This document shows, piece after piece, positions 1-64,000 of a stretch of DNA of 64,000 nucleotides. The stretch comes from Candidatus Nealsonbacteria bacterium. Its GTDB lineage: Bacteria; Patescibacteriota; Minisyncoccia; Minisyncoccales; MHMH01. The notes under the pieces were generated by a model. It worked only from the letters and a program-made list of their open reading frames with translations, had not been told where the DNA came from and searched no databases. The position numbers were made by a program, and so were the translations under genes. Positions within the stretch are counted from its first letter, which is position 1, and each line of letters opens with the position of its first letter. The stretch covers positions 205,197 to 269,196 of the forward strand of contig JACPGX010000001.1 of the NCBI GenBank assembly GCA_016188865.1, read 5' to 3'.

Positions 1-43
1 AAAATAATAAACAGTAGATACACTGCTGCGCCTAATTTTCTCA
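1..43 (-). CDS. 5' end of an unidentified CDS leaving the window (GTG start; VRKLGAAVYLLFII...)
   Basis: AGGAGG lies 5 nt upstream of GTG (41-43). N-terminus is hydrophobic. Promoter at 89-117. Only 14 codons are visible. Confidence 0.3.
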
Positions 44-88
44 CCTTCGCCTCCTCATTTTAAATGTGCGTTTAAAACGCTATACGCC

Positions 89-117
89 ATCTTAGCGCAT
101 TCTTCACTTTCCGTCAA
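89..117 (-). promoter_or_regulatory. sigma70-type promoter TTGACG-17-TAAGAT
   Basis: -35 is revcomp of 112-117 and -10 is revcomp of 89-94, with a 17-nt spacer. Confidence 0.5.
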
Positions 118-132
118 GGTTCTTACCGAACA

Positions 133-163
133 AAAAATACACCGGTTGAACCGGTGTATTTTT
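133..163. repeat. REP-1 hairpin, 3'-flank copy (aaaaatacaccggtt-g-aaccggtgtattttt)
   Basis: 31-nt perfect palindrome overlapping the RAYT-1 stop codon (162-164). The T-run makes it terminator-like. Confidence 0.9.
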
Positions 164-899
164 ATTCTAAAATTATATTTTTAATTATTTCGAAGCCGGA
201 TTTCAACTCAGTTTTATATAAAATCCAATCTTCAACAGATTTTTTAATTTTATCGGAACTGCCGAAAAATTCTGTAACGAAATCTCTTTTTGTAACTGAC
301 GGAAAATTTGGTATTCCGATATAATCTAAATAGCTAGACCAGCGATATGATTCCAAAAATTTAACAGCTTCCTCAACATCTTTTACTCCCACTTCTTTCC
401 AGTTTTTTTCTAATAATTCAAGCGGATTAGTAAATATATAACAAATCAAAGCCATTAATTGTCTATCATCTTCCACGTGAACTGCTTTAAAACGACCCTG
501 GAATAAAGCGCCAATCCCTTTTCTATTATATTTTTCATTAAAGTATCCAGTATAACCATTAGATAATTTTTTCATGAAAAGAGAAATCCCGCCATCAACT
601 AATTGATGCAAAATTAAATGGTAGTGATTTGGCATCAAACAAAAGCTAATAATCTCTACTAGCGGCTCTCTTTTATCTTTACGATCAGATACACCGGTTG
701 AACCGGTGTATTTCTTATTTTCTTTACGGATTTCTATACGGTCACGCATCTTAACTAATTTTTTATCATTTAATTCATAAAGACAAAAAATAAATCTAAA
801 ATTATCAGAGATTTGCTGAAAAATATTTCTTCTTTCTACTCCCCTATTAAAAATATGATAAATCTGGCCAGTAATAAATTTGGGTCGTTTTATTGCCAT
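162..899 (-). CDS. REP-associated tyrosine transposase-like protein (IS200/Y1 HUH family), paralog 1
   Basis: HUH strand FCLMPNHYHLIL and Tyr helix CYIFTNP. N-terminus MAIKRPKF..GQIYHIFNRG aligns with the paralogs at 26070 and 50608. Start trimmed from 929 to ATG 897-899 by that alignment. Confidence 0.85.
   Translation of the reverse strand: MAIKRPKFITGQIYHIFNRGVERRNIFQQISDNFRFIFCLYELNDKKLVKMRDRIEIRKENKKYTGSTGVSDRKDKREPLVEIISFCLMPNHYHLILHQLVDGGISLFMKKLSNGYTGYFNEKYNRKGIGALFQGRFKAVHVEDDRQLMALICYIFTNPLELLEKNWKEVGVKDVEEAVKFLESYRWSSYLDYIGIPNFPSVTKRDFVTEFFGSSDKIKKSVEDWILYKTELKSGFEIIKNIILE
689..711. repeat. REP-1 hairpin, internal in-frame copy
   Basis: atacaccggtt-g-aaccggtgtat lies inside the RAYT-1 ORF and is translated KYTGSTGVS. 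Confidence 0.9.
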
Positions 900-923
900 A
901 CCTAATTTAATATACCACATAAG

Positions 924-946
924 ATACACCGGTTCAACCGGTGTAT
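924..946. repeat. REP-1 hairpin, 5'-flank copy (loop base c instead of g)
   Basis: atacaccggtt-c-aaccggtgtat lies 24 nt upstream of the RAYT-1 ATG. Confidence 0.9.
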
Positions 947-952
947 GTTGCG

Positions 953-987
953 GAAAAAAGAAAGAGCGAGAAGTGTTCTCGCTCTTT
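953..987 (-). terminator. rho-independent terminator of ftsH
   Basis: 12-bp stem aaagagcgagaa/ttctcgctcttt with a 3-nt loop, then a U-run on the minus strand. The stem core resembles the REP-3 core cgagaa..ttctcg. Confidence 0.75.
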
Positions 988-997
988 TATTCTAAGA

Positions 998-2803
998 TTA
1001 TTTAATCTGGGGGCAAACGGCTTCAATCTCTTCCTGTCCAAGGGTTTCAACGGCTAAAAGTCTGTCAAATAATTCCCCGGCTTCTTTTCCCCTTTGCGTC
1101 AAAATATCTCTGGCTTTTGCATAACCTTCCCTGATAATCTTATCCACTTCATCGTCTATGCGCTTAAGGGTTTGCGGACTGACGTCTTCTTTTCTGGACA
1201 CCTCCCTACCCAAAAAAATCTCTTCCTCTTTTGCTCCGAAAACTCTTGGCCCCAAACTAGACATTCCCCATTCGCAAACCATTTTTTGAGCCAAGTCAGT
1301 GGCTTTTCTTAGGTCGTCTTCGGCGCCGGTTGATTTAGTCTTGCAGAAAATTTCTTCAGCTGCCCGGCCGCCTAGCAATTCGGAAATAAAATTCAAAAGA
1401 TACTCGTGTCTATAAAGATGCCTATCTTCATCGGGCAAGCTAAGAGTTTGGCCCAATGAAGTTTCTCTGGCAGTAATAGAAATTTTTCTGACAGGATCTG
1501 CGCCCGGCAGAGATTTGGAAACTACGGTATGGCCAACTTCATGAAAGGCTACAAGTTCCTTTTCATTAGCGCTCATTACCAGCTTTCTTCCCTTGCCCAA
1601 TAAAATCCTGTCTACAGCTTGGAAAAAATGGGCTTGGGCAATCGCTGCAACTCCGTCTTTAGCGGCAATAATAGCTGCTTCATTTGTCATATTTTCCAAA
1701 TCAGCTCCGCTGACTCCCGGCAAACTTTTAGCAAGAACTTCCAGATTAACATCGCCTGCCAAAGGTTTATTATTGGTATGAACCCTAAGAATCGCTTCCC
1801 TACCCCTGACATCGGGCCTGTTGACAACCACTTTTTTGTCGAAACGGCCCGGCCTTAGCAGGGCAGGATCCAGAATATCTGGCCTATTGGTGGCAGCTAT
1901 GACAATAACATTAGTTCTTGGATCAAACCCGTCCATTTCAACGAAAATTTGATTTAAGGTTTGCTCTCTTTCATCGTGAGCATTGCCCAAACCCGAACCA
2001 CGATGACGGCCGACAGCGTCAATCTCATCAATAAAAAGTATTGAAGGAGCTTGGTGCTTGGCTCGCGCGAATAAGTCCCTAACTCTGCTGGCTCCCACGC
2101 CGACAAACATTTCCACAAATTCCGAACCAGACATATGGAAAAATGGCACTCCGGCTTCGCCGGCTATGGCTTTGGCCAGCAAGGTTTTGCCGGTGCCCGG
2201 AGGTCCTGAAAGCAGCACTCCTCTCGGAATCCTGGCTCCAAGTTTTTGATATTTTTCCGGATGTTTCAAAAAATCAACGATATCTTGAAGTTCTTCTTTA
2301 ACTTCGTCAATACCAGCAACATCATCAAATCTTTCTCTCGGCGGCTTATCATCAGTAGCTGTTGAGCGAGCTAAACTTTTGGCAAAAGTTTTCGCTCCAT
2401 TTACTTGCCGGGCAGATCCCCATCGAGTTATAAGAACATACACAACAACAAAACCAAGCATCCACCAAATCCAGGAATAGGAAGGAGGCTGGGGCTTAAT
2501 TTTGAACAAACCGGCCTGTTTTGCTTTATCAAACAGCTCGCTATAAGCATGCGCTGGGAAATACGCTTTATAATTTTTGCCATCTTTTAGCGTGACCTGA
2601 ATAATGGCGCTGGAATCTTTATTAATATTTTCATGGGCAATAACTGAAGTGACTTCCCCGGGCTGGTCTAATTTTGCTAAGAAATCTTCATAAGTTATAC
2701 TTTCAGCCGGAGGCTGCGACATTGTGGTGATGCCCCAATAAAGCAAAGCGAACAGCATCAATAACCCGATAATCAATATCCAGTTAAACTTCACTTTACT
2801 CAT
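998..2803 (-). CDS. ftsH: ATP-dependent zinc metalloprotease FtsH
   Basis: N-terminal TM segment, Walker [12 protein letters not shown] second region of homology, and zinc motif HEVGH. Confidence 0.97.
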
Positions 2804-2848
2804 TGCGTCCTCCCTGACGATTTGTAAAGGTACTTTTTAAAAGTAGCA

Positions 2849-4159
2849 CTATTCAGTGCGGGATTCAAGTACAACCTTAAAAATCAATTCTTTTCCGCTC
2901 CTAAAAACTTTCAGGACAACTTCATCTCCAGAATTATATTTTTGCATGATTTTTGCCAAAGAATTTTCAGCAGTTATTTTTTCACTATTGAATTCTAAAA
3001 TAATATCTGCCTCTTTAAGGCCTGCTTTTTCTGCGGCAGAATTAGGCAAAATAGCAGCTTCTCCCTTGCCGGTTACAAGCCAAGCGCCGTAAGAAACTGG
3101 CAAGTTATTATCTTGCTGAATTTTTTCTGTGATAATGGTGTATTTTATTCCTAAAAAGGGATAAATAATTTTCCCTGAATATTTAACTTGCTCAATATCT
3201 CTTTTAGCTTTATTGACCGGTATGGCAAAGCCAATGTTTTGAGCTTCAAGGACTGTGGCCGTGTTGATTCCAACGACTTCGCCCATTAAATTCAAAAGGG
3301 GGCCGCCCGAATTGCCTTTGTTGATTGCCGCATCTGTTTGAATAACATCCTCAATGGTTTCCACTAGACCGCCGCCTTCGGCAGTAATTGTTCTGCCCAA
3401 ACCGGAAATTACTCCAACGGAAATGGTATTCCTAAATTCGCCTAAAGCGTTTCCAATGGTAATGACTGTTTGGCCAATCTGCAGTTTGTCAGAATTACCG
3501 AGCTCAACCACTGGAAAATATTTTTGAATCAGCTGGCCCGAATCGTCAATTCGGCTTTTCGTTTCAATTCTTAATACGGCTAAATCCTGTAGAGGATCTC
3601 TAGCTAAAACTTTTGCTGAAAACTTTTTTCCATCATTGGTAAAAACAGTGTAATCCGCTTCCTCGTCTAGAACTACGTGTTTATTAGTTAAAATCATGCC
3701 ATCTTCAGAAACAATGAAGCCGGTACCTCCGCCAATTTCTTTCTTTTCCGTTCCTATTTGGCGCTTCTGAGGAACGCCAAAATTAAAAGGCTCCCCAAAA
3801 ATCTGTTCAAATTCCTGAAAAGGATTAATGTAATACTGCTCAAAAACCGGCAAATCCTTGCTAATAACAATGCTAACTACAGCCGGAGAGGCAGTTTTAA
3901 TCACATTGATAATTTTTTCCTCTTCAGTAGTTTGAGGAATATATTCTTTTTCAATTGCTTTTTCTGGAGATGGGGTGCTAAACTTTGAAAGATAGTCTTT
4001 GGCTTCAAAATAAAAAACGCTGCCGGAAATAATGCCTGCCAAAAAGCCAAAAAATGAAGACGCAAAAATAATGGATGCAAAAATCCAAAAAGTCTTATTT
4101 TTCCAGAACTTGGGGAATTTTATTTTTATATTAGGAGAATCCAAATCGTAAAGCGTCAT
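2849..4159 (-). CDS. htrA: HtrA/DegP-type trypsin-like serine protease with C-terminal PDZ domain
   Basis: TM anchor, TNKHVV, GNSGGPLLN, and a PDZ-like tail. ATGA overlap with the iscU stop. Confidence 0.9.
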   Translation of the reverse strand: MTLYDLDSPNIKIKFPKFWKNKTFWIFASIIFASSFFGFLAGIISGSVFYFEAKDYLSKFSTPSPEKAIEKEYIPQTTEEEKIINVIKTASPAVVSIVISKDLPVFEQYYINPFQEFEQIFGEPFNFGVPQKRQIGTEKKEIGGGTGFIVSEDGMILTNKHVVLDEEADYTVFTNDGKKFSAKVLARDPLQDLAVLRIETKSRIDDSGQLIQKYFPVVELGNSDKLQIGQTVITIGNALGEFRNTISVGVISGLGRTITAEGGGLVETIEDVIQTDAAINKGNSGGPLLNLMGEVVGINTATVLEAQNIGFAIPVNKAKRDIEQVKYSGKIIYPFLGIKYTIITEKIQQDNNLPVSYGAWLVTGKGEAAILPNSAAEKAGLKEADIILEFNSEKITAENSLAKIMQKYNSGDEVVLKVFRSGKELIFKVVLESRTE

Positions 4160-5631
4160 TTTTTAAATTTTTGATTGTAATCGTCAACTGCAGCTTTTAA
4201 AGCTGACTTAGCTAAGTAAGAGCAATGAACTTTAGCCGGCGGAACTTCACCAAGCTCTTTGACGATATCTTTATAGTCGATTTTTAATGCCTCTTCAATT
4301 GTTTTTCCTTTAACCACTTCGCACATTATATCAGAAATGCTTATGGCGTGCCCGCAATTATGTACCGCAAAACCTTTAACTAAATAAGAATTGGGCGTTC
4401 CGTCTACCAACATATTATATACATATCCTGCATATTTGCTTCTAATTATTTTTTTGATGGGCACAAGGAAATAATTTTTCGTGAAATAAACAAAATTATG
4501 ACCTTTTCTTTTCAGCCTAAAGAAAACATCGTAAATCGGCCCAGATGACACCTTGCGACCTTCTATATAATTTCTCGATGGGTCAAATTTTCTTTTTCTA
4601 ATACTGGAAAATATCTTGCATCTCGCCAAAATTTCTTGCATTTGGATGGCCAAATCTTTGGAGGCGGTCGTTATCTCGTATCGCGGATAATCTCCCACTC
4701 TCCGTACCGAAGACGAGCCATCTCCTTTAATATAAGTTTTAATCATTTCCCATTGTTTTTTAGACGGCAAAACTAGTATCTCATCAGCTAATTTCTTTTG
4801 AGTAGCGTAGCTTCCGCAAATTTTCTTAAAAAATTTACACCACTGCCTAGAGCAAATATAAATTTCGATGACATTGCCCCTAATTCTTTCTTTGGGAACC
4901 TTTTTTGTAACATCGATAAGTAATTTCTGGAGCTCTGCAATATTATCTTTTTCATTTTTATTAAGGGAGAAGTTTAATGCTCCACTATTAGCCGTAACGT
5001 ATCCCTCTGCCAGATAATAACCGATTAATTTCATTATTTTTGAAGTAAATTGAGGATTGTCTTTTATTTTTCTATTAGAAACATAAACAAGGTAATCACC
5101 CCTTACTAATTCTCCGGCGAATACAGGGTCGGGTTTTTTAGACAAAAGCTCATCTTTTTTAATTTTGAGCCAATCGCATTTTTTGTTATAGCGTCGAGCA
5201 GATTTAAGCTTATTCCTTTTTATGCAAAACACTGGATGTTCGGAAGTGACAGAAAATTTATTAAATGGTGAAACAAAAGGCAGTAAAGTCAACATCGGAC
5301 CGCTATATTTTCTTTTAAATGTTTTGAGCACTGTCGTTGCTCGACCATTGCTATTTAAAACTGTTTTACCTTTCTTAATTGTAGAAATTGCACCCCAATC
5401 TCCCTCATTAAATAACACTTCTCCTTTAGGCGGTAGACATCCAAAAGTTTCGAACTTTACATCTTCAATAATTTCTTTTCCTCCGACTTTCTTTACTTTT
5501 ATGTACATTTTCATAACGTCTCCGCAGCGCATATTCTGGGTATCGCCAATGCCCGAGGCATCTTTAATTTTACCCATATTTTTAGGATGAAGAAAATGCT
5601 CTATGACTTTTTTGCTATAGTAAGGTTTCAT
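4156..5631 (-). CDS. iscU: IscU/NifU-type Fe-S scaffold interrupted by an intein
   Basis: Exteins: 64 aa ending ..NMRCGDVM..KFETFG, and 66 aa beginning CGHAISISD..KVHCS. Spliced, they give the canonical TFGCG..HCS IscU core. Confidence 0.9.
   Translation of the reverse strand: MKPYYSKKVIEHFLHPKNMGKIKDASGIGDTQNMRCGDVMKMYIKVKKVGGKEIIEDVKFETFGCLPPKGEVLFNEGDWGAISTIKKGKTVLNSNGRATTVLKTFKRKYSGPMLTLLPFVSPFNKFSVTSEHPVFCIKRNKLKSARRYNKKCDWLKIKKDELLSKKPDPVFAGELVRGDYLVYVSNRKIKDNPQFTSKIMKLIGYYLAEGYVTANSGALNFSLNKNEKDNIAELQKLLIDVTKKVPKERIRGNVIEIYICSRQWCKFFKKICGSYATQKKLADEILVLPSKKQWEMIKTYIKGDGSSSVRRVGDYPRYEITTASKDLAIQMQEILARCKIFSSIRKRKFDPSRNYIEGRKVSSGPIYDVFFRLKRKGHNFVYFTKNYFLVPIKKIIRSKYAGYVYNMLVDGTPNSYLVKGFAVHNCGHAISISDIMCEVVKGKTIEEALKIDYKDIVKELGEVPPAKVHCSYLAKSALKAAVDDYNQKFKK
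4357..5439 (-). mobile_element. Full-length intein (361 aa) with LAGLIDADG homing-endonuclease domain
   Basis: Cys1 (CLPPKG..), block B TSEHP, LAGLIDADG motifs LIGYYLAEGYV and YIKGDGSS, terminal VHN followed by +1 Cys. Confidence 0.85.
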
Positions 5632-5687
5632 ACGATTAAAGATTTCCTAAACCGATTTAATATTTGGAGGTCCCCTCCCCGAATTCG

Positions 5688-6839
5688 TTATTTATAGCCA
5701 GATATTTGCCTCAATCTCTGTATAACCTGCGGTAGAACTTTTAAAAACTTGGTAATCTCTTCTTGGGTTGTGTATCTCCCCAAGGTAATCCTTAGGGAAC
5801 CGTGGGCTTCTTCGTGAGAAAGGCCTAAGGCCAAAAGCACATGGGACGGCTCTAGGCTCTTTGCCGAGCAAGCGGAGCCCGTAGAAACGGCAATGCCTTT
5901 TTGGTCTAAAGCTATGACCATAGCTTCCCCCTCCGCCCCATCTATGGTGACATTAATGTTATTAGGCAAACGCTGGATCGGCGAGCCGTTCAATTTAGAG
6001 TCAGAAACAATCTTTAAAATTGTCTTAATCAATTTATCGCGAAATTGCCTGATCCTTATAATATTAATTTTGATTTTTGGGTTTTGAGTTTCTTCGATGG
6101 CAGCTCCCAAGCCGACAATTGCAGGCACATTTTCAGTGCCCGACCTTCTGCCCTGTTCTTGGCCGCCGCCGTAAATTAGCGGGTTTAACAAAATTCCCTT
6201 TTTTACAAAAAGAGCCCCTACGCCTTTTGGCCCGTAAATTTTGTGGCCGCTTAGCGTCAGCAAATCTACGCCAAGTTTTTTTACGTCGCAGTCTAAATAA
6301 TTTGCCGCCTGCACCGCATCGGTATGAAAATATATTTTATTTTTCCGAGCTTTTAGCAATTCTCCAATCTCGGCAATGGGTTGTATGGTGCCAATTTCGT
6401 TATTGGCGTACATTATGGAAACCAAAATAGTATTTAGCTTAATAGCTTTTTCAACATCGGAAACTTTCACTAAGCCATCTTTGTCTACCGGCAAGTAAGT
6501 CACTTCCACTCCTTCTTTTTCTAGCTTTTGGCATGGCTCTAAAATAGCATGATGCTCAATCTGCGTCGTAATTATGTGATCGCCTTTTTTAATTAAGCCG
6601 AAAATTGCTAGATTATTTGCTTCAGTGGCAGAACCGGTAAAAATAACTTCGTCAAGCTCGCAACCTAAAAAACTCGCTACTTTTTGCCGAGCATCGTCAA
6701 TGGCGGCAATAGCCTTCTGGCCAAAACTATGTATAGAAGAGGGATTGCCAAAATCCTTTTTAAAGTAAGTCTTCATCGCCTCCATGACCTTAGGGTCAAC
6801 GGGCGTGGTAGACGCGTAGTCTAAATAAATCTTTGGCAT
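5688..6839 (-). CDS. iscS: Cysteine desulfurase (NifS/IscS class)
   Basis: PLP lysine SGHKIYGPKG and active-site STGSACS. Confidence 0.93.
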   Translation of the reverse strand: MPKIYLDYASTTPVDPKVMEAMKTYFKKDFGNPSSIHSFGQKAIAAIDDARQKVASFLGCELDEVIFTGSATEANNLAIFGLIKKGDHIITTQIEHHAILEPCQKLEKEGVEVTYLPVDKDGLVKVSDVEKAIKLNTILVSIMYANNEIGTIQPIAEIGELLKARKNKIYFHTDAVQAANYLDCDVKKLGVDLLTLSGHKIYGPKGVGALFVKKGILLNPLIYGGGQEQGRRSGTENVPAIVGLGAAIEETQNPKIKINIIRIRQFRDKLIKTILKIVSDSKLNGSPIQRLPNNINVTIDGAEGEAMVIALDQKGIAVSTGSACSAKSLEPSHVLLALGLSHEEAHGSLRITLGRYTTQEEITKFLKVLPQVIQRLRQISGYK

Positions 6840-6871
6840 GTTTAGGTTATATTTAATATTTTACACTAACT

Positions 6872-8428
6872 TTATTTATTTTCAACCACCTTCCTGAATT
6901 TTTCAGTCGGAAAAAAGCCCATATACTTTCCCAGCATTAATCTAGTTTGGGCATCAATGGCCGGAATCGCCCCGAAAATCACTAAAGCAACTGGAAGAAA
7001 AAGCCATTGGGTCGCCATTGATAATAACTTTTTACGGGTAAAATGAAAAGCGCTGAAGCGAAGCAATAATGTGCTTACAATAATGCCTGCTACCAAACCT
7101 ACCAATGCTAATGTCATTAAATTGCTAGTTATCTGGGGAAGATTATAAGATAGGACCATTCCATTAAAATCGCTGCGCCCAAGCAGCAAGGGCAGCCAGC
7201 CCAAAAAAAGCAATAATAAGGCATTAGTCCCCCAGGCCCAAAAAGATTCTATCATTAAGAAGGCGTAGCGGAATTTTTTACGTAAAGATATTTTGTTATT
7301 TTTTAGAAATCCGAAAAGCAAATAAGGAATGCCTTCAGAGCCCCAGGCCCAGCGCCGCTGCTGTTTGTATTGATTAATAGCTGTCTGCCATGCATTCTTG
7401 GCAACGCAGGAATCCATTGATAAAGGATAATGAATCGGAATAATTTGGTAATCGCCGTCGTAAAATAAAAAAGCCTTCCAAAAAATTCCTGCGTCTTCTG
7501 AAACCACATTTTTTTGCCAAAAACCAATTTCCACCAATGCTTTAAAGCTCATTGAGTGAGATGAATAAGTGGTCAACTTTTCCGGCCTCTGCTGCTGCAT
7601 CATCTGCCAAAAAACATTAGAGGAAGAAACTATCCTGGAAAAAAATGGGGCCTCCAAAATATTGTTGAAATAAAGGGGAATCGGCTGAAAGCTTGATCTA
7701 ACTGCATCTTTGCTGGTCAAATAGTAGTAAGTCAAACAGTTGAAATATTGAGGATAGACTTGCGTGTCAGCGTCAAAACAGGAAACAATAATATTTTGAT
7801 AAGGAATTTTTAATTTATCGATAATCTCTTTCTTCGCCTGCCTGCCAGCCCAGCTTTCATTGGAACCTTTCCCGGCAATTTCGCCTTCAATGCCTTTGGG
7901 ATGGCGGGTTACCAGTAAACGGAAAAATTTATTTCCAAATTCTTTTTTTATTCCTTCTGCCATCTCTCTTGCTTGCAATTCAGCCCTTTCTTCTGTGGCC
8001 AGCACTGCAATTATTTTATCTTTCGGATATTTGCTGACAGCCAAAGCTTTAAAAGAGCCGCGCATTACTCTTAAATCTTCTTTATATGTCGGAAAAATCA
8101 CCAAATGGTATACTTCTTCCCAATTAGCCGCCGGCAGCTGATTTAATTTCTCTTGCCAATCAATATTTAAATTTTTTTTCATTTGCCTGTATTCTAAAGT
8201 TAAATGCAGCACAAAATGAATAGTCCTTAGCAGCCAATAAACGCAAAATCCGATGATAAAATAAGCAACAAAAACCGGAAAAAGCCAGGAAAAAACAGGC
8301 ATGCCGATTAAAGTGCTCCAAATTAAAACGCCGGGCAAAATTTCAAAAGCCCGATAAACTATTCTTTCTTTTTTATCTTTCAAATCAGTCGCTCTGCCGA
8401 TATTAATGTAATATTTATGAATAACCAT
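6872..8428 (-). CDS. Processive family-2 glycosyltransferase (cellulose/chitin-synthase-like), multi-TM
   Basis: FDADTQ and QQRRWAWG (QxxRW), with TM helices at both ends. Start trimmed to ATG 8426-8428, which overlaps the TAA of the upstream ORF (TAATG). Confidence 0.75.
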   Translation of the reverse strand: MVIHKYYINIGRATDLKDKKERIVYRAFEILPGVLIWSTLIGMPVFSWLFPVFVAYFIIGFCVYWLLRTIHFVLHLTLEYRQMKKNLNIDWQEKLNQLPAANWEEVYHLVIFPTYKEDLRVMRGSFKALAVSKYPKDKIIAVLATEERAELQAREMAEGIKKEFGNKFFRLLVTRHPKGIEGEIAGKGSNESWAGRQAKKEIIDKLKIPYQNIIVSCFDADTQVYPQYFNCLTYYYLTSKDAVRSSFQPIPLYFNNILEAPFFSRIVSSSNVFWQMMQQQRPEKLTTYSSHSMSFKALVEIGFWQKNVVSEDAGIFWKAFLFYDGDYQIIPIHYPLSMDSCVAKNAWQTAINQYKQQRRWAWGSEGIPYLLFGFLKNNKISLRKKFRYAFLMIESFWAWGTNALLLLFLGWLPLLLGRSDFNGMVLSYNLPQITSNLMTLALVGLVAGIIVSTLLLRFSAFHFTRKKLLSMATQWLFLPVALVIFGAIPAIDAQTRLMLGKYMGFFPTEKFRKVVENK

Positions 8429-9009
8429 TATTTCTTGAATTCTTCTTTTGGCTTCAATATGCCGACGGCTGCAGCTAAAATAATTACAATTATTGTGAGA
8501 GTGAAAAATAAACCAATAATCCACAGCCATTCTTTCAATAATGCCAGAGAAAACTTTGCGTATAGCAAGGCGGAAATCATTAAAGCGAACCAGTAATCGA
8601 CTGGCAAATGCAAAAACCATTTTTTATGCCACAAAACATGCTCTCCCCAAAAACTTCTAAAATCGTACTTGGGATTAACAACAAACCACAGGAAATCCCA
8701 GATAATCACAACCAAAAATAGAAAAGAAAGGGCAGTGAATTCTGAAGAAAAATTCCATACTTTTCCAGCGAAATACGGATAATGCATGAAAATAAAAACC
8801 AGGCTAAAAACCAGCAAATGGTAAAGCGTCAATTCCCTGCCGCCCATAAACTTTCCATAAAGACGCGAATACCACTTAGATGAGACGGGCTTCCAAGTAG
8901 GCAAATTAGCCGCCCAGCCGGCTGCGCCCTCTATTTGCGTTTCCAAACCGGCCAGCACCAGACAGAACAAAAAAAGAAAAATAATTTGAATAAATAAATG
9001 AAAATCCAT
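8428..9009 (-). CDS. Polytopic membrane protein, unknown function
   Basis: 193 aa with about 6 hydrophobic segments. Translationally coupled to the GT2 gene. Confidence 0.6.
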   Translation of the reverse strand: MDFHLFIQIIFLFLFCLVLAGLETQIEGAAGWAANLPTWKPVSSKWYSRLYGKFMGGRELTLYHLLVFSLVFIFMHYPYFAGKVWNFSSEFTALSFLFLVVIIWDFLWFVVNPKYDFRSFWGEHVLWHKKWFLHLPVDYWFALMISALLYAKFSLALLKEWLWIIGLFFTLTIIVIILAAAVGILKPKEEFKK

Positions 9010-9025
9010 AAAATTTTATTTGAAT

Positions 9026-9067
9026 GAGGTCCGACCTCCCGACAAATATGACGGGAGGTCGGACCTC
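9026..9067. repeat. PE hairpin element, intergenic copy (gaggtccgacctcccg-10 nt-cgggaggtcggacctc)
   Basis: 16-bp perfect stem. Arms are identical to the copy inside tsaD (34384-34425). Confidence 0.9.
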
Positions 9068-9073
9068 CCAATA

Positions 9074-10084
9074 TTACTGAAACAGCTTTTTGGCTTCTTC
9101 CCAGATTTCTAGCTGATTCTGTTTCTCTTTCATCCAATACCACCATTCTGCTCCCCAGAAATAGATTTCCTTTAAACCTGTATCTCTGGCAAATCTAACA
9201 TTCTTTTGAAACTGCTCTAAACTCATCGTTTTTTTCTGCTCCTCTGGCAGACAATCGGCAATGCCTTGCGGACACCAGGGCTCCGCCTGAAGTTCGCCCA
9301 CAAACACTTCTTTGCCGAAAAATTTCTTTATAATTTGGGCTCTCCTCCAGTAGAAAATAGGCCTCAATGGATAGGTAATATAGGCTTTTATCTCTCCGAA
9401 CAAAACTTTCCGATGTAAGGTGGTGCTGACCATATCTCCCAGTTTAGCTGCTTTAATCCAAAAGGAAAACTCACCGCTGTCAGAAATAATCGCTGGTCTT
9501 GTTGGGTCTAAAGATTTTATCAGTTCTGTCTCTTTTTTCAAGAAATTTTTATCGAGCCTAATTGAGCATTCTCCGAACGGAAAAAATGGCTCATTCTCCA
9601 CCTGCCACGCCCAAATGGTCTTATTATCTTTATATCTATTTATTATTTTTTCTAAATATTCCAATAAAAAATTTCGACTTTTGATCCGCCAGCTGGCGGA
9701 TTGATTCTGAACTCTAATCCATTCAGGTTCATGGCATTCCGGCCAGCGGCCCGTCTTCACGCCAACTACCAGCAAAACATTTATCCCTCTTTTTTGGGCT
9801 TGCTCTATCTGCCAATCTAAATCTCCAAAATCATATTTTCCCTCTTTTTGCTCAATCAAATCCCAAAAAGTCAGTATCTTTATCTTTTTTACTCCAAGTT
9901 CATCGAGTAAAGCCAAATAGGTCCCCTGCCAATCCAACCCTAAATATTTAGCATGCTTTTGGGAAAAATTAACTCCCCAACTGATATCTGCGGCCGGCTT
10001 TACTGTACCAATAGATAAATAGCCGGCAAAAAGCAAAATAATATTTAAAATTCCGAATATAATCATTTTTATGATTCTTCTCAT
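9074..10084 (-). CDS. Membrane-anchored clan GH-A glycoside hydrolase (GH5-like)
   Basis: Signal anchor, WQVENEP acid/base motif, TIM-barrel-like pattern. Confidence 0.6.
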   Translation of the reverse strand: MRRIIKMIIFGILNIILLFAGYLSIGTVKPAADISWGVNFSQKHAKYLGLDWQGTYLALLDELGVKKIKILTFWDLIEQKEGKYDFGDLDWQIEQAQKRGINVLLVVGVKTGRWPECHEPEWIRVQNQSASWRIKSRNFLLEYLEKIINRYKDNKTIWAWQVENEPFFPFGECSIRLDKNFLKKETELIKSLDPTRPAIISDSGEFSFWIKAAKLGDMVSTTLHRKVLFGEIKAYITYPLRPIFYWRRAQIIKKFFGKEVFVGELQAEPWCPQGIADCLPEEQKKTMSLEQFQKNVRFARDTGLKEIYFWGAEWWYWMKEKQNQLEIWEEAKKLFQ

Positions 10085-10992
10085 TATTTAAAAGCTAATA
10101 AAACTAATCCGGAAACTATGAATAAAACACCGGTAATTTTCTGAAAAAGGGCCATCCCCCCCATTTCTTCTTTCAAAAGCAGGGGTTTCCAACGAAACAG
10201 CAGAAAAACAAAAAACAGCAAGAAGAGGTGCCTTGTCCCTTCTAGGGCGTTAATTATTGGAACTTGGCCGGGTTTTGCCAAAAAAATAGCATAATACTGC
10301 GCAAAGACCCCCAAGCCGCCGATTATCTGGCCGAAAATAAAAAGTCCCGATATTTTTTGAGTAACCTTTTGGGTAAAAATTTCTTTTCTAAATGAAGGGG
10401 TGACAAGCATGCTGCCCAAGAAAATCACCCCGCCTATTGATGTTAGGAAAAATCCGGTTAGGAAATCAGTTTTCATAAAAAGTATTTTTGTTATCAAAAA
10501 AGATAGGGCAAAAAGCAGGGCAGAAAAAAATGGATATTTTAATGTTTTAAAATGAATGAATTCTTTAGTAAATTTTGAGAAGGAAATTACAATAGATCCT
10601 GAAACCAAAAGAACAAAAGCTATAATTTGATATAAATTTACAATTTCTGTTATGGGAAAGTAAAGAAAAAAGAAAATAAAAGCGAAAATCGGCAAAAATC
10701 CGCTGACAGCGGGGACGATCCTTGAAACTTCGCTTCTGATTATCCCTTCAGTTAAAAATAAAATGGCTAAAGCCCTGATCAATCCGCTTGCCAATCCTAC
10801 TAAAATTATACTGACTGCCGGTAAATTTATTCCGAAGGGAATCAGGAGAATGCCCACTAAAAACCACAAAATTACCACATTAAAAGTGTAAATCCTCGGG
10901 CTGGGAATTGAACCAACTAAAAAATAACGATCGAATAAAGAGACGATAGCCAAAAAGAAATAAGCTAAAATGGTAAGCAATAACCAAAACAT
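10084..10992 (-). CDS. Polytopic membrane protein (DMT/EamA-like transporter?)
   Basis: 302 aa with about 10 TM segments. Family call is tentative. Confidence 0.5.
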   Translation of the reverse strand: MFWLLLTILAYFFLAIVSLFDRYFLVGSIPSPRIYTFNVVILWFLVGILLIPFGINLPAVSIILVGLASGLIRALAILFLTEGIIRSEVSRIVPAVSGFLPIFAFIFFFLYFPITEIVNLYQIIAFVLLVSGSIVISFSKFTKEFIHFKTLKYPFFSALLFALSFLITKILFMKTDFLTGFFLTSIGGVIFLGSMLVTPSFRKEIFTQKVTQKISGLFIFGQIIGGLGVFAQYYAIFLAKPGQVPIINALEGTRHLFLLFFVFLLFRWKPLLLKEEMGGMALFQKITGVLFIVSGLVLLAFK

Positions 10993-10994
10993 AG

Positions 10995-12281
10995 TTAGAT
11001 GATTTGTTCAATATTCATTGTTCCCATTTTTTCTCCCTCAATAAAGCCCTCCATGGCAGCTTCAGCCAGATAGCCCTGCCGGATCCAATCATTAAGCCAC
11101 TGGTAAGCATATCTGGGATTTTCCTGCAGGCTGCCAAAACCTGATTTCAAAAGCCACCTTTTGTTAAATTCTTCCTGAGAACCAATGGGCGGGGCTATAA
11201 TTATGGGCAATCCCAAAGCAGAATAAAAAGAAAGCTCGGATGGCTTAGTCCACAAAATATCGGTTTTTCTCAGAGCTTCATTAAATTTCTGAAAATAATC
11301 TTCGATATTTTCTTCAAAAATAATCTCTATACTAGGATTGCCTTTTAGCTTTAATTTTTCTAAATTATGCTCAAAATATTCCTTAACTTTTTCTTTAATG
11401 CCAGCGACTAAAATCACCTTAAGTTCTTTCGCCCATATTTTTACTACCAGCGATTTAGCAATCTGGATGCCGATTTCTCTCTGAGCCCCGGCTCCTCCAA
11501 CGGCAAACATTATAGTTAAAGGATGGTCCGAAGATGATGGTAAGTTTCCAAGATAGGTTTCAAGCAAATGCTCGTATTTGCTAAGGTATCTTTTTTGCGG
11601 ATCTAAATTTAAAATTCTACTGCCCAAATCATCTTTAAGATTGCGCATTTCTTCCCCGTCAATAATATCTTGGGGCAAGGGATACCCTGTAAAAAAAATA
11701 TTCTCCGACTTTATCCCGTAAGCTTTAAGTCTCTCCACCACCCTAAGATTGGGAGCGCAATACTTTATTCTGCTCCTACCCGGCTCGAGGGGGGCCCAGG
11801 TTCTGGAAATGTCGGCATCGGCAACAACGCAAAAAATCTCGCCAGGGTAATTAAAGTATTCAGCCATAAAAGCTGGCACGAAAAACGTAGTGACAAATGG
11901 CAAATTTCCGTTCCTCAATTTTAATTCTTCAATAAGATGTCTGCCCCAGTTTTTTTTAATCAGGGAGTAAATTTGTTTTAGCTGAATATTCGACTTAGAC
12001 AAGTCTCTTTTGGGATAATAGCTTAAAATTTCTTGAAGCTTATCCATAACGGCAAAAGCCAGCTGACCAATGATGGGAATCCGTTTGATCCGGGAAATAA
12101 ATTCATAAAATTTTCTTGATTTTTCCCAGATATTCCTGTCTTTGGAAGGAATTCCTTCGTAATTGTTGGCATTGATGATTTTTCCCTCCAAAGCCAGGTG
12201 CCTCAAAGGATAAGCAGTCCTTTGGTGCCCGTAACCCATGTTTACCGCTACCACCCAGGCTTTTTTAGTTGTACTTGCCAT
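10995..12281 (-). CDS. GT-B glycosyltransferase, MGDG-synthase/UgtP-like
   Basis: N-terminal VAVNMGYGH motif and a central GGAGAQ. Overlaps the comEC stop by 34 nt. Confidence 0.5.
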   Translation of the reverse strand: MASTTKKAWVVAVNMGYGHQRTAYPLRHLALEGKIINANNYEGIPSKDRNIWEKSRKFYEFISRIKRIPIIGQLAFAVMDKLQEILSYYPKRDLSKSNIQLKQIYSLIKKNWGRHLIEELKLRNGNLPFVTTFFVPAFMAEYFNYPGEIFCVVADADISRTWAPLEPGRSRIKYCAPNLRVVERLKAYGIKSENIFFTGYPLPQDIIDGEEMRNLKDDLGSRILNLDPQKRYLSKYEHLLETYLGNLPSSSDHPLTIMFAVGGAGAQREIGIQIAKSLVVKIWAKELKVILVAGIKEKVKEYFEHNLEKLKLKGNPSIEIIFEENIEDYFQKFNEALRKTDILWTKPSELSFYSALGLPIIIAPPIGSQEEFNKRWLLKSGFGSLQENPRYAYQWLNDWIRQGYLAEAAMEGFIEGEKMGTMNIEQII

Positions 12282-13684
12282 ACACGTTTATTGTACCACC
12301 AAATAAAGCCAAACAGAATGAAATAAAAAACTATCAGCCAAAGCCAGTGCAAATTGCCCACAGCCATGGAAACTAACGGCATTTTGCTAAACCAATCAAC
12401 AATTTTCGTAATATATGTCAAAGAAAGCCAAACGGGCCAAGACAATAAAAACCCAAGAGGTTGCAAGATAATACCGAAAATTGCAAAAATAAAAATTAAG
12501 ATAGTAATTGGAGCCAAAAAGGGAACTATTAAAATATTAACAACAGGACTCAATAAGGATATTCTGCCAAAATTATAAGCTAAAATCGGCAAAGTAAAAA
12601 CTTGGGCCGAAAGAGTAGCAGATAAAGTGGTTCTTAATGGAAAAACTTTTGGATTAGGTAAAAGCCTTAGCCAATTTGAAAAATACGGCTCTAAATAAAT
12701 AAGGCCTAAAATGGCTAAAAAAGAAAGCTGGAAACCTACGTCTTTCGTCAAGAGAAAAGGATTTTGAACAAGCATAAAAGTTGCCGCAAAAAATACCGCT
12801 CTTGAGCCGGATGACATGCGTCCTAATTTTTTAGCTAAAATAAAAATAACGGCCATAATAAAAGCCCTGACAGCTGAAGCCTGGGCTCCGATCATTAAAA
12901 TGTAAAGAAAAAGCAAAACTATCGAAATATAAAACGGCGCAAAGGAAGATATTATAGAAGAAATAATGGTTATATTCATTCCGGAAACCGCCGCAATATG
13001 GCGGGTGCCGGTAATATTGAGCTTGTCTTTCCATTCTCGGGAAATATTAGATTCTTGGCCGAAAACTAATGCCTCCAAAAAACCTTCTTGCGGCGGCGAA
13101 ATAAAAGAACCGGCGGTATCTCTAAATTTATTTTTAAAAGATAAAATAATTTCCATTATCGGGTTGCCAAACCCGGAACTCATAAACTCAATTTTTGGAA
13201 AACTCATTACTGCCGTAATGCCGTCTTTTTTAAGATAATCACGATAGTTAAAATCATCGAAAACCGGCGGCATTTCCAAACGGCCAATAATTTTTAGTCT
13301 ATCCCCATAATTATATTTCGGATACCTCCCCGCCGTCACCAAAATCGGGCGAGAACCGTTCTCGCCCGATTTTATCACAAGCTTTATGCTAGCAGGCCTG
13401 ACATCGGGTTCTTTAACCACGATTCCGACAAACTCGACATTCCCTTCTTGGGGATAAACAATTTTTGACTCCGCCATCTGATACCGCCAAATTCCCAAAA
13501 CTAAAAACAGTAAGCAAAATCCGCCCGTAGCCAGTTTTTTATAACGCCAAAAAATTGAAATTAAAAATACTCCAATAATTAAAAAACCCAGTAAAAATAA
13601 CTGGGGCATAAAAATAAATGAACTCGCAAAAATTCCTCCTACAAACGCCAGACAAAAATACAAAAATATCCGCGACTTAGTCAT
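12248..13684 (-). CDS. comEC: ComEC/Rec2 DNA-uptake channel protein (no metallo-beta-lactamase domain)
   Basis: N-terminal TM plus OB-like region, HIAAVSGMNITI, many TM segments. Confidence 0.85.
   Translation of the reverse strand: MTKSRIFLYFCLAFVGGIFASSFIFMPQLFLLGFLIIGVFLISIFWRYKKLATGGFCLLFLVLGIWRYQMAESKIVYPQEGNVEFVGIVVKEPDVRPASIKLVIKSGENGSRPILVTAGRYPKYNYGDRLKIIGRLEMPPVFDDFNYRDYLKKDGITAVMSFPKIEFMSSGFGNPIMEIILSFKNKFRDTAGSFISPPQEGFLEALVFGQESNISREWKDKLNITGTRHIAAVSGMNITIISSIISSFAPFYISIVLLFLYILMIGAQASAVRAFIMAVIFILAKKLGRMSSGSRAVFFAATFMLVQNPFLLTKDVGFQLSFLAILGLIYLEPYFSNWLRLLPNPKVFPLRTTLSATLSAQVFTLPILAYNFGRISLLSPVVNILIVPFLAPITILIFIFAIFGIILQPLGFLLSWPVWLSLTYITKIVDWFSKMPLVSMAVGNLHWLWLIVFYFILFGFIWWYNKRVWQVQLKKPGW
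13341..13373. repeat. REP-3-like hairpin variant in-frame in comEC (aaaatcgggcgagaac-c-gttctcgcccgatttt)
   Basis: 33-nt perfect palindrome translated KSGENGSRPIL. It shares the core cgagaaccgttctcg with REP-3. Confidence 0.85.
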
Positions 13685-13777
13685 TTTTAATTTATATCAA
13701 ATTATTGCATCTAATGGAATCTAGACGACCCCGATCATTAATTCAAAACCACCGAAGATTTATTATCTATCTAAATA

Positions 13778-13823
13778 AAAAAATCGTATTATTATTGCCA
13801 TGGCTTTAATTTTACGATTTTTT
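13778..13823. repeat. Imperfect palindrome aaaaaatcgta..gccatggc..tacgatttttt at the 3' end of the 13822-14400 gene
   Basis: Related to the palindrome at 14414-14449. Could act as a terminator and/or a second operator. Confidence 0.6.
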
Positions 13824-14400
13824 ATAAATTAAACGCTTTCCTTAGCTCTCTGTCATCGCCCAAATTTTCAGCTACCACCAAACGCAACTCTTTTTCTAGC
13901 AAACCAAAAAATGTCCGCAATAAATCTATCTCAGCCCGACAATCGAAAGGATAAACCCAAATGCTTTTCTGAAACTGATAAAATCCCAATGTCTTTAATT
14001 TACTTCTGAAAGCATCTCGATGAAACTTTTTAAGTTGGGCGATGTCAAACATTACCATTCTCCATTTATCGTCCCACTTCTTTGGTTTGGCAATTTTTAA
14101 ATTATCGATCTGCAGCCATCCGGCTTTTTTCTTTCCTTCCCTTGTCAGAGAAATGCATATTTGGTGATTATTTTCTTGAATATTAATTAACCCTTGTTTT
14201 CTAAAATGATAGAAAGTATCAGAAACTTTCTGCTTGGGATATTTTTTAAATTTTTGGTGATATTTTAAAAGATTGGTTAGAAAACAGGGTGAAGTAGCCG
14301 CAATAGACACCGCTCCAGCGATCATTAACCAGCGAAAGATGTCTTTCCCAATTTCCGATTTTGGTTTTGTAAAATAATATTTATATTTTCTTATACTCAT
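13822..14400 (-). CDS. PaaX-like / Cas2-fold domain protein with N-terminal TM and wHTH-like segment
   Basis: WRMVMFDI..LKTLGFYQFQKSIWVYP resembles the Cas2/PaaX_C ferredoxin-fold pattern. No SD sequence before the ATG. Confidence 0.5.
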   Translation of the reverse strand: MSIRKYKYYFTKPKSEIGKDIFRWLMIAGAVSIAATSPCFLTNLLKYHQKFKKYPKQKVSDTFYHFRKQGLINIQENNHQICISLTREGKKKAGWLQIDNLKIAKPKKWDDKWRMVMFDIAQLKKFHRDAFRSKLKTLGFYQFQKSIWVYPFDCRAEIDLLRTFFGLLEKELRLVVAENLGDDRELRKAFNL

Positions 14401-14413
14401 ATTAATAAATAAT

Positions 14414-14449
14414 ATCGTATAATTAACGCCATGGCAATAATTATACGAT
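14414..14449. promoter_or_regulatory. 36-nt near-perfect palindrome (atcgtataatta..gccatggc..taattatacgat); candidate operator over the promoter
   Basis: Lies 14-49 nt upstream of the ATG at 14400 and contains TATAAT-like boxes. Confidence 0.5.
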
Positions 14450-14522
14450 AAATATTATGAATTATCCGTTACTGCTTACCTAAAAATAAAAAAGTGTCGA
14501 AATGACACTCCTTTGGCTACTC

Positions 14523-14807
14523 TTAGTTTATTGTTATTTCTTTTTTGCAGCAAAGACTGAATTTGTATTTTCTTTCATCGACTGAAAGTTCCCGTTCGCA
14601 TCGAGGACAAACGATAATGCCTTCACGCTTTACTAATCGCACTTCATGCGCCACCAAATAGATAGTCGCAACGCCAACTATTAAACCGGCAATCCAATAA
14701 ACGGTTACAGTAAGTATATAGGATAGCCAGACGCCAATTAAAATCCAAAACCATAAAGACCCTCTGGACCGCTTTAACGCCTCCCTCCAGCTTAAACTCT
14801 TCTCCAT
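14523..14807 (-). CDS. Small membrane protein with C-terminal zinc-ribbon (CPRC..CC)
   Basis: 94 aa, 2 TM segments, terminator hairpin at 14492-14511. Confidence 0.55.
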   Translation of the reverse strand: MEKSLSWREALKRSRGSLWFWILIGVWLSYILTVTVYWIAGLIVGVATIYLVAHEVRLVKREGIIVCPRCERELSVDERKYKFSLCCKKEITIN

Positions 14808-14865
14808 TGTTCCTCCCTTATTTTATTTTCAACTAAAAACATCTTAGCAAATGCCTAAAATTATA

Positions 14866-15144
14866 TCAAGCAAAGGTAAATAGGCTGATAAGGCCCTTAA
14901 TGGCTAAAAAGGCGGCAATGCCTAATAAGACAAAGGGATGCATAATGGAAATCCAGCCGGAAACCAATAAAATTCCGGCGCCGATATCTATCAAACTGAA
15001 GAAATTCATAAAGAAAATCAGGCCTTTTAAAATAAGATAAATGCCAAAAGCAATCATCATCCCCCTGGGTATGTCTATATGATAGAAGCTGGCCACAAAT
15101 AACAAACCGGATATGATGTCGGCAAGGCCGAAAAATCTAGCCAT
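14866..15144 (-). CDS. Small polytopic membrane protein
   Basis: Start trimmed to MARFFG (ATG 15142-15144), just after the nrdJ stop. Confidence 0.5.
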   Translation of the reverse strand: MARFFGLADIISGLLFVASFYHIDIPRGMMIAFGIYLILKGLIFFMNFFSLIDIGAGILLVSGWISIMHPFVLLGIAAFLAIKGLISLFTFA

Positions 15145-15146
15145 AA

Positions 15147-17354
15147 TTATATATTGCAAGTTGGGCAGGCGCCTGGCGGCAAATCAGGAATCTGCGGAGA
15201 AGGATCTCTCAATTCCGGAGGAATTTCCTGTTCTGGAATTTTTTCTTTTTCCTCCTTAAGCTGAATTTCTGATTGCCCGCTAGATTTTATATTCAACACC
15301 TGCTGCTGCCGGCTGCCAGTCCTAAATACGGTAACGCCCTTGCATCCCAAATCAAAAGCCAGGAAGTAAGCTTTTCTTACATCATCTTCTGAAGCCTCAA
15401 ATGGGAAATTAATTGTCTTTGATACGGCATTATCTGAGTATTTTTGGAAAGCCGCTTGAATACGAACATGGTCTTCCGGAACAATGTCAAAAGTGGTTAT
15501 AAAAATTTGCCTGATGTCTTTCGGTATCTCTTCAAAATTTTGAATGCTGGGCTCTCCAGAAATTTTTTCAATTAGTTCTTCTGAATAAAATCCTCTCTTT
15601 TTTGCTATTTCCTCAAAGACAGGATTTATTTCTACTAATTCCTGCCCGCCTAAAACATGCTTTCTGGTAAAAGCCACTGTGAATAAAGGCTCTATCCCAG
15701 AAGAACAGCCGGCAATAATGCCGATAGTGCCAGTGGGCGCTATAGTGGTGGTGGTAGCGTTTCTCATTTTTAACAAAGACCCCTCTTTATCGTAAATGCT
15801 GTTCTTAAAATTAGGAAAAGCTCCTCTTTCTTCAGCCAGCTTGGCTGAAGTATTTTTGGATTCATCTTGAATAAATTTCATTATTTTTTCGGCTATGGAT
15901 AAAGCCTCTTTAGAATTATAAGGCATCTCCAATCTAATCAGCATGTCGGCAAAACCCATTACCCCTAAACCAATTTTTCTGTTGCCCTTAGTCATTTCTT
16001 CAATTTGCGGCAAAGGATAGCGGTTTACCTCGACAACATTATCCAAAAAGCGCACCGCGTTAGAAACTGTTTCTCTAAGTTTCTGCCAATTAATTTCCCA
16101 CCTACCCTGAGCCGCGCCGAAGGGTTTTTTTTCTGCAAGCATTTTAGCCAAATTAATACTGCCCAAGTTGCACGATTCGTACGGCAATAATGGTTGTTCA
16201 CCGCATGGGTTGGTGCTTTCAATGTCTCCCAATCTCGGAGTCGGATTAAACTCGTTAATTCTATCAATAAAAATCACTCCGGGGTCGCCCGTCTGCCAAG
16301 CGTAGCGGACAATCATATCAAAAACTTTTTTAGCATTAAGCTTGCCCCAAACTTGGCCGGTTCGCGGATTAATCAAGTCGTAATCTTCCCCCAATTTGGC
16401 TTTTTTCATAAAATCATCCGTGGCGGCAACGGAAATATTAAAATTAGAAAGAATGCCTTCTTCTGTCTTGGCAGTAATAAACTCAAGAATATCAGGATGG
16501 TCTACTCTTAAAATACCCATATTAGCGCCGCGTCTTTTTCCGCCTTGCTTTATGGTTTGAGTAGCTGCATCGAAAACGGTCATAAAACTTATGGGGCCAG
16601 AAGCTACGCCTTTGGTGGATTTCACAATATCGCCCTTTGGCCTTAAACGGGCGAAAGAATAGCCCGTTCCCCCTCCAGACTGATGAATTAAAGCACCATT
16701 TTTTACGGCATCAAAAATTCCATCCATTGAGTCTGGGATCGGGATCACAAAACACGCACTAAGCTGCTGCAGGGGGTTGCCGGCATTCATCAATGTCGGA
16801 GAATTGGGTAAAAATTCCAGAGAAGCCATCATGTGATAAAATTTTTCTTCTATCTGAAATACCTGCTCATCGGTCAAATCCGGCTTATAAATTTTTTCAG
16901 CCGAAGATATATTTTGAGAAACCCTCTTGAATAATTCCTGCGGCGTTTCAACGATTTTACCTTCGTCATTTTTGTTTAAATACCTTGATTCTAAAACTCG
17001 AAGCGCGTTAGAGCTCAATTTTGTCTTAAACTCAAAATTCAATAGCCACCACTTGGCTTCCCTGATTTCCGCTCTTTTCTGGCGATAGGTATGATAAGCA
17101 TGGGCAACTTTTTCCAATCCGTTAGTCTGCAAAACCTCTTCAACAATATCTTGGATTTGCTCCACTCCGGGAATTTTGCCAGCCAATCTTTCATTCAAAA
17201 TTAAAACTACCTTATCTGAAAGACCTCCGGCCAGCGTTTCATTTTCTCCAGTAGCTACTAATGCTTTAGAAACAGCATCGGTAATTTGGCTTTGATCCCA
17301 GTCAACTAGCCTGCCGTCCCTTTTTTTAATTTTTGGAAATTTGCTTTCTGCCAT
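15147..17354 (-). CDS. nrdJ: Class II (adenosylcobalamin-dependent) ribonucleotide reductase with ATP-cone
   Basis: N-terminal ATP-cone, active-site NPCGEQPL, C-terminal Cys pair (CPTC). Confidence 0.93.
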   Translation of the reverse strand: MAESKFPKIKKRDGRLVDWDQSQITDAVSKALVATGENETLAGGLSDKVVLILNERLAGKIPGVEQIQDIVEEVLQTNGLEKVAHAYHTYRQKRAEIREAKWWLLNFEFKTKLSSNALRVLESRYLNKNDEGKIVETPQELFKRVSQNISSAEKIYKPDLTDEQVFQIEEKFYHMMASLEFLPNSPTLMNAGNPLQQLSACFVIPIPDSMDGIFDAVKNGALIHQSGGGTGYSFARLRPKGDIVKSTKGVASGPISFMTVFDAATQTIKQGGKRRGANMGILRVDHPDILEFITAKTEEGILSNFNISVAATDDFMKKAKLGEDYDLINPRTGQVWGKLNAKKVFDMIVRYAWQTGDPGVIFIDRINEFNPTPRLGDIESTNPCGEQPLLPYESCNLGSINLAKMLAEKKPFGAAQGRWEINWQKLRETVSNAVRFLDNVVEVNRYPLPQIEEMTKGNRKIGLGVMGFADMLIRLEMPYNSKEALSIAEKIMKFIQDESKNTSAKLAEERGAFPNFKNSIYDKEGSLLKMRNATTTTIAPTGTIGIIAGCSSGIEPLFTVAFTRKHVLGGQELVEINPVFEEIAKKRGFYSEELIEKISGEPSIQNFEEIPKDIRQIFITTFDIVPEDHVRIQAAFQKYSDNAVSKTINFPFEASEDDVRKAYFLAFDLGCKGVTVFRTGSRQQQVLNIKSSGQSEIQLKEEKEKIPEQEIPPELRDPSPQIPDLPPGACPTCNI

Positions 17355-17362
17355 AGTTGAAA

Positions 17363-17408
17363 GATTACTCTATTTTACCCCGACAAAAAAACGGGGTCAA
17401 AACCCCGT
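17363..17408 (-). terminator. ftsZ-operon terminator with the embedded nrdJ promoter (TTGACC-17-TAAAAT)
   Basis: Stem acggggt/accccgt followed by U7 on the minus strand. The -35 sits in the hairpin, and TAAAAT lies ~17 nt before the nrdJ ATG with no SD. Confidence 0.6.
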
Positions 17409-17442
17409 CAATCCCTCTGGGAATTATCACTTATCCACACCG

Positions 17443-18375
17443 CTATTTTTCTTCAAACCCCGTGGCAATAACCGTGATTTTAATCTCGTCTTTTGAGAGG
17501 CGCTTGTCCAAGACTGCGCCGAAAATAACTTTAGCCCGAGAGTCGGCATTTTTGGTTATGGTTTTTGCCGCCAAGTCAATTTCATTCAAGCTTAAACTGC
17601 TGCCGCCCGAGATATTAAATAAAATTCCCTTGGCTCCCTTAATTGAAAAATCAAGCAAAGGAGAATTGATAGCCAAATTAGCGGCTGTTTCCGCCCTATT
17701 TTCCCCTTTGGCCCTGCCTTGACCGAAAAAAGCGGAACCCGCCTCCCGCATAATAGTTTTAACATCAGAAAAATCAACATTAACAATGCCAGGTATGGTA
17801 ATCAAATCAGTAATTCCCTGCACCGCCTGGCGTAAAACCTCGTCGCAATGCCAAAAAGCTGACAATAATGTAGCAGTTTTATCACCTAATGCAATAATCT
17901 TATCATTGGGAACCACCAAAAGAGTGTCTACTTTTTCTTTAAGAGCCGCCAAGCCTTCCTTAGCCAATTGGTTTCTGTAAGAACCCTCAAAAGAAAAAGG
18001 AAGGGTAACTACTCCCACTACCAGAGCCCCTAAAGATTTAGCTGTCTGGGCCACGACAGGAGCTGCTCCCGTACCCGTGCCCCCGCCAAGCCCGGCAGTC
18101 ACAAAAACCATATCTGCTCCTTTTAAAAGCTGGCTTATTTCTCCCTTATTTTCTTCGGCTGCCAATCTGCCGACTTCCGGATCCATGCCGGCTCCCAGCC
18201 CTTTAGTTAAATTTCTGCCAATGCGCAATTTTTGATGGGCTCTGGCTTTCTGCAGGTCCTGAGCATCGCAGTTAATCACCGCTAAATCCACCCCCTGAAT
18301 TTTACAGGCTGCCATTCTGGAAACAGCATTAGAACCTGCTCCGCCAACCCCAACTACTTTAATTTTTGTAGCCAT
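17443..18375 (-). CDS. ftsZ: Cell-division GTPase FtsZ (short, 310 aa)
   Basis: GVGGAGSNAV and GGGTGTGAAPV. Confidence 0.96.
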   Translation of the reverse strand: MATKIKVVGVGGAGSNAVSRMAACKIQGVDLAVINCDAQDLQKARAHQKLRIGRNLTKGLGAGMDPEVGRLAAEENKGEISQLLKGADMVFVTAGLGGGTGTGAAPVVAQTAKSLGALVVGVVTLPFSFEGSYRNQLAKEGLAALKEKVDTLLVVPNDKIIALGDKTATLLSAFWHCDEVLRQAVQGITDLITIPGIVNVDFSDVKTIMREAGSAFFGQGRAKGENRAETAANLAINSPLLDFSIKGAKGILFNISGGSSLSLNEIDLAAKTITKNADSRAKVIFGAVLDKRLSKDEIKITVIATGFEEK

Positions 18376-18390
18376 AATTTATTTAAAGAG

Positions 18391-19617
18391 TTAAGGAATG
18401 AAAAATTTAAATGCCTTTTTTATTTTTTCAGCAAAACCGCTGTTTAAAACAGGAATAATTATTCCGCCAGCGTCCATTTCTAAATCTGACCCCTCTAAAA
18501 TAAGCCCGACTGCCGCACTTATAGACGGATCTCCGCTCAAACCGGCTATTCCTTCGGGCAAGCCAATCCGGCAGGGCAGTTTTGTTTCTTTTTTGGCAAA
18601 CTCTACAATTTTAGGCAGCATAGCTCCCCCGCCGGTTAAAACTATGCCGGCTGGCAATATTGATTTTGGAGAAACCCTCTTTAATTCCTGGAGGGCTAAG
18701 CTGAATATTTCAGAAACTCTCGCTTCAATAATTTTTACCAGCATTTTATGGTTGAAAACTAGGGGCTCTCCGTTGCCCGGATGCTGCGGCGGAATAATTT
18801 TTTCTTTTTTATCGCCTCCTTTCAAGACGCAGGAACCAAATTCTTTTTTAATTTTTTCAGCTGTTTCAATATCGGTTTTCAAGCCAATGGCTATGTCATG
18901 GGTAATCAATTCCGAACCTACAGGAAATACGGCTAAATGCGCCAAGTCGCCCTCTTCATAAAGCGCCATATCAGTCGTGCCGGCTCCGATATCCAATAAG
19001 CAAACCCCCAATTCTTTCTGCTGGGGAGTTAAAACCGCCCTGGCTGCAGCTATGGCAGAAGGAATAATGTCGGAAATTTGAAAACCTGCTTCTAAAACAG
19101 CTGCTGTCAAATTTTTCAAAAAAGGCGAGAAAGCGCAAAGAGCTAAAATTTTTACCTCGAGGCGCAATCCCTGCATATTGAGAGGGTCTTTGATTTTACC
19201 TTGGTCGTCAACAATAAATTCTCTGGGGAAAATATTCAAAATTTCCTTGTTAGACGGCAAAGAAAATGTTTGGGCTGTTTGAATAACCCTATTTTTATCT
19301 TCTTCAGAAATTCTCTGGTCTGCCCTGGAAACCACTATAGAACCTGAAGAGGGAGTGGCAAAAATATGGCTGCCGCCGATGTTGATATAAACGTCTTCGA
19401 TTTTTTGGCCGAGTTCTTGGCTAAGCTGGGCCATCGCTTCGGAAATTCTTTTTGAAACTTCTTCCGGCTTCACGACCGTTCCCCGCCTCAAACCAAAAGA
19501 AGGATAACGGGCCTGCCCCAAGACCTCAAGATTTCTATTATCGGTTTTTACAGCGGCTAAAACTTTAATTTCGCTGGTGCCGATATCCAATCCGCAAATT
19601 ATACGATTTTTAGCCAT
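18391..19617 (-). CDS. ftsA: Cell-division protein FtsA
   Basis: Actin-fold motifs GLDIGTS and DIGAGTTD. Located upstream of ftsZ. Confidence 0.93.
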   Translation of the reverse strand: MAKNRIICGLDIGTSEIKVLAAVKTDNRNLEVLGQARYPSFGLRRGTVVKPEEVSKRISEAMAQLSQELGQKIEDVYINIGGSHIFATPSSGSIVVSRADQRISEEDKNRVIQTAQTFSLPSNKEILNIFPREFIVDDQGKIKDPLNMQGLRLEVKILALCAFSPFLKNLTAAVLEAGFQISDIIPSAIAAARAVLTPQQKELGVCLLDIGAGTTDMALYEEGDLAHLAVFPVGSELITHDIAIGLKTDIETAEKIKKEFGSCVLKGGDKKEKIIPPQHPGNGEPLVFNHKMLVKIIEARVSEIFSLALQELKRVSPKSILPAGIVLTGGGAMLPKIVEFAKKETKLPCRIGLPEGIAGLSGDPSISAAVGLILEGSDLEMDAGGIIIPVLNSGFAEKIKKAFKFFIP

Positions 19618-20080
19618 GGAGTGATTCTTTAACTATTTGGGAAACCAAATTACCGTTGGCGCGGCCCTTGACCTGCGGCATAAGAATTACCATCACTTTG
19701 CCCATATCTTTTTGCTCTTTGGCGCCGGACTTTGCAACAGCTTGAATAACTAATTTTTTAATTTCATCTGCCGATAATTGTTCGGGCAGATATTTTTGCA
19801 AAATCTCCAGTTCTGACTTTTCTTTTGCTGCCAACTCTGACCTCCCGCCTTTTTCATATAACTCTGCTGCTTCTTTTCTTTTTTTTGCTTCCAAAGAAAC
19901 TACTTCCAAAATCTCTTCATCGGTTAATAAAGTATCTTGATTTTCTTTTAGTTTGTATCTTTTATCTTTCTCTTTGTTTAAAATTGAAGCTAAAAGCATT
20001 CTCAAAACAGAAGTTTTTAATTCTTTTTTAGCTTTTAAGGCTTCGATCAAGTCTTGCTGAATTTTTTCTTTGAAGGACAT
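19610..20080 (-). CDS. GatB/YqeY-domain protein
   Basis: Helical 156-aa protein with the typical YqeY N-terminus. Confidence 0.75.
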   Translation of the reverse strand: MSFKEKIQQDLIEALKAKKELKTSVLRMLLASILNKEKDKRYKLKENQDTLLTDEEILEVVSLEAKKRKEAAELYEKGGRSELAAKEKSELEILQKYLPEQLSADEIKKLVIQAVAKSGAKEQKDMGKVMVILMPQVKGRANGNLVSQIVKESLHG

Positions 20081-20105
20081 AATCTATCTTTAATTTTTCC
20101 CCGCC

Positions 20106-20345
20106 TCAATACCTCCTCGCTTTAGGCGAATCTAGTTTGCCCAATTTCTTAAGCTTTTCGTATTCTTTTCTTGTTTCTTCCCTCCTTAAAGCGGCTTTCT
20201 TTCTTGCTAAACGGCTCTTTGGCCTATGCAAAAACTGGCGCTTTCTTGCGCCAAATAAAACGCCGCTTTGCTGCACTCCTTTGGCAAAGCGCCTGACTAA
20301 AGCTTGAGACGATTCGGTTGATTGTTTTTTGACTTCTATAACCAT
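20106..20345 (-). CDS. rpsU: 30S ribosomal protein S21
   Basis: Basic 79-aa protein containing ALVRRFAK..RKRQF..KPS..RK. Confidence 0.8.
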   Translation of the reverse strand: MVIEVKKQSTESSQALVRRFAKGVQQSGVLFGARKRQFLHRPKSRLARKKAALRREETRKEYEKLKKLGKLDSPKARRY

Positions 20346-20671
20346 AATAGTTTTTTTCCTCCCAATAAATGCAAATGAAGATGATCGACTGTTTGCCCGG
20401 CATCTCTGCCGACGTTAAAAATTAACCTGTAGCCCGATTGCAAAGTGGCCTGATTCTCGGCAATTTTTTTAGCCGTTAGAATCATCTCTCCAATTAATTC
20501 TTTATCATGTAATTCAATCTGGTCAAGGGGCGGCACATGTTCTTTGGGAATTATTAAGATGTGAAAGGGAGCTATAGGATTAATATCCTTAAAAGCTATA
20601 AAATTTTTATCTTCATAAATAATTTCGGACGCTATTTCTTTATGGACGATTTTGCAGAAAATGCAATCCAT
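20336..20671 (-). CDS. HIT-family nucleotide hydrolase
   Basis: CIFCKI and histidine triad HLHLHLLGG. Confidence 0.92.
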   Translation of the reverse strand: MDCIFCKIVHKEIASEIIYEDKNFIAFKDINPIAPFHILIIPKEHVPPLDQIELHDKELIGEMILTAKKIAENQATLQSGYRLIFNVGRDAGQTVDHLHLHLLGGKKLLWL

Positions 20672-20674
20672 AAT

Positions 20675-21976
20675 TTATTTTTCCAATCTTTTCTGCATTT
20701 CTGCAATTACTTTCTCTATTTTTACTATATCTTGCTTGCCCGATCGCATATCTCTAATTATTATTGTCCCTTCCAAGGCTTCTTTCTGCCCTAAAATCAA
20801 AGCATAAACCGCTCCTATTTTATCGGCTGATCTCAACTGAGTTTTTAAAGAATCTTTCCCTAAAGATTCGGCAATAGGAATCTTAGCTTTTCTGAATTCT
20901 TCAGAGAGCCGCAGGCTTTTTCTTTTGGCTAATTCTCCCAATTGAGCTAAGAAAACTTTTATTTGGGACGGCTCTTTTCCCTGACTCGCGTCGAAGGACT
21001 TTTTTTGCCTTTCTTTTAAAACTTGGACTATTCTTTCTACGCCAGCTGCAGCGCCTGTTGCGGGGACATCTTTACCTGATAAAATTTTCACTAAAGCATC
21101 GAATCTCCCTCCGCCCGCTAAAGCTCCCAAGGCTTTGCCCTGCTCGGTGTCTTCAAAAATTTCAAAAACAGTTTTAGTATAATAATCTAAGCCTCTGACC
21201 AAATACGGGTTAAGCCTGTAAGGAAGCTCGGCTTCATCTAAAAATTCCAGAACTTGCTTAAAATGTACCTTGCATTCGTCGCAGAGATGATCAATAATTT
21301 GCGGAGCATGAGCTTTTACCGGTTGGCATTTTTCTTCTTTGCAGTCAAGAACCCTTAAGGGATTTTCCCTAAGCCTTCTTCGGCAATCAGAGCAGAGAGA
21401 ACTCTCGCGGGCTTTTAAATAATTTGTCAGTAATTTTTTATAATAAGGCCGGCATTGGCTGTCTCCGATGCTGTTTACTTCTATGACAAGATTTTTAAAT
21501 TTCAACTCTTTAAGGATATTATGAAAAATTTGTATAATCTGAGTATCTATCGCCGGGCTTTTTTCGCCAAAAGATTCGAGATCAATCTGATGAAATTGGC
21601 GGAAACGTCCAAATTGCGGCCTTTCGTAGCGGAAAAGAGGGCCGGAAGTATAAAGTTTAACCGGTTGAGACAGGTTAAACATGCCATGCTCAATGTACGA
21701 GCGCGAAATGGCAGCGGTAAACTCCGGGCGCAATGCCAAATAATCTCCTCCCTTGCTCTTGAAAGTGTACATTTGCTTTTCAACTATGTCCGTCGTCAAG
21801 CCTACACCTTTAGAAAATAACTCGGCATCTTCAATGATTGGCGTATCTATTCTTTGGAAACCATAAAACTCTGCCACATGGGCCGCAGTATTGTAAATTT
21901 TTTGATAAATCGGCTGGTCTTCCGGCAATATGTCGTGCATGCCGGAAGGTGTCTGAAATTTTGCTTGTTTTGTCAT
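20675..21976 (-). CDS. hisS: Histidine--tRNA ligase
   Basis: Class II motifs including RPEFTA and GGGRFD. Confidence 0.95.
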   Translation of the reverse strand: MTKQAKFQTPSGMHDILPEDQPIYQKIYNTAAHVAEFYGFQRIDTPIIEDAELFSKGVGLTTDIVEKQMYTFKSKGGDYLALRPEFTAAISRSYIEHGMFNLSQPVKLYTSGPLFRYERPQFGRFRQFHQIDLESFGEKSPAIDTQIIQIFHNILKELKFKNLVIEVNSIGDSQCRPYYKKLLTNYLKARESSLCSDCRRRLRENPLRVLDCKEEKCQPVKAHAPQIIDHLCDECKVHFKQVLEFLDEAELPYRLNPYLVRGLDYYTKTVFEIFEDTEQGKALGALAGGGRFDALVKILSGKDVPATGAAAGVERIVQVLKERQKKSFDASQGKEPSQIKVFLAQLGELAKRKSLRLSEEFRKAKIPIAESLGKDSLKTQLRSADKIGAVYALILGQKEALEGTIIIRDMRSGKQDIVKIEKVIAEMQKRLEK

Positions 21977-21986
21977 TATTTAAAAA

Positions 21987-22535
21987 TTAATAATCGGGCG
22001 CTTCAATCATTGCCATGGCGGCAAATGGCCAAACCCTCAAAAGAACCTTGCCAATAATATTTTCTCTGGGCAGAGTACCCCACCGTCTCGAATCGGAAGA
22101 AGCAACCCTATTGTCACCTAAAACAAAATATTCGCCGTCGGCCAGCTGAACTTCTGTGCTGCCAGATGTTTCAATAAATACAGGAAGATAGCTTAGTTCA
22201 TCTAAAATTTGCGGAACGCCGTTTGAGTTGTAAACATTTACTTTGCCATATTTAATTTCTACTATTTCTCCCGGCAATCCAATAATTCTTTTAATATAGC
22301 GCTGGCTGGTATTTCCCGGATATTTAAAAACAATCACTTCTCCTCTCTGGGGATCTCTCATCCTGTAAGAAATTTCATCGACAATCAAATAATCGCCGTT
22401 TTGAAAATTCGGCTCCATCGATGCGCCCTTCACAAAGAATGGCTGAAAAATAAAATACCTGATAGGCACCACTATCAGTAAAGCAATAATCACAATTTTT
22501 GACATTTCCCAAATAAAAAGAAAGAAGCTTCTCAT
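21987..22535 (-). CDS. lepB: Signal peptidase I
   Basis: GASMEP, KRIIGLPGE, GDNRVASSDSR. Confidence 0.93.
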   Translation of the reverse strand: MRSFFLFIWEMSKIVIIALLIVVPIRYFIFQPFFVKGASMEPNFQNGDYLIVDEISYRMRDPQRGEVIVFKYPGNTSQRYIKRIIGLPGEIVEIKYGKVNVYNSNGVPQILDELSYLPVFIETSGSTEVQLADGEYFVLGDNRVASSDSRRWGTLPRENIIGKVLLRVWPFAAMAMIEAPDY

Positions 22536-22575
22536 GTGCTTCCACTATTATAACAAAGTGATAAAATAAAACAAT

Positions 22576-23037
22576 ATGTTAATCGTCGGTCTGGGCAATC
22601 CGGGGAAAAAGTATAAAAATACCCGGCATAATGTCGGCCATATGGTTATTGATGAATTAGAGAAAGAAAATCTCGATGGTTTTACTTTGGCAAAAACCGA
22701 TGCTTTTATGAATGAATCCGGTATGGCAGTTAAAAAATTAACTAAAAACTATAAACTAAAAACCATAAACCTGGTTATAGTTCACGACGATATTGATTTG
22801 CCTTTAGGTGAATTCAAAATACAGAAAGGCCGGGGAGCAGCCGGACACAAGGGCGTGCAATCGGTTATAAATGAATTAAAAACAAAAGATTTTTGGCGAG
22901 TACGAATCGGCATCTGCCCCAAGGGGGGAAAACCTGCAAATGTTGAAAAATTCGTTTTGCAAAACTTCACCAAAGAAGAACAAAAAATTCTAACTGGAAT
23001 AATTTCCGAAATCCCAAATTACCTCCCGAAGGTGTAG
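22576..23037 (+). CDS. pth: Peptidyl-tRNA hydrolase (short, 153 aa)
   Basis: GLGNPG..Y..TRHNVG and HDDIDLPLG. The last 5 codons lie in the hairpin at 23021-23055. Confidence 0.88.
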   Translation: MLIVGLGNPGKKYKNTRHNVGHMVIDELEKENLDGFTLAKTDAFMNESGMAVKKLTKNYKLKTINLVIVHDDIDLPLGEFKIQKGRGAAGHKGVQSVINELKTKDFWRVRIGICPKGGKPANVEKFVLQNFTKEEQKILTGIISEIPNYLPKV

Positions 23038-23055
23038 CGTAAACCTTCGGGAGGT
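23021..23055. repeat. 13-bp perfect hairpin acctcccgaaggt/accttcgggaggt spanning the pth stop codon
   Basis: The left arm encodes ..YLPKV and the stop codon sits in the loop. Confidence 0.8.
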
Positions 23056-23079
23056 GAACGCTGATGGATTTCGGAAATC

Positions 23080-23110
23080 AAAAAGCTGAGGCGTTAACCT
23101 CGGCTTTTTT
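23080..23110. terminator. Bidirectional terminator between pth (+) and the 23120-23353 gene (-)
   Basis: aaaaagctgagg..cctcggctttttt, with A/T runs on both sides. Confidence 0.7.
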
Positions 23111-23119
23111 GTTTTGCCT

Positions 23120-23353
23120 CTAGTCGGTTGTTCCCTCGCTTCCCATGCCTGTTGGTTGCCTTACGGTCTTTTCTTCTATAATATCGCCAATATTGGCAAT
23201 AACGCTTTCTCTCAAATCAGTACTGCCGCATTCCGGACAAGGGCCTTCATGCGATAAGGGCAGTATCATGCCGCACTCGCAGAGTTTTCCTCCAATATGG
23301 GAAACAACTTGGCCATCAGCTCTGATAACTCGGTATTTTTGCTCATTAGCCAT
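23120..23353 (-). CDS. Small zinc-ribbon protein
   Basis: CxC..CPEC pattern, with a strong AAGGAGG RBS. Confidence 0.6.
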   Translation of the reverse strand: MANEQKYRVIRADGQVVSHIGGKLCECGMILPLSHEGPCPECGSTDLRESVIANIGDIIEEKTVRQPTGMGSEGTTD

Positions 23354-23370
23354 CCAGCGCCTCCTTCTTT

Positions 23371-23796
23371 TTATTTTCTCAGCTTTCTTAAAAGTTCTTG
23401 GGCCATTCCTCGCTGAATGCCGTATATATCAAAGTTCTTATCATAGATAATTTTGCAAGGAAACCACTGGGCATCCAGAATTTCATCTGGGTCTATTTTT
23501 ATCGTTCCCGGAGTAGGATAGCCGATGAAAGCGACTTTTAAATAATCTTTCTGCCTTCTTTCTACCCTTATTCGCGAATTAACTTCCGGAAAAATGCCGA
23601 TTTCATGTAGAACCTCTCTTTCTGCTACAGCAATTTCGTCTTTGTCTTGAGGCTCACCTCTGCCTCCGGACATTCCCCACTTAGACGGCTTTGGAAAAGT
23701 TTCACCGTTCGGCTTTGTGATTAGTTTCTCCTTTTCCAGTACAAAGAGAATTTGATTATCATCAAGCATCAGCACTTTCACATCAATATCTTCCAT
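23371..23796 (-). CDS. NUDIX hydrolase
   Basis: Nudix box GGRGEPQDKDEIAVAEREVLHEIG. Confidence 0.85.
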   Translation of the reverse strand: MEDIDVKVLMLDDNQILFVLEKEKLITKPNGETFPKPSKWGMSGGRGEPQDKDEIAVAEREVLHEIGIFPEVNSRIRVERRQKDYLKVAFIGYPTPGTIKIDPDEILDAQWFPCKIIYDKNFDIYGIQRGMAQELLRKLRK

Positions 23797-23973
23797 TTTC
23801 CGCCTCCCTTAATCTACCCGCGAGACCGCAGTGATTTGAAGGCGCATAAAGCGCCTTGCCGCGAAGAGTCCTGGGATTCTTAATCCCATACCCGGCCTTC
23901 TAGACTTAAAGTATCGTCCAGAATACCACTCGCGAGCAGGTTAAGGAAAGGGAAATTTTGACAAGTTGCTAAC
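23797..23973 (-). promoter_or_regulatory. ~175-nt GC-rich structured 5' leader of the NUDIX operon (candidate riboswitch or regulatory RNA, unclassified)
   Basis: 8-bp closing helix CUCGCGAG/CUCGCGGG encloses three hairpins, including GGGAUU-AAG-AAUCCC and AAGGCGC-UUUAU-GCGCCUU. The RBS AAGGGAGG follows directly. Confidence 0.4.
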
Positions 23974-24009
23974 TGTGTACTATATATCACATATAGATGG
24001 AAAAGTCAA
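23958..24009. promoter_or_regulatory. Face-to-face promoters sharing one palindromic -10 box: TTGACA-17-TATATA-17-AGTCAA
   Basis: Plus strand: -35 at 23958-63 and -10 at 23981-86, driving mfd (ATG 23997). Minus strand: -35 is revcomp of 24004-09 with the same -10, driving the NUDIX leader. Confidence 0.55.
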
Positions 24010-26024
24010 CGGTGCCGGGTGTTAAATCGATTCTAATCGTCAGTATCAACCCCTACTTTTTAGACAGGGAGAATTTTTGGTTTGAAGAAAATATCAAACA
24101 AATACTGGAAGCGCGGAAAAATCAAACCTTCTTTCAAGATAATACCATATATGTAGACGTAGAAAAAAGCCCCGCCTTCGCCAAGGCTTCGGCGGGCAAG
24201 CAGAAAATTAAGCTTTCTGAATTTTTAAGAAAAATTGATGAAATGGGCTATGAAAAAGTTCAAAAGGTCTCCGAGCCCGGAGAATTTTCCCGCCAAGGAG
24301 GAATTATTGATATTTTCCCGTTAAATATAAATTGTGCCGTTAGAATTGAATTTTTCGGCAACTCAATAGAAAACATGGAAAAACTGCCCATTATTATTGA
24401 AAATGAAAAAGAAATCAAAGAAAGAATAAAAAATAAACTGAAAAGGCAGAAAATTTACTCGCAATTGGGAACATTAAAGCCGGGTGATTATTTGGTGCAT
24501 CTAGACCACGGCGTCGGAATTTACAGAGGTCGGACCTCCCAAGGAGGTCCGACCTCAAACGACTCAAACGATTACTACACATTGGAATATGCCCAGAACG
24601 ATAAACTCTATGTTCCGATTGGGCTGGAAAGAAAACTTTCAAGATATGTTGGATTTTCAGAGCCGAAAATATCGCGGCTAAGCTCGCCCGTCTGGATAAA
24701 CACCAAAAGAAAAATTAAAGAAGAAACTGAAAAACTAGCTAAAGAACTTTTGGAAATTTACGCCCAGAGAGAAATTTCAACTCGCCCATATTATATAGAA
24801 GATACGGAAATTGACGCCTTGCTGGCAAGTACTTTTGTTCACGAAGAAACTCCGGATCAAATCCAAGCCATGGAAGAAATTAAAAAAGATTTGGAAGAAA
24901 AAGAAGAGCCAATGGACAGAATTGTTTGCGGCGACGTGGGTTTTGGCAAAACTGAAATTGCCTTAAGGACCATTATTAAAGCGGTCAATTCCGGATATCA
25001 ATCGGCTTTGATTTGCCCAACCACTATTTTGGCCTCGCAGCATTGCCAGACTTTCCAAAAAAGAATTGGTGATCTTCCGATAAAAGTTGAATTATTAAGC
25101 CGTCTTCAATCAAAGAGGGAGCAGAAACAAATAATTCAAAATATCAAAGATGGCAAAACAGATATCGTTATAGGAACCCACCGCCTTTTATCAAATGACG
25201 TTAACTTTAAAAACTTAGGATTGCTGGTTATTGACGATGAACAAAGATTCGGAGTCAGGCAGAAAGAAAAATTAAAAAAAATAAGGACTTCCCTAGATGT
25301 TTTATCGCTTTCAGCCACGCCAATTCCCAGAACCCTCTACTTGGCCATGTCTTCTTTAAAAGATATCAGCATAATTCAAACGCCGCCTGCTCAACGGCTT
25401 CCGATTAAAACTTTGGTAAAACCATGGTCAAAAGAAATCATTAAAAAGGCAATTCAGGAAGAAATTTCGCGCAACGGCCAAGTTTATTACCTGCACAATC
25501 GCGTAGAAACTATTGAAACAGCAAAAAAATTGCTGGAAGATTTACTGCCGAAAGTAAAATTTGGAATTATCCACGGCAAAATGGAAGAAAAAAATTTAAT
25601 AAAGATAATGGATGATTTTACCAATAAAAAAATTGGCGTTTTAATCGCTACCACCATTATTGAAAACGGCCTGGACCTGCCCAATGTCAACACTTTAATT
25701 GCGGCCAATGCCGCCAAACTCGGACTTTCCCAGGCATATCAAATAAGAGGCAGAATCGGCAGGTCGCACATTCAGGCATTCGCTTATTTCTTGCATGGCG
25801 GCAATCTTTCTGAGCTAGCAAAGGAAAGATTAAGAGCTTTAAAAGAGGCGGAAGAGCTTGGTTCGGGATACCGAATTGCCATGAAAGATTTGGAACTTCG
25901 GGGCGCCGGCAACATTCTAGGAAAAGAGCAATCAGGCAACATCAACCATGTGGGACTGAATCTATATTGTCAAATGTTATCCGATGCGATTGAAAAACTG
26001 AAGGCTTACGATTATAATAAATAA
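23997..26024 (+). CDS. mfd: Transcription-repair coupling factor Mfd (short form, 675 aa)
   Basis: RNAP-interaction module PGDYLVHLDHGVGIY, helicase motifs DVGFGKTE and DDEQRFG, and a TRG-like region. Confidence 0.9.
   Translation: MEKSTVPGVKSILIVSINPYFLDRENFWFEENIKQILEARKNQTFFQDNTIYVDVEKSPAFAKASAGKQKIKLSEFLRKIDEMGYEKVQKVSEPGEFSRQGGIIDIFPLNINCAVRIEFFGNSIENMEKLPIIIENEKEIKERIKNKLKRQKIYSQLGTLKPGDYLVHLDHGVGIYRGRTSQGGPTSNDSNDYYTLEYAQNDKLYVPIGLERKLSRYVGFSEPKISRLSSPVWINTKRKIKEETEKLAKELLEIYAQREISTRPYYIEDTEIDALLASTFVHEETPDQIQAMEEIKKDLEEKEEPMDRIVCGDVGFGKTEIALRTIIKAVNSGYQSALICPTTILASQHCQTFQKRIGDLPIKVELLSRLQSKREQKQIIQNIKDGKTDIVIGTHRLLSNDVNFKNLGLLVIDDEQRFGVRQKEKLKKIRTSLDVLSLSATPIPRTLYLAMSSLKDISIIQTPPAQRLPIKTLVKPWSKEIIKKAIQEEISRNGQVYYLHNRVETIETAKKLLEDLLPKVKFGIIHGKMEEKNLIKIMDDFTNKKIGVLIATTIIENGLDLPNVNTLIAANAAKLGLSQAYQIRGRIGRSHIQAFAYFLHGGNLSELAKERLRALKEAEELGSGYRIAMKDLELRGAGNILGKEQSGNINHVGLNLYCQMLSDAIEKLKAYDYNK
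24526..24556. repeat. PE hairpin element, short-loop copy in-frame in mfd (gaggtcggacctcc-caa-ggaggtccgacctc)
   Basis: 14-bp perfect stem translated RGRTSQGGPTS. The arm sequence matches the copies at 9026 and 34384. Confidence 0.9.
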
Positions 26025-26030
26025 ATTATC

Positions 26031-26057
26031 AATCTTACGAGGCGAAGCCTCGTAAAT
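26031..26057. repeat. REP-2 hairpin, 5'-flank copy (ttacgaggc-gaa-gcctcgtaa)
   Basis: Lies 12 nt upstream of the RAYT-2 ATG. Confidence 0.9.
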
Positions 26058-26069
26058 TCGTAAATTTTA

Positions 26070-26783
26070 ATGAAGAGAGTAATATTCGCCAAAGATCAAA
26101 TCTATCATGTTTATAATCGCGGTGTAGAAAAACGAAATATCTTTTTAGATGATAAAGATTATTTTCGGTTTATTCACAATCTCTTTGAATTTAACGATGA
26201 AAAACCAGCAGAAAATATTTATTATAAACAACCAATGCTTCAGTCGCAGAAAATACAATCTTACGAGGCTTCGCCTCGTAAGATTAATATGCCTAGAAAA
26301 TTACTAGTAGAAATTATGGCATTTTGTCTGATGCCCAATCACTATCATTTATTGCTAAGACAAAAACAAGATAGGGGGATCACCAGATTTATGCAAAAAT
26401 TAGGTACTGGATATTCTATGTATTTTAATCAAAAGCACGAAAGAACCGGAATTTTATTCCAGGGACCGTTCAAGGCCATTTTAGTCGATAGGGAAACTTA
26501 TTTTTATTATTTACCATATTACATTCACTTTAATCCCCTAGATTTGATTGAGCCAGAATGGAGAAATGGCAAAATTAATAATTACAAAGAAGCCTTAAAT
26601 TTTCTGGAAAATTATCGCTGGTCAAGCCATCTTGATTATATTGGCAAGAAAAATTTTCCCTCGGTGACCCAACGGGAATTTCTTTTAGAATACCATCAAA
26701 ATGGAAACCGATATAAACAATCTATTGAAAATTGGCTAAAAGAAATACAACTAGAAAAAATAAAAGATATAATGCTGGAATAA
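26070..26783 (+). CDS. REP-associated tyrosine transposase-like protein (IS200/Y1 HUH family), paralog 2
   Basis: DQIYHVYNRG, FCLMPNHYHLLL, YYIHFNP. Confidence 0.85.
   Translation: MKRVIFAKDQIYHVYNRGVEKRNIFLDDKDYFRFIHNLFEFNDEKPAENIYYKQPMLQSQKIQSYEASPRKINMPRKLLVEIMAFCLMPNHYHLLLRQKQDRGITRFMQKLGTGYSMYFNQKHERTGILFQGPFKAILVDRETYFYYLPYYIHFNPLDLIEPEWRNGKINNYKEALNFLENYRWSSHLDYIGKKNFPSVTQREFLLEYHQNGNRYKQSIENWLKEIQLEKIKDIMLE
26257..26285. repeat. REP-2 hairpin, internal in-frame copy (loop inverted: ttc)
   Basis: aatcttacgaggc-ttc-gcctcgtaagatt, translated QSYEASPRKI. Confidence 0.9.
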
Positions 26784-26811
26784 ATCTTACGAGGCGAAGC
26801 CTCGTAAGATT
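26783..26811. repeat. REP-2 hairpin, 3'-flank copy
   Basis: aatcttacgaggc-gaa-gcctcgtaagatt, starting at the last base of the stop codon. Confidence 0.9.
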
Positions 26812-26854
26812 GAGGGACGATAGAAAAATTAAAAACTAAATGTTGAACTAAAAA

Positions 26855-28882
26855 ATGCAACTAATTATAGTAGAAAGTCCGACTAAATCTAAGACGCTTC
26901 AAGGTTTTTTGGGGCCTCAATATAGGGTCCTTTCTTCTTATGGACACATCCGTGATTTGCCGAAAAGTGAGCTTGGCGTTGATGTGGAAAAAAACTTCCA
27001 GCCGAAATACGTAATTCCGGCAAAGGCGAAAAAAACTATAAAAACGCTTACTGAAGCGGTTAAAGAAACTGACTCAACCATTTTGGCCACCGATGAGGAC
27101 AGAGAAGGAGAAGCTATTTCCTGGCATCTCATTAAGGCCCTAAAACTGGACGGCGAAAAAGAGCCGTACCAAAGAATCGTTTTCCATGAAATCACAAAAC
27201 AAGCCGTGGAAGAAGCTTTAAAAAATCCCAGAAAAGTTGACATGAATCTGGTGGACGCCCAGCAGGCAAGAAGGATTCTGGACAGAATTGTCGGCTACAA
27301 GCTGTCTCCGTTCTTATGGAAAAAAATCGCCCGAGGACTTTCAGCCGGCAGAGTGCAATCGGTGGCAGTTAGACTTGTTGTGGAACGCGAAAGAGAAATA
27401 GAAAAATTTAAACCAGACGAGTACTGGACGATTGAAGCCCGGCTCCGACGGAATGAAGCCGGGCTTCTCTCGCCAGAATTTACGGCTTCTTTGGCTAAAA
27501 AAGACGAGAAAATTTTAGATAAGCTTTTTATTAAAAATGAAAAAGAAGCTAAAGAAATAGTAAATAATTTGGGAGGAGCTGAATATAGGATTAGTAATAT
27601 CGAGAAAAAAGAAACAACAAAGAATCCTTATCCGCCGTTTACCACTTCAACATTACAGCAGGAGGCCTGGAGACGTTTTAAATTTCCGGCGAAATTTACC
27701 ATGCGCCTGGCGCAGAATCTTTATGAAAAAGGCTTTATTACTTATCACAGAACGGATTCTTTAAACCTTTCTGATTTAGCGTTAGGAATCGCAAAAAAAT
27801 TCATCACGGAAAATTATGGTCAAACTTATTACCAATTCAGAAAATATAAAGCCAAGGGCCGCGCCCAAGAAGCCCACGAAGCAATCAGGCCGGCTTACCC
27901 GGAAAAAATGGAAATTGAAACCGATGAGCCGGGGGCAAAATTATATAACTTGATTTGGAAAAGATTTATTGCCTGCCAAATGTCGCAAGCCGTTTTTGAT
28001 TCAACAGCGGTTGATATTAATGCGAAAAATTATGGTTTTAGGGCCAACGGCCAAATTCTAAAGTTTGACGGATTTTTAAAGGTTTACCCGATAAAATACG
28101 AGGAGTCGGAACTTCCAAATTTGAAAAAAGATGATATTTTAGAATTGCTCAAACTTTCTCCTCTGCAGCATTTTACTCAGCCACCGGCAAGATACAGCGA
28201 AGCCACTCTGATTAAAGCCTTGGAACAGGAGGGAATAGGACGCCCCTCAACCTATGCCCCGGTTATTTCTACTATTCAGGAAAGAAATTACATTGAAAAA
28301 GATGAAAAAAAATTCTTCAAGCCGACAGAAATAGGCATTGTAGTAAATGATGTTTTGGTAAGACATTTTCCTCAAATAGTTGATATTAAATTTACCGCAT
28401 CAATGGAAGAAGACCTGGATAAAATAGCCGAAGGCGAAAAGAAATGGGAAAAAGTCATGGAAGAATTTTATCGCCCCTTTGAAGAAAATCTTAAAAAAAA
28501 ATATAAAGAAGTTTCAAAAAAAGAATTTACCGAGGAGCCGACTAAAAAAAAATGCCCCAAATGCGGCTCGCCTTTGTTGATCAGATTAGGCAGGTACGGC
28601 AAATTCTATGCCTGCTCGACTTTCCCAAAATGCAATTATACCGAATCACTGCCTAAAAATATCTTAGGAATAAAATGCCCGAAGTGTAATGAGGGGCAGC
28701 TTGTGGAAAAAAGAACGGCCAAGAGGAAAATCTTTTACGGCTGCAATAAGTACCCTAATTGCAATTTTGCTTTATGGGATAAGCCTATCGGAGATAAATG
28801 CCCCAAGTGCGATTCCCTATTGGTGAAAACTAAAAGAAAACAAATCAAATGCTCAAATAAGGACTGCGACTACGCAAGGTGA
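26855..28882 (+). CDS. topA: DNA topoisomerase I with C-terminal zinc ribbons
   Basis: TOPRIM domain (IVESPTK, DEDREGE), active-site YHRTDS, and repeated CPKC zinc-ribbon motifs. Confidence 0.96.
   Translation: MQLIIVESPTKSKTLQGFLGPQYRVLSSYGHIRDLPKSELGVDVEKNFQPKYVIPAKAKKTIKTLTEAVKETDSTILATDEDREGEAISWHLIKALKLDGEKEPYQRIVFHEITKQAVEEALKNPRKVDMNLVDAQQARRILDRIVGYKLSPFLWKKIARGLSAGRVQSVAVRLVVEREREIEKFKPDEYWTIEARLRRNEAGLLSPEFTASLAKKDEKILDKLFIKNEKEAKEIVNNLGGAEYRISNIEKKETTKNPYPPFTTSTLQQEAWRRFKFPAKFTMRLAQNLYEKGFITYHRTDSLNLSDLALGIAKKFITENYGQTYYQFRKYKAKGRAQEAHEAIRPAYPEKMEIETDEPGAKLYNLIWKRFIACQMSQAVFDSTAVDINAKNYGFRANGQILKFDGFLKVYPIKYEESELPNLKKDDILELLKLSPLQHFTQPPARYSEATLIKALEQEGIGRPSTYAPVISTIQERNYIEKDEKKFFKPTEIGIVVNDVLVRHFPQIVDIKFTASMEEDLDKIAEGEKKWEKVMEEFYRPFEENLKKKYKEVSKKEFTEEPTKKKCPKCGSPLLIRLGRYGKFYACSTFPKCNYTESLPKNILGIKCPKCNEGQLVEKRTAKRKIFYGCNKYPNCNFALWDKPIGDKCPKCDSLLVKTKRKQIKCSNKDCDYAR
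27434..27467. repeat. GC-rich hairpin in-frame in topA (gaagcccggct-12 nt-agccgggcttc)
   Basis: 11-bp perfect stem translated EARLRRNEAGLL. Sits in a segment that varies between TopA proteins recalled from memory. Confidence 0.75.
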
Positions 28883-28893
28883 CAGACGGACTA

Positions 28894-28923
28894 AAAAAGT
28901 TGGACATTAATGTCCAACTTTTT
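28894..28923. terminator. topA terminator (aaaaagttggacatt/aatgtccaacttttt)
   Basis: 15-bp perfect palindrome with flanking A and T runs. Confidence 0.8.
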
Positions 28924-28973
28924 CGTATTGCCAAATTACTTTCTATGATATATGGTAAAATATAAAAAGGAAT

Positions 28974-30962
28974 ATGTCAATTTTTGATTTAATCCCGAAA
29001 ATTACTAAACAAAACAATGATTCAAGCTTGCCTGAAAGGGCTTTGGAATTTGCAAAAGAGGCCCATTGCGGCCAAAAAAGAGCTTCCGGCGAAGATTATA
29101 TTCAGCATCCTATCAGAGTGGCCCAAATTCTAACGGAAATGCATCTTGACCCAAAAGCCATAGCAGCCGGCTTTCTGCACGACGTTCCCGACGACACGCC
29201 AAAAACGATCAAAGATATTGAAAAAGAATTCGGCAAAGAAGTCGCTTTCCTGGTGGAGGGGGTAAGCAAACTGGGAAAGTTAAGGTATCCTAAAACTGGC
29301 TGGGAAATAAAAACCGCAAAAGACAGGCTCCGTGAGCCAATCGACCTTAGGGCAGAAAACTTAAGGAAAATGTTTTTTGCCATGGCTCAAGACTTAAGAG
29401 TTGTTTTGATAAAATTGGCCGATAGACTTCATAATATGGAAACATTGGGGTCTCTGCCTCCTGAAAAACAAAAGAGGATTGCTCTGGAAACAATGGAAAT
29501 ATTTGCTCCCATAGCTAACAGATTGGGCATGGGAGACATAAAGGGTAAATTAGAGGATTTGGCCTTTCCCCATCTTTACCCTAAGGAATTTGAATGGTTA
29601 ATGCGCAATGTAAAAGAAAAATATGAAGAACAAGAAAAATATATCAGGAAGATTAGACCAACTTTTAAAAAAATTCTGGGCAAGGAAGCTATTTCTGTTA
29701 TAGATATTCACTCTAGGGCCAAACATTACTGGTCTCTCTATCAAAAACTTCAAAGATACGATATGAACTTCGATAAAATATATGATTTGGTTGCTTTAAG
29801 GGCGATTGTTGATGATGTTAAAACCTGCTACAAAATTTTAGGAATTATCCACAAACTATGGAGGCCGCTGCCCGGACTGATTAAAGATTATATCGCCTTC
29901 CCTAAGCCTAATAATTACAGGGCCATTCATACTACTTGTTTTTGCCTTGATGGAAAAATTACCGAATTCCAGGTCAAAACCAGAGAAATGCATCAAGAAG
30001 ATGAATACGGCATTGCCTCCCACTGGGCTTATAAAGAAGGCATTGATTTAAAAACTCAAAGAAGAAAATTCGCCTGGGTTCAGCAGTTAAGAGACTGGCA
30101 AAAAGAAGTTTCAAAATCAGGAGAATTTATAGAAAGTCTTAAAATTGACTTCTTTAAAAATAGAATCTTTGTTTTTACTCCCAAGGGCGACGTCATTGAC
30201 TTGCCGGAAGGCGCCACTCCCGTTGATTTTGCTTACAGCGTGCACACCGAAATAGGCCAACATTGCTCTGGGGCTAAAATTAATGGCAAAATAGATAATC
30301 TTTCTCGAATGCTGCAAAACGGTGATGTAGTTGAAATTTTAATTGATAAAAAGAAAGGGCCCTCAAGAGATTGGCTGGAGTTTGTCAAAACTGCCATAGC
30401 CCGTTCTAAAATAAGAGAATACTTGAAAGAAAAGGCGCCGGAAAAAACCTTGCCAAGGGCAGTTTTCCCGCCTTTATTAAGGCCGGAGTTTGCCGAAATT
30501 CCATTAAAAACAAGGGGAAATTCTCCAACGATTTTCTTAGCCGGGCAAACTGGCATGCAAATGTATTTAGCTAAGTGCTGCCGACCTGAAATAGGCCAGG
30601 AAATCAAAGCCTATTTAACAAAATCGCAGGGAGCGGCTGTCCACAGAGCCGACTGCCGTAATTTTATAAAATCTCAAAAAAAATGGCCTCAAAAAATCGT
30701 GGAGGCATCATGGTCAAATAAGAGGTGGGGTACCACTTCTTTAGAAATACAAGCTCAAGATCGCGTAGGATTGTTAAGCGATGTTTCTCTGGCCATCAGC
30801 AGGTTGGGAATAAATATTATAAATTGCGAAACTAAAACTAAGCCCGGAGAAAAATCAGCTACAATTTCGGCTGAAGTAGAAATTCCCAAATGGAATGACC
30901 TAGATCGTCTTTTCCGCCGCCTCCATCAAATCAAAGGCGTAAAGGATATTAAAAAAGCTTAA
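28974..30962 (+). CDS. rel: Bifunctional (p)ppGpp synthetase/hydrolase (RelA/SpoT homolog)
   Basis: HD domain (HPIRVA..HD), synthetase domain, TGS domain and C-terminal ACT domain. Confidence 0.94.
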   Translation: MSIFDLIPKITKQNNDSSLPERALEFAKEAHCGQKRASGEDYIQHPIRVAQILTEMHLDPKAIAAGFLHDVPDDTPKTIKDIEKEFGKEVAFLVEGVSKLGKLRYPKTGWEIKTAKDRLREPIDLRAENLRKMFFAMAQDLRVVLIKLADRLHNMETLGSLPPEKQKRIALETMEIFAPIANRLGMGDIKGKLEDLAFPHLYPKEFEWLMRNVKEKYEEQEKYIRKIRPTFKKILGKEAISVIDIHSRAKHYWSLYQKLQRYDMNFDKIYDLVALRAIVDDVKTCYKILGIIHKLWRPLPGLIKDYIAFPKPNNYRAIHTTCFCLDGKITEFQVKTREMHQEDEYGIASHWAYKEGIDLKTQRRKFAWVQQLRDWQKEVSKSGEFIESLKIDFFKNRIFVFTPKGDVIDLPEGATPVDFAYSVHTEIGQHCSGAKINGKIDNLSRMLQNGDVVEILIDKKKGPSRDWLEFVKTAIARSKIREYLKEKAPEKTLPRAVFPPLLRPEFAEIPLKTRGNSPTIFLAGQTGMQMYLAKCCRPEIGQEIKAYLTKSQGAAVHRADCRNFIKSQKKWPQKIVEASWSNKRWGTTSLEIQAQDRVGLLSDVSLAISRLGINIINCETKTKPGEKSATISAEVEIPKWNDLDRLFRRLHQIKGVKDIKKA

Positions 30963-30964
30963 CG

Positions 30965-31840
30965 CTATTTTATCTTCTTGAGCAGATTTTCCAGTTCTTT
31001 TTTGGAATTAAAGAAAACGATCAGTTTAGGCAAGCCGGATTCGATTCTTAATTTAATATTTTTGATTCCGAAGATATTTCTTATTTCCTCTTCTAGGTTT
31101 TTCATTTCTTTTGAGGCGGCAGTTATTTGCTTTTTAATCGGCTGCCAGATATTTAATTTTTGGACTAAACTTTCAGCATCCCTAACGCTTAAACCATTCC
31201 TAACAACTTGGGCAAAAACGTCTTTTTGTTTTTGAATATCCTGAAGAGCTAAAATGGCTCTGGCATGCCCTTCAGAAATTTTATTTTCTTTTATTCCCTC
31301 CTTTATTTCCAATGGCAAGTCCACTAATCGCATGGTATTGGCTACCGCTTCCCGGCTTTTGCCCACCATCTGGGCAATATCTTTTTGCAGCAGCTTAAAT
31401 TCACTCTGCAAACGCTTATACGCTTCGGCTTTTTCCATGGGATTTAAGTCTTCTCTTTGAATGTTTTCAATTAAAGCTATTTCTAATTTTTCCTGCTCAG
31501 TCGGATCTCTGACAATAACCGGCACCTGGGATAATCCCGCCATCTTTGAAGCCAAAAGACGCCTTTCACCGGCCACCAGCTGATATTCTGTAACGCCGTC
31601 AGACTCTTTTTGTATGCGGCTAACGAGCAACGGCTGCAAAATGCCGTGCTCTTTTATTGATTCTGCCAAAGATTTTAAGCCATCCTGATCAAAAATTCTT
31701 CTGGGCTGATAAGGATTAGATTTTATTTTTGCTATATCAATATAAAAAATCGGCTCTTGTTTTATTTCCCCCGTCCCTTGATCGCCGTTGTCTTTCTTGG
31801 GGATTAATGATTCCAACCCCTTGCCAAATGTTTGTTTCAT
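30965..31840 (-). CDS. parB: Chromosome partitioning protein ParB
   Basis: ParB box GILQPLLV and an HTH segment. Overlaps the parA stop. Confidence 0.93.
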   Translation of the reverse strand: MKQTFGKGLESLIPKKDNGDQGTGEIKQEPIFYIDIAKIKSNPYQPRRIFDQDGLKSLAESIKEHGILQPLLVSRIQKESDGVTEYQLVAGERRLLASKMAGLSQVPVIVRDPTEQEKLEIALIENIQREDLNPMEKAEAYKRLQSEFKLLQKDIAQMVGKSREAVANTMRLVDLPLEIKEGIKENKISEGHARAILALQDIQKQKDVFAQVVRNGLSVRDAESLVQKLNIWQPIKKQITAASKEMKNLEEEIRNIFGIKNIKLRIESGLPKLIVFFNSKKELENLLKKIK

Positions 31841-32610
31841 AGATGTTGATTCGTTGAATTGATTATTTCCTCTGCCAAATCCCTATAGGACTGGGCGGCT
31901 TGAGATCCGGGGGCATACTGCAAAATTGTCTTGCCAAACCTCGGGGCTTCAGCTAAAACTACGGCTCTGGGAATTACAGCATTAAAAACTCGTCCGGGAA
32001 ATTTTTCTCTGACTTCTCTGGCCACCTCTTTCGATATTTTATTACTTTTATTATACATAGTCAAAAGTGCGCCGGCAATTTTTAAATCGTGACCTAAATT
32101 ATTTTTTACTAAATTAATGGTATCCAATAATTGCCCCAATCCCTCCAAGGCCAAATATTCGCATTGCACGGGAATCAAAACTTCATCAGCCGCGCAAAAA
32201 GCATTAAGAGTAAGCAGGCCTAAGCTTGGCGGAGAATCAATAATAATAAAGTCATAGGAATCTTTAACCTTATCTAAAATCTGTCTTAATTTGGATTCTC
32301 TGTTATCGGCTGAAACAAGTTCTACCGCGGCTCCGGCCAAGTCTGGAGAAGCTGGCATAATCTCATAGTTAAAAAACGGGCTTTTCCTGATAATAGCTGA
32401 TGGGCTGACTTGGCCAGCCATGGCGTGATAAATGGATAAAGGCAAATTTTTAGGAGCTATTCCCAAAGAAAAAGTGGCATTAGCCTGATTATCAAGGTCC
32501 ACCAGCAAAACTTTCTTCCCCATAGCTGCCAAAAAAACAGGCAAATTTACAGCTGTCGTTGTTTTCCCGGTTCCTCCCTTGTTATTAGCTATAACAATAA
32601 CCCTCGTCAT
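31837..32610 (-). CDS. parA: Chromosome partitioning ATPase ParA/Soj
   Basis: Deviant Walker A NNKGGTGKTT. Confidence 0.95.
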   Translation of the reverse strand: MTRVIVIANNKGGTGKTTTAVNLPVFLAAMGKKVLLVDLDNQANATFSLGIAPKNLPLSIYHAMAGQVSPSAIIRKSPFFNYEIMPASPDLAGAAVELVSADNRESKLRQILDKVKDSYDFIIIDSPPSLGLLTLNAFCAADEVLIPVQCEYLALEGLGQLLDTINLVKNNLGHDLKIAGALLTMYNKSNKISKEVAREVREKFPGRVFNAVIPRAVVLAEAPRFGKTILQYAPGSQAAQSYRDLAEEIINSTNQHL

Positions 32611-32637
32611 TAAATCAAATTATCACAAAACTTCATC

Positions 32638-32666
32638 TTTGACAAATAAGAAAATTTTTGGTAAAT
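32638..32666 (+). promoter_or_regulatory. Promoter TTGACA-17-TAAATT for tRNA-Leu
   Basis: Lies ~35 nt upstream of the mature tRNA 5' end. Confidence 0.55.
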
Positions 32667-32701
32667 TTAAATAGTTTAGGGCTTGCCCCGAGCTTGCCGA
32701 G

Positions 32702-32784
32702 GGGCGAGTGGTGGAATGGCAGACACGATGGATTCAAAATCCATTGAGCGCAAGCTCATGAGAGTTCGACTCTCTCCTCGCCCA
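32702..32784 (+). tRNA. tRNA-Leu (anticodon CAA), class II, no encoded CCA
   Basis: Acceptor GGGCGAG/CUCGCCC plus discriminator A. Anticodon arm AUGGA-UUCAAAA-UCCAU. Long variable arm GAGC-GCAA-GCUC. T arm GAGAG-UUCGACU-CUCUC. Confidence 0.92.
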
Positions 32785-32815
32785 TATGGCACATTAAAAA
32801 TTATTGGAGGTGTGA

Positions 32816-33094
32816 ATGGCTGAAAATCCAAACCAAGAGAAAAAAACAGATCCTCTAATGCAGGAATTTCACGAAACAAAAAATGCCATTAAGGAAAATC
32901 TTTTGACATTGGTTGTAGCAGCGTTTACTTTAGTAGCTGCTTTGGCATGGAATGATGCTGTTCAAAGCTTAGTCAAGACTATTTTTCCCCAAGGCAATGG
33001 AGGAATTATTAGTAAATTCGTTTATGCCATTATTGCCACTATTATAGTGGCTGTGATTTCTTTGCGATTGAGAAAAATCGCTGCAAAAAAATAA
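32816..33094 (+). CDS. Small 2-TM membrane protein
   Basis: GGAGGTG RBS. 92 aa. The 3' end overlaps the convergent PAP2 gene by 53 nt. Confidence 0.6.
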   Translation: MAENPNQEKKTDPLMQEFHETKNAIKENLLTLVVAAFTLVAALAWNDAVQSLVKTIFPQGNGGIISKFVYAIIATIIVAVISLRLRKIAAKK

Positions 33095-33584
33095 TAGTTA
33101 ACCAGCCAGAAATAACGCCGACTATCGCTCCGGCTAAAATATCTGAAGGCCAATGAACTCCCGCAAAAACGCGCGCAATTGAAATTAAGAAGCTGGCAAT
33201 AAAAACCCATATGCCGGCTTTTTTGTTATATTTATAAACAACAAAAGACAGGGCAAAGAAAAAAGCAGCATGACCCGAAGGAAAAGACGCTTGATTGACT
33301 TTATCAATAAGCAAATTGATATGGTTTTCAATGAAAGGTCGCGGCCTTGGCCACAGCCAGCGAATCAATTCCACAACAGCAAAACGAGCAATAAATGACG
33401 CTAAAAATGCCTGAAAAATTATTTTCCATTTATTTACCTGCCTGCCGGCAGGCAGGTAGAATAATAAAATAATTAAAGCAACTAAAATATAGCCAAGATA
33501 TTTGGCGGAAAAAACAGCTAAATTATCCAGCCAAGCATATTGGCCTGCTAAATTATTTATTTTTTGGAATAAAAAATAGTCCAT
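33042..33584 (-). CDS. PAP2-family phosphatase (undecaprenyl-diphosphatase-like)
   Basis: PSGHAA and SRVFAGVHWPSD motifs, with several TM segments. Confidence 0.85.
   Translation of the reverse strand: MDYFLFQKINNLAGQYAWLDNLAVFSAKYLGYILVALIILLFYLPAGRQVNKWKIIFQAFLASFIARFAVVELIRWLWPRPRPFIENHINLLIDKVNQASFPSGHAAFFFALSFVVYKYNKKAGIWVFIASFLISIARVFAGVHWPSDILAGAIVGVISGWLTIIFLQRFFSIAKKSQPL
33435..33458. repeat. 24-nt loop-less perfect palindrome tacctgcctgcc|ggcaggcaggta in-frame in the PAP2 gene
   Basis: Translated YLPAGRQV. A GC-rich island within an AT-rich gene. Confidence 0.8.
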
Positions 33585-33586
33585 AT

Positions 33587-34648
33587 TTAGGAGATCCGTA
33601 AATTAGCTTCGGCTTTAATATTTTTTCTGACGTCTTTTCTGTGGAAATAAGCAGTTGCGGCCACCATTGCGGCATTGTCGGTGCACAAATTTTTTGGCGG
33701 AACCAAAAAATTTAGTTTATAGTTTAGAGTTTTTAGTTTATAGTCGAATTGTTTTCTTAACTCTTCATTCGCTGCTACGCCGCCTCCAAGAATGATTGAT
33801 TTTACTCCAAAATCCCTTGCTGCCTTTATGGTCTTATGCATCAAAACATCAATTATCGCCTGCTGAACTTCGTAACACATCTCTATTTTATCATAATTAC
33901 CCTTTTTTACTTTATATAATACGGCTGTTTTAAGACCGGAAAAACTAAAATCATAATTTTTTTGCCTAATCATCGGCCTCGGCAGTTGGTCGGAAACCCG
34001 ACGTCCGACCATTTTTGCGGCTGTGGCTGCAATAGCTGGGCCACCGGGATAGCCGAGGCCTAAAATCCTGGCAACCTTATCAAGGCATTCGCCAGCTGCG
34101 TCATCACGAGTTTCGCCTATTAATTTATATTTTCCGATAGCTTTCATCAAAACTAACTGCGTATGCCCACCCGACACCACCAAAGCCACCGCCGGAAAAA
34201 CTATTGAGGCCGGGCCTCCATAGTGTTCGCTAATGAAATTGGCGAGAATGTGCGCTTCGATGTGGTTGACTGAAATTAATGATTTTTTATATTTTTTTGC
34301 AATTTCTTTGGCAAAGTTGATCCCCTGCCATAAACAGGGTTCTAATCCTGGGCCGACGGTCACGGTGACGAAATCAATTTTTAGAGGTCCGACCTCCCGT
34401 AATATTTTTCGGGAGGTCGGACCTCCTAATATTCTCAAAACTTTTTCAAAGACAACCGGTAAATTCTTTTGATGCTCGCGTTTCGCTAAGAAGGGATAAA
34501 CCCCTCCATATTTTGCGTGGATTTTCACTTGCGAAGAGACTGTATTTGATATAATTTTGAAATTAGAATTTTTTACTTCCAGTAAAGCAATGGCTGTATC
34601 ATCGCAGGAAGTGTCAATTCCTAATATCTTAATATTTTGGGAGGCCAT
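33587..34648 (-). CDS. tsaD: tRNA N6-adenosine threonylcarbamoyltransferase TsaD
   Basis: GIDTSCDDT, VNHIEAH, CTDNAAM. Confidence 0.95.
   Translation of the reverse strand: MASQNIKILGIDTSCDDTAIALLEVKNSNFKIISNTVSSQVKIHAKYGGVYPFLAKREHQKNLPVVFEKVLRILGGPTSRKILREVGPLKIDFVTVTVGPGLEPCLWQGINFAKEIAKKYKKSLISVNHIEAHILANFISEHYGGPASIVFPAVALVVSGGHTQLVLMKAIGKYKLIGETRDDAAGECLDKVARILGLGYPGGPAIAATAAKMVGRRVSDQLPRPMIRQKNYDFSFSGLKTAVLYKVKKGNYDKIEMCYEVQQAIIDVLMHKTIKAARDFGVKSIILGGGVAANEELRKQFDYKLKTLNYKLNFLVPPKNLCTDNAAMVAATAYFHRKDVRKNIKAEANLRIS
34384..34425. repeat. PE hairpin element, in-frame copy inside tsaD
   Basis: gaggtccgacctcccg-10 nt-cgggaggtcggacctc, translated GGPTSRKILREVGP. This gives about 11 extra residues relative to E. 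coli TsaD as recalled. Confidence 0.9.
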
Positions 34649-35154
34649 ATGGTTAAATCAATAACTTTTGATGGTTTGGCTTTTTTAAGATTGCCAGCAT
34701 CAACCGCCAAGTCGGGCTGATGCCTTTTGCCTTCAAATTGTTTTATCACTTCTTTAATTTTCGTTGAAGCCGGCTGGCCTGATATATTCGCCGAAGTTTC
34801 CGCCAAAGGGCCCGTGTGCTTGACTAAGTCAAGCACAAATTTATAGTTAGGAATGCGAATACCGGGCTTTTTATAATGAAAAACCGCTGTCACCGGCCCC
34901 GGCCAAACTCGTTTAAGAAATTTTTCCTGTCTGGGATTGATCTCGGCTAATTTTTTAGCCATTTTGATATCGCTGACAAAAATAGGTATCAATTTATTTT
35001 TGGGCCTCTTTTTTATTTTATATAATCTTGCAACCGCTTCTTTATTCCCGGCATCGCAAATCAACCCGTAAACTGTATCGGTGGGACAAATAATCACTTT
35101 GCCCTCCTTTATGGCCTTAATTACTTTTTTAAGATTTGGCTTGGTAATCTCCAT
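34621..35154 (-). CDS. tsaC: L-threonylcarbamoyladenylate synthase (TsaC/YrdC/Sua5 family)
   Basis: PTDTVYGL and SANISG. Confidence 0.9.
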   Translation of the reverse strand: MEITKPNLKKVIKAIKEGKVIICPTDTVYGLICDAGNKEAVARLYKIKKRPKNKLIPIFVSDIKMAKKLAEINPRQEKFLKRVWPGPVTAVFHYKKPGIRIPNYKFVLDLVKHTGPLAETSANISGQPASTKIKEVIKQFEGKRHQPDLAVDAGNLKKAKPSKVIDLTIWPPKILRY

Positions 35155-35184
35155 ATTATTAAATTTAACCTATTTTCTTGAAAC

Positions 35185-35207
35185 AAAAAAGAGGAGCTAT
35201 GCTCCCC
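35185..35207 (-). terminator. Terminator of the small-ORF pair
   Basis: GGGGAGC-AUA-GCUCCUC followed by U6. The stop codon lies in the loop. Confidence 0.6.
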
Positions 35208-35418
35208 TTCTGATTGCTCTATACTCTCTATACTGCTCAAGCTTGCCTATAAGCTCTTTTAACTGCGAATGACTAATCACCCCATATTGATTGCCGCCAC
35301 CCCTGATTACGCGACTACTCTCTTCTATGAGAGCGTGAATTATTGCCTCAAGTTCTTCTTCTGTCGGGACAACAGCTCCATCCTTTAGCCAACTGCCAAC
35401 ACTAGGAATTATCAACAT
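35197..35418 (-). CDS. Hypothetical 73-aa protein
   Basis: AAGGAGG RBS. No family recognised. Confidence 0.55.
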   Translation of the reverse strand: MLIIPSVGSWLKDGAVVPTEEELEAIIHALIEESSRVIRGGGNQYGVISHSQLKELIGKLEQYREYRAIRRGA

Positions 35419-35435
35419 TTTCCACCTCCTTCTTT

Positions 35436-35708
35436 TTAATAATTTCCGAAAAGAGTATCTTCGTCAAGACCTCTTTTTTTTATTTCATCTCGAACCGCAA
35501 AAACATCGCATTCATGACAATACCCCGGCGTACGAATGCCGCAATAAACTTCCAAACAACCATCAAGCCAGCAGGGCGCCTCTCTATGGCTTACTGCATT
35601 AACCCATATCCACCAACAAGCTTTAGAGCAAGTTGGATGGTAATCTCGGTTGATAAATTCGCTCTTGCAAATAGGGCATCTATCTATCTGGCCAATAGCG
35701 CTCCTCAT
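35436..35708 (-). CDS. Hypothetical Cys-rich 90-aa protein (12 Cys)
   Basis: CPIC..C..C..C patterns. More GC-rich than the neighbouring genes. Confidence 0.55.
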   Translation of the reverse strand: MRSAIGQIDRCPICKSEFINRDYHPTCSKACWWIWVNAVSHREAPCWLDGCLEVYCGIRTPGYCHECDVFAVRDEIKKRGLDEDTLFGNY

Positions 35709-35740
35709 TATGCCGCCTTCATTTTCAAAATACCAAAGTG

Positions 35741-35769
35741 ATTATAGAAAACTTAATGCTTCTTGTCAA
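35741..35769 (-). promoter_or_regulatory. Consensus promoter TTGACA-17-TATAAT
   Basis: -35 is revcomp of 35764-69, inside the 3' end of the upstream CDS. -10 is revcomp of 35741-46. Confidence 0.7.
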
Positions 35770-36898
35770 GCACGTTTGAGAACTTACTGTAAAAAATTGT
35801 GTTATCTTCAAGATTTTCAAAAACAACCGAAGCGGGCCCAATCGCGCAATTCGACCCGATTAATACTCCGGGCATTAAAGAAACATGGATGCCGGTCTGT
35901 GTGTTATCGCCCATAATGCAGCCGAGTTTCGTCCGGCCGGTATCGACAGGATTGCCCTTAATTTTCGCCCTAATCGTGTTTTTATCAAAACGCAAATTAG
36001 CGGTAATCGTGCCGGCGCCCAAATTGCAGTTTTGGCCGATAACTGAATCGCCCACGTAGCTTAAGTGGGGAATTTTTGAATTATCGCCAATAATCGAATT
36101 TTTAATTTCAACGCCGTTGCCGATGTGGCAATTATCTCCGATAGAAACCGGCCCGCGCAAAACGCAGTTCTTGCTGATGCGGCAATTCTTGCCAATGTAA
36201 ACTTTCGTCTTGCTATTATTGAGAAGATGCTCTAAAATGGCAAACAAATCCCAAGGGTATTTTAAAGAAACCGGCTCTTCCTTTGCCAAAACAAACTCGG
36301 CGCCCCTTTCTTTTATCAATAAATTTATTGTGTCTATTAAATTATCTTCTTTTTGGGGAACCTTTTTGTAATAATCAAAAAAATTAGCTGGAAAAATATA
36401 GGTTTCAGCGGCTTTAATTTTTGAGGGCTCTTTGCCTTTTTCTGGATTTTCAACGATTTCAACAATCTTCTTGCCCCGGAACTTTATCATGCCAAAATCC
36501 CACGGCCGGTCGGTTTTTACTCCCAAAAGGACGGCTTTTGCCGTATTTGTCTTAAATTTTACAAGCAATCGCGGCAAATATTCTTTAACGTCAACCTTGT
36601 GCGGACCAACAACGACAAATGGCCCTTTGATGAATTTTCTGGCTTGCCAAATGGCATCACCCGTACTTTCTGGTTTTGATTGAACAACATATTTAACGCT
36701 TTTATCTTTTAAATCATTTTCAATGTCTTTTTGAGGCCCCTGAACAACAATTATATCCTTAATGCCGGATTTTCTTAAACCTTTTATCGTATGCAAAATT
36801 AAGGGCTCTCCCATTATTTGGGTTAAAGATTTGTGCTTTAAATTGAACGGCCAGAATCTTGAAGATTTGCCGGCAGCTAAAATAATGGCTTGGGGCAT
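35753..36898 (-). CDS. Sugar-phosphate nucleotidyltransferase with C-terminal left-handed beta-helix (GlmU-like)
   Basis: LAAGKSSRF followed by hexapeptide repeats. Confidence 0.8.
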   Translation of the reverse strand: MPQAIILAAGKSSRFWPFNLKHKSLTQIMGEPLILHTIKGLRKSGIKDIIVVQGPQKDIENDLKDKSVKYVVQSKPESTGDAIWQARKFIKGPFVVVGPHKVDVKEYLPRLLVKFKTNTAKAVLLGVKTDRPWDFGMIKFRGKKIVEIVENPEKGKEPSKIKAAETYIFPANFFDYYKKVPQKEDNLIDTINLLIKERGAEFVLAKEEPVSLKYPWDLFAILEHLLNNSKTKVYIGKNCRISKNCVLRGPVSIGDNCHIGNGVEIKNSIIGDNSKIPHLSYVGDSVIGQNCNLGAGTITANLRFDKNTIRAKIKGNPVDTGRTKLGCIMGDNTQTGIHVSLMPGVLIGSNCAIGPASVVFENLEDNTIFYSKFSNVLDKKH

Positions 36899-37836
36899 AG
36901 ATTCAAAATTATTTTTGACAGTTTATCCGAGTCGTGAACAATCGCACCCCTATCTGTCAAAATGTCTCCTCCTATAAATTTATCTATGTCTAAAATTTCG
37001 GAAAATTTTACCAACTCCAATAATTCGGAATGATTTTTTTTATAATTAGCAATTCTTAAGGGAGACGGCTTGCGTTTGTTGAAAATAACATTGTTAAATT
37101 CCTGTCCAAGATATCTTTCCATTTCAAAAGTAAAATCCAAAACTGAAAAATTATCGGTCTCTCCATGCTTTGTCATCAAATTACAAATATAAACTTTTCT
37201 GGCATAACTTTTTCTGATTGCTTCAGAAATTCCCTTAACCAGCAAAATTTGCGCCAAAGATGAATATAAATCTCCGGGGCCCATAATAATTACATCCGCT
37301 TCTTGAATGGCCCTTAAGACGGGCTGGTAAGCTTTGGCTTCGGGCTCTAAGAAAACTTTTTTAATTTTTATGTTTCCATCGTGTTTGGGAACATCTATAT
37401 TAGTTTCTCCTCTGATGGTTTGACCATTCTCCAGCTGGGCGCAAAGAGTGGCGTTGTCCAGAGTAACCGGAAGCACTTCCCGATTATCGGGGATATTCAG
37501 ATCTTCCTTAAGCGCACTTGGGAGTTCCTTTGCATCAAAGGCTAGGGAAATACTTGTGCAATAAGCATTAGCTAAAATAACTCCATTTTCAAAACGATGC
37601 GAAAATAATTCTTTCTTTTCTTTAGGCGCTTCGGATAAAGCTAAAGCCGCTCTTCTAATGTCGCCGAAAGCCACTTTAGTCTTAAATAGCTCTCTTTCTT
37701 TGCCGGCAAAACCGCCCGAATCGAGCATAGCCGAAATCGCCGTTATCTTTACCGGGTATTTTTTAAGACCCTCCAGCACCGCCTTGGGCATAGCATTCCC
37801 CCCGCCCAAGACCACTATTTTAGTAATTTCTTTCAT
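36877..37836 (-). CDS. YvcK/CofD-family protein
   Basis: VVLGGGNA..SAMLDSGG pattern. Confidence 0.75.
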   Translation of the reverse strand: MKEITKIVVLGGGNAMPKAVLEGLKKYPVKITAISAMLDSGGFAGKERELFKTKVAFGDIRRAALALSEAPKEKKELFSHRFENGVILANAYCTSISLAFDAKELPSALKEDLNIPDNREVLPVTLDNATLCAQLENGQTIRGETNIDVPKHDGNIKIKKVFLEPEAKAYQPVLRAIQEADVIIMGPGDLYSSLAQILLVKGISEAIRKSYARKVYICNLMTKHGETDNFSVLDFTFEMERYLGQEFNNVIFNKRKPSPLRIANYKKNHSELLELVKFSEILDIDKFIGGDILTDRGAIVHDSDKLSKIILNLCPKPLF

Positions 37837-37842
37837 TGCGTA

Positions 37843-37867
37843 ATGTAACGGGTCGTACCAGTTACAT
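37843..37867. repeat. Hairpin atgtaacggg-tcgta-ccAgttacat (copy 1 of 2)
   Basis: Directly downstream of the korB-like stop. The second copy is at 44340-44364. Confidence 0.8.
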
Positions 37868-37872
37868 ATGGA

Positions 37873-38745
37873 TTATTTAAATTCTCTGATTATGTTATCC
37901 CAGTTGGTTTTTCTGTCAATTGTATGCCAGGGTTGTTTTAATTGAGGCCACTGGGATTCAAAAGTGGCGCGTTCCGTCTGGTAAAAAACGCCAATGGGCA
38001 CTTTGGTATCTTTTTCGTAAGAATAATCCCATTCTCTGACTCTCTCCAGGGCTTGGCTAAAATTGCCAGCATCGTGAGTCTCCTCTAATTTATAAACATT
38101 TTTAGTCAAATAAGGCACTGAATGCTTATGGTAAACAATGCAGGGCTGTAAAATATCAAGAAAGGCAAAACCTTTATGCGTTATGGCTTTTTTCATCAGT
38201 TCTTTTAAATGCGGCCCCTGCAAAGCATAACCCCTGGCCACGAAAGTAGCGCCCAAATCTAAGGCCATAAGTAAGGAATTAATCGGCTTTTCTCCTTGGC
38301 CTAAAGGAGTGGAACCATCAACAAATCCTTTTTCCGTAAGAGCAGTAGCTTGTCCGGTAGTCAAAGCAAAAACCTGATTAGTATGCACCATCATGGTCAT
38401 GTCGGCGTTATACCTGCAAGCGTGAACAAAATGAGAAACGCCTTCGTCAAAAGTATCGCCGTCTCCTCCGAATCCTACCACAGTTAAATCGGGGTTTCCC
38501 AATTTTATTCCTAAACAAACCGGCAAAACCCTGCCATGCAGCCCGTTAAAGCCGTTTAAATTTACGTAGTCAAAAATCTTGCCGTGGCAGCCGATGCCAG
38601 CCACTAAAGAAGTATCTTTGACGCTTATTTTTCCTTCATTGACCAATTCGGCCAGCGCCTCTTTAATTGAGTTCAAAATGCCGAAATTGGGACAGCCGGG
38701 GCACCAGGTATTTATTTCTTTTGTTGTAAAATCTTGCGGAGTCAT
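37873..38745 (-). CDS. korB: 2-oxoacid:ferredoxin oxidoreductase, beta (TPP) subunit
   Basis: WCPGCPNFG and GGDGD. Confidence 0.88.
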   Translation of the reverse strand: MTPQDFTTKEINTWCPGCPNFGILNSIKEALAELVNEGKISVKDTSLVAGIGCHGKIFDYVNLNGFNGLHGRVLPVCLGIKLGNPDLTVVGFGGDGDTFDEGVSHFVHACRYNADMTMMVHTNQVFALTTGQATALTEKGFVDGSTPLGQGEKPINSLLMALDLGATFVARGYALQGPHLKELMKKAITHKGFAFLDILQPCIVYHKHSVPYLTKNVYKLEETHDAGNFSQALERVREWDYSYEKDTKVPIGVFYQTERATFESQWPQLKQPWHTIDRKTNWDNIIREFK

Positions 38746-40337
38746 AGTTGATTAATTATATCATCCGGAGTAAACGGCCTCCCGTCGTACTTTAAAATCT
38801 TATTTTTAATCGTAATGCCGGTTTCTTCTTTGATAACATCAGCCAAGGAGCCCGTAACGCTATTTTCTACCAAAACAACCTTCTTGGCCTGCCTGCCGGT
38901 AGGCATGGATTTTTTGATTTCTTTAGCAACTTTTTCTGCCGGGAAAGGTTTTAAATAAGAAATCTGCATAAATCTAAAATTCTTTATTTGGGGTAAGGCA
39001 TCTAGAATCGCGCCCTTAGTTGAACCGTGACTAATAAGCAAATTACTTCCTTTGCCATAAACAGAAATCGGATTTAATTTATCAATCTCTTTTTTAAGAT
39101 AAGGCAATTTTTTAAATCTTTTATCCTGCATTTTAACTGCCCCAGCAGAATCTTCAATGGTATAGCCATATTCATTATGCTCATAGCTATTTGCCCTAAC
39201 CACAAAGTTGCCTTGTCCCGGAACAGCTCTTGGAGAAATGCCATTCGGCGTTAAAGCATAGGGCCTGTAATCTTCCTGCGGATTTTCCACGATAAAGCGA
39301 TCAATCGGCAAAGATGACTTTGCTATTTCATCAAAAGTATAATTGCTTTCAGCCAAATGCTTATCCGATAAAAGAATAACGGGGATTCTATATTTATTGG
39401 ACAGATAAAAAGCCTCCTGGGTTCTGATCACGGCCTCTTGTGCGTCACCCGGAGATAAAACCACCCTCAAAAATTCCCCATGTCCGGCGTTTAAAGCGAA
39501 CTTCAAATCTCCCTGACCAGTATGGGTAGCTAATCCGGTTGCAGGAGCCGGCCTCTGCCCTAAATAAATTACCAAAGGAAGTTCGGTCATAGCTGCCAAG
39601 CTCAATCCTTCGGTCATTAAAGCAAAACCGCCGCCCGAAGTCCCGACCATAGCTTTAGCTCCCGCGAATGAAGCCCCCAAGGCGGCATTAATAACTGCAA
39701 TTTCATTTTCCGGCTGAAAAACCAAGATATTATTTTCCAGCTGCCTCTTGGCCAAAAAATGGAGCACGGGACTAGCCGGAGTCATGGGATAAGCTAAATA
39801 AATATCCATGCCAGCGGCTATTGCTCCAATGCCTATGGCTTCCGTGCCGGAAATAAAACACTTAGGTTTTAATTTTTTAAGTTTTTCTTTTTCAGAGTCC
39901 AATTGATAACCCTCTTGAATTGATTTTTTTACCAAGTCGGCGTTTTTACCGAATGTTTTTTCTGCGGCTGCAAAAAGAATATTTAAATCCACTCCGAAAT
40001 ATTTGAAAAGCAGGCCGATTAGAATATTGTTAGCTAAAATTTTCGGCTCCGTTTCTTTGGCTTTAAAAACCAAACCGCTTTGTTTTAAATCTTTCTTGTG
40101 AATATCAACTGTTTTTTGGTCTAAAGCCAAAATAAAATCATATTTATATTCGTGGGAATAAACCGGCTTATCAGAAATTTTCAGAATATTAAAATTATGC
40201 CCTCCCCTGATTAAGGAGGGATAATCTCGGTAATTAAAAACGTAATATCCCAAACTAGTAAAAATTTTCCCGACAAAATGCGAGGTAACAGCCGTGCCCA
40301 GCCCCGCCTCCCCGCCGATGAGAATCGTTTTTTGCAT
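38742..40337 (-). CDS. korA: 2-oxoacid:ferredoxin oxidoreductase, fused gamma-alpha subunit
   Basis: Gamma-like N-terminus GEAGLG, then alpha-subunit YPMTPAS. Start trimmed to MQKTILIGG (ATG 40335-40337). Confidence 0.85.
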   Translation of the reverse strand: MQKTILIGGEAGLGTAVTSHFVGKIFTSLGYYVFNYRDYPSLIRGGHNFNILKISDKPVYSHEYKYDFILALDQKTVDIHKKDLKQSGLVFKAKETEPKILANNILIGLLFKYFGVDLNILFAAAEKTFGKNADLVKKSIQEGYQLDSEKEKLKKLKPKCFISGTEAIGIGAIAAGMDIYLAYPMTPASPVLHFLAKRQLENNILVFQPENEIAVINAALGASFAGAKAMVGTSGGGFALMTEGLSLAAMTELPLVIYLGQRPAPATGLATHTGQGDLKFALNAGHGEFLRVVLSPGDAQEAVIRTQEAFYLSNKYRIPVILLSDKHLAESNYTFDEIAKSSLPIDRFIVENPQEDYRPYALTPNGISPRAVPGQGNFVVRANSYEHNEYGYTIEDSAGAVKMQDKRFKKLPYLKKEIDKLNPISVYGKGSNLLISHGSTKGAILDALPQIKNFRFMQISYLKPFPAEKVAKEIKKSMPTGRQAKKVVLVENSVTGSLADVIKEETGITIKNKILKYDGRPFTPDDIINQL

Positions 40338-40543
40338 AATACAACTAATTCCTATATTACCACTTTTCTTCCAAAATAAAAAGTGTGCGACACTCGGTGT
40401 CGCACGCTTATATTTCAACCCACGAAGTTGAAGATTTTACGAAAATTGTGCTTTATCGTGGCAGCAGCCGTTATCAAGCAATACGAGTATTTTCTTTTAC
40501 AATACTAGTGTTATGAGTTGTTCAAAATATTTTACATAAACCG

Positions 40544-40858
40544 CTATAATTTCCTCGGGGAATTCTTCCGGATATTCATCTTTATTAAATTTTTATTAAA
40601 TTTCCTCAATGCAGTCTCCAAATACTTCGCCGCTTCTTCTAATTTTTCAAGATCTTCTAGATTATTTTTATCTCGCAAAATCTTCTCCGCTGCTTCGGTA
40701 AATATAGAAACATCTCTTAAAAATCTTTTGCCCTTTCCGTCAGGAAGTTTTTTATCCATATCGCCTAATACTGTGTATTTTTGGCTATCGCTTTTTGCTC
40801 TTTCAAGTCTATCGACCGCCATTTTTAATACCTGTCCTTCTGTCTTTTGTTTAACCAC
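40544..40858 (-). CDS. Hypothetical helical 104-aa protein (GTG start)
   Basis: AGGAGG lies 5 nt upstream of the GTG. The plus-strand ORF 40518-40916 is judged to be its shadow. Confidence 0.5.
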   Translation of the reverse strand: MVKQKTEGQVLKMAVDRLERAKSDSQKYTVLGDMDKKLPDGKGKRFLRDVSIFTEAAEKILRDKNNLEDLEKLEEAAKYLETALRKFNKNLIKMNIRKNSPRKL

Positions 40859-40955
40859 TTTTGCCTCCTCATGTACTGCTATCCTATACCCAAACTTTTT
40901 AAAGAAATGGCGTTAGCTCGGAAGTGCGCAACGCTCGGTATCGCATACGTCATTT

Positions 40956-41168
40956 TTAAGGAAGCCTTGCTTCATTAAAAATAATAATCTCTTCTTTTAA
41001 GGCAAACCAATCACCTGTGCGTCTTTTTTTGTCTCTAATTTCTTGAATAAACACTTCGGCTTCTTTGCGAGCTTCTCGCCTTGATTTGGCGTTTAGTTTT
41101 TTCCGCACATCTATTACAGTCGCGCCGCCATAATATTGATAACAAAGGTAGTATGACTTATTTTCCAT
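40956..41168 (-). CDS. Hypothetical 70-aa protein
   Basis: AAGGAGGGAG RBS. Confidence 0.5.
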   Translation of the reverse strand: MENKSYYLCYQYYGGATVIDVRKKLNAKSRREARKEAEVFIQEIRDKKRRTGDWFALKEEIIIFNEARLP

Positions 41169-41347
41169 TTCTCCCTCCTTATTTATTCCAATGATCTAAT
41201 CGTAGCCTATCAAACCTCAAAATAAAAATCAAGCGTATAAATAGTGTACACCCCGCGGGAATGCACACTATTATTTATTCTTACTCATATTTTTAGCCCT
41301 GTGGATAACCTCTTGCTTGACACGAGCTTATGTGCTATAATAAGGAT

Positions 41348-41405
41348 GTAGGAGAAATCCTACTAATCACGCGGTCCCGCCTAAAGCGGGATTTTCGCTT
41401 TTTAT
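41348..41405 (+). ncRNA. Candidate ~58-nt antisense sRNA overlapping the 3' end of the NYN gene
   Basis: Promoter TTGCTT-17-TATAAT (41313-41341). Hairpin GUAGGA-GAAA-UCCUAC. Terminator CCCGC-CUAAA-GCGGG with a U-rich tail found only on the plus strand. Confidence 0.3.
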
Positions 41406-42080
41406 ATAACCCCTCTTTCCTGTATAAAATTTACCGAAATCAATATATTTATCTTTAATGCGATGCAACTCCCCTGCCACCATATCGCGTACTCCAACCA
41501 CGTAAATATTTTTTCCCCTTACTTTTAGACGCTCTAATGGCGCGACCAAATCGGAATCACCAGAAAAAAGCATAACTGCCGTTATTTTTTCCGCATCGTC
41601 TAACATATCCATTGTCATCTCAACATCAAAATTACATTTTGGCTCCTCGAGAATTATTCCAGATTTTTGCAACTCATCTATCAACTCGTAAATTTTCTCT
41701 TTAACTTTTCCATCAAATAAAGTCATGGTACGACGCTGAAAAAACAATGCTTCATCAATGTCTTTCTTAATAAATTTCATAACTTTTGGCGGATTTGGTC
41801 TCAAAATTGCTCCAGTCTTTTTTATGCGATTATGAAATGCTTCAGAATTTTCCCTATCCCTTTCATTCAATCCGTAATACACCTTTACCTCTTTAATGTT
41901 TGGGAAAGTAAAAAGTTGCCCAACTACGTCTTCTATTCTAAATCTCCAGCCCAAAACATCTTGCCAATGAAACATATTAGTTAAATCCAAATATACAAAA
42001 ATAGATGTTTCCTTGTTTATCCAATCTAAATAATCTCTTCTGACTATAAAATTATTTTTAATATTTTGAGGTATATCCAT
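41367..42080 (-). CDS. NYN-domain (LabA/DUF88-like) putative RNase
   Basis: FSGDSDLVAPLERLK..GKNIYVVG. Confidence 0.75.
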   Translation of the reverse strand: MDIPQNIKNNFIVRRDYLDWINKETSIFVYLDLTNMFHWQDVLGWRFRIEDVVGQLFTFPNIKEVKVYYGLNERDRENSEAFHNRIKKTGAILRPNPPKVMKFIKKDIDEALFFQRRTMTLFDGKVKEKIYELIDELQKSGIILEEPKCNFDVEMTMDMLDDAEKITAVMLFSGDSDLVAPLERLKVRGKNIYVVGVRDMVAGELHRIKDKYIDFGKFYTGKRGYIKSENPALGGTA

Positions 42081-42162
42081 AATGTTCAGTTCCCCTTATC
42101 TTAACAAATAGAAAATCCGGATTCAACCGGAAGAAAATAGATCTACTATTACCATCCCCAAT

Positions 42163-42383
42163 AAAAAAAGAAACCCCTGAATGCTCTTTTGAGCTATTCA
42201 GGGGGGCTTCTTCTCGGGGCCCCTATTACTCTCTTGCACAGCGGGGCCAGAAGACCGTGCAAGATATACCTGTTAAAGTCTTTCCCCGCAGACCGGTAGA
42301 CGTCTTACGAGAATACCCCTGTCAAAATCCTCTTTGCATGCCGGGGAACGCATTGCTCGAGTGGTGTCCTTCTCTATCTTTAC
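42163..42383 (-). ncRNA. ~220-nt GC-rich structured RNA of unknown class (free sRNA, or terminator-controlled leader of the NYN gene)
   Basis: Own promoter and intrinsic terminator (CCCCCCUGAAU..AUUCAGGGG plus a U-run). Internal CUUGCAC/GUGCAAG helix and pseudoknot-capable GGCCCC/GGGGCC and UCUUCU/AGAAGA pairs. Confidence 0.55.
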
Positions 42384-42389
42384 TATAAC

Positions 42390-42418
42390 AGTATAGCATG
42401 GAACTCAAATTCTGTCAA
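42390..42418 (-). promoter_or_regulatory. Promoter TTGACA-17-TATACT
   Basis: -35 is revcomp of 42413-18 and -10 is revcomp of 42390-95. Confidence 0.7.
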
Positions 42419-42443
42419 TAGGCCTATCGTACGAGGGTGCACA

Positions 42444-44255
42444 CTATTCTACGGTGACGGATTTGGCTAGGTTACGAGGCTTGTCTACATCGCAGCCGCG
42501 AAGGACGCCCATGTGGTAAGCGAAAAGCTGGAGAGGAATGACGCTTAAAATGGGGGTGAGCATTTCCAATGTTTTGGGGATATAAATGACATCGTTAGCC
42601 AATTTTTTAATTCCCTCATCGCCCTCGGTGGCAATAACAATAATTTTTCCTTTGCGGGCTTTGATTTCCTCTATGTTTGATATATTTTTTTCGTAAACCG
42701 AATCGGCTGGAGCAATGACTATAGTGGGGAAATTTTCATCAATCAAAGCGATGGGACCGTGCTTCAATTCGCCGGCTCCGTAACCTTCAGCGTGAATGTA
42801 GGATATTTCTTTTAGTTTTAAAGCGCCCTCTAAAGCAACGGGATAATTATATTTTCTGCCAAGATAGAAAAAATTATTATAGTCCTTATATTTCTCGGCT
42901 AATTTTTTAATTTGAACGCTGGTACTCAAAACTGTTTTTATCAATCCCGGCAAAAGCTGAAGCTCTTTGGCGATTCTTTGGCCCGTGACAACTGAAAGTT
43001 CTTTTTGCCTGCCAAGGTATAAAGTTAAAAGCGCTAAAATTGCCAATTGGGAGGTGAAGGCCTTGGTGGAAGCCACGCCAATTTCCGCGCCGGCCCGATT
43101 GTAAACACCGGCATCGGTTTCTCTGGCCACAGAAGAACCAACCATATTAACAATTCCCATGGTTTGCACGCCTTTTCTTTTTGCTTCTTTGAGAGCAGCT
43201 AAAGTATCGGCAGTTTCTCCAGATTGGGAAATCGCCAAAACCGCTGTTTTTTTATCGAAAATCGGCTTTCTGTAACGGAATTCCGAGGCTAAATCCACAT
43301 CGGTTGAAATGCCGGCATATTCTTCCAGCATGTACTCGCCTACCAAGCCGGCATGATAAGCAGTGCCGCAGGCGATAATATCAATGCTATCAATTTCTCG
43401 AAGTTTTTCTTTGACTGATTCAAGCCCGCCAAGCCTGGCAGCTCCCTGATTAGTTAGCACCCTGCCTTTAAGGGCGTTATCAATGGTTTCTGACTGCTCC
43501 ATAATTTCTTTAAGCATAAAATGAGGAAAACCTTTTTTCTGGGCATCTTCCGATTCTATTTCCAGAAGCTCCGGCTGCTTTTCTCTTAGAATAAGCAAAT
43601 CGTTTGGAGTAATAACTGCTATTTCATTATCATCCAAATTAACTACTTTTTTAGCATAAGGAGCTATGGCATTGGCGTCAGATGCGACGAGGTATTCCTT
43701 TTTGCCGGTAATGCCGATTAAAAGAGGGCTGGAAAGCCGGGCTACTACAATTTTCCCCGGATCTTTTTTGGCAATAATGGCTAAGGCGTAAGCGCCTCTA
43801 ACCTGCCTCAAGGCCTTTCTAACTGCTTCCTCTAAATTTTTATGAAAAAATTTCTCAATTAAATGAGCTACGACTTCAGTATCTGTTTCAGAACTGAAAA
43901 CGTGGCCTTCTTTTTCCAGGCCTTCTTTCAACTCGCGATAATTTTCAATAATCCCATTGTGAACAAGCCAAATGTTGCCATGGCAATCGGAATGAGGATG
44001 GGCATTGGCTTCAGTTACGCCGCCGTGAGTTGCCCATCTTACGTGCCCAAGGCCAAAAGTGCCTTCAATGTTGCAATCTTTTAGTTTATTTTCTAATGCA
44101 TCAAGTTTTCCTACTGCTTTTAAGCAAATGGTTTTATCGTTATCAAAAATAACAAGACCCGAGGAATCATATCCCCGGTAGCTTTCTCGCTGAAGCCCAT
44201 TAATCAAAATGGGCACAGCTTTCTGTTTTCCCAAATAACCGACTATCCCGCACAT
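42444..44255 (-). CDS. glmS: Glutamine--fructose-6-phosphate aminotransferase
   Basis: MCGIVGY N-terminal nucleophile and two SIS domains. Start set to the Met directly preceding Cys. Confidence 0.96.
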   Translation of the reverse strand: MCGIVGYLGKQKAVPILINGLQRESYRGYDSSGLVIFDNDKTICLKAVGKLDALENKLKDCNIEGTFGLGHVRWATHGGVTEANAHPHSDCHGNIWLVHNGIIENYRELKEGLEKEGHVFSSETDTEVVAHLIEKFFHKNLEEAVRKALRQVRGAYALAIIAKKDPGKIVVARLSSPLLIGITGKKEYLVASDANAIAPYAKKVVNLDDNEIAVITPNDLLILREKQPELLEIESEDAQKKGFPHFMLKEIMEQSETIDNALKGRVLTNQGAARLGGLESVKEKLREIDSIDIIACGTAYHAGLVGEYMLEEYAGISTDVDLASEFRYRKPIFDKKTAVLAISQSGETADTLAALKEAKRKGVQTMGIVNMVGSSVARETDAGVYNRAGAEIGVASTKAFTSQLAILALLTLYLGRQKELSVVTGQRIAKELQLLPGLIKTVLSTSVQIKKLAEKYKDYNNFFYLGRKYNYPVALEGALKLKEISYIHAEGYGAGELKHGPIALIDENFPTIVIAPADSVYEKNISNIEEIKARKGKIIVIATEGDEGIKKLANDVIYIPKTLEMLTPILSVIPLQLFAYHMGVLRGCDVDKPRNLAKSVTVE

Positions 44256-44262
44256 CATATTC

Positions 44263-44292
44263 ATAATAGCTATTTATAGCCGCCGCTGTCAA
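44263..44292 (-). promoter_or_regulatory. glmS promoter TTGACA-18-TATTAT, implying a leaderless mRNA
   Basis: The -10 box ends 5-8 nt before the ATG-ATG-TGC start. No SD and no room for a glmS ribozyme. Confidence 0.5.
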
Positions 44293-44299
44293 CGGCAGT

Positions 44300-44330
44300 A
44301 ATATAAAACCTCGGTTAAAAACCGAGGTTT
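44300..44330 (-). terminator. Terminator of the dehydrogenase/OFOR operon
   Basis: aaacctcgg-loop-ccgaggttt followed by UUUUAU. Confidence 0.7.
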
Positions 44331-44339
44331 CTTTTTCTG

Positions 44340-44364
44340 ATGTAACGGGTCGTACCCGTTACAT
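44340..44364. repeat. Hairpin atgtaacggg-tcgta-cccgttacat (copy 2 of 2, perfect)
   Basis: Abuts the stop codon of the dehydrogenase gene. Confidence 0.8.
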
Positions 44365-45563
44365 TATCTTAAAATTTGAGCGAGATAAATTTTTTCTTCG
44401 GCTAGCATGTCAGCTACTATATTGGTAGGCAGATTAAGCCTTTTCGAGTACCAGAAAACTTTCATTAAATTAGGAAAAATACTTTCCAGTTTTTCCTGCA
44501 CCCTTACTTCACTGTAGCCATCGGGGTGTCTTTCATCATCAACATTTATTAAGCCCCCGGCATTAATAACATAATCTGGCGCGTAAAGAATTCCTTTTTT
44601 CATCAATAGTTTACCGGCAACAGAATCCTGCAGCTGGTTGTTAGCAGCGCCAGCCACAATCCGGCACCTTAAATTAGAGACAGTCTGTTTAGTGAGAATG
44701 CCCCCAGCGGCGCAGGGAGCAAAAATATCGCATTCTTGAGAAAAAATTTCTTCTTGAGCCACTACTTTGCTTAATTTCTTAAATTCCCCAAGCGCTTTCT
44801 CTTTAAGCTCTTCCTGAAAATGAGCTATCCTTCTCGGATCGATATCTGAGCCAATAATTTGCTTTACTCCTTCTTGATATAAAAATTCAGCCAATCGATA
44901 GCCGACTTTTCCTAAACCCTGAATGGCGACAGTTTTGCCTTCCAGCGGCCCCATATTCAAAAACCTTAAACAGGCTTTCATTCCGTAAACAATCCCCCGG
45001 GCAGTAACTGGTGATGGATCACCGCTGCCGCGCAATTTCCCGTAGCGATAGGTTTCCGGCAAGCCTGCCACAAAAGAAGTTTTCATCCTCATTAAACGAA
45101 CATCCTGCTCGTCAATATTCATATCTTCGCCGCCAATATATTCGCCTCTCAAGGCTTCAATTTCTTCCGCCAATTCCCATAGGAGAAAGTTGGTTTTATC
45201 TTCTCTAGGATTGCCCCAAACCACGCATTTGGCTCCGCCTTTTTTAATGCCAGCTATAGCTGCTTTATAAGTCATGGCTTTGGAAAGGCGAAGAACGTCG
45301 GTAATCGCCTCTTTTTCGTCTCGATATTGGAGCATACGGATTCCGCCGAGAGCCTGTTCCGCAATGGCTCGATTGTGAATGGCGATGGCCGTTTTTAATT
45401 TCACTTCGGGATGATAAAATAAATAAATTCTTTCGTGGCCCTCTTTTCTCATTACTTCGGCGATCCATTCCGCTTCTGGATAAGGCACTAAATCTGGCCG
45501 AACCTCAAGCTTTCTCTGGCTATTTTCCAGCATCCTTTCAAAGACGCCATTATTTTCTCCCAT
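44364..45563 (-). CDS. Glu/Leu/Phe/Val dehydrogenase family, leucine/valine-dehydrogenase-like
   Basis: GGIRM, KKGGAKCVV, and Rossmann motif GLGKVG. Own promoter TTGACA-16-TAGATT at 45613-45640. Confidence 0.85.
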   Translation of the reverse strand: MGENNGVFERMLENSQRKLEVRPDLVPYPEAEWIAEVMRKEGHERIYLFYHPEVKLKTAIAIHNRAIAEQALGGIRMLQYRDEKEAITDVLRLSKAMTYKAAIAGIKKGGAKCVVWGNPREDKTNFLLWELAEEIEALRGEYIGGEDMNIDEQDVRLMRMKTSFVAGLPETYRYGKLRGSGDPSPVTARGIVYGMKACLRFLNMGPLEGKTVAIQGLGKVGYRLAEFLYQEGVKQIIGSDIDPRRIAHFQEELKEKALGEFKKLSKVVAQEEIFSQECDIFAPCAAGGILTKQTVSNLRCRIVAGAANNQLQDSVAGKLLMKKGILYAPDYVINAGGLINVDDERHPDGYSEVRVQEKLESIFPNLMKVFWYSKRLNLPTNIVADMLAEEKIYLAQILR

Positions 45564-45680
45564 ATTTTGCCTCCTTAGCTACACGCTTTTACAAGGTGCT
45601 TAATCTATTTTTAATCTATCTCCTACAAATTTCTTGTCAAACCCTTCAGCGGACTCTGAGTAAATAAAAAGTCCCGAAGA

Positions 45681-46604
45681 CTAAGCTTGGGACTTTATTA
45701 AAGATAGTTTTTTAAGATAGTCCATTTGAGAATCAACACTTTTTTGAATTTCAGAAATTTTTTCTTTGATTAAATGCCTAAACCTTCCTTGCAGCCTTAA
45801 ATAATCATCAACGGGAATCTTATCGGGCATTTTGTTAATCACATATTTTTTCCCGCCAAAAACTTCGTAAAGCGGAAAAACTCTGGAAGCTACAGCTAAT
45901 CTTGATATTTCAATCGATAGATTTTCCGATAAGCGCCAGCCAGTCGGGCAAGGGGTAAACAAATGAATGAATCTGAAGCCCTGAATGTCTTTGGCTTTTC
46001 TGACTTTTTCCCGCAAATCATCAAGAAAAGCAACTGCTGCCGTAGCTACATAAGGAACGCCGTGGTCAGCCAAAATCCTTACGATATCCTTTTTAGCATC
46101 TTTCTTGCCTTCGGTTGTCACGGTTGTCCACGCTTCCCTGGGAGTGGAACCAGACTGCTGAATTCCCGTATTCATATAAGCTTCATTATCGTGGCAAAAG
46201 ACAAGAATATTTTCATTGCGGGTTGCTGCAGCCGATAAAGAACCAAAACCGATATCAAATGCGGCTCCGTCGCCCATCCATGGGACGACTAAAGCGTCCT
46301 GAATGCCGTAACAATCGAGCGCCATTCTCAAGCCGGTCGCCCTGTCAGGCGCTGACATGAATAAGCTGGCCATGTCAAACACTTTTTCAGCGTTTGCTTC
46401 AAAGCTGGCGCAAACGCTTTTGCAGGAAGCCGGAGTGACAAAAATAATGATCTTTTTCTTACTTTCCCCGAGCGAAGTCGAGGGGTCTTCAGCCAAAACG
46501 CTTAAAACTTGGCGCAACAATACAGGTTCTGCACAGCCCGGGCAAAAAGAATGTCCGGGCCAAAGCATTTCTTCTGCAGGTTTTGCATAAATTTGTTCTG
46601 GCAT
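45681..46604 (-). CDS. 2-oxoacid:ferredoxin oxidoreductase beta (TPP) subunit, second OFOR
   Basis: CPGCAE and GDGAAFDIG. Confidence 0.88.
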   Translation of the reverse strand: MPEQIYAKPAEEMLWPGHSFCPGCAEPVLLRQVLSVLAEDPSTSLGESKKKIIIFVTPASCKSVCASFEANAEKVFDMASLFMSAPDRATGLRMALDCYGIQDALVVPWMGDGAAFDIGFGSLSAAATRNENILVFCHDNEAYMNTGIQQSGSTPREAWTTVTTEGKKDAKKDIVRILADHGVPYVATAAVAFLDDLREKVRKAKDIQGFRFIHLFTPCPTGWRLSENLSIEISRLAVASRVFPLYEVFGGKKYVINKMPDKIPVDDYLRLQGRFRHLIKEKISEIQKSVDSQMDYLKKLSLIKSQA

Positions 46605-46606
46605 TT

Positions 46607-47746
46607 TTAACTCCTCCAGCGAATCATTCGAGGATTGTCTGATTTAAGAGCGTCTTCGATGTCTTCAACAATGTGCTCTGGTCTGATATCTTTGCCGCCC
46701 ATGCCGCGGATATAGTTAAAAATGGGAATATTTGAATTATACATAGCTGATTCAATCTCTTGGGCAAAAATTCCTTTGGCTCCATAACTCATCGACCTGT
46801 CAAAAACCGCAATTTTCTTACCCTTAGACAGCCAATATCTTAAAGCTGTTGAGGGAAATGGCCTAAACAAACGAAGCTTTAACAGGCCAACCCTATCGCC
46901 GTACAAATCAACCGCCTCTTTGGCAATGGAAGCAGTAATGCCTGCTGCCACTAAAATTAATTCCTGTTTTGGTTGAATCTTGTAGGGCATTACCAGACGA
47001 TAATTTCTGCCAAAAGATTTATTGAATGCAACCATTACTTGCTTGATTATTTTCGGAGCTGACCGCATTGCTTCAAAAAGCCTCTGGCTATGAACCGGCG
47101 TGCGCGAAGAGCCACTGAAAACATAAGGGTCATCCGGATTCAAGGGCAAGAGAGTATTTACGGGCGGTAAAAATCCGTCAATTGCTTCCTGACTAGGAAT
47201 ATCGATTATTTCCGATAAATGCGAAAGAATAAATCCTTCATAGCAGACCATCGCCGGGATTTTTACAGTTTCAGTTATTTTAAAAGCCTGCAAAACAGTA
47301 TCAAAAACTTCCTGAACGTCTTCGCAATATAATTGAATCCAGCCGGTGTCTCTTTGCGACAAACTATCCTGAAAATCAGGCCAAATATTCCAAGGCAAAC
47401 CTAGAGAACGATTGGCTACGGCTAAAACAACGGACGCTCTTTCTTTAGCTGCCGAATGCATAGACTCGCTCATTAAAGTCAAACCGTGCGAGCTGGTAGC
47501 GGTCATAACTCTCAGTCCGAGAAGGGCAGCTCCAACGCAAGCTTCCATTGCCGCATGCTCATTATACATCCAGCGGGTTTGCGACCCGCTCTCTCCGAGA
47601 AACTCTATGAGTTTTTCAACCGCTCCCGTACTTGGAGTAATGCAGTAATTCGGTGAAGCTTGGACTCGGGCAGCAAAACCAGCCAAAGCAACAGCGGTAT
47701 TGCCGTCTAAAAGCATTTTTTTACCGAGCATTTCACTCGCCTTCAT
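46607..47746 (-). CDS. 2-oxoacid:ferredoxin oxidoreductase alpha subunit, second OFOR
   Basis: GNTAVALAG..ITPST. Start set to MKASEM, preceded by GGAGGAAGAAA. Confidence 0.88.
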   Translation of the reverse strand: MKASEMLGKKMLLDGNTAVALAGFAARVQASPNYCITPSTGAVEKLIEFLGESGSQTRWMYNEHAAMEACVGAALLGLRVMTATSSHGLTLMSESMHSAAKERASVVLAVANRSLGLPWNIWPDFQDSLSQRDTGWIQLYCEDVQEVFDTVLQAFKITETVKIPAMVCYEGFILSHLSEIIDIPSQEAIDGFLPPVNTLLPLNPDDPYVFSGSSRTPVHSQRLFEAMRSAPKIIKQVMVAFNKSFGRNYRLVMPYKIQPKQELILVAAGITASIAKEAVDLYGDRVGLLKLRLFRPFPSTALRYWLSKGKKIAVFDRSMSYGAKGIFAQEIESAMYNSNIPIFNYIRGMGGKDIRPEHIVEDIEDALKSDNPRMIRWRS

Positions 47747-49244
47747 TTTCTTCCTCCATAACAATCACTCCCCTCGGGCATTCTTTGGCGCAAATACCGC
47801 AGCCCTTGCAGTAATCATAATCAACAATGTATGGTTTTTTTGCATTGCCGGTTTTTTTAACAGCCGGTTCCGGGCAAAAATTAAAACAATTTTCGCATTC
47901 GCGGCAAAGTCCGCAAGAAAAGCATCTTTTAACCTCTTTTTTCAAATCAATTTTTCTTGGCTGTGGTTCAAAATAAGCAAAGTTAATGCTGTCGCGGTTA
48001 ATCCTGATTTTTGGCTTAGCCCGAAGATGCGGCTTTCCATTCAGAAAGTTAATAATCTTTCTGGCGCTTTCTTTGCCGGAATTAATAGCTTGAGCAACTG
48101 TTTTAGGCCCCAAAAGGAAATCGCCTCCGGTAAACAAATAAGGTTTTTGGCCCTTAACAATCTTTTCCCAAAATGGCGATTTTTCCTGGCCGACGGCAAA
48201 AATTAAAAGATCGCATTCGTCCGTGAAATTAGAAATTGGCGACTGAAATTCTACAGTTAATCTTGGGGTATTCTCTGAAATTTTTACCGGCAGAGCCAAC
48301 GGCCGAAATTCAGCCCCGGCTTGCCGGGTTTTCTCAATTTCCTGCTGGCTGGCTTTCGCTTTATCGCCCCGATAAAAAATTGATGCTTTCGCCCCAAGTT
48401 GCAAAGCCACTCGAGAGCAGTCCATGGCTGTGTTGCCGGCGCCGACAATAAATACGGTTTTATCGACTAATGGCGCTATATCTCCGTAAGTTGCTTTTTT
48501 CAAAAAATCAATGGCAGTTATAACGCCTGCTTGACGAACTCCGGGAATATCCAGCGTTTTGCCAAAAGTAAATCCGGGCGCCAAAAAAATAGCTGAAAAT
48601 TCTTTTTCTATTTCTTTGAAATTATTTTCAGTAATTTCAGTATCAAGACGAAAATCAATTCCCTGAAAATGAAGGATCAGTTCCCTGTCAAGAATTTCTT
48701 TGGGCAGACGGTCTTCGGGAATGCCATACCTTAAAAGTCCGCCTAATTTGCTCTCTTTTTCAAAAACTGTAACAAAGTATCCTTTCAATCTTAAAGAATA
48801 AGCGCAGGTGAGGCCGGCAGGGCCGGAACCTACTATTGCCACTTTTTTATCTTTAGCAACAGCCGGGAAATCAATATGAAATTTGCTCTTTATTGCCAAG
48901 TCGCCTAAAAACTTTTCAGTCTGGCTAATAGCAACAGGCGTATCGAAATCTTTGCGCAAAAAAGCGCAGCCTTTCTCGCAAAAAGCAGGGCAAACTCTGG
49001 AAACAGAAGCCGGCAAAGGATTTTGCAAGAGCAATTTGCGCATAGCTGTTTTAGGGTTTTTATCCTTAAGACTTGCCAGCCAGCCTCTGATATCTTGATG
49101 AATCGGGCAGGAAATCATGCAGAGTGAGATAGTCTCTGTCTCCTGCAAATATCTCGGCTTTTGCTTTAATTCAGCATCGCGCCAAGAACCGGTTTTCCTG
49201 GAAAGAGTATTTTCTCTAAAAATAGGCCTTTCAATTTCAGTCAT
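47733..49244 (-). CDS. Fusion of a GltD-like NAD(P)H-dependent FAD/FeS oxidoreductase with a 2x[4Fe-4S] ferredoxin (OFOR delta) domain
   Basis: N-terminal Cys clusters, VAIVGSGPAGL and VGAGNTAMD, then a C-terminal CFSCGLCRECENC..CP and CKGCGICAKECP. Confidence 0.8.
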   Translation of the reverse strand: MTEIERPIFRENTLSRKTGSWRDAELKQKPRYLQETETISLCMISCPIHQDIRGWLASLKDKNPKTAMRKLLLQNPLPASVSRVCPAFCEKGCAFLRKDFDTPVAISQTEKFLGDLAIKSKFHIDFPAVAKDKKVAIVGSGPAGLTCAYSLRLKGYFVTVFEKESKLGGLLRYGIPEDRLPKEILDRELILHFQGIDFRLDTEITENNFKEIEKEFSAIFLAPGFTFGKTLDIPGVRQAGVITAIDFLKKATYGDIAPLVDKTVFIVGAGNTAMDCSRVALQLGAKASIFYRGDKAKASQQEIEKTRQAGAEFRPLALPVKISENTPRLTVEFQSPISNFTDECDLLIFAVGQEKSPFWEKIVKGQKPYLFTGGDFLLGPKTVAQAINSGKESARKIINFLNGKPHLRAKPKIRINRDSINFAYFEPQPRKIDLKKEVKRCFSCGLCRECENCFNFCPEPAVKKTGNAKKPYIVDYDYCKGCGICAKECPRGVIVMEEENEGE

Positions 49245-49245
49245 C

Positions 49246-49806
49246 TTACGCCTCCTTTAAAGGTTGAGCCAGCTCATAAGCTTCCTTGGTCGCCTCAATG
49301 TTTTCTTTTTTATATGCCGGAATTTTTTCTTGAATAATCTCTATTAAATCAGCGAGACTAAAAAGATTGGTCATTTTAGCAAAGGCTCCCAGCATGATGG
49401 TATTTAACCTATTCAAGTTATGATATCTGGCAATGGCTGAAGCATTAAATGCCACTACTCTGTAGCCGGGGTATAAACGAGATAAATCTTGAGATGTCTT
49501 GCGGCTGTTAACAATCAAACAACCCGAAGGCTTCAAATTATCTTTCAAATCCCTGGTCTTTAAAAGATCTGCTCCTAAAACTATGAAATAGTCGGCTTGC
49601 TTTATTTGGCACTTCAATCGTATGGGTTTTGAATCAGATCTGACGAAGCCTTCGACCGGTTGACCAATTCTTTCTGAACCAAAAAAGGGGAAACACTGAA
49701 GGCTGTATTCTTTATCACCTAACGCCCTAAAAAGAGCCTCGGCTAAAATTTCTGAAGCTAACCTAGTGCCTTTTCCGCCGCGCCCAAAAATCGTTATTTC
49801 TATCAT
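49246..49806 (-). CDS. 2-oxoacid:ferredoxin oxidoreductase gamma subunit, second OFOR
   Basis: IFGRGGKGTRLASEILA. Confidence 0.85.
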   Translation of the reverse strand: MIEITIFGRGGKGTRLASEILAEALFRALGDKEYSLQCFPFFGSERIGQPVEGFVRSDSKPIRLKCQIKQADYFIVLGADLLKTRDLKDNLKPSGCLIVNSRKTSQDLSRLYPGYRVVAFNASAIARYHNLNRLNTIMLGAFAKMTNLFSLADLIEIIQEKIPAYKKENIEATKEAYELAQPLKEA

Positions 49807-49851
49807 TTATCAAAGACCTCCTTATTCAATTAACAAAGGACTCATCTTTTC

Positions 49852-49880
49852 AAGATAGTCCCTGCAATTTTTAATGTCAA
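49852..49880 (-). promoter_or_regulatory. OFOR-operon promoter TTGACA-17-TATCTT
   Basis: -35 is revcomp of 49875-80 and -10 is revcomp of 49852-57. An AAGGAGG RBS follows. Confidence 0.6.
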
Positions 49881-50045
49881 CTATCTGGGAAAATCTCTAA
49901 AAAATTGCTCGGCTTTCCTCGACAGGACTCGAGATAAGTCGCTTAAAACAAGTAAAAAGCTACCACTGAATAATTTTGTTGGTAGCTTTATTTTCTTCTT
50001 TAAGATATTGGTCTCTTAAAATACTCCGTTATCCTTTCAAAATTT

Positions 50046-50444
50046 TCATCTCCAGCGCGGATTTTCCTCTCCTGAAGCCTTTATCTTGGCGTTTTCTTTA
50101 TCCCCCCTTAAACGACTTTCTATTGATATCCCTTCAATATAATATGACTCGCCTCTGTCATGCGGCTCCAGTTTAGCATTCCATGAGATTATTTCTAATT
50201 CGGGATGGGCTTTTTCAAAGGCATCGAGAACTAAAAATACTGTCTCGTAGTAATCCGACCACTCATAAGTCCGAACATGCATGGGCAGAAATGTGCGATT
50301 TCCTACGGTGATGCCGGCTTTTAGATTTATTGATCCTTTGAAAAAAACGCTAGAATTTTCGTTTTCTTGAACGCAAGCTATTAAGCCGGCCGTTAAAACG
50401 ATCAGGATGGCGAAGAAAAGAATAACGCTCCTTCTTGTAATCAC
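50046..50444 (-). CDS. Small membrane-anchored or secreted protein (GTG start)
   Basis: AAGGAGG RBS and signal anchor. Promoter TTGACG-16-TATAAT upstream. Confidence 0.55.
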   Translation of the reverse strand: MITRRSVILFFAILIVLTAGLIACVQENENSSVFFKGSINLKAGITVGNRTFLPMHVRTYEWSDYYETVFLVLDAFEKAHPELEIISWNAKLEPHDRGESYYIEGISIESRLRGDKENAKIKASGEENPRWR

Positions 50445-50576
50445 CTTTTCCTCCTTTACCCCCTTATTCCTTTATTTGTTAAATCAATGTATTATACGCC
50501 CATATAAATATCCGTCAACACCCAGCATTTATTTACTTCAAAAATACTCAAAAAGCTACCCGGCAAAAAACTGACG

Positions 50577-50607
50577 AAAACTGACGAGAACCGTTCTCGT
50601 CAGTTTT
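50577..50607. repeat. REP-3 hairpin, 3'-flank copy (aaaactgacgagaac-c-gttctcgtcagtttt)
   Basis: Ends one base before the RAYT-3 stop codon. Preceded by a partial duplicate, ctgacgaaaa. Confidence 0.9.
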
Positions 50608-51333
50608 TTATTCGATGGCAACACGTTGAGAATCAGCTAATTCTTTTTTGAACTGAAGCCAATCGTTAACGAATCTTTGCCCTTCGCCCGCTCCGCCGAC
50701 TGTTTCAAATAAAAACTCTCTGCTGGTTACTGAAGGAAAATTCCTCTTGCCTAAATAGTCAGAATAACTTGACCATCGGTAATTTTCTAAAAATTCTATT
50801 ATTTCTTGCAATTTCCTGCCGCTAATTCCCCTTTCCTTCCAATTCTGAACTAAAATTGCCACTGGGTTTGTATGAATATAAACGAAAACTGTTATTAATT
50901 GTTTATCATCTTTAACGTGGACTATTTTATATTTTCCCTGAAACAGGTGGCCACTTCTTTTATATTTTTTATTATAATATCCGCCGTATCCCGCCCCAAT
51001 TTTTCTCATAAACTTGCTTATTCCTCCATTTCTTAACTGTCTTACCAGCAGATGCGCGTGATTCGGCATCAAACAAAACGCTAAAATCTCCAATAAACAT
51101 TCCCTGCCCGTATGTCTTTTATACGAACTATCTAAACTGACGAGAACGGTTCTCGTCAGTTTTTGTTCTTGACGATAGTATGAAGAAGTAGGTTTTTCAT
51201 CATTGAATTCAAATAAATCATGAATCATTCTAAAATAATCTTTTTGATCTTTGAAAAGCTTTAACCCTTCTACGGCTCTAATAACGATGTGATAAATTTC
51301 GCCGTTTACTAATGGTGGTCGTTTTATTGGCAT
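50608..51333 (-). CDS. REP-associated tyrosine transposase-like protein (IS200/Y1 HUH family), paralog 3
   Basis: GEIYHIVIRA, FCLMPNHAHLLV, VYIHTNP. Confidence 0.85.
   Translation of the reverse strand: MPIKRPPLVNGEIYHIVIRAVEGLKLFKDQKDYFRMIHDLFEFNDEKPTSSYYRQEQKLTRTVLVSLDSSYKRHTGRECLLEILAFCLMPNHAHLLVRQLRNGGISKFMRKIGAGYGGYYNKKYKRSGHLFQGKYKIVHVKDDKQLITVFVYIHTNPVAILVQNWKERGISGRKLQEIIEFLENYRWSSYSDYLGKRNFPSVTSREFLFETVGGAGEGQRFVNDWLQFKKELADSQRVAIE
51134..51162. repeat. REP-3 hairpin, internal in-frame copy (centre g)
   Basis: aaactgacgagaac-g-gttctcgtcagttt, translated KLTRTVLVSL. Confidence 0.9.
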
Positions 51334-51364
51334 AAAACTGACGAGAACCGTTCTCGTCAGTTTT
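51334..51364. repeat. REP-3 hairpin, 5'-flank copy
   Basis: Starts at the base next to the ATG (51331-33), leaving no room for an SD sequence. Confidence 0.9.
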
Positions 51365-51401
51365 ATTATAACGGAATAAATTTAAATGAAAAGCCCTGAG
51401 C

Positions 51402-52733
51402 TTAGCTCGGGGCTTTTGTTGCTTTTGCCAAAGCTTTTTCAAACTTGGCTACAATTTTATCTATATCATCTTTAGTTACAATTAATGGAGGCAGAAAACG
51501 GATAATGGGATTCCTTTGAGCGTGACCGGCAGCCAAAGGAAGAATGCCTTGCTCCACACATTCTTGAAGCACCGCGTTTCTCGAGGCAGGATTCGGTCCG
51601 CCCGATTCATCAACAAATTCTACTCCAACCATCAGCCCCATCCCCCGCACATCTCCAATAAAATGATTCTTAATTCCTTTCAACTTCTCAATAAAATATG
51701 CGCCATTTTCTGCAGCTCTCTTAATCAATTTTTCTTCTTCGAGTACTTCAAGGGTTGCTTTCGCAGCTGCCCAGCCAAGCGGCCCTCCGCCAAATGTGGT
51801 TGAATGTCGACCGGCTCGGGAAAAATCCCAATCCCGCGGAAAAACAATAGCTCCAATGGGAACGCCCGAACCAAGCTTCTTGGCTAAACAAATGATATCG
51901 GGTATTGCGGCGAAATGTTCAATCGCAAACATCTTGCCAGTTCTGCCCAAGCCAGTTTGCACTTCATCAGCGACTAAAGCCCAGTCATATTTCTGGCAAA
52001 GACGGTGAAGATCGTGTATTGCTAAGAGACTGGGTACGACGAATCCGCCCTCTCCCTGAATCGGCTCTATAATCACCCCGTTTATTTCGTCAGGATCACA
52101 AAATCGACCGAGATACTCTTGCTCAATAAAACGAATGCAGAGTTGGGCGCAATCTTCCGGCTTTTTCTCGTAAGCGCAATGCCGACAATCAGGATATGGC
52201 AAATGAATCACATCAAGAGCTTTGGGAAAATCTCTCTTATGCAATGATTTACTGGAAGCCACATCCAGCGCATAGCCGAATCTGCCGTGAAAGGCGCCGA
52301 GAAAACTGATAAATTTCTTTCGCTGCGGCCTGCGGTCAATTAAAAGTTTTATTGCAGCATTATTCGCTTCACCGCCCGAGGAGCAAAAATAAACTCGCCA
52401 ATCTCTTTCAGGAAAACTATTATGAGTTATTCTCGCCAATTTCTCAGCTGCCTCAACTTGGGAAGAATTGTAAACATCGGTGCCTATGCAGGCCATTAAC
52501 TTATCTGCTTGCTGTTTTACCGCTTCCACAACTTTAGGATGGCAATGCCCGATGTCAGCGATGCTTACTTGGGTAAAACAATCAATAAATTTATTGCCGT
52601 CGGCATCCCAGACATAAATGCCTTTTCCCCTTTCAACTGTTACGGGAAAATTTATATCGTGAGTAGTTGTCGCCAAAACTTCCTTATGCCTTGCAATCAA
52701 CCCCAATGTTTTAGAGCCGGGAATCTCTTTCAT
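51402..52733 (-). CDS. Class III PLP aminotransferase (4-aminobutyrate/omega-amino-acid type)
   Basis: DEVQTGLGRTGKMFA. Confidence 0.88.
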   Translation of the reverse strand: MKEIPGSKTLGLIARHKEVLATTTHDINFPVTVERGKGIYVWDADGNKFIDCFTQVSIADIGHCHPKVVEAVKQQADKLMACIGTDVYNSSQVEAAEKLARITHNSFPERDWRVYFCSSGGEANNAAIKLLIDRRPQRKKFISFLGAFHGRFGYALDVASSKSLHKRDFPKALDVIHLPYPDCRHCAYEKKPEDCAQLCIRFIEQEYLGRFCDPDEINGVIIEPIQGEGGFVVPSLLAIHDLHRLCQKYDWALVADEVQTGLGRTGKMFAIEHFAAIPDIICLAKKLGSGVPIGAIVFPRDWDFSRAGRHSTTFGGGPLGWAAAKATLEVLEEEKLIKRAAENGAYFIEKLKGIKNHFIGDVRGMGLMVGVEFVDESGGPNPASRNAVLQECVEQGILPLAAGHAQRNPIIRFLPPLIVTKDDIDKIVAKFEKALAKATKAPS

Positions 52734-52846
52734 CTTTTACCTCCTGTTGCATTGTCAAATAACTCATTTTATCTAAACACGCTAACAAAAAACTTGCAAG
52801 AAAAACAAAAAGAGCCCTTCGATAAACTCAGGACTCTTTTTTATTT

Positions 52847-53983
52847 TTACTTTAAAAATTTTCTTGAAAGAACTTCCAGCTGGACTTCGGAGGCGCCTTC
52901 ATAAAGAGTTAAAGCTCTGGCGTCGCGGAACATTCTCTCAACCGGAGTTTCATCCATGTAGCCCATGCCGCCGTGAATCTGTAAAGCGTCATAAGTTATT
53001 TTCTGAACCATCTCGGTGGCAAACCATTTGGCTCTGGCTGCAGCCAATTTGACATCATGGCCTTGGTCTTTTTGCCAGGCAGCATACCAGGTAAGCCAAC
53101 GGCTGGCTTCAATTTGGGCTTCCATTTTAGCTAATTTATGCTGGCAATCTTGAAGATCAATCAATCTCTTGCCAAACATCTGACGATTTCTGGCGTAGTT
53201 TACGGCTTCTTCAAAAGCGCCTTGAGCTATACCTACGGCTTGGGCCGCGATATTGATTCTGCCGCCATTTAAAGTCTGCATAGCCACTTTCCAGCCGTCG
53301 CCTTCCTGGCCAAGCATATTGGCATGGCTGACTTGGCAGTCAGTCAAAACTATCGGGGAAGTCGGCGAACAGTGAAGCCCCATTTTCTTTTCAATTTTCG
53401 GCACTGAAAATCCCGGAGTGGAAGTTTCCACGATGAAAGCGGAAAGCCCATGATGAGGATGATCGCTGGTTCTGGCTATTAAAACGCAAACTTTCGCTTT
53501 AGCGACATTGGTAATGAATTGCTTGGTACCATTAATCACCCAACCATTATCATTTCTTACAGCCCGAGTTTTGATTCTCGTCACATCAGAGCCGGCATCC
53601 GGCTCTGTTAAAGCATAACATCCCAATGCCTTGCCTTGAGCCAAAGAAGCAAGATATTTCTTTTTTTGATCTTCATTGCCCCACTCCAAAATGGGAGCTC
53701 CGGATAAGGAATTATTGGCTGACATAATCAAAGCAAGCGAAGCCCAAACTCTGGCCAACTCTTCTTCGGCAATGGCATAAGCTAAAATATCCGAGCCCAT
53801 GCCGCCGTACTGCTCTGGAACAAATATACCCATAAAGCCCATTTCGCCGAGTTTTTCAACAAGCTCTTTGGGAAATTTTCCTTTTTCTTCAAATTCTTTA
53901 ATCCTTGGCCTGACTTCTTTTTCGGCAAATTCTCTCATCAAGTTGCGGATACCCGCATGCTCTTCCGACAACCGAAAATCCAT
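52847..53983 (-). CDS. Acyl-CoA dehydrogenase
   Basis: YALTEPDAGSD, and QIHGGMGY..YEGASEVQ. Confidence 0.93.
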   Translation of the reverse strand: MDFRLSEEHAGIRNLMREFAEKEVRPRIKEFEEKGKFPKELVEKLGEMGFMGIFVPEQYGGMGSDILAYAIAEEELARVWASLALIMSANNSLSGAPILEWGNEDQKKKYLASLAQGKALGCYALTEPDAGSDVTRIKTRAVRNDNGWVINGTKQFITNVAKAKVCVLIARTSDHPHHGLSAFIVETSTPGFSVPKIEKKMGLHCSPTSPIVLTDCQVSHANMLGQEGDGWKVAMQTLNGGRINIAAQAVGIAQGAFEEAVNYARNRQMFGKRLIDLQDCQHKLAKMEAQIEASRWLTWYAAWQKDQGHDVKLAAARAKWFATEMVQKITYDALQIHGGMGYMDETPVERMFRDARALTLYEGASEVQLEVLSRKFLK

Positions 53984-53994
53984 TTCCGCCTCCC

Positions 53995-55914
53995 TTATAA
54001 AGATTTCTCTATCAATTCCAGCAAGTCAATCACTGAAATCTCTTCGCCCTGTAGCATTTGCAGACACCAGGGACAGCTGACCGCCGCTATATTGGCTTCC
54101 GTTTCCTTAGCATCTTTAAGGCGCAGTTGGTTAACTCTTTTTTGAGGATCTTCCTCTTGCCACATTCTGCCGCCGCCTCCGCCGCAGCATAAACTTTGTT
54201 TTTTGGAACGCTTCATTTCAACTATTTTTTCAGCGCAAACGGCTTTTAGAATTTCTCGGGGAGCTTCAAAAATACCATTATAACGGCCAAGATAGCAAGA
54301 ATCATGATAGGTTATTTTACCAGATATTTTCTTGCTTACTTTAAGTTTTCCTTCTTTGATGAGCTTGGCTATGAATTCGGTGTAATGATAAACTGCGAAA
54401 TCAGCGCCAAAATCAGGATATTCATTTTTTAAAGTATTAAAGCAGTGAGGGCAAGCGGTAATAATTTCTTTCACGCCGTAACGATTCAAAATTTCAATAT
54501 TCTTTTTGGCCAATTCCTGAAATAAATATTCGTTGCCCATTCTTCTTGCCGGGTCCCCGCAGCAAAGCTCTTCAGAGCCAAGTATGCCGAAGTTAACCCC
54601 GGCTTTTTCCAATATTTTAACCAGAGAAACAGCTGCTTTGGTATTCTGCTCATTCAAAGCCGCGGTGCAGCCGACCCAGTAAAGAACATCTATTGCTCTA
54701 TCTGAAGAAAGCGTTTTGACCTTTAAATCCTTTGCCCAATCAGTTCTTGAAAGATTGGTTCCCCTCCAAGGATGTCCCCGGGCCTCAATGCTTTCCAAGG
54801 CTCGCATAGCTGAATCGGGCAACTGGGATTTTTCAAGCACTAAATTGCGCCGCATTTCCACAATTTTATCAATATGGGTATTTAAAACAGGACACTGCTC
54901 TTGGCAGGCGCGGCAGGTAGTGCAAGACCAGAGATCATCTTCCTTAATTGCTCCGCCAATTAAATTATCGTTATTTTGATTCAGCAGAGGCTTTTTTAGA
55001 TTTTGAATCATTTCTTTTGGGTTAAGCGATTTTCCGCTCAAATAGGCCGGACAAGCTTCCTGACAGCGGCCGCAGACAACGCAGGCGTAAAGATCGAGCA
55101 GCTGCTTTTGGCTGAAATCTTCAATCTTTGCCGCGCCGAAAGTTTCCGTATTTTCCAAATCAAGAGTTTCCAGGGCCCCTTTGGGCCGTGAACTTTTCAG
55201 AAAAATATTGAGAGGGCCGGCTAAAATGTGAAGATATCTGGAATAAGCTATGAAAACCAAAACGAACAAAACCGTCAGCCAATGCGCCCAGAAAAAAGTC
55301 ATGTTGGCTATTGCCAGCGCGGACAAGCTGAAATCCTTAAAAAAATAACTTAGGGCTGAACTAAGCGGCGGTAAAAGAGTGCTTTCGCTGGTAGCTTCTT
55401 TCAGTAAATGCGTTACGGGATGCAGAAAAACTGTGACTAAGATAATCAATGCCTCAAAAGTCTGCTCTCCTTTAAGCCGAGGCGGTCGCACAACATATCT
55501 TCGCAGAATTCCCCAAAGGGCTGCCAGCATGATAAAAGGAGCTGCCATGTCCATCACCCAAGAGTAGTAAAAGAAAAGCTTGGTGTTTTCCATTGCTCCT
55601 GACAAACCGAAGCCTGCTCCGATGATGATATATAGAAAATAATATCCGACAAAAATCAGAAATCCCCATGCCATAAAAATATGGCCGAGGCCGGCTCTGT
55701 CTTTCAGAGATATGGACTTTAACTGGCGCCATTGCCCGACAAGATAAGCTAAAACAAGCAATATCCTTTTGAGCGCGCTATTCTTTAAGTTATGATTTTC
55801 TTTCTTACCCCGGCTCAAAAAACCGTAGAGCCGGTATATTCTGAAAAAGAAAAGGCCGAAAGCTATCAGGGTCAAACCCCAGAAAAAAATATAGAACATC
55901 GAATCCCTCCGCAT
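53995..55914 (-). CDS. Membrane FeS oxidoreductase (HdrD/GlpC-like: TM domain + 2x[4Fe-4S] + two CCG domains)
   Basis: About 5 N-terminal TM segments, CVVCGRCQEACP, CTTCRACQEQCP, and CCG motifs. Confidence 0.8.
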   Translation of the reverse strand: MRRDSMFYIFFWGLTLIAFGLFFFRIYRLYGFLSRGKKENHNLKNSALKRILLVLAYLVGQWRQLKSISLKDRAGLGHIFMAWGFLIFVGYYFLYIIIGAGFGLSGAMENTKLFFYYSWVMDMAAPFIMLAALWGILRRYVVRPPRLKGEQTFEALIILVTVFLHPVTHLLKEATSESTLLPPLSSALSYFFKDFSLSALAIANMTFFWAHWLTVLFVLVFIAYSRYLHILAGPLNIFLKSSRPKGALETLDLENTETFGAAKIEDFSQKQLLDLYACVVCGRCQEACPAYLSGKSLNPKEMIQNLKKPLLNQNNDNLIGGAIKEDDLWSCTTCRACQEQCPVLNTHIDKIVEMRRNLVLEKSQLPDSAMRALESIEARGHPWRGTNLSRTDWAKDLKVKTLSSDRAIDVLYWVGCTAALNEQNTKAAVSLVKILEKAGVNFGILGSEELCCGDPARRMGNEYLFQELAKKNIEILNRYGVKEIITACPHCFNTLKNEYPDFGADFAVYHYTEFIAKLIKEGKLKVSKKISGKITYHDSCYLGRYNGIFEAPREILKAVCAEKIVEMKRSKKQSLCCGGGGGRMWQEEDPQKRVNQLRLKDAKETEANIAAVSCPWCLQMLQGEEISVIDLLELIEKSL

Positions 55915-55966
55915 GTATTTTCAAAGTACCGCATCTAATGACTTCTAACACGAAGAAAAAACTCGG

Positions 55967-55996
55967 TCAACAAAAAAGGACGCTAGGCGTCCTTTG
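55967..55996 (-). terminator. Terminator/-35 cassette, copy 1 (caacaaaaaaggacgctaggcgtcctttg)
   Basis: On the minus strand this reads AAAGGACGC-CUA-GCGUCCUUUUUU, followed directly by GTTGAC. Confidence 0.75.
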
Positions 55997-56004
55997 GTTA
56001 TTGT

Positions 56005-56163
56005 TCATCTTTTAACCGGAACGGGCACTTTTTCGGGCATTGGCGTTTTTTCCGGTACGGGGCTCGAAGGCTCCGGTTTGGTTCTGGGAACTCTTCTGGG
56101 AATTCTTACCGGTTCTTCTGTAGGAATAGTTTCCCTACGGTTATTTTCTGCGGAATCAAGCAT
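56005..56163 (-). CDS. Pro-rich 52-aa ORF (not in the supplied ORF track)
   Basis: AGGAGG lies 6 nt upstream of ATG 56161-63. The ATG overlaps the upstream stop (AATGCTTGA). Terminator lies 10 nt downstream. Confidence 0.4.
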   Translation of the reverse strand: MLDSAENNRRETIPTEEPVRIPRRVPRTKPEPSSPVPEKTPMPEKVPVPVKR

Positions 56164-57517
56164 TTTCTTCCTCCTTTTTTTGCTGATAACGCTTTTGGTA
56201 TTCTACGCTTTGGTCTGGAAAATTTTTGTAATCTATGAAAGGCTCTCTTTCTTGGTCTGGAGGCAAAAATTCAGAACAAATCTTTTTGCCTTCCAAAACT
56301 AAACGGATATCAGTGGCCTTATCAACAACCAATCTTTGCACTTCGCGAATAAACTTATTGCCCAGAGGAACATTACCTTCATCGGCTTCCCTTTGAAGAA
56401 TAACTGCCTCAATTTTCCTAAGGTAGGGCAAAAGCCGAGACCAGGAATTGTCTATTGCATATAAATCATTTAACCATTCTTTGTCAGGGTAAAGGCATTC
56501 TTCTAAAAGATACTTAAGGGATTCTTTTCTGGCCAAATTGTATTTTTCCTGTCCGGGAATCTCATAAATAGCTTCGGGATTAAGCAGGGAGTTAAACTTT
56601 CTTAAAATTTGTACCAATTCCGCTTCAAAATTTTCGTACAGCGAAATGATAGTTGAATGAACTGGCGTCACGTTAAGCGAGCTTCTTTCTGGCTGGGGAT
56701 ATTTCCAGTAAGCAGTGGTTAAAAGCAAGCCCAAATTAAGATATTGCAAAAAATAAATCAATTGAGCCAAGTTTCCCTGGCTTATTTCCGGAGATACATG
56801 GAAAAGATAATCAATCCGATGCCGAGCTATATTAATTTCATTCAATGCTTTAACTTCTGCGCCCCTGATGACTAAGCCGTAAGAAGCTCCATGGTCTCTT
56901 TTGGGCACATCTTTAAATGTTGTAAAATGATCGAGGTTAACAGAAATAATAAACAAAGCTAAGGCAATAAACTTGGCGCGATGCTGATATTTATTAAAAC
57001 CAGTATCAAAACCAACTGATATTTGTATTTCGCCTGCCTTAATGAGCCTTGCTTTTATTTGGCTGGCCAATGCTTGGGAATCGACTGTCGGCTGAAAACA
57101 GTGCTTTTCTCTTCCTTGGCCGGGATAAATTTTAGCCCCTAAAGTCACAAAAGATAAAAGCTGCCGGCTATTATTTAGAGAAGAAAATATGATTGAACCT
57201 GGCCAGTAAGGCGAATTAGCTAAAGCTTGGGCTGCTGCCTCACGGACACCAGGGTCTGGATCATATTTTGAGGCCTTCTTTAATGACGGGATTGCTTCCA
57301 GAGAGCCGATTACTCCCAAGGCCTCGGCTGCTTTCTCGCGGACAAAATAATACTGATCTGTTTCCAAAACTTCGATTAAAGCTTTGGTTGCTTCCGAAGA
57401 GCCGATTACTCCCAAGGCCTTAGCTGCTTCGTAACGGCTAAAATTATCTCCCTTGTTTAATTGATGCAAAAGACTTTTAATACTGGCCTTACTCGCCTTT
57501 TCTTTCTTATTTTCCAT
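56156..57517 (-). CDS. HEAT-repeat (PBS-lyase type) protein with ~330-aa unknown C-terminal domain
   Basis: Repeated AAxALGVIGSxEA units. Start trimmed to MENKKEK, because the longer ORF runs through its own promoter. Confidence 0.65.
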   Translation of the reverse strand: MENKKEKASKASIKSLLHQLNKGDNFSRYEAAKALGVIGSSEATKALIEVLETDQYYFVREKAAEALGVIGSLEAIPSLKKASKYDPDPGVREAAAQALANSPYWPGSIIFSSLNNSRQLLSFVTLGAKIYPGQGREKHCFQPTVDSQALASQIKARLIKAGEIQISVGFDTGFNKYQHRAKFIALALFIISVNLDHFTTFKDVPKRDHGASYGLVIRGAEVKALNEINIARHRIDYLFHVSPEISQGNLAQLIYFLQYLNLGLLLTTAYWKYPQPERSSLNVTPVHSTIISLYENFEAELVQILRKFNSLLNPEAIYEIPGQEKYNLARKESLKYLLEECLYPDKEWLNDLYAIDNSWSRLLPYLRKIEAVILQREADEGNVPLGNKFIREVQRLVVDKATDIRLVLEGKKICSEFLPPDQEREPFIDYKNFPDQSVEYQKRYQQKKEEENA

Positions 57518-57557
57518 CGCCGTCATTCCTCCACAAATTTCAATGTACTCTAATAAC

Positions 57558-57586
57558 TTAATAGCACTAAGGGAAAACCCGGTCAA
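57558..57586 (-). promoter_or_regulatory. Promoter TTGACC-17-TATTAA
   Basis: The -35 box directly follows the REP-3-like hairpin. Confidence 0.6.
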
Positions 57587-57590
57587 CAAA

Positions 57591-57621
57591 AAAACTGACG
57601 AGAACCATTCTCGGCAGTTTT
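57591..57621. repeat. REP-3 hairpin, solo degenerate copy (two mismatches) acting as a terminator
   Basis: aaaactgacgagaac-c-attctcggcagtttt. Confidence 0.8.
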
Positions 57622-57670
57622 AATTATTTATAAAGGCACTCTAAAATTCATTTAAGGAGGGTTGCTACTG

Positions 57671-57958
57671 CTACCACCCAGAGTTGCTGCTGCTACTACC
57701 CCAAAAATAAACGTCACTAAGTTTTATTATTACGAAGGATATAAGACTGCTAAAAAAAGAAATGCCTCCGACGAATATTATGATATTACTTATGTTATGG
57801 AGAAGTTCGCTCTGGAACATGAACCTTAATACTGCGCCCACACCAATCAGGAATACATTTGAAAATATCAAGATATAAAATATCTTATCTATCTTCTTGT
57901 TCATCCTCTTATAGTTCTCGTAAATTTGCCGTGATTCTTCATCAATTTCATGGGCCAT
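57671..57958 (-). CDS. Small 2-TM membrane protein (95 aa)
   Basis: AAGGAGGTG RBS. Promoter TTGACA-17-TAAGAT at 58004-58032. Confidence 0.6.
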   Translation of the reverse strand: MAHEIDEESRQIYENYKRMNKKIDKIFYILIFSNVFLIGVGAVLRFMFQSELLHNISNIIIFVGGISFFSSLISFVIIKLSDVYFWGSSSSNSGW

Positions 57959-58041
57959 ATTATATTCACCTCCTTTTTAATGTGCCGCATAATTATAGAG
58001 TACATCTTAGTTCAACGCAAAAAATCTGTCAAGACATCGTA

Positions 58042-58087
58042 TTACGAGACCCGGACTCGTAAAAAATTACGAGTCCGGATCTCGTAA
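58042..58087. repeat. Inverted REP doublet (REPIN-like): ttacgag-acccgga-ctcgtaa / ttacgag-tccggat-ctcgtaa
   Basis: The two hairpins are reverse complements of each other apart from one base. Their stems equal the REP-2 stem. Confidence 0.8.
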
Positions 58088-58104
58088 AACTAGCGGAAAC
58101 CGAA

Positions 58105-58134
58105 ACAACAAAAAAGGACGCTAGGCGTCCTTTG
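58105..58134 (-). terminator. Terminator cassette, copy 2
   Basis: Hairpin identical to copy 1. The -35 part is degenerate (TTGTTG). Confidence 0.7.
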
Positions 58135-58185
58135 ATTGTTTATTCTACTGATCGAGAGTATTTGGCGGCCTTTTGTTTTTACCCT

Positions 58186-58500
58186 TCAGTCAACCAAGGC
58201 TCTTCGGCTTCGATGGCGTCCCAATAAATCGTACAATTTCTGAATTGGTTTTGAAAAAAATCGGAACCCCCTATCTCTTAATTCAATCTCTCTCCCCTCA
58301 TTCTCAACGCGCAGGCACAAATCCGGGGAGGTAGATACCCAGCCACAAATACTTTCACCATGGTAGTATCTCAACGACAAACCATAACCTTCAAATTCGG
58401 TATGCCACACATCAGACCACGCGTCACCCCCTCGAAGCCACTGAAGTTCTCCGCTCCTAGTTTTTTCAATGACCATCTTCAGTAGTCTTGAATTATTCAT
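58186..58500 (-). CDS. Hypothetical 104-aa protein
   Basis: GAGGAGGAG RBS. Promoter TTGACA-17-TATATT at 58536-58564. Confidence 0.55.
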   Translation of the reverse strand: MNNSRLLKMVIEKTRSGELQWLRGGDAWSDVWHTEFEGYGLSLRYYHGESICGWVSTSPDLCLRVENEGREIELRDRGFRFFSKPIQKLYDLLGRHRSRRALVD

Positions 58501-58577
58501 TCTCTCCTCCTCTCATTTTTTTTACACCATATGACAATATATACCCATTCATTGAATATGTCAAATCGAATGGAATC

Positions 58578-58607
58578 GTCAACAAAAAAGGACGCTAAGC
58601 GTCCTTT
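58578..58607 (-). terminator. Terminator/-35 cassette, copy 3 (loop taa); contains the etfA stop codon
   Basis: The 5' arm encodes the EtfA C-terminus ..TKDA. GTTGAC follows. Confidence 0.75.
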
Positions 58608-59605
58608 GTGAGTTCTTTTAATTTTTCAATAAATGCCGGTAAAACTTCCTGCCACCGACCGACTATTCCGAAATCAGCTTCTTTAAAGATATTGGCTTCC
58701 GGATCGCTATTAATTGCCACAATAACTTTGGCTCCGGAGCAGCCAGCCAAATGCTGACTCGACCCGGAAACTCCGACAACGATGTAAAGATCGGGGACGA
58801 CAATTTTGCCGGTAAGGCCGATCTGCAGACTAGCAGGCATCCAACCCTGATCGCAAGGAGGCCGACTGGCGCCCACTGCTCCTTTTAGCACCCTAGCTAA
58901 TTCCTCTAATTTCTTAAAACCTTCCGGCCCGCCTATGCCCCGGCCGCCGCAAACAATCACTTTAGCTGCTTCTAGTTTAACTCCGGAGTATTCTTCGATT
59001 TTCTTGCCAATGACCTTTGTTTTTAATTCAGCTTGTAGTACGGCCGGATCTATTATAATGCATTCTATCACCTGACCTGTTCTCTTTTCATCTCTTGGCA
59101 AAGGAGAAAATGCTTTCTGCCTGACTGTGGCCATTTGCGGAAAGAAATCCGAAGCAAAGACTGCCCTGGCACTGCCGCCGTAAACCGGCTTTGTCATCAA
59201 AAGATTTTTTTTAGCAGAATCAATGCTTAGCTCGAGGCAATCGGTCACTAAGCCAACTCTCAACCTGAAAGCTAATCTGGGGGCTAAGTCTCTGCCCATA
59301 GCCGTCTGGCCAAAAAGCAAAATATTTGGAAGCCCCATGCTCACCATTTGTTCCAGTGCATACAGATAAGTTTCTGCCTGATAATTATCGAGCAAAGAAT
59401 TCTGGACAAGGTAAACTCTATCTGCTCCCAAAGCAATAACTTCTTGAGAAAAATCGCTTGCTCTGCTGCCAAATAAAACACAGGAAACTTTTTCTTTAAG
59501 GCTATCGGCAAGCAATCTAGCGCATGCTAAAAGTTCTGCGGTAACTGAATTTAATTTTCCTTCGCTAACTTCTCCTAAAACCATTATTCCTTTATATTCT
59601 CTCAT
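58595..59605 (-). CDS. etfA: Electron transfer flavoprotein alpha subunit
   Basis: C-terminal FAD-binding region GVSGSSQHLAG..INSDP. Confidence 0.93.
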   Translation of the reverse strand: MREYKGIMVLGEVSEGKLNSVTAELLACARLLADSLKEKVSCVLFGSRASDFSQEVIALGADRVYLVQNSLLDNYQAETYLYALEQMVSMGLPNILLFGQTAMGRDLAPRLAFRLRVGLVTDCLELSIDSAKKNLLMTKPVYGGSARAVFASDFFPQMATVRQKAFSPLPRDEKRTGQVIECIIIDPAVLQAELKTKVIGKKIEEYSGVKLEAAKVIVCGGRGIGGPEGFKKLEELARVLKGAVGASRPPCDQGWMPASLQIGLTGKIVVPDLYIVVGVSGSSQHLAGCSGAKVIVAINSDPEANIFKEADFGIVGRWQEVLPAFIEKLKELTKDA

Positions 59606-59615
59606 AACTGCCTCC

Positions 59616-60395
59616 TCAAACCGCCTTTGCTTCGCGCAGTTTTAAAGCAAGCTTTGCGCCGGCTTCGGCCGGATTGTCAGCCTTCACCATTTGGCACTGT
59701 TTTTCCTTGATTGGCTGAAAGACTTTAAGGAGTTTAGAATGCGGAACGTCCAAGCTAATATCGGTTTTATTCCAAATAGTGGGCGTTTTCTTTTTGGCGG
59801 CCAGCACTCCCTTAACGCTGGCATACCTCGGATCTCCCAGTTCATTGGTTACGGTAATTAAAGCGGGCAAAATAGTTTCAATGGTTTCGTAACCGTCGGG
59901 AAGCAGGCGCTCTATCCTGACCTTAGTGTCAACTATTTCAATTTGTTTGGCTAAAGTTACTGCAGGAATTCCCAAAAATTCGGCAATGCCTATGCCGACT
60001 TGGCCGTTATCCCAATCAGCTGCCTGCCTGCCGCAAAGAATTAAATCGTATCTGCCGATTTTTCTAATAGCTGCTGCCAAAGCATGAGCCGCAGCCCAGC
60101 TATCAAGCCCATCAAAAGCCTCGTCTTCCAAAAGAATTAATTCGTCAGCTCCCATGGCTAAAGGTTTTTTAACCACTTCTCTGACAAAATTATTTCCTAA
60201 GCTCAAAATGGTAATTTTGCCTGATAATTTATCTTTAATGCGTAAAGCCGCTTCAACAGCGTGCATGTCAAAGGGACTGATAACCGAAGCTGTTCCGGAC
60301 GGCGTAATTATTTTTTTACCGGTTTCGTCTATCTTTAAATTCGAAGGCGGAATTTCAGGGTCAATTATCTGCTTGCAGCAAACAATTATATCCAT
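59616..60395 (-). CDS. etfB: Electron transfer flavoprotein beta subunit
   Basis: IVCCKQ..DP and LILCGRQAADWDNGQVG. Confidence 0.93.
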   Translation of the reverse strand: MDIIVCCKQIIDPEIPPSNLKIDETGKKIITPSGTASVISPFDMHAVEAALRIKDKLSGKITILSLGNNFVREVVKKPLAMGADELILLEDEAFDGLDSWAAAHALAAAIRKIGRYDLILCGRQAADWDNGQVGIGIAEFLGIPAVTLAKQIEIVDTKVRIERLLPDGYETIETILPALITVTNELGDPRYASVKGVLAAKKKTPTIWNKTDISLDVPHSKLLKVFQPIKEKQCQMVKADNPAEAGAKLALKLREAKAV

Positions 60396-61120
60396 TAAAA
60401 CTTTACCTCCTTTATGCCTTGCATCAATTCGGGAAAACCATCGCCATTGAGCGAATTGACTTTATAAAGCTTTTTGCTTTGGCCAAAGTGCGTTGTCAAA
60501 TCTTGAAAAGCCTGATCTGCTTTCGGCGAATCGGATCTGTTCAAAACAATTATATCGGCTGTTTCAATAACGCCGCCCTTAAACAGCTGAATCTCATCTC
60601 CGATGTCGGGCGAGGTTACGTAAATCAAGGCCCTCACTTGCTCCCTGAATCCTAAATTTTCCTGGCCGGAACCGACGGTTTCAACAATGATAACGTCTTT
60701 TCCCATAGCACCGAAAATCTTGATCAGGTAGGAAATTTCCGGACTCGCTCCCTTAAAATTCTGGCGCTGGGTCAAACTCCTGATAAAAACTTGTTCTTTG
60801 CCGGCGTGCTCCTGCATCCTGATTCTGTCGCCCAAAAAAGAGCCGTCAGAAATAGACACCGGGTCGCAGCATAAAATGCCGATGCTTTTTTGCTCTTTCA
60901 AAAAATAATGAATTAATTTATTTATCAAAGTGCTTTTGCCCACGCCGCCAGAACCAGTAACTCCAATCAAAAGAGTCTTATCTGGCAAAGTAAGCTTGGA
61001 AACCATTCTCTTGGCTGTTTTGTTGTCCCATTGAATTTTGCTCATTAATCTACTGGCCGCCAAAGCCTCTCCATTTTTCGTTCTTTCAAGCAAATCTTTG
61101 ACAGAGCCTCTTTTTGCCAT
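60395..61120 (-). CDS. G3E-family P-loop GTPase, MeaB/ArgK-like (short, 241 aa)
   Basis: GVTGSGGVGKST, DPVS..GSFLGDRIRM, ETVGSGQ, NRSD. TAATG overlap with etfB. Start set to MAKRGS after AAAGGAG. Confidence 0.8.
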   Translation of the reverse strand: MAKRGSVKDLLERTKNGEALAASRLMSKIQWDNKTAKRMVSKLTLPDKTLLIGVTGSGGVGKSTLINKLIHYFLKEQKSIGILCCDPVSISDGSFLGDRIRMQEHAGKEQVFIRSLTQRQNFKGASPEISYLIKIFGAMGKDVIIVETVGSGQENLGFREQVRALIYVTSPDIGDEIQLFKGGVIETADIIVLNRSDSPKADQAFQDLTTHFGQSKKLYKVNSLNGDGFPELMQGIKEVKF

Positions 61121-61330
61121 TTTGTTCTCCTTTGCGGTTATTTTCAAAGTTCTCTAAAATTTTTAACACAACTTCGAGCAAAAGAAAAGCCCCGGATTTC
61201 TCCAGAGCTTTATGAAACTAAAAAATGATTTATTGGCCTAAAATTTCCTGGCCCATCTTTGAAAATTTAGAGGAGGCCGTTATGCGCTGCCAGAAGATGG
61301 AAAGTTTTTCTTGAGCTTAACCAGTAAACA

Positions 61331-61357
61331 AAAAGCGATCTCTTGCGAGATCGCTTT
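61331..61357 (-). terminator. Terminator of the acetoacetyl-CoA synthetase gene
   Basis: aaagcgatctc/gagatcgcttt followed by a U-run. Confidence 0.75.
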
Positions 61358-61363
61358 AAATTT

Positions 61364-63316
61364 TCAATCTTCCTGAAGCTCGAGAATGTTTTTGTAAAAC
61401 TCCAGAGCTTCCGGATTAGCAATGGCATTTAAATTCTTAATGGGTTTGCCGTGAATGGCGTTCTTAACTGCTGATGCCACCTTTTTCCCGTTAAAAGTAT
61501 AGGGAATGTCGGGAACTGCAATAACTTTTGCCGGAACATGGCGCGGCGTAGCGTTTTCCCTGATTCTCAACTTAATCTTATTAACCAGCTCTTCTGTCAA
61601 CTCAATGCCTTCTTTCATTTTAACAAAAAGAATAACCCTATTATCTCCCTGCCAATCCTGACCGACAGCTATGCTATCTGAAACTTCTTGGATTGTTTCC
61701 ATCTGGCGGTAAATCTCGGCTGTGCCGATTCTCACTCCAGCCGGCTTTAGGGTATCATCCGACCTGCCGTAAATTACCATACTACCGGTTTTAGTAATTT
61801 TTGCGATATCGCCATGGCACCAAATACCGGGGTATTTCTCAAAATAGGCCTCTTGATACTTTTGATTATTTTGATCGTTCCAGAAAAAAAGAGGCGCTGA
61901 AGGAAAGGGAGCGGTGCAAACCAGCTCACCTTGCTGTTCTGCGATTGAATTTCCCTCATCATCAAAAACTTCCACTTTCATGCCCAAAGCGCGGCACTGG
62001 AGTTCGCCCGAATAAACCGGCAAAAGAGAATTTCCCAGAGCAAAACATCCGTTAAGATCAGTGCCGCCGGAAATGGAAGCCAATAAAACGTCTTTTTTGA
62101 TATCGCGATAAACATACTCAAAGCTTGCTTCAGAAAGCGGGGAACCGGTAGATAAAATAGTCTGCAAACTTTGCAAATTGTATTGCCAGCCGGGTTTTGC
62201 TCCTCTCTTTTCCAATTCGGAAAGATATTTGGCGCTTGTTCCAAAAATCGTTATTTTCAAATCTTCCGCCAGCTGAAAGAGAGCGCCCGTATCGGGATAA
62301 AACGGCGAACCGTCGAAAAGAACAATGGTTGCTCCGAGCGCCAAAGAACTGACCAGCCAATTCCACATCATCCAGCCGCAAGTGGTGTAATAAAAGATGA
62401 CATCGTCTGCTTTTACATCGGTGTGGAGCTTTAACTCTTTGAAATGATTAATTAAAACGCCCGACCCCTGAACTATGCATTTCGGCAAGCCGGTTGTGCC
62501 CGAGGTATACATAATGTAAACCGGATGGTCAAAAGTAACCTGCTCAAAAACGCATTCGGCATTTCTATCTTGGGAAATAAAATCGTAAAAATTTACAGCT
62601 GAAGGCAGTCTGCTCACATCGGAATTTTTTTCTGCGTAAGGAACGACTATTATCTTTTCTAAAGACGGCAGGTTTTTTATTATTTCTGAAACTTTTTCCA
62701 AAGAGTTGAATTTTTTGCCGTTGTAGTAATAACCATCGGCGCAAAAAAGCATTTTCGGAAAAATTTGGGAAAAACGGTCCAAAGCTCCTTTAATTCCGAA
62801 ATCCGGAGAACAGCTTGACCAAACAGCTCCGATACTGGTTGTTGCCAGCATGGCAACTACGGTTTCTGGCATGTTAGGCAAAAAGCCTGCCACTCTATCG
62901 CCCTTTTGAATCCCCGACTCCCGCATTGATTTTGCCAGCCTTGCCGTTAATCCATAAAGCTCGTTATAGTTAACCTTTCTTATTTCTTGTCCCTCGCCTT
63001 TAAAAATTAAAGCTGGTTTTTGACCGCGAAAGCATAACAGATTTTCGGCGAAATTCAATTCCGCCCCCTCAAACCATTTCACTCCCGGCATCTGATTTTC
63101 ATCGCTAACTACTCTATGATAAAGCTTCGATGACTTGATATCGCAAAAATCCCAGACAGCCGACCAAAACTCTGAAATATTTTCTATTGACCATTGATAC
63201 AGCTCTTCATAGTTATGGATTTTTTTCCCGCGAGTCTTATCTAGGAAATCCGTGAATTTGGTTAAATTAGCATTTTGTTTTCTTTTTCGGGACGGACTCC
63301 AAAGCTTTTTTGCCAT
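61364..63316 (-). CDS. Acetoacetyl-CoA synthetase (acetoacetate--CoA ligase)
   Basis: N-terminus LWSPS..FW..VWDF and AMP-binding motif YTSGTTGLPK. Length 650 aa. Confidence 0.88.
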   Translation of the reverse strand: MAKKLWSPSRKRKQNANLTKFTDFLDKTRGKKIHNYEELYQWSIENISEFWSAVWDFCDIKSSKLYHRVVSDENQMPGVKWFEGAELNFAENLLCFRGQKPALIFKGEGQEIRKVNYNELYGLTARLAKSMRESGIQKGDRVAGFLPNMPETVVAMLATTSIGAVWSSCSPDFGIKGALDRFSQIFPKMLFCADGYYYNGKKFNSLEKVSEIIKNLPSLEKIIVVPYAEKNSDVSRLPSAVNFYDFISQDRNAECVFEQVTFDHPVYIMYTSGTTGLPKCIVQGSGVLINHFKELKLHTDVKADDVIFYYTTCGWMMWNWLVSSLALGATIVLFDGSPFYPDTGALFQLAEDLKITIFGTSAKYLSELEKRGAKPGWQYNLQSLQTILSTGSPLSEASFEYVYRDIKKDVLLASISGGTDLNGCFALGNSLLPVYSGELQCRALGMKVEVFDDEGNSIAEQQGELVCTAPFPSAPLFFWNDQNNQKYQEAYFEKYPGIWCHGDIAKITKTGSMVIYGRSDDTLKPAGVRIGTAEIYRQMETIQEVSDSIAVGQDWQGDNRVILFVKMKEGIELTEELVNKIKLRIRENATPRHVPAKVIAVPDIPYTFNGKKVASAVKNAIHGKPIKNLNAIANPEALEFYKNILELQED

Positions 63317-63317
63317 T

Positions 63318-63749
63318 CTAACCTCCTTTTGGATAAGCTGCGCAAGTGCCTTTGAGAAATTCTTCGGGAGAAGCGCCTTCTTTTACGGCGCACTCCATCA
63401 AAACCCAAGCTGCAAAATCAATGACAATGGTGGCCAAATTCCTCAAATGAACGCAGCCGGTTTCGCCGCCTAAAATATCTGAAACATCTTTTAATATGCC
63501 TTTTTTAATGACCAGCCCTTTTAATCTTTTAACTTTAACTAAAACTGTCGAACAAATATCGTGGGGAACTTTTTGCATTTCAGCTTTTGCTCTTATGATT
63601 TTACGTTCTTTGGGCTCTATCTCCAAACTAATGTGAATAAGATGGAAGCCGTCTAAAAGCTCTGATTCAACCAGCAAGTTGCCATTTTTCAATCTGTAAG
63701 CCCGCGGGCTGATGGCCCTCTGGGCAATCAATTCTTTGCCATTAGTCAT
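63318..63749 (-). CDS. DUF2889-like protein
   Basis: 143 aa containing GGETGCVHLRNL. Family assignment is from memory. Confidence 0.45.
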   Translation of the reverse strand: MTNGKELIAQRAISPRAYRLKNGNLLVESELLDGFHLIHISLEIEPKERKIIRAKAEMQKVPHDICSTVLVKVKRLKGLVIKKGILKDVSDILGGETGCVHLRNLATIVIDFAAWVLMECAVKEGASPEEFLKGTCAAYPKGG

Positions 63750-63792
63750 TTCTTCCTCCTTATTTAACTGTAAAAGTTCTCACAACATTCTT

Positions 63793-63831
63793 GCATAAAA
63801 AAGCAGCTGCATCAACTATGCAACTGCTTTT
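63793..63831 (-). terminator. Terminator of the partial upstream CDS
   Basis: aaaagcagctgcat/atgcaactgctttt followed by U6. Confidence 0.7.
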
Positions 63832-63841
63832 ATTTTTTTAT

Positions 63842-64000
63842 TTAACAATTGTCTCGGCGTAAAGAACGCGGCAGACGGTCTAGCCGGGAAATGGTTTCCA
63901 ACTCCGGTTTGCTAACCCAAAGAGTTCCCTCCATAACCAGATTGGTCAAAGCCGAACCTCTTTCCAGCCAAGATAACAAAGCAGCTGGATTCTCAACCGC
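63842..64000 (-). CDS. 3' end (52 codons) of an unidentified CDS entering from the right edge
   Basis: Open frame ..LVMEGTLWVSKPELETISRLDRLPRSLRRDNC, ending at TAA 63842-44. Confidence 0.4.
   Translation of the reverse strand, partial: AVENPAALLSWLERGSALTNLVMEGTLWVSKPELETISRLDRLPRSLRRDNC

Follow-up and report, generated by a model that had tools for sequence, protein, structure and literature searches.

Why should a RAYT-like gene carry, inside its own reading frame, the same palindrome that brackets it at both ends? The question is posed by three paralogous genes in a 64-kb stretch of Candidatus Nealsonbacteria DNA, analysed here as a whole and termed the window. An in-frame REP inside a RAYT gene is already known once; the present case differs from it in subclass, site, hairpin type and prevalence. 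It is an unusually conserved version, carried by a large RAYT-like family of ultra-small groundwater bacteria, and this family addresses the question of how RAYTs and REPs recognize each other, spread and co-evolve.

Three hairpins per gene in the window

The three genes and their palindromes are mapped in Table 1. The paralog-1 palindrome, ATACACCGGTT-N-AACCGGTGTAT, has exactly three occurrences in the window (137-159, 689-711 and 924-946), with none expected by chance (100 dinucleotide shuffles). The initial annotation had reported a perfect palindrome at both flanks of this gene and in frame inside it, and the three exact copies bear this out; the same layout, also claimed for paralogs 2 and 3, is present there and is a family trait in related loci. 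Spacings had been put at ~200-235 and ~525-555 nt. For paralogs 1, 2 and 3 we measure 235, 226 and 201 nt from the 5′ to the internal copy (range 201-235) and 552, 526 and 556 nt from the internal to the 3′ copy (range 526-556), values that are similar because the gene structure is homologous. The internal copy of paralog 2 has its loop inverted relative to both flank copies.

Two more paralogs in the same genome have the three-copy layout too, and 5/5 paralogs are hairpin-flanked. The five, at 45-75% identity, lie on one 271-kb contig, whereas one gene per genome is typical of Groups 2 and 3 of Bertels 2017. That ultra-small CPR genomes retain many diverged RAYT paralogs, here ~1 per 50 kb, calls for explanation.

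The hairpins have A/T-rich, variable feet (ATAC.., AATCTTAC.., AAACTGAC..) and perfect, fully symmetric stems. They had been described as completely different between paralogs; this is right for the stems, but a semi-conserved apical motif, G-R-R-G/A-T/A-Y, is common to the family. Solo cognate copies number 0-1 in the window for each paralog's hairpin family. Chance and assembly artefact, the latter a doubt raised at the outset, are ruled out: shuffles give no match, and the layout is seen again in 160 independent contigs, assembled separately in many studies.

Table 1. Genes, palindromes and a promoter-like site in the 64-kb window (aa, amino acids)
Feature	Position	Strand	Basis or remark
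RAYT-like Y1/HUH gene, paralog 1 (245 aa)	162-899	-	ORF, Pfam Y1_Tnp, AlphaFold2, PDB match
5′ flank palindrome, paralog 1 (11-bp stem, 1-nt loop)	924-946		DNA fold -9.8 kcal/mol, z -5.2
Internal in-frame palindrome, paralog 1 (codes KYTGSTGVS, aa 63-71)	689-711		DNA fold -10.1 kcal/mol
3′ flank palindrome, paralog 1 (15-bp stem including A5/T5)	133-163		Terminator-like; overlaps TAA stop 162-164
Promoter-like site, paralog 1 (TTGAAC-17 nt-TG-TATATT)	909-937	-	Consensus match only
RAYT-like gene, paralog 2 (237 aa)	26070-26783	+	ORF, Pfam, motif alignment
5′ flank palindrome, paralog 2 (perfect stem 26035-26055)	26031-26058		7 nt after mfd stop
Internal in-frame palindrome, paralog 2 (13-bp stem, codes QSYEASPRKI)	26257-26285
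3′ flank palindrome, paralog 2	26783-26811		First base is last base of stop codon
RAYT-like gene, paralog 3 (241 aa, HuH motif NHAH)	50608-51333	-
5′ flank palindrome, paralog 3 (17-bp stem)	51332-51366		Two end bases are A and T of start codon
Internal in-frame palindrome, paralog 3 (14-bp stem)	51134-51162
3′ flank palindrome, paralog 3	50577-50607		Abuts stop codon
Solo intergenic copy of paralog-3 palindrome	57593-57619		Slightly degenerate (2 mismatches)

Protein family and nearest known systems

All three proteins match Pfam Y1_Tnp (PF01797) at 33-43 bits against a gathering score of 23 (paralog 1, 33.4 bits). They keep the HuH motif, as NHYH or NHAH, and a Y-x-x-x-N-P motif (YIFTNP, YIHFNP or YIHTNP). 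H92, H94, Y154, N158 and P159 are invariant in an alignment of 43 sequences; HuH and Y are consistently 62-66 aa apart. Of the 139 evaluable genes, essentially all have both motifs, the only variants being at the final P, and this check of motif integrity found no pseudogenes among them. The AlphaFold2 model of paralog 1 (pLDDT 84) has 4er8_A, E. coli TnpAREP with a REP hairpin bound, as its best PDB match (Foldseek E 4.7e-6, TM 0.66 on target), followed by the IS608 and ISDra2 TnpA proteins, in keeping with the RAYT-like assignment made from the sequence at first. Scores against the NCBIfam equivalog REP_Tyr_transpos (NF047646) are 36-45 bits, below the cut-off of 80, and the proteins are therefore related to the E. 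coli-type RAYT without being equivalogs of it.

The initial annotation took an in-frame cognate REP in a RAYT gene to be undescribed. That does not hold: Quentin, Siguier, Chandler & Fichant (2018, BMC Genomics 19:475; PMC6006769) report in-frame REP insertions within tnpAREP genes of subclass 2.4 and read them as insertions tolerated in a region that is variable and peripheral. There, as here, REPs flank the gene and also sit in the ORF with the frame intact, and REPs can be palindromic throughout (‘double foot’). The differences are of several kinds. Subclass 2.4 is from Cyanobacteria and Bacteroidetes, has the motifs NH[IFV]H, WQ and YIxNNP without a C-terminal tail domain, and has REPs with the foot GT[AG]G, inserted between HuH and Y in a region of variable length. 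The Patescibacteria genes have NH[YA]H, FQG and YI[FH]xNP with an 85-aa tail containing RWSS, their hairpins lack GT[AG]G, and the internal site is mainly before HuH in a linker of near-constant length. Concerted evolution of internal and flank copies, seen here, is not reported for subclass 2.4 (PMC6006769).

The nearest motif signature is that of subclass 2.1 TnpAY1, Group 1 RAYT or TIRYT (PMC6006769, PMC5581495, PMC3733652), a fit judged by eye from our alignments and Table 1 of PMC6006769. Shared features are NH[YF]H, FQ, Y[IV]HxNP, a serine (SS) motif past the core, a length of ~238 aa and several diverged copies per genome; the sole matches in a tblastn search of a plasmid collection, in Legionella and Acetoanaerobium, belong here as well. 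Members of subclass 2.1 reportedly have no REPs, some of them have terminal inverted repeats, and they carry a distal C-terminal HTH (DnaA_C-like), whereas the genes here are hairpin-flanked and carry the internal copy, and no Pfam HTH match was found in the CPR proteins at E up to 0.01. The literature searched gave no CPR-specific RAYT reports.

Three better-known systems offer partial parallels. The E. coli REPtron (TnpAREP/RayT, REP/BIME, PDB 4ER8) likewise has a Y1 HUH gene between cognate hairpins, and REP families are paralog-specific in both; the E. coli gene is however single-copy, with high-copy, imperfect REPs bearing a GTAG guide tetranucleotide, none of them intragenic. Rickettsia RPEs and the in-frame REPs catalogued across many genes by Di Nocera et al. 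2013 (PMC3733652) are also in-frame palindromes in protein surface loops, often in DNA-repair genes, but they are scattered and lineage-specific, whereas most members of the present family, which comprises thousands of sequences, have a copy that co-varies with the flanks at a single site in the element's own enzyme gene. IS200/IS605 elements share the Y1 HUH gene, subterminal hairpins, homology that stops at the hairpins and a 5′ stem-loop beside the start codon. Those of class 1 have Y-x-x-x-Q, distinct imperfect left-end and right-end hairpins and near-identical copies; the present genes have Y-x-x-x-N-P, identical perfect palindromes at both ends and old paralogs (45-75% identity).

Because the ORFs carry a copy of the presumed substrate, short metagenomic contigs suffice to pair enzyme with hairpin, and the >6,800 homologs in sequence data make a ready-made catalogue. 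It could yield a specificity code for Y1/HUH endonucleases and orthogonal protein-ssDNA tagging reagents; with population data, it could also allow direct tests of REP copying, since conversions among three sites a few hundred bases apart can be traced there.

Prevalence and co-variation of the internal copy

We surveyed 160 related Patescibacteria loci, with 159 genes scored for linker stems and 147 evaluable for cognate copies. The linker window is nt 130-260 of the gene; four other 130-nt windows of the same genes serve as controls. Perfect stems of at least 8 bp are found in the linker window in 82/159 genes and in a given control window in 0-10/159; at 10 bp or more the counts are 54 and 0-4 genes. 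A cognate 5′/3′ pair is present in 83/147 genes, an internal cognate copy in 67/147 and all three in 51/147. Nearly all internal copies (64/69) are centred at nt 120-270, and at this main site, before HuH, the hairpin ends ~50 nt upstream of the PNH codons. Where the flanks are paired and a perfect internal copy is missing (31 genes), the linker holds a near-perfect cognate in 19, compared with 0/124 control windows. A perfect or near-perfect matching copy is therefore found in ~82% of genes with matching flank hairpins and is missing from ~18%. Two further doubts raised at the outset thus have little purchase: the internal copy is not routinely absent, and internal hairpins unrelated to the flanks are rare (8/62), most of these being near-cognate.

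The encoded peptide lies in a predicted disordered loop (paralog-1 model, pLDDT <50 at aa 51-58 and 63-73). It is part of a K/R/E-rich insertion of ~30 aa between helix A and the HuH strand; two non-CPR relatives that we examined, of the subclass 2.1 type, lack the insertion, their helix A-HuH connector being ~30 aa shorter, and have no palindromes. The palindrome is read in three frames among clades (28, 25 and 8 genes), and the peptides are unrelated between clades, which rules out a conserved peptide motif. Linkers with and without a detectable hairpin have the same median length (74 aa, p = 0.57), which rules out simple presence or absence of an insertion; among the loci, no fresh insertion into an empty linker site was caught except the doublet of locus L106, described below.

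The sequence of the palindrome changes while its place does not. In the paralog-1 clade (62-74% aa identity) the hairpin occupies an orthologous codon position with stems that vary by locus (ATACACCGGTT, ATACACGGGTT, ATACACAGGTT, ATGCCGGGGTC, TACAGGGGTT, GTCATAGGTG) and are the same at the three sites within a locus. A (near-)perfect palindrome at an orthologous site across this range rules out a neutral, decaying relic. Across the survey the internal and 5′ stems are identical in 42/58 genes, and the internal and 3′ stems in 34/55. Already at 15-30% protein distance, 4/9 arm positions differ between orthologs. Two-sided changes are seen in 11/11 stem pairs (207 cells, versus 59.6 +/- 6.1 in shuffles). 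Since stems vary by compensated pairs between orthologs and are usually identical within a locus, the three sites of a locus, on the evidence of these alignments, evolve in concert at the DNA level. The suggestion that protein and hairpin diversify together is upheld by a Mantel test of protein against hairpin distance (rho 0.28; 0/999 permutations as high), and clade-level tables agree that the two diverge in step.

Single loci illustrate the process. Locus L106 has a doublet with an identical spacer, CAGATTCTCG, at its 5′ flank and within its ORF, and a linker ~24 aa longer. Between loci L092 and L096, at 95% DNA identity, one pair of the 5′ hairpin has changed with exact compensation, and the loop of the 3′ hairpin is flipped. 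In L032, L038 and L129 the internal copy is a perfect palindrome with compensated pairs away from the flank sequence, so the palindrome itself is being preserved, as one would expect of a functional element. G-U pairs are nearly absent from the stem alignment, a count subject to an ascertainment caveat, and sense-strand stem mismatches (2 G-T, 5 A-C, 6 other) show no wobble enrichment. Loop orientation is random, with the four combinations about equally frequent, and a fixed relative orientation of the three copies is thereby ruled out.

What maintains the internal copy

With moderate confidence, we lean towards the internal copy being a cognate REP in a permissive loop, continually re-matched to the flank copies. 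Each gene would be a REPtron-like unit and belong to a RAYT subfamily that is so far known from Patescibacteria (CPR). It would encode a putative Y1/HUH ssDNA endonuclease together with its own cognate palindromic hairpin, which lies ~20 nt upstream of the start codon, again at the stop codon and a third time in frame in the disordered linker. The hairpin, sometimes as a whole doublet with spacer, would be copied among these three sites, which are close together, and the likeliest agent would be the enzyme itself, working in cis on its locus; the enzyme would bind or cleave its own hairpins and so drive homogenization, and template-switch correction within the palindrome would keep the stem perfect. 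The protein presumably tolerates any peptide that the palindrome encodes, the internal copy being neutral for it. The initial annotation offered three ideas for the internal copy, and its ‘preferred REP landing site’ fits best, given the L106 doublet, a second permissive site in one clade (just after the Y motif, in five genes), and in-frame palindromes in a comEC-like gene and mfd in the same window. Linker-site occupancy is nevertheless very high across paralog clades sharing only ~45% identity, and solo cognate copies outside units are few (17 in 559 kb of flanking DNA, ~1 per 33 kb), so a pure passenger model would have to assume a very strong preference for cis action or for this site.

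That occupancy is one reason to consider a selected cis-autoregulatory DNA site, which we nonetheless hold to be rather unlikely. The gene product would bind the 5′, internal and 3′ copies and block or loop its own gene, keeping the enzyme low; it would do so on ssDNA hairpins or cruciforms that become accessible during transcription or replication, or on dsDNA inverted repeats with looping of the lac O1/O2/O3 kind. A copy near-universal at one site in a very diverse family and usually flank-matched is what such a role would give, as are internal palindromes that stay perfect even where unlike the flanks, but palindrome correction and local copying could explain maintenance without selection. 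In 4/5 second-site genes the linker copy is missing, as if one internal copy were wanted somewhere; then again, ~18% of flank-paired genes do without, and unrelated genes also hold in-frame palindromes. Strict Watson-Crick pairing suggests a DNA-level element, though one whose copies have random loop orientation and drift in reading frame and exact position. Near the start of the gene, the -35-like hexamer of the paralog-1 promoter-like site coincides with the loop region of the 5′ palindrome, an overlap confined to paralog 1 and to a consensus match; the 5′ stem of paralog 3 takes in part of the start codon; and Shine-Dalgarno-like motifs are nearly absent (5/149 RAYT genes versus 54/311 control ORFs). 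We are similarly doubtful of a ‘substrate-in-gene’ design in which the internal palindrome is under selection and obligatory for the system, that is, an ORF-embedded recognition hairpin serving as a cis-regulatory or cis-processing site. If it were, enzyme and substrate would be inherited, regulated and re-specified as one unit, and this coupling would drive the diversification of CPR enzyme-hairpin pairs into thousands of orthogonal ones.

Action at the mRNA level seems improbable: hairpins, or pairing between copies, would attenuate translation or expose the transposase message to destruction by RNase III. Translational repression of IS200 by a 5′ stem-loop is a precedent, any two copies of one palindrome are mutually complementary, and in the minimum free energy (MFE) fold of the paralog-1 transcript (-232 kcal/mol, z -6.9) a duplex of at least 23 bp forms between the 5′ and internal copies. 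Perfect trans-complementarity requires inverted loops, however, and same and inverted loops are equally frequent; the 5′ copy may be outside the transcript; and the sense strand shows no excess of G-U pairs, themselves scarce subject to the caveat above. The 3′ copy resembles an intrinsic terminator, but a sense-direction intrinsic terminator within the gene is ruled out (1/63 internal hairpins); an antisense terminator-like tail, confined to the paralog-1 clade, is due to Lys/Arg/Glu codons. A search of Rfam gave no match to the hairpins.

Very improbable, in our judgement, is a recombination or excision point at which the enzyme would excise, invert or swap the N-terminal (~230 nt) or catalytic (~550 nt) module, inactivating itself or shuffling modules between paralogs. 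Y1 transposases of the IS200/IS605 type excise DNA between two hairpins, and homology between diverged copies does run from flank hairpin to flank hairpin (L002/L003, L136/L154). The self-excision idea of the initial annotation finds no support, though: in ~0.8 Mb of related DNA no truncated gene copies starting or ending at the linker occur inside contigs, the three gene fragments seen are all at contig ends, and the HuH and Y motifs are intact in essentially all genes. Conserved synteny was not found, and paralog-1 orthologs do not adjoin ftsH. Comparison of L081 with L082 places a rearrangement breakpoint on the outer edge of the 5′ hairpin. The block that the two share is ruled out as direct evidence of mobility; it includes a tRNA-synthetase gene and its right end has no hairpin, and it therefore marks a breakpoint at a hairpin, not a transposition.

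The three-hairpin layout and its distribution

The initial annotation assigned to all three RAYT-like genes of the window a hairpin on either side and a third within the gene. This holds for each, with its own palindrome at the same three places (see table): before the start (5′ copy), inside the ORF in the linker, predicted to be disordered, between N-terminal helix A and the HuH strand (internal copy) and at the stop codon (3′ copy). The triple-palindrome observation is real and strikingly regular. With three mismatches allowed, the paralog-1 palindrome has exactly three matches in the window and none in 100 shuffles; its 3′ copy grows to a 15-bp stem (133-163) overlapping the stop codon, and its internal copy is read in frame as KYTGSTGVS. 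Folded as ssDNA, the nine copies of the three paralogs give -8.7 to -15.1 kcal/mol (z -4.5 to -9.8). The source, a Candidatus Nealsonbacteria MAG, carries five paralogs on one 271-kb contig, and the two beyond the window repeat the triple layout, each with its own stems.

Hairpins and associated genes in the window
Feature	Position	Strand	Remarks
Paralog 1 ORF	162-899	minus	245 aa
Paralog-1 palindrome ATACACCGGTT-N-AACCGGTGTAT	137-159, 689-711, 924-946		three copies
Paralog 2	26070-26783	plus	own palindrome, same three places
Paralog 3	50608-51333	minus	own palindrome, same three places
Paralog-3 hairpin, extra solo copy	57593-57619		degenerate
Perfect 33-nt palindrome AAAATCGGGCGAGAAC-C-GTTCTCGCCCGATTTT	13341-13373		in frame in comEC-like ORF
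comEC-like membrane protein ORF	12248-13684	minus	478 aa
Doublet of 13-nt palindromes GAGGTCGGACCTC + GAGGTCCGACCTC	24526-24556		in frame in mfd-like ORF 23997-26024
REPIN-like doublet TTACGAGACCCGGACTCGTAA / TTACGAGTCCGGATCTCGTAA	58039-58090		intergenic
Solo hairpin GGGAGGTCGGACCTCCC	9053-9069
Hairpin AAAGGACGCT-N-AGCGTCCTTT	55975-55995, 58113-58133, 58587-58607		intergenic, three copies
Terminator-like bidirectional hairpin AAAGAGCGAGAA-GTG-TTCTCGCTCTTT	961-987		after ftsH
Two long imperfect palindromes, AT-rich, with GCCATGGC at the centre	13778-13823, 14401-14462		arms 27-35 nt, 80-85% complementary

Paralogs 2 and 3 share 46-47% protein identity with paralog 1. All three match Pfam Y1_Tnp above threshold and keep both HuH (NHYH or NHAH) and Y-x-x-x-N-P; all score far under the cut-off of the NCBIfam RAYT equivalog model. 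The AlphaFold2 model of paralog 1 (pLDDT 84) has as top structural match 4er8_A, E. coli TnpAREP with a REP hairpin, followed by IS608 TnpA and ISDra2 TnpA. More than 6,800 homologs were found at E < 1e-10. Three family members (L023, L041, L078) lie on contigs binned to Spirochaetia, Nanoarchaeota and Nitrospiraceae MAGs, which could be mis-binned CPR contigs or horizontal transfer.

Perfect hairpins were sought in each gene ±150 nt at 80 genome and 80 metagenome loci from related Patescibacteria (CPR). A cognate 5′/3′ pair is present in 83/147 evaluable genes and a cognate internal copy in 67; 51 genes combine all three hairpins. Internal copies centre on nt 120-270 in 64/69 cases, the 3′ copy begins at the stop codon (median +2) and the 5′ copy ends ∼20 nt upstream of the start. 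Between nt 130 and 260, 82/159 genes have a perfect stem of 8 bp or more, compared with 0-10/159 for four windows elsewhere in these genes; with the minimum raised to 10 bp the figures are 54 genes and 0-4. Where a flank-paired gene lacks a perfect internal copy, the linker has a near-perfect cognate one in 19/31 cases (control windows, 0/124), so that with the perfect ones ∼82% of flank-paired genes have an internal copy. The three-hairpin layout is a trait of the family.

An in-frame REP within a RAYT gene has a precedent: such REPs are described inside subclass 2.4 tnpAREP genes and regarded as tolerated in a peripheral region (Quentin et al. 2018, PMC6006769), and many genes, repair genes in particular, are listed with in-frame REPs (Di Nocera et al. 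2013, PMC3733652). The triple layout varies a known phenomenon and does not amount to a system of a new kind. In their motifs, the CPR proteins are similar to members of subclass 2.1, where no REPs are reported (PMC6006769); the CPR genes have cognate palindromes. Our literature search on RAYTs in CPR bacteria found no paper.

The linker site

Structurally, the linker is a permissive site, and it is particular to this clade. The peptides that the hairpins encode lie where the proteins are least conserved, from the conserved N-terminal module to the HuH strand; in the paralog-1 model pLDDT is <50 at residues 51-58 and 63-73. All three reading frames of the palindrome are used across clades. From the IYH motif to PNH the median is 74 aa, hairpin detectable or not; the distance is ∼44 aa in a relative from a Legionella plasmid. 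Palindromes are absent from this relative and from one of Acetoanaerobium. A small clade (L049, L060, L070, L040, L024) uses a second site just past Y-x-x-x-N-P (nt 450-515), where the hairpin takes the place of the otherwise conserved PEWK segment, the encoded peptides being YRGSTSI-like; the linker copy is missing in 4/5 of these genes.

Hairpin evolution and candidate roles

Members of the paralog-1 clade (62-74% identity) have the internal hairpin at orthologous codons, with stems that differ between loci by compensated pairs yet match the flanks of their own locus. The internal stem is identical to the 5′ stem in 42/58 comparisons and to the 3′ stem in 34/55. Already at 15-30% protein distance 4/9 arm positions differ between orthologs, and hairpin distance correlates with protein distance (Mantel rho 0.28, 0/999 permutations). 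When 61 internal copies, chosen for perfect stems (which makes percent paired uninformative), are aligned on their centres, two-sided changes occur at all 11 pairs (207 cells versus 59.6 ± 6.1 in shuffles) and G-U pairs are near-absent. The clearest copy-paste event seen is at locus L106, with hairpin doublets at all three sites (-128 to -58, +206 to +251 and +875 to +940 from the start codon), an identical 10-nt spacer CAGATTCTCG in the 5′ and internal doublets and an ORF ∼24 aa longer. Loci L092 and L096 (DNA 95% identical) are one exact compensatory pair apart in the 5′ hairpin, and the loop of the 3′ hairpin is flipped between the two. At L032, L038 and L129 the internal palindromes are perfect, yet compensated pairs set them apart from their own flanks. 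In these comparisons, internal and flank copies evolve in concert at the DNA level.

We lean, by a little, towards the internal copy being a cognate REP in a permissive protein loop, where copying among three nearby sites, probably driven by the enzyme acting in cis, would keep it perfect and matched, and intra-palindrome correction would also keep the stem perfect. That it is instead a DNA-level autoregulatory site under selection seems rather unlikely; as leads only, a promoter-like site overlaps the 5′-copy loop in paralog 1, and Shine-Dalgarno-like motifs are near-absent upstream of RAYT starts (5/149 genes from the related loci and the window, versus 54/311 for the remaining long ORFs at these loci, whose starts were crudely assigned). 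The 5′ stem touches or takes in the start codon in paralog 3 and at L021, L066, L067, L074, L075 and L080. Control at the mRNA level, by local or long-range pairing of copies, we hold improbable: a predicted fold of the paralog-1 transcript does pair the 5′ and internal copies, but '=' and inverted loop relations among copies are equally common, the internal hairpin is not a sense-direction terminator (1/63) and sense-strand wobble is not enriched among stem mismatches. An excision or module-shuffling point is very improbable, no truncated RAYT gene copies having been found in ∼0.8 Mb of related DNA.

RAYT loci lack conserved synteny, and where diverged copies sit in different contexts their homology starts and stops at the flank hairpins; solo cognate copies number ∼1 per 33 kb, and neither near-identical paralogs nor shortened gene copies were found. 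In these respects the units resemble old, locus-bound REPtrons (a RAYT gene with its own REP hairpins) with low-copy REPs and not active insertion sequences. Loci L081 2451 and L082 2451 have in common a 1.84-kb block (91% identity) of RAYT unit and Trp/Tyr-tRNA synthetase gene, whose left boundary coincides exactly with the 5′ hairpin's outer edge; upstream of it each has its own phosphoglucomutase-family paralog, the two being 29% identical. This boundary is a rearrangement breakpoint at the hairpin.

Other hairpins in the window

The REP-like palindrome within the comEC-like ORF encodes KSGENGSRPIL and agrees in its apical core with the paralog-3/P0051 hairpin class; L164 has a similar solo copy, 1.5 kb from P0051. 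The mfd-like doublet, with oppositely oriented loops and the peptide GRTSQGGPTS, resembles a REPIN; it has no RAYT partner in the window. The families of the REPIN-like intergenic doublet and of the GGGAGGTCGGACCTCCC hairpin are low-copy, and for them too the window has no RAYT gene. The long AT-rich palindromes are unrelated to the RAYT hairpins, and the AAAGGACGCT-N-AGCGTCCTTT copies are a small repeated family of terminator-like hairpins. A CGAGAA/TTCTCG core is common to the post-ftsH hairpin and hairpins of the paralog-3 clade (e.g. L006, L033, L036); REPs and ordinary terminators may be related in these genomes.

Follow-up and report, generated by a model that had tools for sequence, protein, structure and literature searches.

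The window analysed here, a 64-kb stretch of DNA, contains a nifS-iscU-htrA operon that holds one continuous 491-aa ORF (4156..5631, (-); 491 aa plus stop, calculated 56.2 kDa), in which the gene for the scaffold protein IscU is interrupted by an intein. Upstream lies its operon partner, a NifS/IscS-type cysteine desulfurase of 383 aa (5688..6839, (-)), which matches TIGR03402 (FeS_nifS; 7e-155, 515 bits, just under the 530.75 cut-off) and with which the window IscU is paired. Downstream lies a gene for an HtrA-like serine protease with a PDZ domain (436 aa; 2849..4159, (-)), which shares an ATGA overlap with the iscU stop. The precursor is 100% identical to a database protein (P0001) that NCBI names 'MAG: iron-sulfur cluster assembly scaffold protein [Candidatus Nealsonbacteria bacterium]', and the identical protein is present on 5 contigs. 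The iscU reading frame is intact across 1476 nt, intein included.

The precursor is composed of an N-extein (aa 1-64; 5440..5631, (-)) that ends in FETFG and carries the ligands Cys36 and Asp38 (MRCGD), an intein of 361 aa and 41.6 kDa (4357..5439, (-)) made up of a Hint splicing domain into which a LAGLIDADG homing-endonuclease domain is inserted, and a C-extein (aa 426-491; 4159..4356, (-)) that starts with Cys+1 (TGC, 4356..4354) and carries His108-Cys109 (VHCS; numbering of the spliced protein). Together, the exteins (64 aa and 66 aa) form a 130-aa IscU/NifU_N scaffold. The original prediction, made from the sequence alone, had placed a 361-aa intein at 4357-5439 within a 491-aa ORF and a 130-aa IscU, and translation and profiles show these limits to be exact to the base.

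Host protein and insertion site

The identity of the host is evident from both profiles and structures. Pfam NifU_N matches the precursor (2.4e-38) in two stretches that break at profile position ~56, and the conceptually spliced 130 aa give one unbroken match to NifU_clost (1-119/121, 1.9e-45) and a match to the IscU profile (1.6e-36). The spliced protein also aligns gap-free over the junction to crystallised IscU (9wfy/2z7e, E ~1e-36), with FETFG|CGHAIS of the window set against FKTFGCGSAIA, so that the exteins do align to IscU, a point on which the original prediction had been staked. A chance or misread frame is ruled out by the NifU_N, NifU_clost and 9wfy/2z7e E-values, and the alternative of an intron, an IS element or some other insertion at the DNA level was rejected on the grounds that the insert is in frame, stop-free and contains all intein blocks.

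The intein is inserted between Gly64 and the following Cys, i.e., between the Gly62 and Cys63 codons of iscU (E. coli numbering), and the ligated junction peptide of the spliced IscU would be FETFGCGHAISISDIMCEVVK. Cys+1, which the original prediction took for the cluster-ligand Cys of the TFGCG motif, indeed aligns with Cys63 of IscU (numbered as in E. coli and Aquifex), one of the three IscU active-site cysteines (Cys37, Cys63 and Cys106) whose roles have been described (PMC2854127). The whole NifU_N cluster-site set (Cys36, Asp38, Cys65, His108 and Cys109) is found in the spliced protein. Aquifex aeolicus IscU (2z7e/9wfy) and E. coli IscU are colinear with the spliced extein and have the three cysteines, the Asp and the His in common with it, whereas only the window gene is interrupted by an intein. 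The spliced protein scores below the NCBIfam equivalog cut-offs of TIGR03419 (NifU_clost; 154.2 vs 187.9 bits) and TIGR01999 (IscU; 125.1 vs 192.4 bits), which indicates a divergent IscU of the Patescibacteria type, in which CGHAIS replaces CGSAIA and which Pfam nevertheless assigns to the family.

Elsewhere in the 64-kb window, neither a second copy of the intein nor a SufB gene was found, and the KorB gene (37873..38745) is free of intein. The same is true of the ribonucleotide reductase gene (15147..17354, (-)), which encodes NrdJ (NF006417, 979.6 bits, above cut-off) and is uninterrupted, as the original prediction had stated.

Intein anatomy, fold and predicted splicing

Every element originally listed, namely Cys1, TSEHP, two LAGLIDADG motifs, the terminal HN and the +1 Cys, is found in the translated sequence, and most can be followed through 196 family members. 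Block A, Cys1-Leu-Pro (CLPPKGEVLFNEG; 5401..5439, (-); Cys1 codon at nt 5439..5437), is (near-)invariant at C1, L2 and P3; Cys1 occurs in all members, inclusion having been partly selected on that residue. Block B (TSEHP; 5233..5247, (-)) contributes Thr65, His68 and Pro69, and T65 and H68 are invariant (196/196), as are K215, Q268 and N342. LAGLIDADG motif 1 (LIGYYLAEGY; 4999..5028, (-)) contains the predicted catalytic Glu145 (Glu/Asp in 194/196) and motif 2 (IKTYIKGDG; 4717..4743, (-)) the predicted catalytic Asp240 (Asp in 193/196), so that both acidic residues are kept in at least 98% of the members. Blocks F and G (GYVYNMLVDGTPNSYLVKGFAVHN; 4357..4428, (-)) comprise Asn342, His360 and Asn361, and the intein ends in VHN|C (nt 4365..4354), with His-Asn directly followed by Cys+1. 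In block F, the usual Asp is replaced by Asn throughout the family, a replacement also present in the intein of M. tuberculosis (Mtu) SufB, which splices despite it (PMC8891592).

The comparison with intein HMMs, which had been proposed as a check, gave a divided result. Pfam LAGLIDADG_3 exceeds its cut-off (1.8e-12), and Pfam Intein_splicing is significant (2.1e-6) but, with 28.1 bits, stays under its 35.8-bit cut-off, as does the generic intein profile TIGR01443 (12.9 bits, under 15.6), since these models are short and the endonuclease insert disrupts them. Such scores are the sole support, and an unspecific one, for reading the locus as an inactivated gene that does not splice, be it a pseudogene or a binning/assembly chimera. 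This reading is highly improbable given the intact 1476-nt frame, the complete set of catalytic residues and the strong constraint on both exteins, and a chimera was specifically rejected because the identical protein recurs on 5 contigs, an independent assembly is colinear with both flanks (see below) and the architecture is shared by hundreds of homologues.

In line with the motif content, the AlphaFold (AF2) model of the intein (pLDDT 87.3, pTM 0.87) resembles crystallised inteins, which are its top Foldseek matches and indicate a Hint fold. The best is the TliVMA intein (7qsu, E 2.5e-21, TM 0.70), followed by PI-SceI, PI-PkoII and PI-PfuI and, for the endonuclease part, by I-DmoI and I-Tsp061I (E 2e-7 to 1e-5). 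Residues 133-283 of the model adopt an alpha-beta-beta-alpha-beta-beta-alpha fold that is repeated twice. VMA1/V-ATPase inteins, PI-SceI, PI-PkoII and PI-PfuI (7qsu, 7qss, 1vde, 2cw7, 1dq3) have the same Hint plus LAGLIDADG architecture, and inteins of this type rank first in the structural comparison (E 1e-14 to 2.5e-21, TM 0.6-0.7) and are also the sole PDB sequence matches of the window intein. However, identity amounts to just 10-18%, hosts and insertion sites are unrelated, and PI-SceI-type inteins have an extra DNA-recognition region that sets them apart. Collectively, this evidence supports the assignment of the insert to class-1 inteins with a monomeric double-motif LAGLIDADG endonuclease domain.

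The insert is a real, canonical intein and, judging from its residues, very probably one of class 1 whose double-LAGLIDADG homing endonuclease accompanies competence for both splicing and homing. We soundly infer that scaffold function would depend strictly on splicing. The 56-kDa precursor is expected to be inactive as a scaffold because the Cys63 loop is interrupted; splicing would begin with an N-S acyl shift at Cys1, pass through transthioesterification to Cys+1 and then cyclisation of Asn361, and close with an S-N shift. This would release the 41.6-kDa intein and leave a 14.6-kDa IscU that reads FETFG-CGHAIS, the native sequence. By this route, a single cysteine would serve as splice nucleophile and later as sulfur acceptor and cluster ligand. 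Where an organism has a minimal NifS-IscU system, all of its Fe-S enzymes would depend on this predicted splicing step.

The IscU-hosted family and intein-less alleles

The original prediction regarded an intein in IscU or NifU as unfamiliar. This unfamiliarity holds for the literature, since a full-text search found no paper describing an IscU intein and the main text of the Novikova 2015 survey mentions neither IscU nor NifU; it does not hold for databases, as public data contain at least 145 distinct IscU proteins in which a homologous intein of 357-366 aa occupies this site. Thus, the family is large and apparently undescribed, and given these database sequences and a known SufB (Pps1) relative (see below), the novelty lies in the literature. 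The best 120 homologues are all IscU proteins with a 357-366-aa intein at the same junction, and in some relatives the first ligand cysteine of IscU is the site of a second intein. Bacterial carriers include Patescibacteria and Omnitrophota, among others, and archaeal carriers include DPANN and Hadarchaeota, among others, according to MAG labels that may contain binning errors. A library of 1.84 billion representatives is uninformative on family size, because at its 50% clustering the IscU inteins collapse to few representatives; the 918 matches that it yields at E<=1e-30 represent LAGLIDADG inteins from a wide variety of hosts.

Splicing blocks and endonuclease motifs are kept family-wide under purifying selection, with dN/dS values in the closest pairs of 0.07-0.15 for the endonuclease domain and 0.09-0.15 for the splicing domain. 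A composition-based search for recent foreign DNA gave no signal: G+C is 0.348 in the intein vs 0.359 in the extein and GC3 0.31 vs 0.34, and these near-equal values show no sign of recent arrival. Nor did a scan of IMG/VR disclose a viral vector candidate, as nothing exceeded 33% identity; the best match resides in a SufB gene and the remaining ones are distant inteins of phage proteins.

The survey for empty sites suggested with the original prediction was productive. Among the IscU alleles that lack an intein, the twelve closest share 78-90% identity with the window extein, whereas the nearest intein-bearing IscU exteins reach just 61-67%. One of these alleles belongs to a syntenic relative (L081) whose IscU (90% identical) is encoded by an uninterrupted gene and which shares the nifS-iscU gene order as well as a counterpart of the HtrA-like gene with Trypsin_2 and PDZ domains. 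The two loci are colinear on both flanks, L081 lacking precisely nt 5436..4357, and the window therefore has a clean insertion of 1083 nt; at the insertion site (L081 nt ~4150-4240), the empty allele reads GAAATTCGAAACGTATGGA|TGTGGGCACGCTATAAGT. Loss instead of gain could account for the intein-free close relatives.

These observations bear on whether the intein is still mobile. A fixed remnant that splices while its endonuclease is inactive would persist only because precise deletions seldom occur and imprecise ones would destroy an essential gene. The fully ameliorated composition would fit such a remnant, as would the single copy in the window and the fact that no distant host genome showed a near-identical intein, the nearest being 65% identical. 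Against this, the acidic residue of each LAGLIDADG motif and the sequence motifs around it are preserved in the window intein as in at least 98% of the members, the endonuclease domain (dN/dS ~0.1) is as constrained as the splicing domain, and no mini-intein derivatives occur at the IscU site among the 145 members, which is the opposite of what a decaying endonuclease should leave behind and makes an immobile remnant improbable.

For the favoured reading of an intein competent for splicing and homing, the freed endonuclease is expected to cut intein-less iscU around ...TTYGGA|TGYGGN GCN GCN AT..., after which the intein would be copied into the cut allele via recombinational repair. Homing of this kind would account for the patchy occurrence of the intein in both bacteria and archaea. 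In certain pairs, the inteins are more alike than their exteins (e.g., 83% vs 60%).

Kinship with SufB and KorB inteins

The best-known inteins reside in proteins of replication, repair and nucleotide metabolism. In Fe-S biogenesis, the main studied example is the SufB intein, a proposed stress sensor and drug target, and redox or metal gating of scaffold production has been proposed for that of M. tuberculosis. The sequence of this Mtu intein (Pps1, Rv1461) is available (PMC8891592, Table S2), and it splices in vitro by the canonical Cys1/Cys+1/Asn route (PMC8891592). The window intein can be aligned with it along the whole of its length (29% identity over 362 aa, E 9e-41). The two are of similar length (359 aa in Mtu SufB vs 361 aa), have the termini CLP...GFAVHN|C in common and share the motifs FSVTxEHP, GYYLAEG, GDG, ILAR, VPIKK, VYN and SYLxxGFAVHN|C; the C-terminal motif of the Mtu intein, VYNLDVENPDSYLAYGFAVHN, matches blocks F/G of the window, the block-F Asn included. 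Each interrupts a scaffold of Fe-S assembly between a Gly and a functional Cys, but the insertion sites differ (YVEG|CTAP in SufB, TFG|CGxA in IscU).

The same lineage also occurs in the beta subunit of 2-oxoacid:ferredoxin oxidoreductase (KorB; L030-L033, L035, L036), and we know of no publication on KorB-hosted inteins. These share 39-42% identity with the window intein, match it in length and termini, are likewise inserted after Gly and before Cys (SGIG|CGSK) and group with the IscU-hosted inteins. They differ in host and were seen solely in a few archaeal MAGs. SufB-hosted inteins separate from IscU/KorB-hosted ones in 100/100 NJ bootstraps and, the host being a different one, the window intein therefore belongs to a related paralogous lineage and is not a Pps1 allele. 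Monophyly of the IscU-hosted inteins relative to those of KorB obtained just 44% support in this NJ tree, which, being unrooted, is compatible with a host switch from SufB to IscU or the reverse. The core of the target, Gly|Cys-x-Ala, is similar among the host sites. The probable scenario is common ancestry with the SufB (Pps1) intein, followed by rare ectopic moves to IscU and KorB at sites with a similar core. This would be a clear example from nature of a single intein lineage that moves between unrelated host genes with similar targets, and such moves bear on how homing endonucleases gain new sites.

The position before functional cysteines raises the question of whether the host gains from the intein, i.e., whether it has been domesticated as a regulator whose splicing is gated by redox state or by metal (Fe/Zn) occupancy. 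The cell would then control the output of active scaffold after translation, which would be compatible with the main reading while giving the intein a function at the level of the host. The lineage precedes such cysteines in two unrelated Fe-S scaffolds, at IscU Cys63 and at EG|C of SufB, where Glu252 and Cys254 are sulfur-tunnel and sulfur-entry residues (PMC6006206), and it is also found in KorB and, as the second intein of some IscU proteins, before the first ligand cysteine. Additionally, the IscU-hosted lineage is old, its members being mutually 43-93% identical, uniform in length and under purifying selection; Cys88 (90%) and Cys196 (93%) are conserved specifically in IscU-hosted inteins, and a Cys1-Cys+1 disulfide is possible in principle. 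However, selfish inteins generally insert before conserved catalytic nucleophiles, for which no host benefit is needed, the closest relatives thrive without the intein, and the conserved catalytic residues of the endonuclease argue for continued mobility over domestication. On balance, we regard regulation as rather unlikely.

More doubtful as a proposal is that one ancient lineage has specialised on Fe-S protein cysteines and that splicing acts as a redox/metal checkpoint on scaffold maturation. Its sites would be IscU Cys63, in some relatives IscU Cys37, EG|C of SufB and cysteines of the Fe-S/TPP subunit KorB. If it were true, conditional protein splicing would be a general regulator of Fe-S biogenesis, and the intein would be retained for that role in many anaerobic, ultra-small bacteria and archaea.

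A homologous intein at the cluster cysteine of the other major scaffold, in more than 100 distinct sequences from both prokaryotic domains, offers a second, independent system for studying redox/metal control of splicing in Fe-S assembly. It also poses an annotation problem: 'IscU' proteins of 480-640 aa are named ordinary scaffolds, and their length could mislead metabolic reconstruction of Patescibacteria, DPANN and Omnitrophota genomes.

The iscU precursor and its insert

The iscU gene is a 491-aa ORF on the minus strand (4156..5631) that follows, after a 56-nt gap, a gene encoding a NifS-type cysteine desulfurase (5688..6839, minus strand; TIGR03402, 7e-155), and its stop codon is overlapped by the start of the gene for an HtrA-like protease (2849..4159). 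Within its translation, nt 5439..4357 encode a 361-aa segment that begins with CLPPKGE, ends with GFAVHN and is immediately followed by a cysteine; removing it joins exteins of 64 and 66 residues into a 130-aa host protein. Pfam matches to the precursor comprise NifU_N split into two pieces (2.4e-38), LAGLIDADG_3 (1.8e-12) and a sub-threshold Intein_splicing (2.1e-6), and the conceptually spliced protein gives a single unbroken domain match to NifU/IscU models (1.9e-45). The spliced protein also aligns with crystallised IscU without gaps over the junction (FETFG-CGHAIS vs FKTFGCGSAIA, E ~1e-36), which pairs the +1 Cys with Cys63 of Aquifex and E. coli IscU, and its Cys36, Asp38, Cys65, His108 and Cys109 all lie in the expected motifs. 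Cys63 is one of the three active-site cysteines of IscU, together with Cys37 and Cys106, and was captured in a disulfide with the persulfide cysteine of IscS (PMC2854127). Since the spliced host is colinear with IscU and the 361-aa segment is as described, the original prediction of a 361-aa intein splitting a 130-aa IscU is confirmed at these coordinates. Neither a SufB nor a second IscU was found in the 64-kb window.

The motifs read from the translation, all on the minus strand, are Block A (Cys1-Leu-Pro, starting at nt 5439), Block B (TSEHP, 5247..5233), the LAGLIDADG motifs LIGYYLAEGY with Glu145 (5028..4999) and IKTYIKGDG with Asp240 (4743..4717), and Blocks F and G (VYNMLVDGTPNSYLVKGFAVHN, 4428..4357). 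A PDB sequence search with the insert matched V-ATPase inteins and PI-PkoII only. AlphaFold2, given 13 family members, modelled it with confidence (pLDDT 87.3, pTM 0.87); the top structural match of the model is the TliVMA intein (E 2.5e-21, TM 0.70), with further matches to PI-SceI, PI-PkoII and PI-PfuI; the central domain matches free-standing LAGLIDADG enzymes, e.g., I-DmoI, ranked after the inteins. Judged by its motifs and predicted fold, the iscU insert is an intein with a homing-endonuclease domain.

The IscU-hosted family and its empty alleles

Among the 5.8 billion proteins searched was an identical one that NCBI names 'MAG: iron-sulfur cluster assembly scaffold protein [Candidatus Nealsonbacteria bacterium]', and at least 119 others, 470-645 aa long, also combine NifU_N with LAGLIDADG_3. 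In all parsable IscU-intein proteins the insertion is at one common junction (F[KE]T[FL]G / C...GF[AV]VHN / C[GAV]xA; slashes mark junctions), and the inteins measure 357-366 aa. A cluster-representative search returned mostly generic LAGLIDADG inteins from many hosts. In the wider lineage (196 inteins), Thr65, His68, Lys215, Gln268 and Asn342 are invariant and both endonuclease acidic residues are retained in at least 98%, and the closest pairs with DNA available show dN/dS of 0.07-0.15 in the endonuclease domain and 0.09-0.15 in the splicing domain. Given this conservation and low dN/dS, the splicing and endonuclease activities both appear to be under purifying selection. Full-text literature searches turned up work on the SufB intein but no description of one hosted by IscU or NifU, and InBase is not known to list any. 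Public databases nevertheless hold many of these sequences, under generic names. Thus, IscU inteins are a new, sizeable allele family of a well-known element type with a clear known relative, and neither a new mechanism nor an oddity singular to this genome.

Two further cysteines, Cys88 (nt 5178..5176) and Cys196 (nt 4854..4852), are conserved in 90% and 93% of IscU-hosted inteins, respectively; position 88 is never Cys outside this group, and position 196 is Cys in the inteins of KorB, the beta subunit of 2-oxoacid:ferredoxin oxidoreductase, and Tyr in 43 of 45 SufB-hosted ones. Divergent IscU inteins at the same Gly/Cys junction start with Ser instead of Cys (the 583-aa P0282, RTFG/SLIADER...FHN/CGSAIA) or with Cys-Cys (P0246 and L034, TFG/CCEKG).

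Scanning a single genome for each GTDB species with the intein profile gave 203 loci, and 30 of the 80 examined are IscU genes. By unverified MAG label, the bacterial carriers are Gribaldobacteria and other Patescibacteria, Omnitrophota, Aerophobetes, Planctomycetia, Clostridia, Armatimonadota and Caldiserica, and the archaeal ones Nano-, Aenigmat-, Had-, Woese- and Pacearchaeota, Iainarchaeum, Methanobacteriota and Thermoplasmatales. The closest relatives of the spliced extein, Nealsonbacteria among them, are all intein-free proteins of ~130 aa (90, 88, 86 ... 78% identity), and the nearest intein-bearing IscU reach an extein identity of only 61-67%. Intein and extein divergence are only moderately correlated (Spearman 0.44), and in some pairs intein identity exceeds extein identity (e.g., 83% vs 60%). 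Such patchiness is the pattern expected from a homing element, with loss possible in any single case. The composition of the window intein gave no sign of recent arrival, and no close copy was found in the viral contigs searched.

An empty allele is found in L081, a contig of a relative with the syntenic order glycosyltransferase, NifS, IscU, HtrA and HD protein. BLASTN aligned its positions 4001-4195 with window 5631-5437 (84.6%) and 4193-5636 with window 4356-2919 (72.8%), revealing a clean 1083-nt insertion in the window relative to L081. The 84.6% of the N-extein DNA (5437..5631), compared with 71-73% for nifS and the C-extein plus htrA stretch, may simply reflect IscU conservation. At 6872..8620 (minus strand), the window has a 582-aa multi-pass membrane-like ORF with no Pfam match at 1e-5; the L081 gene in the matching position is recorded with Glyco_trans_2_3.

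Relatives in SufB and KorB

In the rest of the loci examined, the inteins match in length and termini, are 33-42% identical and reside in SufB (HY[IV]EG / C...HN / CTAP; spliced host matching SUFBD_core at 3e-79) or in KorB (SGIG / C...HN / CGSK; spliced host matching TPP_enzyme_C and PFO_beta_C). The SufB site is that of the M. tuberculosis SufB (Pps1) intein (...YVHYVEG / CLPAGE...GFAVHN / CTAPIY; PMC8891592, Table S2), which was demonstrated to splice by the canonical route (PMC8891592) and aligns with the window intein from first to last residue (29% identity, E 9e-41). In SufB, Cys254 is the sulfur-entry cysteine and Glu252 a tunnel residue (reviewed in PMC6006206), which, by our presumed residue mapping, fits the E-G-C motif at the insertion site.

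Neighbour joining of 110 inteins set those in SufB apart from the combined IscU and KorB set and recovered the KorB group as monophyletic, each in 100/100 bootstraps. Because IscU-hosted monophyly receives only 44% support, KorB-hosted inteins may derive from within the IscU group. The three insertion sites share a small DNA core, GGN / TGC NNN GCN NCN, which may have permitted rare host switches.

KorB-hosted inteins (L030-L033, L035, L036) come from a few archaeal MAGs, at SGIG/CGSK and with 39-42% identity to the window intein. The 290-aa window KorB (37873..38745, minus strand; AGIG/CHGK) has no insertion, which leaves empty a site that a relative of the window intein could potentially target. 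An 832-aa SufB with the lineage intein at EG/C (33% identity to the window intein) lies on L083 (IMG/VR IMGVR_UViG_3300020057_000035, 111.8 kb, classed viral), which is either a wrongly classed piece of a cellular genome, perhaps, or a virus that carries SufB.

The analysis shows the architecture, the conserved catalytic residues, the colinear host and the empty allele, as well as homology to an intein proven to splice. The most likely scheme is as follows. The 56.2-kDa precursor would be nonfunctional as a scaffold and would self-splice into 14.6-kDa IscU and a 41.6-kDa intein (masses calculated), with Cys+1 serving first as splice nucleophile and afterwards as sulfur acceptor and cluster ligand. 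The freed intein would cleave intein-less iscU alleles, and repair would copy it in. Two reduced cysteines are required for splicing at a metal-binding site, which makes redox or metal sensitivity plausible; a regulatory role for it is a minority hypothesis.

Genes with several inteins

A second IscU intein of ~150 aa precedes the first ligand cysteine (GNPV / CVTEG...TLHN / CGD) in some carriers labelled Omnitrophota or Planctomycetia, so that splicing there runs through two of the three IscU cysteines. Second inteins occur in P0033, P0052, P0058 and P0094 and in L005, L012 and L017 (IscU ORFs of 636-645 aa; Pfam Intein_splicing 2.2e-15 in L005); in L021 the first-cysteine site holds a full-size LAGLIDADG intein. 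L035 and L036 have an additional KorB intein at WCPG/C. The SufB genes of L038 (1617 aa) and L044 (1349 aa) are interrupted by inteins at two or three separate sites, one being the EG/C site also occupied in M. tuberculosis.

The window NrdJ, a B12-dependent ribonucleotide reductase with an ATP-cone, had been described as intein-free, and 15147..17354 (minus strand) indeed gives a single uninterrupted NF006417 match (979.6 bits, above cut-off). The giant proteins P0242 (3308 aa), P0244 (3003 aa) and P0267 (4920 aa) have 8-10 separate intein-profile matches; P0242 scores 418 bits, which places it nearer to IscU-hosted inteins than most of those in SufB.

Follow-up and report, generated by a model that had tools for sequence, protein, structure and literature searches.

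The comEC gene and its palindrome

The DNA analyzed here (the window) is a stretch of 64,000 nucleotides from a Candidatus Nealsonbacteria genome, and it carries a ComEC/Rec2-family gene on its minus strand at positions 12248..13684. The encoded protein of 478 aa has matches to the Pfam families DUF4131 and Competence and to the NCBIfam ComEC/Rec2-related family, and it comprises a DUF4131/OB-fold domain and a Competence channel domain, without a beta-lactamase domain. Within the gene, at 13341-13373, lies a perfect palindrome of 33 nt (16+1+16), aaaatcgggcgagaac-c-gttctcgcccgatttt, whose two arms of 16 nt each have 100% complementarity around a centre of 1 nt. On the coding (minus) strand the palindrome is read in frame as AAA TCG GGC GAG AAC GGT TCT CGC CCG ATT TTG, or K105-SGENGSRPI-L115 of ComEC. 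An initial reading of the letters alone (the sequence-only reading) had described an in-frame palindrome of this kind, translated as KSGENGSRPIL, and our analysis confirmed that it is real.

The apical core of the palindrome, CGAGAAC-N-GTTCTCG (13350..13364), is common to two repeat families of the same contig, REP-c and REP-d, and to hairpins in orthologous ComEC genes. Exact copies of this core, CGAGAACNGTTCTCG, were found four times in the window (at 13350, 50585, 51141, and 51342) compared to 0.09 expected from shuffles, and two further copies had one mismatch. In total, the window contains 19 perfect hairpins whose arms reach 11 nt or more, versus 0.33 in Markov simulations, an excess far beyond chance. 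RNA folding of the 116 nt around the comEC hairpin gave a z of -3.6, with the hairpin as the dominant helix. At 33 nt, the comEC copy is within the length range of REPs (20-40 nt) and is able to form a stem-loop, and its core is repeated in the genome. REPs are extragenic elements, but the comEC copy is intragenic and in frame, an exception that has been documented for other REPs (Di Nocera 2013, PMC3733652).

In the AlphaFold2 model of ComEC, strands at residues 99-106 and 114-119 border the turn coded by the hairpin, and the model shows peptide 105-115 as the predicted beta2-beta3 turn of the N-terminal OB-fold (DUF4131) domain. This turn is hypervariable, as both the length and the sequence of the loop differ widely among ComEC homologs (~4 to ~40 residues across 119 homologs). 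The proposal that the hairpin represents a clean insertion of 11 residues did not hold: the loop in the window ComEC is 7 aa longer than the VGNV loop of its closest homolog, but only 1 aa longer than loops of the ancestral type, K-P-E-N-I-x-G-K. Counted in codons, the hairpin form exceeds the ancestral type by only 5, and the two kinds of loop have E-N and I-E-G-K/R in common, so the simple insertion of a whole REP is no more than a possible origin.

REP families and Y1 transposases of the contig

The window also encodes three paralogous Y1 transposases, each of which has a REP family of its own. RAYT-c (50608..51333, minus strand, 241 aa), a RAYT-like Y1 (HUH) transposase with the motifs PNHAHLL and YIHTNPV, is 100% identical to MBI2450159.1 and matches Pfam Y1_Tnp (PF01797) with E = 6e-11. 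Its score against NCBIfam REP_Tyr_transpos was 45.2 bits, below the curated cut-off of 80. RAYT-a (162..929, minus strand) is accompanied by the family ATACACCGGTT-N-AACCGGTGTAT at 133-163, 689-711, and 924-946, and RAYT-b (26070..26783, plus strand) by the family AATCTTACGAGGC-NNN-GCCTCGTAAGATT at 26035-26055, 26257-26285, and 26783-26811. The middle copy of each set is internal and in frame, and an in-frame copy of its own REP was seen inside the gene of each transposase paralog. The HUH histidines and the catalytic tyrosine (H92, H94, and Y152) are invariant in the three window paralogs and 29 homologs. A phmmer search with RAYT-c for likeness to solved TnpA-REP structures gave no PDB match, and a profile of the RAYT-like family matched only the HUH region of ISDra2 TnpA in PDB, very weakly (E = 0.047). 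No RAYT homologs outside the window were found in the 1.4 Mb of loci searched.

The 15-nt core of the comEC hairpin is identical to that of the REP-c copies flanking RAYT-c. One of these, AAAACTGACGAGAAC-C-GTTCTCGTCAGTTTT at 50577..50607, is located directly 3' of the RAYT-c stop codon, and the stem of the upstream copy (51332..51366) includes bases 1 and 2 of the start codon. Another copy (51134..51162) is in frame within RAYT-c, where it codes KLTRTVLVS (aa 58-66), and a decayed intergenic copy, AAAACTGACGAGAAC-C-ATTCTCGGCAGTTTT, is found at 57591..57621. Compared to the outer stem of REP-c (CTGA/TCAG), that of the comEC hairpin (TCGGG/CCCGA) is altered on both arms with pairing intact, so the stem changes are compensatory, as the sequence-only reading had stated. 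That reading had also viewed the hairpin as a diverged member of "REP-3", which corresponds to REP-c (CTGACGAGAAC). Family membership and the common 15-nt core were upheld; the nearest relative, however, is not REP-c but REP-d, the family of a further paralog, RAYT-d (P0132), which is encoded on the same 271-kb contig outside the window. RAYT-d, RAYT-c, and ComEC are all on this one contig of 271,219 nt, whose protein records include MBI2450118.1 (ComEC), MBI2450159.1, MBI2449997.1, and MBI2449950.1.

The REP-d sequences were taken not from the NCBI contig itself but from L101, a separate Logan contig of 6.6 kb, one of whose encoded proteins has 100% identity to P0132. There, RAYT-d (L101:3827-4549) is flanked by REP-d copies with the sequence AAAATAGG[T/G]CGAGAAC..., which largely answered the suggestion to look for hairpins of this kind on either side of a RAYT paralog. 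An intergenic REP-d copy beside RAYT-d (L101:5339-5367) differs from the comEC copy by one base pair, and the two have an identical stretch of 21 nt, GGGCGAGAACgGTTCTCGCCC. In the ComEC frame the REP-d variant would read K*GENGSRPI; relative to it, TAG->TCG in comEC removes the stop codon, and the synonymous change CCT->CCG on the opposite arm restores the pair. Four more copies of the core are present on L101, which derives from the same genome or population. The exact TCGGG variant occurred only once in the DNA available, and the GGGCGAGAAC...GTTCTCGCCC variant twice. The end tetranucleotide GTAG/CGTC of the superfamilies of Di Nocera 2013 is absent from both the comEC copy and REP-d, and REP-c has GACG/CGTC only in mid-stem, so it too lies outside the GTAG/CGTC superfamilies.

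The same core was also found inside ~100 RAYT homologs, in one DprA gene, and in hairpins that lie between genes in other genomes, and in RAYT genes and a DprA gene its DNA is read in another frame (TRTVLV). Flanking of a Y1/HUH transposase by its own repeat, as is characteristic of REPs, was observed for both RAYT-c/REP-c and RAYT-d/REP-d. Overall, these sequence comparisons support the assignment of the comEC hairpin to a REP superfamily that appears tied to RAYT-like Y1 transposases.

Orthologous hairpins and a probable nucleotide-level constraint

A scan of genome contigs for ComEC yielded 75 loci; a scan of metagenome contigs returned no members of the close clade. At least 12 other Nealsonbacteria-type ComEC genes, with 56-78% protein identity, have the core at the same loop position, and in most of the 13 genes the register is K + 2 codons + core + 3 codons + G[KR]. 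ComEC sequences with the hairpin include P0003, P0004, P0020, P0038, P0084, P0092, P0112, L023, and L085. The peptide thus recurs in related proteins (e.g., KSVENSSRPI in L099 compared to KSGENGSRPI in the window), which would have spoken against a REP origin in relatives that lack REPs; those relatives, however, carry the DNA hairpin as well. Because many ComEC lineages carry orthologous copies in an unchanged codon register, the hairpin is shown to be an old element that was largely inherited vertically and was not inserted recently. The hairpin can therefore be said to have colonized a coding region without breaking the frame, but not freshly so.

The distribution of the hairpin on the ComEC tree is patchy, with hairpin-bearing and hairpin-less genes interleaved, and the closest homolog (P0002, 78% identity) is without it. 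Nucleotide identity around the loop suggests that the ComEC gene may be a mosaic, and together with the patchy distribution this leaves room for recombination or repeated gain. Recurrent site-specific insertion, in which the REP variant of each lineage independently inserted into, or replaced, the sequence at one and the same position of the ComEC loop, would account for the interleaving. It would also fit the presence of unrelated hairpins in this loop elsewhere (GTAGAGGACGGACCTCTAC in L025 and two in tandem in L085), the loop peptides YYETRPR and AEDRPLP of other lineages, and the peptide YYENGSRDI, which a ComEC (P0092) has in common with RAYT homologs (P0223-225 and P0229). In addition, the window copy and the intergenic REP-d copy of the same genome have a derived G:C pair next to the core in common, where the orthologs have T:A or A:T. 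We nevertheless consider recurrent insertion unlikely. This is because the reading register does not vary to either side of the core, with shared flanking codons (ATA AAA ... ATT TTG GTG ACG), and the flanking peptides are homologous between lineages at 56-78% identity. Furthermore, frequent re-insertion would not fit the near absence of further core copies from the 10 kb around ComEC in other genomes.

The orthologous hairpins covary. Between 81 and 83% of stem cells were paired in the ComEC orthologs, and 7 pairs had double changes. The covariation score, from 13 related sequences only, was 0.27 compared to 0.11-0.13 in shuffles (reached by 0 of 500) and 0.03-0.13 in slid controls. The L001 hairpin, for example, is also a perfect 16+16 palindrome, with TCATA/TATGA as its outer stem, and compensated changes were present even within the core in L100 and L085. 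The codons of the core are rare ones: GAG, AAC, GGT, and TCT make up 24%, 24%, 15%, and 26% of their codon families in the genome (product 0.0022), and in 11 of 13 orthologs none of the four has undergone a synonymous change. The exceptions, TCT->TCC in L085, a synonymous change that restores the pair, and AAC->AAT in the decayed copy of L034, fit a constraint at the DNA level. G.U and A.C cells were equally frequent on the sense strand (8 and 8), so neither strand is favored, as would be expected of a DNA-level palindrome, and strand-specific selection on the RNA was rejected on this equality. From the retention of the core nucleotides and the alteration of the outer stem only in pairs, we infer that the constraint likely acts on the DNA and not on the peptide.

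Covariation and a near-invariant core across deep divergence, in a very stable RNA hairpin, could also be expected if the hairpin were kept as a regulatory structure of comEC (a translational pause, an attenuator, or an mRNA stabilizer). Such a role appears improbable to us, as the sense strand has no excess of G.U over A.C, the hairpin is absent or decaying in the closest homolog and many other lineages, and the same element occurs in unrelated genes and intergenic DNA. An intrinsic terminator or attenuator was rejected since only four U (TTTT) follow the stem, compared to the required five or more T in 8, and a consensus scan reported none. No Rfam family matched the hairpin, the sole match in the whole window at the gathering score (Rfam 15) being a tRNA at 32702-32784.

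Template switching can perfect or create hairpins (PMC7202029; bioRxiv 10.1101/2023.04.19.537475), and the palindrome might in principle have originated in place as a quasipalindrome, by copying of native GAG AAC into an inverted arm, with its likeness to REPs coincidental. In alignments, the E-N and I-x-G-K of hairpin loops do match residues native to loops without a hairpin, and the ~12-15 nt gained overall come to roughly one arm. However, the hairpin-less loops have GAA AAT and not GAG AAC, the comEC hairpin shares 21 nt with an intergenic REP located next to a RAYT paralog of the same genome, as well as 15 nt with REP-c, and the core recurs in ~100 RAYT homologs, DprA, and intergenic hairpins of other genomes. 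This origin therefore seems highly improbable, and pure coincidence of the REP likeness is, given the family membership, very unlikely. Selection on the peptide ENGSR in a DNA-contacting OB-fold loop, or on the core as a motif of competence genes akin to a DNA-uptake sequence, is suggested by the ComEC host and by a second copy in the DprA of another genome, and OB-fold loops are able to contact DNA, but both are hardly credible: the peptide is absent from most homologs and the same DNA is used in a different frame elsewhere, rare codons (probability 0.0022 per lineage from genomic codon usage) are kept in nearly every lineage, which contradicts peptide-level selection, and the 7-mer core, at 12 occurrences versus ~4 expected with 10 of 12 in hairpins, is almost confined to hairpins and so lacks the excess of an uptake sequence.

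A probable REP passenger and its known counterparts

We consider it probable, from the sequence comparisons above, that the comEC palindrome is an intragenic, in-frame REP copy of the Nealsonbacteria clade of RAYT-like Y1 transposases, constrained at its core and carried as a tolerated passenger. The family with the core CGAGAAC-N-GTTCTCG is associated with this HUH transposase clade, and its apical core would be under sequence-specific constraint, most likely through recognition by the cognate Y1 transposase or through exchange with other REP copies. The arms of the palindrome may be corrected against each other by intrastrand template switching. We infer no required role for the copy in ComEC, where it would be a passenger that has reshaped a surface loop. 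A bolder proposal, which we regard as speculative and rather doubtful, is that REPs at fixed loci, including those in essential or competence genes and in transposase genes, evolve in concert with the transposase paralogs by transposase-mediated copy-replacement, and that the REP within each RAYT gene is a master or autoregulatory site. In that case, the hairpin in comEC would be an actively maintained substrate of a domesticated CPR Y1 system, and not a decaying passenger.

Under the REP passenger reading, the comEC hairpin is a clean case from nature of coding DNA that is constrained on two levels, in which a surface loop tolerates almost any sequence and a DNA palindrome is required to stay paired. 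Synonymous changes on one arm compensate for changes imposed by the frame on the other. The same reading also brings CPR bacteria, with their reduced genomes, into the range of REP/RAYT-type systems, and in these genomes REPs appear to remodel loops of housekeeping proteins (ComEC, TsaD, Mfd, and DprA). A literature search for RAYT or REPIN together with Patescibacteria found no paper. The hairpin provides a testable handle on how REPs are kept up, whether by transposase recognition, exchange between copies, or template-switch correction, and ComEC orthologs with and without it form a ready comparative series for REP maintenance.

In-frame palindromes in coding regions have precedents. The RPEs that Ogata et al. 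are said to have described in 2000 and 2002 are palindromic repeats in frame in Rickettsia housekeeping genes (summarized in PMC3733652), which protein surfaces reportedly accommodate and related species keep at orthologous sites. Most RPEs measure ~100-150 bp, and no cognate transposase is known for them. The comEC element, in contrast, is 33 nt, RAYT-associated, and hosted by Nealsonbacteria; it is not an RPE, and only in-frame residence in a surface loop is common to both. The intragenic GTAG/CGTC REPs are short, lie in frame in functional genes, often of DNA repair or replication, and code short extra peptides; their genomes also hold RAYT genes with these REPs on either side (Di Nocera et al. 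2013, PMC3733652). The pairing of an in-frame hairpin in a gene with a RAYT flanked by related REPs is the same in our case, but the comEC element has a different core, no GTAG/CGTC head, and a CPR/Patescibacteria host, and its orthologous copies persist over 56-78% protein identity with covariation and a small net change of the loop.

In REPIN-RAYT systems, each RAYT paralog is flanked by its own REP family, and copies are inherited vertically and persist for long periods at fixed loci (Bertels & Rainey 2011, PMC3116915; Bertels 2017, PMC5581495; "Ancient Darwinian replicators", bioRxiv 10.1101/2021.07.10.451892). The Nealsonbacteria elements are similar in their paralog-specific flanking REPs, vertical inheritance, and fixed loci. 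They differ in consisting of one perfect palindrome each and not of two REPs around a spacer, in having transposases that score below the curated RAYT cut-off and contain their own REP in frame, and in that the comEC copy is coding. With the IS200/IS605 Y1 transposases (ISDra2 TnpA, PDB 2xm3) they would probably have HUH and tyrosine chemistry and recognition of single-stranded DNA hairpins in common, although the match had an E of 0.047, the repeats are dispersed as solo hairpins, and there is no sign that the gene itself moves. Quasipalindrome template-switch mutagenesis, by copying from arm to arm of an imperfect palindrome, can produce perfect palindromes and paired changes without selection (PMC7202029), but it is a general mutational process with no element family, and alone it leaves the near-invariant ComEC core unexplained. 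In-frame intragenic REPs are thus already known, from the RPEs of Rickettsia and from Di Nocera 2013; what is new in the ComEC case is long persistence with covariation, in a CPR lineage.

The comEC palindrome and its REP relatives

Positions 13341-13373 of the window (aaaatcgggcgagaac-c-gttctcgcccgatttt) form a perfect palindrome with 16-nt arms and one central base which, as the sequence-only reading had it, lies in frame in comEC. The host ORF (12248..13684, minus strand, 478 aa) has the Pfam domains DUF4131 (residues 29-166) and Competence (206-464), its product matches the NCBIfam family ComEC/Rec2-related, and homologous proteins bear the annotation ComEC/Rec2 (Candidatus Nealsonbacteria). 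The coding strand reads AAA TCG GGC GAG AAC GGT TCT CGC CCG ATT TTG, or K105-S-G-E-N-G-S-R-P-I-L115. The hairpin resides in a tolerant beta-turn; in an AlphaFold2 model of ComEC (mean pLDDT 76.8) strands were observed at 99-106 and 114-119, so that residues 105-115 are predicted to make up the turn between beta2 and beta3 in the OB-fold domain. The palindrome is real and beyond chance: its core, CGAGAACNGTTCTCG, occurs exactly four times in the window against 0.09 expected, and there are 19 perfect hairpins whose arms reach 11 nt or more, against 0.33 in simulations.

The remaining three exact cores belong to the repeat AAAACTGACGAGAAC-N-GTTCTCGTCAGTTTT, which we call REP-c. Its copies (50577-50607; 51134-51162, in frame and read KLTRTVLVS; 51332-51366; and a decayed one, 57591-57621) bracket, and in one case lie inside, the ORF 50608..51333 (minus strand), whose 241-aa product, RAYT-c, was identical to MBI2450159.1 in a homolog search. 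RAYT-c matches Pfam Y1_Tnp (E = 6e-11) and has HUH (PNHAHLL) and Tyr (YIHTNPV) motifs. It is named RAYT-like rather than a certified RAYT because it scored 45 bits against NCBIfam REP_Tyr_transpos (cut-off 80 bits), phmmer found no PDB relative, and its family profile matched the HUH region of ISDra2 TnpA only weakly. The stem of the upstream REP-c hairpin (51332-51366) takes in the first two bases of the RAYT-c ATG and leaves no space for a free ribosome-binding site, an arrangement that recalls the translation-blocking hairpin of IS200.

Two RAYT-c paralogs, P0132 (72% identity) and P0217 (62%), are encoded on one 271,219-nt Nealsonbacteria contig together with the ComEC MBI2450118.1. A protein identical to P0132, RAYT-d, is encoded on Logan contig L101 (3827-4549), and its own repeat, REP-d (AAAATAGGTCGAGAAC-G-GTTCTCGACCTATTTT), was found downstream (L101:4551-4583), upstream (L101:3801-3819) and, in frame, inside the gene (L101:4003-4021, NRSRTVLDS). 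To a large extent this meets the earlier reading's proposal that a RAYT paralog flanked by such hairpins be sought. An intergenic REP-d variant, AATAGGGCGAGAAC-G-GTTCTCGCCCTATT (L101:5339-5367), has 21 consecutive bases and the A/T clamps in common with the ComEC hairpin and would read K*GENGSRPI in the ComEC frame. The two differ in one base pair: on one arm TAG->TCG abolishes the stop codon, and on the other CCT->CCG is synonymous (Pro) and restores complementarity. The compensatory outer stem described from the sequence is thus real, one of its changes being silent in the protein, although the proper comparison is with REP-d. The description of the hairpin as a diverged REP also held, as it has its core in common with REP-c and 21 nt with the REP-d variant; it belongs to the RAYT-associated REP superfamily.

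Inheritance and constraint of the ComEC hairpin

Both in an alignment of 34 ComECs and in a survey of 119, the hairpin peptide lay in a hypervariable loop with ...EPDIR..S.KL.I before it and LVTT.RYPEY after it. In the closest homolog (P0002, 78% identity) this loop is short, VVGNVLV, without the hairpin, and the loop of distant outgroups is K-P-E-N-I-x-G-K. Recovered DNA revealed that 12 other ComECs carry the hairpin core, with its codon register unchanged. The copy in L001, AAAATCATACGAGAAC-G-GTTCTCGTATGATTTT, is a perfect 16+16 palindrome whose outer stem is different; L002 (AAAAACAGTCGAGAAC-G-GTTCTCGACTCATTTT) has 10 perfect pairs and L007 (CACTACGAGAAC-G-GTTCTCGTAGTG) 12+12. In L100 (ACGGAGAAC-G-GTTCTCCGT) a core C:G pair has become G:C, and in L085 (TACGGGAAC-A-GTTCCCGTA) a core A:T pair has become G:C. 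Copies in L005, L006, L014, L023, L034, L098 and L099 are partly decayed.

The L099 peptide KSVENSSRPI-EGR is clearly a homolog of the window's KSGENGSRPI. The window clade has additionally lost four codons (EGRV), a loss that created ATT TTG, now the T-clamp. The hairpin state is five codons longer than the ancestral-type loop. The window loop is 7 aa longer than that of the closest homolog and only 1 aa longer than the ancestral type. These lengths, and the register shared with the 12 other ComECs, argue for an old, inherited element and against colonisation of the coding region as a clean 11-residue insertion. Copies of the hairpin in different lineages are orthologs of one another.

Covariation has kept the hairpin stem paired. 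In sets of 11 and then 13 ComEC orthologs, 81-83% of stem cells were paired and seven stem pairs had changed on both sides; the covariation score was 0.27, compared with 0.11-0.13 in shuffles (0/500 reached 0.27) and 0.03-0.13 when the partner column was slid. The core is written in minority codons of the genome: GAG, AAC, GGT and TCT account for 24%, 24%, 15% and 26% of their families (product 0.0022). Only two synonymous changes affect them across the 13 orthologs: TCT->TCC in the right arm of L085, where it restores pairing, and AAC->AAT in L034, a decayed copy. Synonymous sites elsewhere in comEC are near saturation (about 70-80% nucleotide identity). The core DNA is also read in another frame (TRTVLV) inside RAYT genes and in a DprA linker (L016:309), and two other genomes have it as intergenic hairpins downstream of an HtrA-like gene. 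The stem has as many G.U as A.C cells, so sense RNA is not favoured over DNA. The constraint therefore acts on nucleic acid, with a sequence-specific apical part and symmetric strands.

Other in-frame and intergenic repeats

Four RAYT-like Y1 transposase paralogs, about 45-72% identical, have their own REP family at both gene ends and once inside. In each of the 4/4 paralogs with DNA, the internal copy is in frame, differs from those of the others and, in addition to the flanking copies, occupies a homologous variable site that precedes the HUH motif. Besides RAYT-c and RAYT-d, these are RAYT-a (162-929, minus; internal REP 689-711, KYTGSTGVS) and RAYT-b (26070-26783, plus; internal REP 26257-26285, QSYEASPRKI). 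At this site about 100 homologous proteins have hairpin-type peptides, read in one of two frames (xRTVLx or ENGSR). We found no published description of an own in-frame REP inside each RAYT-like gene, and these internal REPs are possibly of greater interest than the ComEC hairpin.

The ComEC loop itself hosts other hairpins: two in tandem at L085:5403-5470 (CCCGAGACC-g-GGTCTCGGG and TACGGGAAC-a-GTTCCCGTA) and GTAGAGGACGGACCTCTAC at L025:1689-1760. The loop peptides YYETRPRN, AEDRPLPI and LAEGSPLEAE of further homologs look hairpin-encoded too, and it seems that REPs recurrently land, or are retained, in this loop. A second competence gene, dprA of another Nealsonbacteria genome (L016:118-990, minus), hosts the core in a linker (TCAACGAGAAC-a-GTTCTCGTTGA, 299-321, in frame, PSTRTVLVEN).

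Elsewhere in the window, further housekeeping genes have in-frame hairpins. That of the TsaD gene (33587-34648, minus) is long, imperfect and of GGAGGTCGGACCTCC type (34376-34433), and where it lies the protein has 12 extra residues (about LRILGGPTSRKI) compared with T. maritima TsaD (PDB 6n9a). A Mfd/TRCF-like gene (23997-26024, plus) has a perfect hairpin with 14-bp arms, GAGGTCGGACCTCC-caa-GGAGGTCCGACCTC (24526-24556), which is read as GRTSQGGPTS. It falls in the RNA-polymerase-interacting domain, in a loop that exceeds its E. coli Mfd counterpart by only 2 residues, and it has related copies at 9026-9067 (intergenic) and 23021-23055. Perfect palindromes also occur in a PAP2 gene (TACCTGCCTGCCGGCAGGCAGGTA, 33435-33458) and a Sua5/YrdC gene (TGTGCTTGACTAAGTCAAGCACA, 34815-34837). 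The near-core hairpin AAAGAGCGAGAA-gtg-TTCTCGCTCTTT (961-987), followed by a minus-strand T-run and immediately downstream of ORF 998-2803 (minus), resembles an ordinary terminator sharing a CGAGAA/TTCTCG stem. Intergenic repeats include three copies of AAAGGACGCT-n-AGCGTCCTTT (55975-55995, 58113-58133, 58587-58607), TTACGAGACCCGGACTCGTAA/TTACGAGTCCGGATCTCGTAA (58039-58090), which resembles YYETRPR-type ComEC inserts, and two adjacent hairpins with 11-bp arms (44306-44364). Just upstream of comEC, the intergenic stretches on either side of a small PaaX_M (Cas2-like domain) gene (13822-14400) contain AT-rich imperfect palindromes (13778-13823 and 14401-14462; 27-31-nt arms, 77-85% complementary).

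Maintenance of the hairpin and comparison with known systems

We infer that two processes, singly or together, may hold the apical core: its recognition by the cognate Y1 transposase and exchange with further REP copies. A derived G:C pair common to the window ComEC copy and the intergenic REP-d copy of the same genome hints at such exchange. Intrastrand template switching, a known mutational route for quasipalindromes (PMC7202029), would keep both arms identical; alternatively, selection for pairing would do so. We saw no evidence that ComEC needs the hairpin, as its closest relative lacks it and several lineages have let it decay.

Repeated site-specific insertion into the loop would fit the patchy distribution of the hairpin on the ComEC tree, the other hairpin types there (L025, L085; peptides YYETRPR, AEDRPLP) and a mosaic of nucleotide identity, yet we consider it unlikely. 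At window 13100-13500 (ComEC codons about 80-130), identity to L003/P0002 is 0.62-0.68, compared with about 0.80 elsewhere, and near the loop identity to three hairpin-bearing sequences (L001, L005, L006) increases to 0.77-0.79, which suggests that comEC may be mosaic or recombinant. There is weak support for a regulatory RNA role, which is quite improbable, the site being unlike a terminator and without an Rfam match. Origin by template switching de novo, selection on the peptide and a role like that of an uptake sequence each conflict with family identity, codon usage and 7-mer counts.

In the literature open to our search, no paper mentions Patescibacteria along with RAYT or REPIN. In-frame intragenic REPs are known in several bacteria (Di Nocera 2013, PMC3733652), the Rickettsia RPEs being the classic case of in-frame palindromic repeats (PMC3733652), and vertical persistence of REPIN-RAYT systems is known. 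Relative to these systems, what is new here is the lineage of the host, how deeply orthologous copies persist with explicit covariation, synonymous compensation included, and the repeated use of a single loop of ComEC.
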